From Auanema rhodensis (lineage: Eukaryota; Animalia; Nematoda), in the NCBI GenBank assembly GCA_964057225.1, contig OZ059895.1, positions 14,632,001 through 14,696,000 on the forward strand: a stretch of 64,000 bases of DNA, given 5' to 3'. The position numbers were made by a program, and so were the translations under genes. Of the stretch, positions 1 to 64,000 are shown piece after piece; within the stretch, counting starts at the first letter, position 1; the number at the start of each line of letters is the position of its first letter. The notes under the pieces were generated by a model, which saw only the letters and a program-made list of their open reading frames with translations, was not told where the DNA came from and made no database searches.

Positions 1-8
1 AGAGAGAT

Positions 9-56
<48 letters not shown>
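1..56. repeat. (GA)n microsatellite
   Basis: Seen directly. Confidence 0.95.
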
Positions 57-59
<3 letters not shown>

Positions 60-2737
60 TTAGTAAGTATAGTACAGGTGAGAAAAGAATGAATTACATC
101 TCGTAACTGATGGAATTTTTGTGGAAAAAAGTTCTTTCACTGGAATTCTTGGCTTTAAAAGTTTTTTTTTGTTTTATTTGGTATTGAAATATCATCATAT
201 ATGACATGTATTAGAATGTTCATCTTTGAATATCTTCCCCCCCCCCACCATCCTTCTCTCTCTCTTTCTCTCTCTTCTACTTCGTCGTCTGTGATGACCA
301 GACTGGTCTTATCAAGATAATTAAGCCAAAACCACGTGTTGTCCATGTGTATTTTTTCTGATTTCTAGAAAACAAATAAGGAAATCACTTGCTTCCGAGT
401 AACTACATCGAATTACAAAGATTGTTGAACATAAATCATTTTTGAATAGTTTACATCTTCCTTAAACTTATATTTAACTAGATTTATCTTTTAAACTTTT
501 TTCTTTTAAAACTTTGTACATGAAACAATAAATGATTGAGTATTTTTCATTTCTTATATGGTAAATCTTATAAACTTTGGGAGAAAAAATACAGAAACTA
601 TGCTGGAACCATGTATGTGATCAGCAGATCAGAATCACACACACACACATACTGAAACTCAATTGACGATATCCAAGAAGGCTGAAAGCTGGGATAAAGC
701 AATAATTTTTGATAAAATATTCCTTTTTTTCAGAAGATATTGAGCTCAATTAGATGATATTTCATTGATCAGATCCGTTTATTCAGATGGAAATGAGATA
801 AAATGGTTTTATTGATAGGAAATGCCATGTGCTGATGATGTTAGTTGTCTAGAAATACATATCTGGGGTCTGTGAATTCTCAATATATCTGAATTTTCTT
901 TCCAGTTCTGTTCTTGTTGGCCTTTATTCTGAGATAATTTATCAATGTCAGTTCGTTCAGCAACCTAACCAAGCCTACTTCTCCTTCGAATTCACATTCT
1001 TCTCAGGTGTCTGCTATTTCTGCTGATTCTCTTGTTGCTGTTAGCATTGCTGCTGATGTGTCTGCTGATGCTGCTACTGCTGCTGCTGATGTTGCTGCGT
1101 TTTCTTCAAATGCATCTCTCATCTGAAGTCCTGACAACTCATGGCGACAACTATGATGGCGTGGCTGATGATGACGAGATGTTCAATCGACCACAATACT
1201 CTCCATTAAAATAAATTTTACTACCAACTGCATCCGTCATTTGCTGCGTTCATGTCGTTGTCACTGTCGTCGTCACGGATTTCTGTATTTACAACGTGTC
1301 GATGAAATCGTCCAACTCTACTTCACGTGGTTTACTTATAACAAGAAGATAATGAACTGCATCAGTTCTTTTAGTAAATTGGGAACAAAAATGTATTTGC
1401 AAATCTGCATACCGTCTTTTCGTGTTAGAAAAGAAGTTTCAAATTTGATATTTCATCGAACAACTACATCTGTCATGTCGGACACCGCTCACGAATCAGT
1501 TTGTTGCCAAAAAAACTATCTTTCGGTCTACCGAGCAATTTAGCCTGAAACTTAACTTCAGCTCAGCCTTATTACACGCAGAATCAAGGTAAGGTATGGT
1601 TATCCGTTATAGCTGTCTCAAAGATTCCGAAGAAGGCTCCATCGTTGAGCCGACCTGATTGTCTACTTCTGGAGACAAATGTCAATTAATTATCAATATA
1701 CGCAAATAGGCGTAGCCGTGTGATTCCACTTTCATTGAAACGTAGTTCAATTCAGCGCCGACTGATTGAACCCTCATCACGTGAAGAATGTTGGACGTGG
1801 ACGGAGATGACGACAATGTCTCACAGAAAGTTGGATAGACATAGAGAGGGTGGGGATGGGGCTGATGGGCTGGGTCTGAGAGTTGGGTTGGGGGCAGCCC
1901 ATTTCTGGCTGGTAGTCTATCGTCTTACCCAGCCCTAAATCTACCCATTGCCATATAAATATATTATCTAGATATTGATAATGGTTATATATACGGGTCT
2001 AGATGCCTGTATATGTGCCAGTGTGTATGGGACATCGGAGCTGTGCGTGTGCTCCTCCTTCACGACCTACTTATCCCGGACGACGTTCAGTGCTGTGCTG
2101 CCGATGTGTTCTGCTTGGAACGCCAACTCAATCAAACCTGTCGCATAATCTGCAGCTGATTCCGAGCTGATTGTTGTTCAACAATCTAGTAAACGGCATA
2201 AACGTTCTTTAGTTTGTCATCTTCTCCTACTTTCCAATCATTTTTTGTCATAAATTTCTTGATGAAACCCTCGTCGTCGTACGTCCATTTCTGTTCATCT
2301 ATATCATTATCTTAATGAAAACTGATTGCTGCTGATTGCTGACCATTTTAAACTCTTTCTGCTAAGCGTTGGTTTTGGGGATAGCCCTATCGTCCTATCA
2401 AGGAACTACCGCAATTGTTGTTCCAAATACGGTAGTACTTGAAGATGGACGTCCAAGGGAACAGCATAGGTATGTCTATCCCAACTTTGATAATCTTCAA
2501 ACCTGATTCCCCCTTCGTCACTTCCTTCTCCATCTATATGGCTTGGTTCATCTCATTCTCAGATACTCCATCTCTTCATACTGGATGAAGATGGTTTTTT
2601 CTTTTTTTTTTAGTTTCAATTTGTCTTTTGCCGTCCAATCACTGATTGTGTTTTTCGTCTCCTTTTTTGTCATTTTACGAGAAAAAATATGCATTTAATA
2701 GGACCAACATATCAGTCACATTGACATAATATTCAGA

Positions 2738-5177
<2,440 letters not shown>

Positions 5178-7090
5178 CAGACAAAACGGGATAAGAATCA
5201 ACTAAACAAAATTGATGATTCGATTTAAAAAAAAAAAGGAACAATGGCATAATACTATATATATATATTTATAAATAAATTGTAGTTAAGGATAGTTTAT
5301 GTGTTATTATCATTAAATATATACATAAATATATTTTGTTTGTTTTTATTTTATGATAAATCTTTGTTTCATTTATATATAGTTATAGTTAACAATCATA
5401 GTTTATCTGAAAATTAAAGAAATTTATGAATAAACTTGCAACCAATTCATTCTATAGATCATATAGACATCATATAGATTTTAACTTTCTCTAAAACTTC
5501 TCAAACATGTTGATCTTAAACTGAAACTTTATTATATATGAAGAAATATGTTTTAAGTATATTTTAATAAAGTTTTCATACATATACTATACTGTATAAT
5601 TAGTGAAAATATGTTGAATATCTCTCAAGTTCAGAGTCTAGTAATCAGCTCAAGCAATGGCCCGTACGTAATCAGAAGAGTTCAGATATTTGAATAAAAA
5701 AAATGAACGTTAAGAACATTATTTCACATATTATCATATAATCGTCGATATAAGTATGAATGTATTATTGAAATCAAATGTCATTTCCATTTTTTTTTAA
5801 AATTAGAATAATCGGATGATTGCACGTCCATGATTACACGTAAACGTGAGCTGTCATTAAAATCATTTTGATTTGTTTTTTTATACAAATCGGTTGCATT
5901 CAATTTATATATGTATAGTTTGTTTTATAATATGCAACTTTCAATAATTTTGAATTTTATTTGAAATTATTTCAATAAAATCACAAAAATCTATGTGTAA
6001 ATGATTTTTTTATCATATTTCTTGATCTTCTTGATTGTCATAGTGTCGGACTAATCATAAAACATTGAAATACGATAAATAGTAGAATCACTTTCGAGAA
6101 TAATATTATAAATTTATTATGTTTTTATGTTATCTAATCATTTATAATATCATTTCATATCTATAATCAGTTCATGTTAAAAATTGCTGGGTTTTCATCT
6201 AATACGACGATTCGCAGGAGATGTGCTCCATTTGCTATTAATTGCAAAATTTAGAAAATTGAATTAAAGCGCAAAGTAACACGCAATAAACTAATACAAA
6301 ATGTGGGAGAAGGTCGTTCTCTCATTACTTCTTGTACTTGAACCTATCAATGATTGGCAAAATATCATTCAAACAAACGAACAACTGTAAACTCTATCAA
6401 GAAGAATCAAGAAAAAATTAAAAAAAACCTTTTTGCGGCAAAGAAATACACCAGCATTTCCTTGAAAACATATGCCACTGTCTACAAGCTATCCTCTCTC
6501 CACCCGAACTGTCCCCATGGCTGAACATTTCTTTTTTCTTTTTTTTTAAGAATAAAAACATACAACCTTTAATAGTTTCATTAATGTTTTAGAAAAATCA
6601 ATAGAAGAGAAATTCATTGGACCACAAAAAAGCTACAAAATCAAGATCATTTATCATTTACTGAAGTTCAAACACATTTTTTTTGGTTTCGTTCAAAAAT
6701 ACACACTATGATGTTTTCTTGACACAATGTTTAGACTACATAATTTATAATATAAATGAATATAAATATATTTTTTTATTAAAATAAAAATAAATATTTA
6801 TCCAATTTTGTACTTAAAAGCAATATTTTCATATTAAAATCTTGTGAACAGCGCTTCCAGGGCTAGTTATATGAAACATTTTCTGAAGTTTAATTCTTAG
6901 TTTTGACTAAGAAACATTAATTGTTTTGTTCAAAACGGGCAATTTCGCTCTTTTTTTGTATTTCTTCTTCATATACACATAGAACGAACAGAACGTGATC
7001 AACCAATAAAATGTGTGTTCTTTCTTTCTCTGTACTCTCTGTTTATCAATTGATTTGTTCTCTTGTATTTGACTGTATAGTGACAATTAT

Positions 7091-7127
<37 letters not shown>

Positions 7128-7150
7128 GAGAGAGAAAGAAGAGAAAAGAA
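7091..7150. repeat. (GA)n/purine tract upstream of aldo-2
   Basis: Seen directly, about 50-100 nt 5' of the ATG. Confidence 0.9.
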
Positions 7151-7193
7151 AACTAGGAAAGCCAACCCAATCATTTCAGTTTAACAGAAAGCA

Positions 7194-9199
7194 ATGGCCG
7201 AGGTCGGTGGCTCATTCAAGGACTCTCTTACTCAGGTAACTTGATGTTTTTCTTTTAAACATTTTTACTTATCCTATCTATGTTAGCTGTATGTTATAAT
7301 AGAAAAGATAGAAAGTAAGTAAGGTTTACTCAAAACGTGGAAGTTTACTCGGCAAAACAATGGATTTCAATCCAAAGTTTTTCTTTCGTTAGATCGAGCA
7401 AACAAAGCTGTGAACGACGGTACACGCATGTGTGTGTGTGTGTAGATGATACTTCTTTTCTATAATTAATTTCTTTATGCTATATCTTCTTCTATGGAAT
7501 AGTAATACCGTTGTTTTCAGGCTCAAAAGGACGAACTTCGTTCTATTGCCCAGAAGATCGTCGCTGACGGAAAGGGTATTCTTGCTGCTGATGAATCAAC
7601 TGGTAAGATTTTCACAATGATAGAGAATATAATAGTTGAAATATTGATTATTTTTTGAAATTGTTTTTGTTTTTTTTGTCTCTTGTATGTTTCACAAGAT
7701 GATGTTATCATATCATCATTGAAAGAACATTTGTGATAGTAGTATCATCATGTTATGGTGTTATATGGCGTGACCGGTGGGTTAAGAAATTAGATAAAGA
7801 AACATAAAAAAAATAATAATAATAATAGAAATTATAATAAAAATGGCCATTTTTCTATCTATTAATAATTTTATAATAATTTGTTTTTATTATTATAGTC
7901 TTGTCTTTTTATAGGAACTATTGGAAAGCGTTTATCTACCATCAATTTGGAGAACAACGAAACCAACAGACAGAAATACAGGTTTTGTTTGTCTTTGAAT
8001 TTATTTTAATCTTTTAAAAGTTAATTAGATAAGAGTAGAGACAATGTGAATGTTGATATATGTGTGTACTTAATGGGGTTACTTTTCCTCTTTTCAGACA
8101 ACTTCTCTTCACCACTCCAAACCTCAACGAGCATATCTCTGGAGTCATCCTTTACGAGGAAACCTTCAACCAGGTTTTTCTATTCTTCTTGAATTTTGAT
8201 GAGTTATGGTTCGATTTTAGAACACTGATAAGGGAGAACGTTTCGTCGACCTTCTTGTCAAGAATGGAATCGTCCCAGGAATCAAGCTTGATTTAGGAGT
8301 TGTCCCTCTTGCTGGAACTATCGGAGAAGGAACCACCCAAGGTCTTGATAACCTTGCTCAACGTGCTGCTGCCTTCAAGAAGGTAATTGCATAGGGATGC
8401 GATTTCATTGAATATTTCTGTTTTTCAGGGAGGATGTGGATTCGCCAAGTGGCGTTGTGTCTTGAACATCGGAACCCACACCCCATCCCACCTTGGAATG
8501 CTCGAGAACGCTAATGTTTTGGCCAGGTGCGAATAATAGAAGCAGAATAACGCAATCACAAACATAAATTTGCAGATACGCCACTATCTGCCAAGCTAAC
8601 GGACTCGTCCCAATCGTTGAGCCAGAGGTTCTCTGTGACGGAGAGCACGATCTTGAGCGTGCCCAAAAGGTTACCGAGCAAGTTCTTGCCTTCGTCTACA
8701 AGGCCCTCGCTGACCACCACGTCTACCTTGAGGGTACCCTCTTGAAGCCAAACATGGTCACCCCAGGACAAAGCTGTGCCACCAAGGTCCCACACGAGAA
8801 AATCGGACACGCTACCGTTGAAGCTCTCCGTCGTGGAGTCCCAGCTGCCGTTCCCGGAGTTACCTTCCTCTCTGGAGGACAATCTGAGCTCGATGCCACC
8901 GCCAACCTTAACGCTATCAACAAGGTAAACATCTGTTTCTCACTAATCTAAAGCTAATTCGAGTCATTTTGCAGTGCTCTCTTGGTAAGCCATGGAAGTT
9001 GACATTCTCATATGGACGTGCCCTCCAAGCTTCCGTCCTCAAGGCTTGGGGAGGAAAGGACGAGAACATCGTCGCCGCCCAAAAGGTCCTTTTACACCGC
9101 GCTAAGGCTAACGGTCTTGCTTCCCTCGGGCAATATGCTGGAGAAGATGCCGCTGGAGCCGCCGCTGAATCTCTCTTCATTGCCAAACACAGCTATTAA
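7194..9199 (+). CDS. aldo-2: Fructose-bisphosphate aldolase class I
   Basis: [41 protein letters not shown]...LKPNMVTPG...[16 protein letters not shown]...AKHSY, very close to C. elegans ALDO-2. Strong C-ending codon bias. Confidence 0.97.
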
Positions 9200-9534
9200 G
9201 AGATTTCATATAAACCTCAATTGATCAATGTTTTATAGATAATATTGTTTTCTCAAATAATAAATCATTTTTTCATCTAAACATGTTTGTTTATAGAAAT
9301 ATGAATAAGATATGCACTGTATTTACTGTTAACGACGCGCATTTACTTAACAGGTTATTGATTGCATATCACATACTATCGGAAATTTGATTAGAAATTC
9401 CAAATTTCGTAATTTTTGGAGCTATAAATCATTTACTACCATTCTGAGCATTTTTTATGAGCATTTTCAGTCATTGTTGGCTCTAATTAGTTTGCTTTTG
9501 AAGCTCTCATTTAGTTTTCTTTATTCTCAGTTAA

Positions 9535-12500
9535 ATGAGCAATACCACAACGACGTCGGAAGCATCAATACCTGTTAAAGATGAAGTTTCACCTAAAAGT
9601 ACTTCTAGAGTACGGACTGTTTCAAAAACCTATTGTTTGATGCTTCGTCTTCGATCATTTTTGAACATTTTGATTAAGATTGTGCCAGTGGTAGCTATCA
9701 ACAGGATGTTAGATCATTTGTAGGAGATGATATGGATAGGTAAAAAGCTTAAATTTAAAGTTTTGTATTCAAGTAGACTTCAATGTTTTTCAGATATCTG
9801 GCTGAACTGGGATTCGTGAAGCGTATTGTACCTAAAGATGGAAATTCCTTATATAGATGTATAAGTGAACTAGTAATATTTCTATGAATTCATACATAGC
9901 GATAAGCTTTTCCTATTTTTAGTTGTGTTTGAATCAGTGTAATTTTTTACCAATCAAGAATATGATAGAAGATCATGTCCAACTTCAATATAAGTTACAA
10001 CAGTTGGAACACAATGAAAATATTGTAGATAGAACAATGGATCGTTTGATAGCTGCTTCACTTATATATAGGCAAATTATGCAATATATTCTTCTGAATT
10101 TTCAACATTTTTAAAAATTTAGAATTAAAATTATCATTTATCGTGGTCGGACTGAGCCAAAGATCATCGGTGCTGATTATGATAAAGAAGTAAAAAAATG
10201 AAATTTTCTAAATATACGCTTTTATAACCTCATCTCATTCCAGTTAACTCTGTGTGAAATCTCTCCGAATTGTTATGAAAGAGTATACAAAAAAAATCTT
10301 CAAGTGCCATTGGCTATATGCCAAAGTAATTTGGAAACTTCAGTTCTCATATAAAACTTTTAATTTAAGCATTTTTATATCAATGTTTATATGAGCATGT
10401 TATAAACGTTCCCAAAACTGTTATACAAGAAGCTATTATTCAAGTGCGACTTGACATCGGTTTAGCTTGTGTAATATATTCTTCAAACTGAGAAATATTT
10501 TTAGATTCTTCGGGTAAAGATCCGTCAACAGCATCGACCCCGCTTCCAATAAAAACTTCTGTCTTCAGCTTTTGTCCCTGTAACAAGACACAACAGCCTT
10601 CTGTAAGTTTCGAAATAGAAAATGAGTATTTCGCAATTACTTGTGATTAGGGATATCGTCCACCAATTCCGTACTCTGCTGTCAAATCGTTAGATCCAGC
10701 TATTTATAGAAATATTGCTTACGATTTATATGCTAAAGATAAGCGAAGAGCTGTTTTAGATGATAAGAAAGGTTTGTATATGTCTCTTTCAAACTTTTTA
10801 AAAATCTTTGATTATGCTAATTATGCGTGAGTACACGTTTCTATTTTTTTCGGCATCGCAAACGGTTGTATCTGATCATTTTTTTAAATTTTCAATTTTG
10901 TAACTTTGATTGTTCCAGAAAAGGAAAGAAAATGCGATGATCGGTTTCCTGTTGGCAGTGTTTGTATGGCTAGAGATGGTAGAGACATCTTGAGAGCTAA
11001 AGTTATTTCAGTTCTTCCTGATAATCATAGATGTATTCGCTTTGAAAATGGCACAGAGTAAGTCTAATATCATTGTTAAGGTGGTAAATAAATAATTTTC
11101 TAGGAAGAATGTGATTGTATCCGACCTAAGATCGGTAGTATCTCAAGTAATCACTCCTTGTTCTCTTACGACTCCCGACGTATCAGGAAATACGCCCACA
11201 CAGCGAGTTTCTATTCTGGAACCTGTATCATATAGTAAGATTAGAGCCCTAAAGCTTAAGCGTCAGTCTACTTAAAAATTAAAGATGTGTCTTCTACGGT
11301 TCCCGTTAGTTTCACGAGTGTACCGACAGCAATGTACCAACAGCCCACGACATACTACATTAATCAGCCTTTTCCGGCTTTTCAGCCAATAATGTAAATT
11401 GATATTTCATTAACCATGCTATCTCAACTTAATTTGCAGGGAAAAGCACGTTGAACATTTATCAACTAATAATTCTCACCAAACTAAGAAAGAAGGTTTG
11501 TTTATAATTTTTTTTATTGGTTCGCATCTCGCGCACCTATTTGTAGTTTGTACTTTGCCAAATAATGTGATAGATGTGACAATAAGTAGAATTTTTTTGT
11601 TATCAACCTCTTGTTTTCGAAACCAATATTTTAAATCTTAGAAATGGATCGTGATGCTTTTGCTGTTGGCAAAACTTGCCTTGTTCGTGATGGAAAGGAT
11701 TTTGTGAAAGCCAAGATTATTTCAAATTTCCCTGATAATAGCAAGTGTGTTCGATTTGAAAATGGCTCAGAGTATTATTTGTTTTTCGTTATTACGTAAA
11801 ATGTTTTCTGTATTAAGACGTAAAGTGTTGTTCGGCGAACTTCGACCTCTGTTGAGCACATCAGGTAATAGAGATTTAATGGTTGATCCAATCAACATCA
11901 ATTCTAGCACCCGTGAGTTTTCTTTTCAATGTTTGATTTTTTGGTTTTTAACAAAGTCTTGTGTAGATTCCCTTGTTCCTGCTATGGCATCTTTCCCTAT
12001 CCAACATACTCCACCTTTTCCTCCCGGATTTCATCTTCCTCCTTTGAACATTCCTCCACTGAATATGCCTCCTCCAAACATGTATGTTTACAAGATTCTG
12101 TGTACCTCTCCACCTCTGCTTGATATATTCTTTTTAGGGTGAAGGGTGTTCCTGCTGCTCGTCTTATGTCTTCTCCAAAACAATCATCTTCCTATTATGT
12201 GCCTCCGTTTGATCCAAATGTAGAGAAGACAACATGGTGGCAGCCTCCTGCGAATATGCAGTGTAGTCCTAGAGTAGTTTCGAAAGTTGTTAAGTATGAC
12301 GCATATCTTTGATTTAGCTTAGCGTTGGTCATCGCCCAATGTATGGCACTTCAGTATCTGCTCCTCTTGTGGTTAGAAAGCTAGAAGCCTGCTCCATGCC
12401 AGTAACTCCAATTTATCCAACCCCTCCTCCTTGCTCGGATAGGGATTTGGTGCAAATGTTTTACGTCATCATCTTGTTAACTTGTTCTTTTTTCAGTCTT

Positions 12501-13187
12501 CTGTCTTTGTTAGCCCAGTTAGGTCTCAAGGCTTTCCAAAGAAGAATGTACCTTACATCGATTATGAAAATGTCAATAGAGTTATTCAAACAGTAGACTT
12601 TTCCAAGAAAGAGGATGGGTCCGATTTACCCGATGGTTCATAAAGCTCTTTCTGGTGTAGCATTCGATTAAAATTGATTTTTTCCAGATATCTTGACCCT
12701 GCGTTATTTCTTTAACATGGGGGTCATGACTTTCCGAAATGGATATGAATTCATGAATTCTTCCCTGGACAGAGGTTTTAACAATTTCAGCGCAAATTAC
12801 CAACATCAAGTGCCTTTAGAATCTATGTCATCGGCTATATCGAATGTATCCGTCCCCCCTCCGTCCGCCATTCCATTGCCAGTTTTTCCTGAGCATGTGC
12901 CCATCCCCGTAGATGCTTCTGCCGTTCAGATGTCTTTTGACTGCTCTATGCCACCACCATATCCTCAATCTGCTCCACCTCAGCCAAACATGCAGCATCA
13001 GCAGTCCGTTGGAGGTGGTGGTAATGCTTCTGCTCCAGCCGTGCCGCCTACCAATTATACCCGTGAGTTTTTCTTGGAAGCAACCCGCTTAACGATCTGT
13101 TTTCCAGGTTATATCCCCATGAACGCTCCGATGCCCGTTTGTGTAAACGGTACCTTTTATTATAATTCGCCACTTGTTAGCTCCTAA
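9535..13187 (+). CDS. OTUD4/ALG13/Drosophila Otu family protein: degenerate OTU domain, two Tudor-like domains, Pro-rich tail
   Basis: Spliced motifs IVPKDGNSLYRCISE, RLIAASLIYRIKIIIYR, LCEISPNCYERVY, AICQTFLYQCLYEHV, PIPYSAVKSLDPAIYRNIAYD, DGSDLPD..LTLRYFFNMGV. These correspond in order to family signatures (DGxCLFR, NHYD, KALDPEIYRNVEFD, DLP..LRFFFNLG). Confidence 0.85.
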
Positions 13188-14156
13188 AAACATTTGTCGT
13201 TTCCGTTCCTGCTCTTCCCAATGTTTCTCGTTTTCAAAGGTCTCACTGTTTTACGTGGATATCAGTCCAGTTTTACTGTCACGTTATACCAATTTTTTAC
13301 CTTTGTTGTTATCGCTAAAGTTTAGATTTATATATATTCTGGAATGTTTTAATATTTTGTTGTTTGATTACTGTGCTTTTTTTGTTTTCCTGTTCAATAT
13401 TCATGTAGAGAAGTTATTTGTTAATGTGTTTTGTTTGAGTAAAATTAGTTTTCATACATACTTGCCTCTTCTCAATTCATTTTGCTCTAGCGTGTAAGCA
13501 AGTACATATTCGATGCTGATGAAGGATTTCGAATCGGCTTGTGTGCGTGTGTCGATGTGTCATCATCACCTCGCTTAATTATCATTTAGGCCATGCGTAA
13601 AACCTGTTTTGTCATAATATTATTAGATGGGTCATTCCCAATGAGATACGCATGTCGTAAACTAACCACAGCATCTGAGAATCTATTTATAGATTCTTAT
13701 GATGTCGGCAAGTTCTTCAATATATATTTACTTCTAGACGTCGCGAGCGTTATCGTCTGTCAAAAGACAACGATTTATGTTTTTTGCCTTTCTCTGATTA
13801 CTTCTCGTTTTCCTTTTATTTCTCTTCAACTTTTTCAAGCTGTCTCTCTTACTCTCCTCCACATTCTGTACTGGTGACGTCGTCTTCAGAAGCACATTAC
13901 ATCCCAATACTTTGTATCTTCATGTTTTATCTTTCATGTATCACCAACCAATTCCATTTTGTCAAAGTTCCGGTCGTGTTGTAAAGATAATTTTGACATT
14001 ATCATCTTCTTACCAGATTCCTGGGTGAATTGTCTTTGAACTCTCCTTCTATGACCAAAGGCGGGACTTCCGCCCGCTGTTTCCGTAGCGGTATTGTCGC
14101 TTCATTTTTTCGCTAATTTTAGTTTTGATCAGCCCAAGTTGGTTATACTGATCAGC

Positions 14157-47098: not shown

Positions 47099-49802
47099 TT
47101 TCTTAACATCAGAATTTACTTATTTTTTCCTTTTTTTGGAATATATGTTACTCATTCTGATATTTACAATTTAATTTTCAATAGAAGATTGTGTGTGTAT
47201 GTGTGTGATTAATGCTTGAAGTTTGAAACTTTTTAAAGTTCTAACTTCAAAAGGATCAATGATCAAACATACAGAGGTTATCCATGTCCATGCCAATAGC
47301 CATTTATCCATTTTTTTTCATCAAAGTACTATTTGAGAGTAAACGATGACTTTTTCAATACATTACTTCAGAATAACATCGAAAAAATGGGTTTCGTGCG
47401 ATCGAACAACTGAACAGAAAGCCATAAAGCTACACCAGTTAGTCAGTTAGAATCGTCAAATCATCGATTTGTTGTTATAAGTTTTTATGATGATTCACAT
47501 TGATCAGCGCTCACCTTATCTCATGATTATTCTCTTTTCTGTGATGAAAAAAACAATGAAAGTATATATTTAGAGAGAAAGGAAGAGAGAGAGAGGGAGA
47601 GAGAGAGAGAGAGAGAGTAAGAGGTGGAGAGGGTGAAGAGGAGAGAGAACTGTGTGATAGAGGTTTCTTCTGATTTGGGTGTTCTTTGGAAAACACAAAG
47701 ATAGATTGATAGAGAGAAAACGAGAGAATTCGAAATTATACATGGAAGTCATTCAGCCATGATCGAATGTCTCAAAGCTTCACAAAGAGACAAATTTCAA
47801 TTTAGCGTCGTCGTTCATCCTGCTTCGGGTCGCTGTAGTAGTTGTCCCGATTGTAATGATGATTTCTTGATGATCATCATTAACCGAGAAAAGAGATGAC
47901 GGCCATGCTGAGATGACGATCGTCGGTTAGATACAGATGTTGTTGACGATGATGACGATGAAGAAAATGAACGACAACGAAGATGACGATGACTATGCGA
48001 AATTAGAAAATCGAGATTCAGAAGGCTTGAGTGAATTGGTTACATGTACAAACGCGATATTTCAATCTGTATAAGGCTAGAACTTCCTCCGAGTCTCTGT
48101 CTACATCATGAATCGAAAAGCATCAGCTGTTTCTGGCTCAAGCTTGAAGCCAGGAGAACGAGTGTAGACTGCGAGAAGTAGGAGGAGTAGTAGAGCACAC
48201 AGGAAGACGAGAGAATAGAATCGAGATGGGACCCTTTCCATTGCCTACTGCTGCTTCTGCTCACTCTACGATCACTTACTTCTTATGTTTCTCTCTGCTT
48301 CTCTCATCTGTCTTTCAAATATCCGATCTTTCGCCTCTTCTATCTTCTCTCTTTTCTTTTCGACTCTATTTCTATGTAATCTGACAGCCGTCCAGTATCT
48401 CGGGATGAATGTAGAGAGAGGGTCCCCCCCCCCCACACCCCGCTTGTCTACTCCTCTTCCCCCTAGTTGTCGTAGTCGCGCTCTCATTCCCAACCCTTTC
48501 AGCGTCCGGATACAAGTAGAAGAGCTACGTTTCAACCTCAGTTGTGCCGTTCGATTTTTCTTTCTGTGTATGTATGTGTGTGTGTGTGTGTGTGTGGCTA
48601 GACCATCAAGCATCAAGCCAAGCCTCATTTCTCTCTTCTTCCTTCTCATTCCTTATAAGCTTAGCCTGGCCTACTACACCATAATTCAGAGTATTCTTCT
48701 GCAGAGCATCTTCTCTGGTTCTTCTGTTTGAAGATTTCAATGGTCGTCGTCCATCTTTCTTACTTATCTGTTAAATTTTCATTCGAAGCTGTGATTTCAC
48801 CATCATTCATACTATCAACAATCATGATTTCTGATTCCATTTTTAGCCAATTGATAGTTCATAACATCAGTTTATGATCTTACATGTTCATCACATAGTC
48901 TCAACCAACTAACCTCGACATCTATTCTATCATTCCTGTCTTCTCTTCATTTAATCCAACTGTCTCCATTTTTCCTTTTCTATCTCTTCTTCTTCTTCTT
49001 CTTCTTCTTCTTCATCTTCTATTCAGCCACACCACCAATACACACCTACCTAAACCATCATCATCATCATCATCATCCTATTTCCCTATTCTCATTTCAC
49101 TGTTCTATTCTCACCCCCCCCCCCTCCTTTGCAATCGTCTCCCTATCGCCCACCCCCTCTTTCTCGCTCTCACTCTCTCTTTCTTTCGATCAAATATTTT
49201 CATTGACCTTTCAACTTTCTTTCTTAATTACATCCAATTTCTCTTCAAAATCCATAACTTTATCTCGTTTCATTGCAGATATCATCCTCAGTTTCGTGTG
49301 CTAGCTCTAGCCACAGTCCCCATTATCTGCATCTATTATCTTCCGGCGGAGATACATCCTCTTCTACTCGTTCTCATAGCCGATCAAGCAGCTTGAGCAA
49401 TCCGCTGTCTACTAACAACGTCTCCAGATCTGTCGGCAATAGTGAAGCAGAACAAAAAGCTTCATTACGTGCCGGTGGAGGTGGAGGAGAAGGAGGAGCA
49501 TCAGGACCCGCAGGAACGACTAGGTGGGCGGATCCTGGTGGCAGTTCAACTGCCGATTGCCGCATGGTCGCCACCGTCTCTTTCGAGCCGCTGAAATGGG
49601 CTTTTCTACTCATCTACCTGGTTACAGCTGGACTATCTAATTGGGCCGTACTAGCTTATACTCATGATTATGTGCCTAGGTAAGTATTTATTGGTATTTC
49701 GAAGTTTTATTGATTTTTTTGTTTTTTATACTCATTATTGAAGATGATATTCCTATCTTAAAGCTCATTTTATTCTGTTTTTAAACGTATTTCCTCTACT
49801 TC

Positions 49803-49842
<40 letters not shown>

Positions 49843-50411
49843 CTCTTTCCATAATTCGTTTAATATTCATATTTATGTTGATGAGTATAAACGACATTGA
49901 CAACAATATCGATGTCAATAACATCTAATGTTTAATCTTTACCTTATTTTCAAGCTTTAAACCTCTTTCACAACATCATTACATGTTATATATCAAAGTT
50001 TTAGTAGTTTTTCATCATCTTTTACTGTCTAATATCCACTCTATAACGTCAGCAAAATCGCCATTTTATCATTCACTTTCTTCTTCTTCTCCTGTTTCTC
50101 TCATTTGACACCACATAACTGAAGAAAAGAAAAAATACTGAGAAAGCTTTTCTCATCACACAGCTGTTTCACGTTCAAAATTGTGAAATGTTCACGTGAA
50201 TGTGTGGAGGAAACACAATTTATTTTGTTATTTTTCTCGAATTAACTCCTTAGTATCTCGTCCTTGAAATCTTATTTTACTACTATCCTTTCAATCATTT
50301 TATATTTGATTCATCTAATTTAAAAATTAACAAAATGAACAAATGTTTCAAATATTATCAAGGAAGGAGGGAAAGTTCTTCTTCTTCTGCCTTAATGTTA
50401 TAGTACTATAA

Positions 50412-50457
<46 letters not shown>

Positions 50458-50542
50458 ATACTTGTTCACACATATACACTTTCTCTCCCTTCTTACCACT
50501 GCTGTAGATGCTGCTGATTCCTCATCTGTTTCTCGTCCTCGC

Positions 50543-50576
<34 letters not shown>

Positions 50577-52065
50577 GTCGTCATTTTTCTTGTTTTCATA
50601 CGAATCAACGAATTAAGATGATGCGTTCTTCTTGAACAAACGAAAACTATTATCGTACCAGTCTTTACATCGGATGATTGTTTCTTCTACATGTTCTTCT
50701 CTCGAAATTTGCCTTTTACGTTTTTTTTGGTCCTGGAATTCATTCGGCCGGTGAATGATTAGGTTGGAAGGTGTTGCCAATGAGAACAAATATATTTCAT
50801 CTGAACAATGACAAAAGGGGGTTTGAAACTATGTTCTTTCGCTTTCTGTGTATGTATTGTCTCACTCAATCTCATTTCTATTCATCAAAATGCGTAACTA
50901 TTAAAATCTTTTTTTTCTTCAAAAACTTTTAGATAAAATCCAAAACGTTAGCAATTCATTGTTCTTCCTTGTTGTCAAAAAATTATTTCCGTAAGATCAC
51001 ATATACTTCTCTCACACACACACACACACACACATCGGAGACACCGATTGATCATGCGAAATGAACGAACATGAAATAGCTAGATCTTGGTCTCTTAACA
51101 TCAGCATTTTCTCCAAATTACAAAAGCATTTTGACTACATACAAGGACTGTGTTTACATAGCTATGAATTGTCATCATCATCATATCTCCCGCATCGGCT
51201 TTTCCTCTCTTCTGATCAATCCCCCCCCCCCCAAATCCCTCTCATCTCTCTCTCTCTCTCTTTACTTCCATTCAAAGCTTTAAAAAAATATTTATTTGCA
51301 ACAATCCCGCTCTAGTAAATAATAATTCGCCCCTATTACTACTACTACAACTGCTATTGCATCCCCAATCCCCCCCCCTCTCCTTCTCTTCAAACGTCGT
51401 TCGCCCACACCTCCATATGAAAAGCTCCAAAATTTGAACAAAAAAACAAGATGAAGCCGTTCATTCAATGATGCCTCGTTCCGCATTTTTTACAAAAATA
51501 ATTCGTCTAAAAGGCATACTGCAACAAGCAGTTTGTTGCTTCATATTGTATTCGGCTTTTTTCAAAAACATTAATCAGTAGTTTCTTTCCAAAGCTGAGT
51601 ACTGACATCCTTTCTTTTTTTTTCTTTTTTCTTCTTTCTGTTGTCCTCAAGAGTATCAAAGTATAACAGTATTTCAGGGCATTGAATAGCCTGTTTTCGA
51701 CTGCTTTTCTTCATAATACCATACACTATCCTATCCACTACCCCCCCCCCCTCACACTCTCTCTTCTCCTCCTAATACAACAAACATATTTTGTTTATTT
51801 TTATTGAAAACATATAATGAAATCAGAACAGATTTTTCTTTGACTACTTGTTTTTTTATTGAAAAGAGATTACTTACTACTATGTGTCTGCTAAAATAAT
51901 TTCAAATTCTATTTGATTTTCCTATTTCTATAGGCTTTTATGACAAACTGACGACATTCATGTCTCTTTTTTTGTTTTTTTAGCATTAAATAACAATTCT
52001 AAACCTTATATGTATGCATATGGTATATATAGATGATTAGATTATAATGTTTTAATTGTTTTCCT

Positions 52066-52102
<37 letters not shown>

Positions 52103-53389
52103 ACTTCCTCTTTCAAAAAATTTCTTATTGTCTTCATCTAATATACATATATCAGAAACATATTTTAACCTAACTATACCCTTAATATCCCTTAATCAAC
52201 ACTTTTTCAACCAAAAAAAAAAAGATTTTTTCCTAAAAATTTGTTTTTTCTTCTTTTCTTTCCAAAACAATTCAAAACTTTGTTTCAGTTGGATGATTCG
52301 TATGTGTGTGTGTGGGTCTGTTATAGACACTGCCAAGCATATCTCCAACTTAAGTTTTGTGTAAATCTTTTTCAGTTTCAATCTGTTTTTGGCTGTTTTT
52401 TCGTTTTTTTTTTCTGTGAAAGTTTATCTGATAATATATAGTGTCAACTTAAGTTTATACACTCTTGTCTCTTGGGAATTCCAATAGAAGAAATTTGAAA
52501 CAGAACACAAACATGGAATATTCAAATTAACTTTTCATATAAACATTTGTCTTCTTCAAGCTTAATATTCTTTTGGAGGGAAATGACTTCTTGATTTTCC
52601 ACAATACAGGACACATTCATCTCTCTCCCCCTCTCTCTCTCTCTCTCTCTCTCCAAACTATTAATGAATCGAAGAAATGAGGATTAGTTAAGAGCTTTCA
52701 AGAAGCAGAGAAAGTGATGAACAAAGATAGAATCAAAAGACATTTCGTTGTAGTAGTTTCAGAAAGAATTCGTAACTTCTTCAGAATCCTTTTACTATAT
52801 TCATAGTCGTTGCTCTCATTAATACCACACTCTAATGAATAATTTAAACATTTTTATAAGAAGAATCTCAGCATTCTCACAATACAATACATGAACTTAC
52901 CATCTGCATCTGGAACTGATCTACTCCCTCTCTCTCTTTCTCCCTTTCTCTGTTTCATAATTCTTTCCACAATACCTTCATCTTCTTTCATAATTCCTTC
53001 ATTGAATTATTTGATTTCAGAGAACCATTGCCCGATATCATATTCTCAATTGTACCCGAACAACAATGGGCAACAGCATGGGGAGACTTCATGGTTACCT
53101 TATGCTTACTATGCCTTGTAGCTCTATTAATTTTCCACGAACAACGAATAGTTGTAGCTAGAAGAGTTATATTCATTGCTGCTACACTATATGCTATGAG
53201 ATCATGTACCTTGTTCGTCACCCAACTACCATCAGGTTTGTGTGTTCTTTAAAAATTTTATTCAAGTTTCATCAAATGATAGGTGATGTTATATGTGTGT
53301 GAAGGAGAGAGAGAGAGGAGATTATTTTATTATTTTGTCCATATTTTCATGTTTAATTAAAGCTGACTCTTCTGACATATTTATATGTA

Positions 53390-53440
<51 letters not shown>

Positions 53441-53589
53441 GAGAGAAAGAGAGAATAGGGAAGCCTTATTAAGAAGAAGATGACTCGATTGTATAACGAG
53501 TTTTTCAATTCACACTTCAATCTGTTTTTGCGTCAGAATTTAAACGACTTGACTGACGGATTATGCTAACCATTCTATCTTTCTCCCTC

Positions 53590-53622
<33 letters not shown>

Positions 53623-55545
53623 TTTCCTCTTTCACTTTTGATCTATTTTTCTCTTCCTCAGATTATATTAAAATATAAGAATAGATAGAACTACCCGATG
53701 GCATGTATATGAATTGCTATATTTGGATGATTCAACGTAAAAACTGACCAACTTATAACTAGTTATTCACATGAAAGCCCACATGACATTTTGAATTTTT
53801 CGAGAAGAATGTCAACAAAAAAACTTTTTTTTGAGAACAAAAAGTACACGGAAAGGTGATAGTTCTTCTTAAACATTGAGATGTATATCCATCTTTTCAT
53901 TATATATTTGTTCATGAACGATTAACAAACAACTCTGGATCAGATGATTTCATCACGTCGAATCAACGACGGTTACGTATATGTAGAGCTTATGCTCAGA
54001 TTAGAGAGAATGGCACATACTCATCACGCCGACAGAACCTAAAATCCGGTCTGGTAAACGGCACTCTGACAATACTTCAGACGTCGGAACCTGAAAGTCA
54101 TCGCGCGCTTTGCTTAAGGTTCTTTACTTCTCGCTGCTGCTGCATCTTGCAAGATGATTTGTGTATATATGTATTTCTCTCTCTCTCTCTCTGTCTCTCT
54201 CTCTCTCTATCTGTCAAGCTCTTCTCAATGTCGATCCAGTTGAGTTTGCTTCACCTATTTGACGATTAGGTTCGGAGGAGTCAATGTTGTCTGTTGCCTA
54301 TCTCTCAGTCTAATATATCTCTTGCTAACATAGCTCTCTAGTATAAACTTGATGAAATCACACACTATCAATCATGAGAGGAGGGAAATATTAAATGTTT
54401 GAATGTATAAAGAAGATGAAAATTCAGAAAATGATGTGTATATATACATATAGCCGGAAAATTAAATTTCAAACACTAATTCATTAATCTTTTTGAAACA
54501 TTTCTCTATTAAAACTGGGAAATTTGAGAAAGATTTTAAATTTTACGATCGAAAACAAGCAAAGTATGAATTCAAATGTTATTGTTGGCAAAGTTCTTAG
54601 GAAACGTTTTTACATACATTCTGCTCATTTTCAGGTTATGAAAATAACACAAAACGTTGTCGGGAAAGATTAGCTAGGTCAGATATTCAGACTTTCTTCG
54701 AGCGTTTAGGTGAACAGACGCTACGCCTCGGATTTCAGGTATTGTTTTTCAAATCTTTTTATTCTCACTTCAACTTCTTACATCTGAAAATTTTATGACA
54801 CATAACGCAAAATAATTGCTTGTTCTTATAAAAATTTCATTTTTCTGCAGGGTGGAACGCAGATGCTATGTGGTGATTTGCTCTTTTCTGGACATACACT
54901 TGTCATGGTATAGCATCTACTTACTGAAACAATGCTTCACCTCTTCATTTACAGATTGTTTGTACGATAACGGTAGCCTATTACTTACCTTTACGATGGC
55001 GGTTACTACACTGGATTCCAACACTTTTTTCCATTTTTGGAATGACTTGTATGGTCATATCTCGAACGCATTATACGATTGACATCATTGTTGCTTACTG
55101 GTTGACCAACTTTATCTTTAGGTTTGTCTTCAACAGCTTTATTACAGCTTTTTTCCAATCCCAAATATTCTTCATCTGTTTTTTTTAGAGTTTATCATGC
55201 ATACTGTGAAGTTGACATCTACATTGAACGACGACAATCAGTTTTACACGATTTATGGCTTTGTAGGGTTATTGCTTGGTTGGAAGAGTCCATTGTACCG
55301 GGAAAGTAAGTAGTAGTAATAGTAGTACATTCATTTGTTTTCTTTATTTTTTCACTGAAAAGTTTCCGAATATCAATTTGATATTCAGAGAATTATTGTT
55401 ATTAACGTACGCAGACTGCCGTCACTTAGGTGTACGTGACCTTTCACGTAAAGCGTAAAGGGTTTACTCTGAAAACGTGAACTTAAAATGTACTTTCTCC
55501 GAATGAGCAGTAGCATAAGTACTTGCTCTCTCTCTCTCTCTCTCT
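39957..55545. repeat. Dense cluster of >20 (CT)n/(GA)n microsatellites plus (CA)n, (CAT)n and poly-C tracts
   Basis: Examples: 39957-40011, 42647-42695, 44410-44470, 45536-45618, 46576-46623, 47044-47095, 50414-50454, 53394-53453. Confidence 0.95.
44678..47249 (+). repeat. Two copies (44678-44714 and 47213-47249) of a 37-nt quasi-palindromic element
   Basis: tgcttgaagtttgaaactttYtaaagtWctaacWtca; 34/37 identical. Confidence 0.85.
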
Positions 55546-55929
55546 TCAGAGAATTTCATGATAATTTACATTTTTTAGTATAAAAAACCTTTTAATCTCC
55601 GTCATATTTCAGAATAGAGAATCGTTTTGTTATTCCATTCTCTAACTACTTACGGGCACCTGGTCATCATAAGCAGATATCTATCGTAAGTACTTTGTTC
55701 GTACCTTCTTAGTCGATGGCACTCACGTTACAGTGCCATCATTATTTGCTTTCAAAATTTTCCTTTCATTCCATTCAATACTTTCTGATTGTTTTTTAAA
55801 CTTCAAAAAAAAATGTTGAAAAAAAACAGCTGGGAATGAATTGAAAAATCCAATTTATACTCTGCCCTCCGCCTTTTAGCTAGTTTTCTATCCTTACAGA
55901 GCTCATCTTCTACATTCAATCAGGCATGA
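49280..55929 (+). CDS. Sphingomyelin synthase family protein (5' end unresolved; in-frame ATG at 49564)
   Basis: HDYVPR/EPLPDIIF, YAMRSCTLFVTQLP, CGDLLFSGHT and SRTHYTIDIIVAYW (the SMS D1-D4 motifs). Stop at 55712 if unspliced or 55929 if spliced. Confidence 0.92.
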
Positions 55930-56986
55930 AATCTGCAATCTCTCGAATCTTCGTCTTCACTTCTGATCTCTCTTTCACTCTCTTCACCTACTGTGGCCAG
56001 TTCGCTTCCAACAAAATAGCATCATAGACAAGACATTTCATGCACGAGCTGCCTGACTACATGTATATTCAGAAATAGCCAATGTAAAAAGTTTTTTTCA
56101 TGTATTTGTTGGGAAATAGACAATTTTCTCTCATTTCTTCGTTCATTTTCATTTAAAACAGTGTGCATCTGTTACGAGTCATCTTGTTCTTAAGTCTTCC
56201 TTGTTTTTGTATAAAAATTGTAACTTCTCATTCAAAAAACAACAACAACAACAACATCAAACGATTTCCCCCCTTTATCAAGTCCTGGCCGTGAATATTT
56301 CTATGGAAATTAAACTTTCCAAATGACTGAACTCTTCAAACTCACAAATAACAACTTTTCAAGCGTGTCATATTTGGGTGATAAATATACAAGGCCTGAC
56401 TTCCTCTTTCATTCTCCCCCCCCCCTCTCTCTTTCTCTCCTTATTTTCCTTTTCCCTCTTATAAAAACCTAATGTTCCGATATGTTAAAGAAATTCGTAA
56501 TCTACTTCTTATGTATTCCGAATGCCTTCTAATTCTATGAGAAAACTTTATTCACAATCAGGAATTCTTCTGTGATCAAAAATGTTTTTTTTCTTTCATC
56601 ATCGTTTTTTTGTTATAAAAATCAATAAATTTTTATAAAAATAATCATTGTACATGTGTATATGGTAAATTAGAATGAAGAATTTGAATAAAAAATGAAA
56701 ACTTGGTCTAATATGATTGAAGGACACTCAATCAGTGAGTAGTAGTACAAGTATTGTTGATGTTAATGCCTACCAAGAGCTCGATGGCCCCACCATATTC
56801 GCTCATAACTCATCATTATACCAATTGGCTACTATCAAATAAGGAAACATTTCATATAATTAGTATAAACTATGTATAGTTATCTATCTATCTATCTATA
56901 TATACACAAACGATGAGAAGAGATGATGGTAGTGAATTCTTCATCTGTTAATTCACATCTTGATTTCCTCTAGATATTCTCTAATA

Positions 56987-57635
56987 ATGATGACGTTTGA
57001 TGAAGCTGTTGAGGCTTATAAGGAAATGAGAGCGCACTTGGATCAAAGACAAGCAAGTTCCATATCTTCTTATATTCATTTACTTTGTGTTAATTTAACA
57101 TTTAGGTTCTTAAACGAGAATTTGAGCTTTTTATCCGTTTTGAAGAAGAAACATATGATTTATGGGGACTTTATCAGCAAGCTATTGTCGGAAATATCAA
57201 TGTCCCAAGTATCTTTTCTTTGTTTTTTTTTCCCAATCATAAGATGGCTGGATGAATCATCACAATTATCTTGAAAACACAACATTTCTTCTATCATTAT
57301 GTAGAAATATGATGATTCACTTCAATTTAGAAATGGATTACCAAGATCCACGAGAAAGTTCTTGGATGTGGGGTTGGATTCACGGCAATCGTCGTTGGCA
57401 TTCATGGAATCACAAAAAAGGTTTACTTCCTATACTCATCGATCAAACCCATTTTGTCTAAACCAAATTTCCTTTTGATATAGGAATGACGAAAGAGGAA
57501 GCAACTAATATGTTCATAAAGGAAGTTATCAATCTTCAAGAACGTTTGCCAAAGTTAGTTGAGCGCTGGAAACAAGAACAGGATCCCAGGATACCGGAGG
57601 CTGAGCTTTCGAAAGATTCGGAAAATATTGACTGA
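56987..57635 (+). CDS. Divergent acyl-CoA-binding (ACB domain) protein
   Basis: MMTFDEAVEAY...LWGLYQQAIVGNINVPK...RRWHSWNHKKGMTKEEATNMFIKEV, matching the ACBP pattern LYGLYKQATVGD / KWDAW..LKGMSKEEA. Confidence 0.8.
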
Positions 57636-57809
57636 AGATTATATGATTTTCATAAATATAATAAAAAAGACAGCTGTATATAACTGAAAACAAATAAAGT
57701 TCAAACGAGATTTATCGTCGAAATGTATGTGTGTGTGTGTGAAATTTTCAAAATAAACTTAGCGAACAGAGTTTCTATATATACAAAAACTAAATATTCT
57801 TCATCGATA

Positions 57810-60036
<2,227 letters not shown>

Positions 60037-60389
60037 ATAAAGCTAATATAATGTCTAAACATTAATGTATTGGTTTAAACAAATAATCCATGACTTTAAA
60101 CATTTAATTTTGATTTAAACTTTTAAAAAAACTGATTTAATCCTAACAACATAATTTCAACAACGCAATAACTAACAACTAAAGACATTTAAAACTTAAA
60201 ATAGCCTAATAAAAATGTTTTATAAGTGAAAATAACAAGTGAAGGTAGACAAAGTGTTTGACCGACCAGTTTTTTTTGAGAAAAGTTATAAAAACGAGAA
60301 AACATAACAAACTTGATATGCTAATATGTATGAAAAATTATTAAAACTATATAATTTGACTAGTTAATCTATCTAATCTAAAATCTAAT

Positions 60390-61374
60390 TCAAAAAATTC
60401 TTTCAACGGTTGAACTTTCAAGCTCGAAAGTTATAATCAAAGGAGCAGTTGTAGTTAATACTAATTCTGCTTCGACAACTTGGTTAGAAGTTGAAATCAG
60501 TTCTCCATAACTCATGAGTTGGTTATCTTAAAAGGAATATAAGAAGATATTACTTTGGTATATGCATTAACAACTAAACTACCTAAATTCCACTTGTAAC
60601 CTGAAGTTGAAACCGTCGTAACTTCCTGACACAATGGAATAAATCCAGTAATCCCTGTTATTTCTTCTCTGTCAACTAGAATTTTTGTGGTTCCCTGTAA
60701 TATTTTTCTCAGGAAAAAAGCAAATAAATATATTTTCTCACTGGCAAAACAAGGAAAACCAAATTATTATCATCCAAAACAAAAAGACGTTTTGTTGTTC
60801 TTCGTTGAATGATGAGACACGAATTCAGGACAGATAAGGTGTGATCAAATCTACCAGATAAGCCACCAAGCACAATTACCTCTGAGATCTATAAAAAGCA
60901 GTTTAATCCGTATTTTGGGGAAGAATTAACTTCTTTCAGAGAGTCAGTCCTTTCCAATGCTATTTCTAAGACTTTAGTCATATCCGTGGCATTTGGATCA
61001 GGCAAATGCATCAGCTCAATACCATGCTCCTCAGCATATTTCAATTTTTCAGAACTCACAGAATCAAAATCACCTCCAACAAAGTGTGGAAGTTCGAATT
61101 CGGAACTTCTAGAAAACTTATTAGAAAACAAGATTTATTTACCATGTAAAACCTTTGGATAACTTTATTTAATGCACCATCAGTTAAAAAACGATGCTTT
61201 GAGTTATTCCAAAAGGATTTCCAAATAGGAGTTTCAACAGGCGTTCCATTTAAAAACAAACAAACATAGTTGTCTCCTGAAAACCATGAAAGCTTTTAAT
61301 AAGCAATATCAATTGAATGATTGTCATCTTTCCATACTTTTCGTGAACAAATTCCTTGTGTCCACAATATCCAT
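60390..61374 (-). CDS. tpk-1: Thiamine pyrophosphokinase
   Basis: VCLFLNG, LTDGALN, VGGDFDSVS, PDPNATDMTKVL, VLGGLSGRFDHTLS, GYKWNL, YGELISTSNQV. Confidence 0.93.
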
Positions 61375-61835
61375 CAAAACTTCAAATCAAAGTATCAAGG
61401 GAGTACTCGAAAACAGTCTTTTTATATGAACTTTTGCCGATTTTTACGGTGAATAAAAAAATTAAAAAGACCCATATTGAAAGGAAAAATCTGGAGTTTA
61501 TTCAGCAGAAAGGAAAACCACAGTCGCGAACTAGGAATAGCTCAAGTTTCTACATCTTCAACCATTTAGTTAGTATTAATAAATTAATTTCTAGTTATTA
61601 AAAAAAGCTCTGGCTATAGAAACAATGAGAATCTTATAAAAATAAATGTTCACCGATTGGCTAATGGTCTAATCCATCATTTTGCTAAATGCAATCTAAT
61701 GAATCTAATAAATTATGTTTTAATTCTTCAGTATAGGATAGAAAGTATAAGGATCCTAAAAAGTGTGAAAAGATCTTGCAATTACAAAGCCCAATATACA
61801 AATACGGAATATCTAATGCTCTTTTAGGAAAATTT

Positions 61836-64000
61836 CTACACATTTTCTTCAGCTTCTCTTTCTTCCTCCAAAATTTTCTCGAATGAGAACGGTTGGAATG
61901 CATGGCCAAGACCTCCATAGAATTTAGATTGGAATTCAACCCTATAATAAGAAAAAATGTTGCTAAAAGCATTTTGAGAAGGAAATTTACCAGTGGAGAC
62001 GAAGAGCATGAAGGAATGCAGACAGACCTTCCATCAAAACAAGAATGAAAACAGATAAACTTCCGAAAATGAAGAAAAGGACGTAGGTTGCAATTGCTCC
62101 AACATATCCATCCAAGCCGAAAGCGTGTCTGAAGACCATAGTCCACAAGACGTCAGATAATTCTAAAGAGAAGAGATGAAGATCGGCATTTGAAAATAAA
62201 TGACATACGAGCGTGAGCCAAAGAAAGAGCCCAGAGTCGGAGATATGATGCGGTGTGAGAGATGCATCCAAGTACGAATTCAATTGTATGAATAGCCTGG
62301 TAGACCATAAGATCTGTCATATCAAGCTGGAATAGAGAGCAACTATAAAACAGAAACAAAACAGAAGCACTTACTGGACCATCTCCATGACCATGTCCAC
62401 CGGCATCAGGCTTAGGCTCATGGTGAACTACTTCAACTTCGTCACCATTCATATCAGCACGAACACTCTGAATAGGCTAAATAAAGAGAAGAAAGCAGTA
62501 ATATCCATCCCCATAACCAACGTTACTCGTAACAAGCACATGCAGACAAAGTTTTGGATTGTTAATGGATGCTTTTCGTAAAATAAAGTTTTCGGCACAG
62601 GCACAACACAAGCACTACACAAATCAAAATACCGTGAAGACGACTGTCGAATTTGTACTGTACGATCGTAGTTCGTTAGGTTTTTTTTAAATTGCGCTCT
62701 CTTTTTGGGTTTAAGGATGTTTAGTATCGTATTCTAACGGACCTCATTTTGTAATGACTCATACTGTTGCTGCTTAAGCAGCCTTCTGCGTAGCAGAAAA
62801 GGTTTGGCGAAGAGCATGACTGGAACTTGAACAACAGCTACGACATACAGTACAATTTCAACGACCGCCTATAATAATAATATTTATTACGAACCAATTG
62901 TTGATGTCCAGCTGAACGTCGCTCTTTATCAGCTTTCCAAATCATATAAGGTTTTCCGAAAAGCATTACTGGAACGCACGCAAGTGCGATCAGTACGAAT
63001 AAAGTTTCAAAGAAAGACTGTAAAAGGTATTAAATGTTTTTGATCTCATACAAGAACGACGACACGAATTTTATATATTAAAATATTAAATTTATGTGCC
63101 AACCTGTCCAGGATACCAAAGGTTCAAGTAACATTGACTAAGAGTATCTGCACCAGGAACATTGCCTTCTACGTAACCACTATCACGAGATTTCATCATA
63201 AACATATTGATCAATCCAATAAGCAAAGATGGGGCACAATTAGATCCTGGATAGTAATAACCAAGCACACTCATACCTCCCTAAATACCCAAAAACTTAG
63301 AACCTTCTATAATCTAAAAATTATACCTCAGCTGAGAAAAAGAGCCACTTTGCTAGTATTTGAAGACAAAGATACATGAATATACAAGCGAGGAAAAGCA
63401 TTTGGGGAATGAACATGAACTTGATATCGAGATCAGATTTGAAATATCTTTAACAAAAAATTAAAGCTGAAAGCAATGTTTTAAACTTACTTGTAATTAT
63501 GATAACTGAGTAAAACCCCGAAAGTCATTTGTCCAATTCCGAGAATAACGGAAGATTTCATTTTCATGGAGTTAAGGAAGGATAACTTATTAGATTCAGC
63601 CAAATTCCAAACTGGATCAACACCAATTGGATAGGGTCCAGAAGCATTCTTAAAATAATTAAAGCTTAAGCAACGCATAATCAAGAGAAACTTACATCAT
63701 AGGCCCATTCAGGAATAAGCATGATATTAGCTTCAGGGTTATGGAAGGAATCCAAATATGCTTCAGAGAATGGGTTAGCCCATGCTGATCCAAAGATGTT
63801 GAAACTCTTTGAAAAAGCGTCATTATATAAGAATCCAGTATATATGGAGAAAGCTCCCATAAGGAAAATGATGTAACGACCTCCAAAGAAAGTTTGGAAA
63901 ATCTAAAATTGAGCATTTTGAAAAGTTATAGAAAACTGAACCAACTTCATCTTTAATTCTGGCAGCCTCTAGTTGTTTTTCTTTTAAAATCAAGAAGAGA
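61836..64000 (-). CDS. unc-32: V-ATPase V0 a subunit, 3' part (gene continues beyond the window)
   Basis: [93 protein letters not shown]. Identified as unc-32 by its position upstream of tpk-1 and trxr-2 and by the duplicated exon pair. Confidence 0.92.
62539..62609 (-). promoter_or_regulatory. Intronic splicing elements: UGCAUG (RBFOX) and GUGUUGUG (CELF/UNC-75-type)
   Basis: The + strand has catgca at 62539-62544 and cacaacac at 62602-62609, in the intron downstream of the unc-32 alternative exons. Confidence 0.7.

Follow-up and report, generated by a model that had tools for sequence, protein, structure and literature searches.

An OTUD4-like nematode protein lacking the catalytic cysteine and histidine of its OTU-like domain, probably a non-enzymatic scaffold

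The window analysed here, a stretch of 64,000 nucleotides from the nematode Auanema rhodensis, contains a gene whose product is probably a nematode protein from the OTUD4/ALG13/Otu branch of OTU-fold proteins that is devoid of protease chemistry, that is, a catalytically dead scaffold. A serine is found in place of the catalytic cysteine and a cysteine in place of the catalytic histidine, which makes a non-enzymatic scaffold the most likely interpretation. Recurrent loss of the catalytic cysteine to serine within the OTUD4 family is already published (Louis et al., 2015); what is new is the nematode lineage, the additional change of histidine to cysteine, a divergence that extends beyond HMM detection and the duplication of a Tudor-like barrel.

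Results

Gene structure and transcripts

The gene comprises 21 exons that encode 827 amino acids at positions 9535-13187 of the + strand, on which all features described below are located, with the ATG at 9535 and the stop codon at 13185-13187, the latter in the last exon (13108-13187, joint 13062>13108). The model was built from 15 listed exon joints, contig coordinates and depth bins, with the contigs of four public runs (X1-X4, from one study and one organism and recorded as 'RNA?') placed on positions 9300-13400. These contigs are 100% identical to the window and skip stretches of 44-147 nt that are bounded by GT..AG, and are therefore derived from spliced mRNA. In addition to the 15 joints that are listed directly, the remaining joints are consistent with the contig arithmetic and the depth bins, so that the splice model, which the earlier note had left to RNA-seq, is now reproduced by spliced contigs at full identity. 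The reading frame, previously described as intact in those exons that had been traced, is open across all 21 of them. The 5' end of the assembled transcripts lies at approximately 9529, adjoining an acceptor-like site (TTCTCAG). A gene for fructose-bisphosphate aldolase lies upstream and ends at 9199, and the window as a whole has the character of an intron-rich, nematode-type genome.

Two introns call for comment. The first was placed at 9635-9678 on the basis of 44 skipped bases in the depth table, and is the sole in-frame GT..AG fit of that length; an alternative first intron of 47 nt with GC..AG ends (9642-9688) is likewise in frame. The intron of 51 nt at 10072-10122 also has GC..AG ends, GT being absent from the interval, and the contig arithmetic supports it, as the 340 nt between record positions 392 and 733 are an exact fit to this GC-donor intron. 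In the orthologous gene described below (P0001), the corresponding intron has a GT donor (gtaagg) and follows a matching exon of 149 nt.

A single orthologue in a congener

An exhaustive search among 1.84 billion representatives with an exon piece (12690-13061) returned a single match, P0001 (794 aa, Auanema sp. JU1783, Rhabditidae); as the query was the longest stop-free exon and C-terminal in position, distant OTU relatives were out of its reach. P0001 is 65% identical to the window protein over 768 aligned residues, and the two loci are collinear, each with genes for a tryptophan dioxygenase, an aldolase, the OTUD4-like protein, an MFS transporter, an ShK protein and a DCX kinase. The exons that span the OTU-like domain are also of the same size in both species (61/79/149/67/82 nt). 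Word-index protein searches with the whole of P0001, with its region 60-345 or with the domain alignment gave P0001 alone or no match, none of the 297 pattern matches from a metagenome scan for relatives was confirmed, and searches of literature full text with the motif strings gave nothing relevant. P0001 is thus the syntenic orthologue and the only relative detectable in the databases searched.

Residues at the catalytic positions

Exon 3 (9794-9872) encodes the Cys-loop (...VPKDGNSLYRCISEL), in which positions 9837-9860 read GAT GGA AAT TCC TTA TAT AGA TGT, or D-G-N-S-L-Y-R-C. The catalytic cysteine of the D-G-x-C-[LF]-[FY]-R motif is absent from this loop, where Ser72 (TCC, 9846-9848) is found instead. 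The His-loop (LTLCEISPNCYERVY) is encoded by exon 6 (10244-10325; joints 10189>10244 and 10325>10370) and reads S-P-N-C-Y-E-R-V-Y, such that the histidine of the N-H-Y-[DN] motif is replaced by Cys162 (TGT, 10271-10273). Both residues, which had been reported from the unspliced sequence, were read directly. On the basis of the motif alignment, together with the match of the orthologue to the OTU fold in the ESM Atlas, Ser72 and Cys162 are expected to occupy the positions of the catalytic cysteine and histidine.

The same two residues are found in P0001, which reads DSNSLYRC and TPNCYERVY, the serine codon being TCT (synonymous with the TCC of the window) and the cysteine codon TGT in both genes. 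The loss of both catalytic residues claimed in the earlier note is therefore shared with this distant congener, in which the serine and the cysteine are kept under purifying selection. In both species, each of the two motifs occurs once, 90 residues apart and in the correct order. By chance, a protein of like composition would be expected to contain 6e-4 copies of a Cys-loop-like motif and 7e-5 copies of a His-loop-like one, with patterns that were chosen post hoc. Ten-residue windows at the Cys-loop are identical to P0001 at 10/10 and 9/10 positions, and at the His-loop at 9/10.

Also retained in both species is Asp69 (9837-9839), three residues before Ser72, a position that is matched by D37 of CG3251 (PMC4654579). 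It would be the only residue of the triad that is kept and, because the cysteine and the histidine are both missing, it has no catalytic meaning. Five cysteines of the domain (Cys76, 82, 156, 162 and 185) are conserved between the two species, as is one histidine only, His98, which is encoded by exon 4 (9923-10071; contig pieces covering 9923-10068 in 4/4 runs) in the helical part of the OTU-like domain. A dyad of Cys76 and a histidine was considered as a replacement site and is unlikely, because this sole conserved histidine is located in the helical part. The remainder of the domain is made up of a central strand region (…IKIIIYRGRTEPK…), encoded by exon 5 (10123-10189; joint 10189>10244), which has 67 nt in the orthologue as well, and of a helix after the OTU core (…FLYQCLYEHV…), encoded by exon 7 (10370-10458), which falls within the span of the OTU match of the orthologue (residues 58-230).

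Fold and family assignment

The earlier note had assigned the protein to the OTUD4/Otu family and had named the absence of an OTU profile match as evidence that would count against this, and such a match was indeed not obtained. Pfam hmmscan of P0001, both of the whole protein and of residues 55-235, gave no family at E<=10, PF02338 included; single exons of the window gene gave no Pfam match; and searches of PDB sequences with the domain of the orthologue and with the Cys-loop exon gave no OTU chain. Membership of the family therefore has to be argued from weaker, non-HMM evidence. AlphaFold2 models reached a pLDDT of only 35 (from a 4-row alignment of the two species) and 42 (from a single sequence), and a Foldseek search with the better of these returned noise.

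The evidence in favour of an OTU fold derives from the ESM Atlas, in which residues 58-230 of P0001 match a cluster of arthropod OTU domain-containing proteins with a TM score of 0.81 over 172 residues, an ALG13 cluster with a TM score of 0.76 and a further OTU cluster with one of 0.65. For the 60 nearest Atlas models, nine family sets are listed, all of them OTU or Peptidase_C65. A comparison of language-model features is in agreement, with the three best clusters all being OTU (0.88-0.89) and the best of them sharing 176 features, where 170 are typical for true family members. When the query is extended to residues 58-352 of P0001, the ALG13 clusters come first. These results describe the language-model fold of P0001 rather than that of the window protein, and the structure and feature searches constitute one source; furthermore, a third of shuffled proteins also receive 10/10 best matches in one family, and scores below 0.9 are to be read as leads only. 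Within the OTUs, the best structural neighbours of the orthologue model are the arthropod OTU-protein cluster and the ALG13 clusters.

Resemblances to human proteins are a lead in the same direction. In the human OTUD4 sequence, the flanks of the Cys-loop, the S-L-x-Y-R...I-I-Y-R strand and the N-H-Y-D-I-V-Y motif (opposite N-C-Y-E-R-V-Y) align with the window protein, and a linker motif (...KSL.P.[IV]YRN...) and a C-terminal motif (...FFN.GV...) resemble its own; the short motifs of human ALG13 would likewise resemble those of its linker and C-terminus. Since the Atlas look-alikes, the two ordered motifs and the order of an OTU-like part followed by a Tudor-type barrel are in agreement, with the human OTUD4 sequence serving as a lead only, an OTU fold with affinity to OTUD4, ALG13 and Otu is very probable. 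Of the earlier assignment, then, the family identity stands on the Atlas neighbours, the domain architecture and the syntenic orthology, whereas support from a Pfam or PDB profile or sequence match is missing.

Linker motif, Tudor-like barrels and C-terminal region

Within the protein, conservation is highest in a linker motif between the OTU and Tudor-like domains (GYRPPIPYSAVKSLDPAIYRNIAYDLY…), encoded by exon 9 (10651-10769). It is followed by a first Tudor-like barrel, encoded by exon 10 (10917-11057) and identified from its structure neighbours in the Atlas, where residues 290-352 of P0001 are placed close to the Tudor regions of 53BP1, SMN, PHF20L1 and ALG13. A second Tudor-like barrel, encoded by exon 14 (11640-11771), is an internal duplicate of the first according to self-alignment, and is less conserved than it. 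The Pfam Tudor family was matched neither by the orthologue nor by single exons of the window gene. The architecture of the OTUD4 type, with an N-terminal OTU-like part and then a Tudor-type barrel, is thus found here with the barrel in two copies. Exon 20 (12687-13062), which contains the piece that retrieved P0001, encodes a conserved C-terminal block (…LTLRYFFNMGVMTFRNGYEF…) and then a Pro-rich stretch of low complexity.

Selective constraint

Silent sites are saturated between the window gene and P0001, with dS undefined for most regions and ranging from 1.3 to 2.3 in the four for which it could be computed. The non-synonymous divergence, by comparison, follows the domain structure. It is lowest in the exon 9 linker motif (dN 0.03, identity 95%) and in the first Tudor-like barrel (dN 0.07, identity 87.5%), intermediate in the OTU part (dN 0.17, identity 75%), and higher in the second Tudor-like barrel (dN 0.30, identity 60%) and in the disordered linkers (dN 0.55-0.60, identity 37-41%). 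The OTU-like domain is under purifying selection. Low dN against saturated dS, together with the conserved loops, shows that the gene is not decaying and that the region of the former active site is still constrained, such that one feature of pseudo-deubiquitinases is present: catalytic residues are absent while the domain is kept under selection.

Discussion

A probable catalytically dead scaffold

With Ser72 in place of the nucleophilic cysteine and Cys162 in place of the general-base histidine, the OTU-like domain would no longer cleave ubiquitin isopeptide bonds and may have been retained as a binding surface. Such a dead domain would form part of an adaptor, together with the near-invariant linker motif, the pair of degenerate Tudor-like barrels and a long disordered tail in which short motifs are conserved. 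By analogy with those functions of OTUD4 and Otu that do not depend on catalysis, the adaptor might gather partners such as MYCBP-type proteins, RNA-protein complexes or other deubiquitinases. Because conservation peaks in the stretch that separates the OTU from the Tudor-like domains, this stretch is inferred to be a putative partner-binding site. Fly Otu works through a complex with Bourbon and Mycbp, which attach to it in the region separating its OTU and Tudor domains (PMC12012553), and the position of the linker motif would correspond to that region. The near-invariant motif of exon 9 is a concrete candidate for a conserved site of partner binding. OTUD4 likewise interacts with MYCBP in human cells, the site on OTUD4 not having been mapped (PMC12012553).

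Alternative interpretations

The conservation of the two former active-site loops could also be taken to indicate that the domain has kept hydrolase activity by way of a non-canonical site. The nucleophile would then be Ser72, or be relocated to Cys162 or Cys76, or the domain would be a cysteine-independent ubiquitin esterase. Few parts of the domain are as well conserved as these loops, and five of its cysteines are conserved. A Ser40-dependent activity of Otu has been claimed, in work cited in PMC12012553, and OTULINL, without a catalytic cysteine, is reported to have weak Ub-Ser esterase activity (bioRxiv 10.64898/2026.10.20.760496). Nonetheless, the His-loop and its surroundings contain no histidine, the only conserved one being confined to the helical part, and CG3251 and Otu are inactive on all eight di-ubiquitin linkages, Nedd8, SUMO and generic protease substrates (PMC4654579), which leaves a persisting hydrolase improbable. 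A related proposal is that what was the catalytic cleft now forms a new functional site, composed of Ser72 and Cys162 together with the conserved Cys76 and Cys156, which are nearby in the sequence. This site might serve as a redox switch, bind a metal or be a cysteine-independent esterase for ubiquitin or a ubiquitin-like protein. Such rebuilding would account for the near-complete identity of the loops despite the saturation of silent sites between the two species; it is considered quite unlikely.

A different objection is that the domain lies outside the OTU family and is a lineage-specific one with OTU-like motifs, the fold of which has been hallucinated by the language model toward a common family. 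The negative profile searches are the reason that this interpretation keeps some weight: Pfam, PDB and word searches found no relatives beyond the one orthologue, the AlphaFold2 models are of low confidence, the Atlas scores fall in the range of leads, and shuffled proteins too can be placed in apparent families. Against it, the TM score of 0.81 extends over 172 of 173 residues, the best neighbours belong to a subfamily that has a Tudor domain downstream too, the number of shared features exceeds that typical of true members, and the joint chance expectation of the two family motifs in the correct order is far below 1e-6. On this balance an origin outside the OTU family is quite improbable. 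A decaying gene, the catalytic residues of which drifted once it was no longer needed, is effectively excluded. It is true that the gene has evolved faster than its neighbours (65% identity versus approximately 75-95% for the flanking genes) and that relatives in other nematodes are absent among the databases searched, but the frame of 827 codons is intact over 21 exons and is represented by full-length spliced transcripts, dN is much lower than dS, which is saturated, conservation tracks the domains, and the exon structure is conserved.

Comparison with known OTU proteins

A pseudo-deubiquitinase with an OTU fold has been described in FAM105A/OTULINL, which, like the window protein, lacks the residues of the catalytic triad (PMC3705208). 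It belongs to a different subfamily, however, which is OTULIN-like and larger in its fold, and has no Tudor domain. A further relative is the OTU-Tudor isoform of vertebrate ALG13, the nearest or second-nearest named structural cluster for the OTU part of the orthologue and a neighbour of its Tudor part also. ALG13 has shown no activity on any of the ubiquitin substrates tried, despite an intact triad (PMC3705208; bioRxiv 10.64898/2026.10.20.760496). It differs from the window protein in that it keeps the cysteine and the histidine and has a glycosyltransferase domain, a feature that is absent here.

Within the nematodes, the only published 'otud4' is AgR002_g271 of Ascaris suum, a gene annotated as an OTUD4 orthologue (PMC10996262), with which the window gene was compared by annotation only. 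AgR002_g271 marks a cluster of intestinal cells and, according to PMC10996262, was previously undescribed in the nematode literature; its intestinal expression does not favour a role restricted to the germline, and the germ-granule role suggested in the earlier note, like the binding of ubiquitin and RNA, is hypothetical. As illustrated by the present gene, an OTUD4-type gene can evade every profile-based annotation, and this may account for the apparent lack of the family in nematodes.

The order of parts in the window protein is that of human OTUD4, which differs from it in having an intact triad that cleaves Lys48 di-ubiquitin (PMC3705208) and a single Tudor domain. OTUD4 also acts as a scaffold for USP7 and USP9X and has a role in RNA granules, with catalysis being dispensable (PMC10919355).

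A close parallel is provided by Drosophila Otu and CG3251, in which an N-terminal OTU domain is likewise followed by a Tudor domain, a serine occupies the nucleophile position (as the earlier note had correctly stated for Otu; PMC4654579) and an aspartate is found three residues upstream. Both fly proteins are inactive on all ubiquitin linkages, with their aspartate and histidine kept, and restoring the cysteine in these Ser-type proteins does not regain activity (PMC4654579). CG3251 does not bind ubiquitin chains (PMC4654579). In insects and Fugu the change from cysteine to serine has occurred repeatedly, according to a survey that does not mention nematodes (Louis, Hofmann and Broemer, 2015; PMC4654579). 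Otu with the S40A substitution rescues germline function, and the published conclusion for these proteins is one of a function that is independent of deubiquitinase activity. Compared with the fly proteins, which keep the histidine (H143) and are matched by the Pfam OTU profile, the window protein has a cysteine at the histidine position, no HMM match and a duplicated Tudor-like barrel, and belongs to the Nematoda. The loss of both the cysteine and the histidine goes further than that in Otu, which retains the aspartate and the histidine, and this fuller loss, in a nematode, strengthens the view that the core job of the family is independent of protease activity.

Genomic context and gene structure

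The OTU-like gene (OTUD4/ALG13/Otu type, + strand) lies within a block of six genes (window 2700-23400) that is collinear with L001, the locus of the 794-aa orthologue P0001 in Auanema sp. JU1783, in the order tryptophan dioxygenase, aldolase, OTU-like gene, MFS transporter, ShK-domain gene and DCX-domain kinase (the last two on the minus strand). Compared with JU1783, identity is mostly 75-95% per exon for the flanking genes and 65% for the OTU-like gene, which is therefore evolving faster than its neighbours. The P0001 gene (L001 10001-13611) is annotated solely as 'unnamed protein product', with no Pfam domain in its database record; the OTUD4-type family is overlooked in nematodes by automatic annotation.

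Two introns of ~147 nt (window 10770-10916 and 11494-11639), each directly 5' of a Tudor-like exon, stand out against the 44-56 nt of the remaining introns, and are likewise long (144 and 167 nt) in the JU1783 orthologue. The Tudor-like barrels are ~50% identical, exon versus exon, whereas the two introns share no clear sequence likeness (68 of 170 columns identical), so that the duplication is visible only in the exons and their position. A single + strand intron (window 10072-10122) has GC..AG ends, as against GT..AG in the other 19; its JU1783 counterpart has a normal GT donor, and the preceding exon is 149 nt in both species.

Assembled transcripts start at ~9529, adjoining an acceptor-like TTCTCAG|TTAA 4 nt 5' of the ATG (window 9520-9535), an arrangement consistent with trans-splicing at the 5' end. 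The loose ends reported included no spliced-leader letters. The annotated JU1783 protein differs in carrying 19 additional N-terminal residues, encoded by an upstream exon that is absent from the window's gene model.
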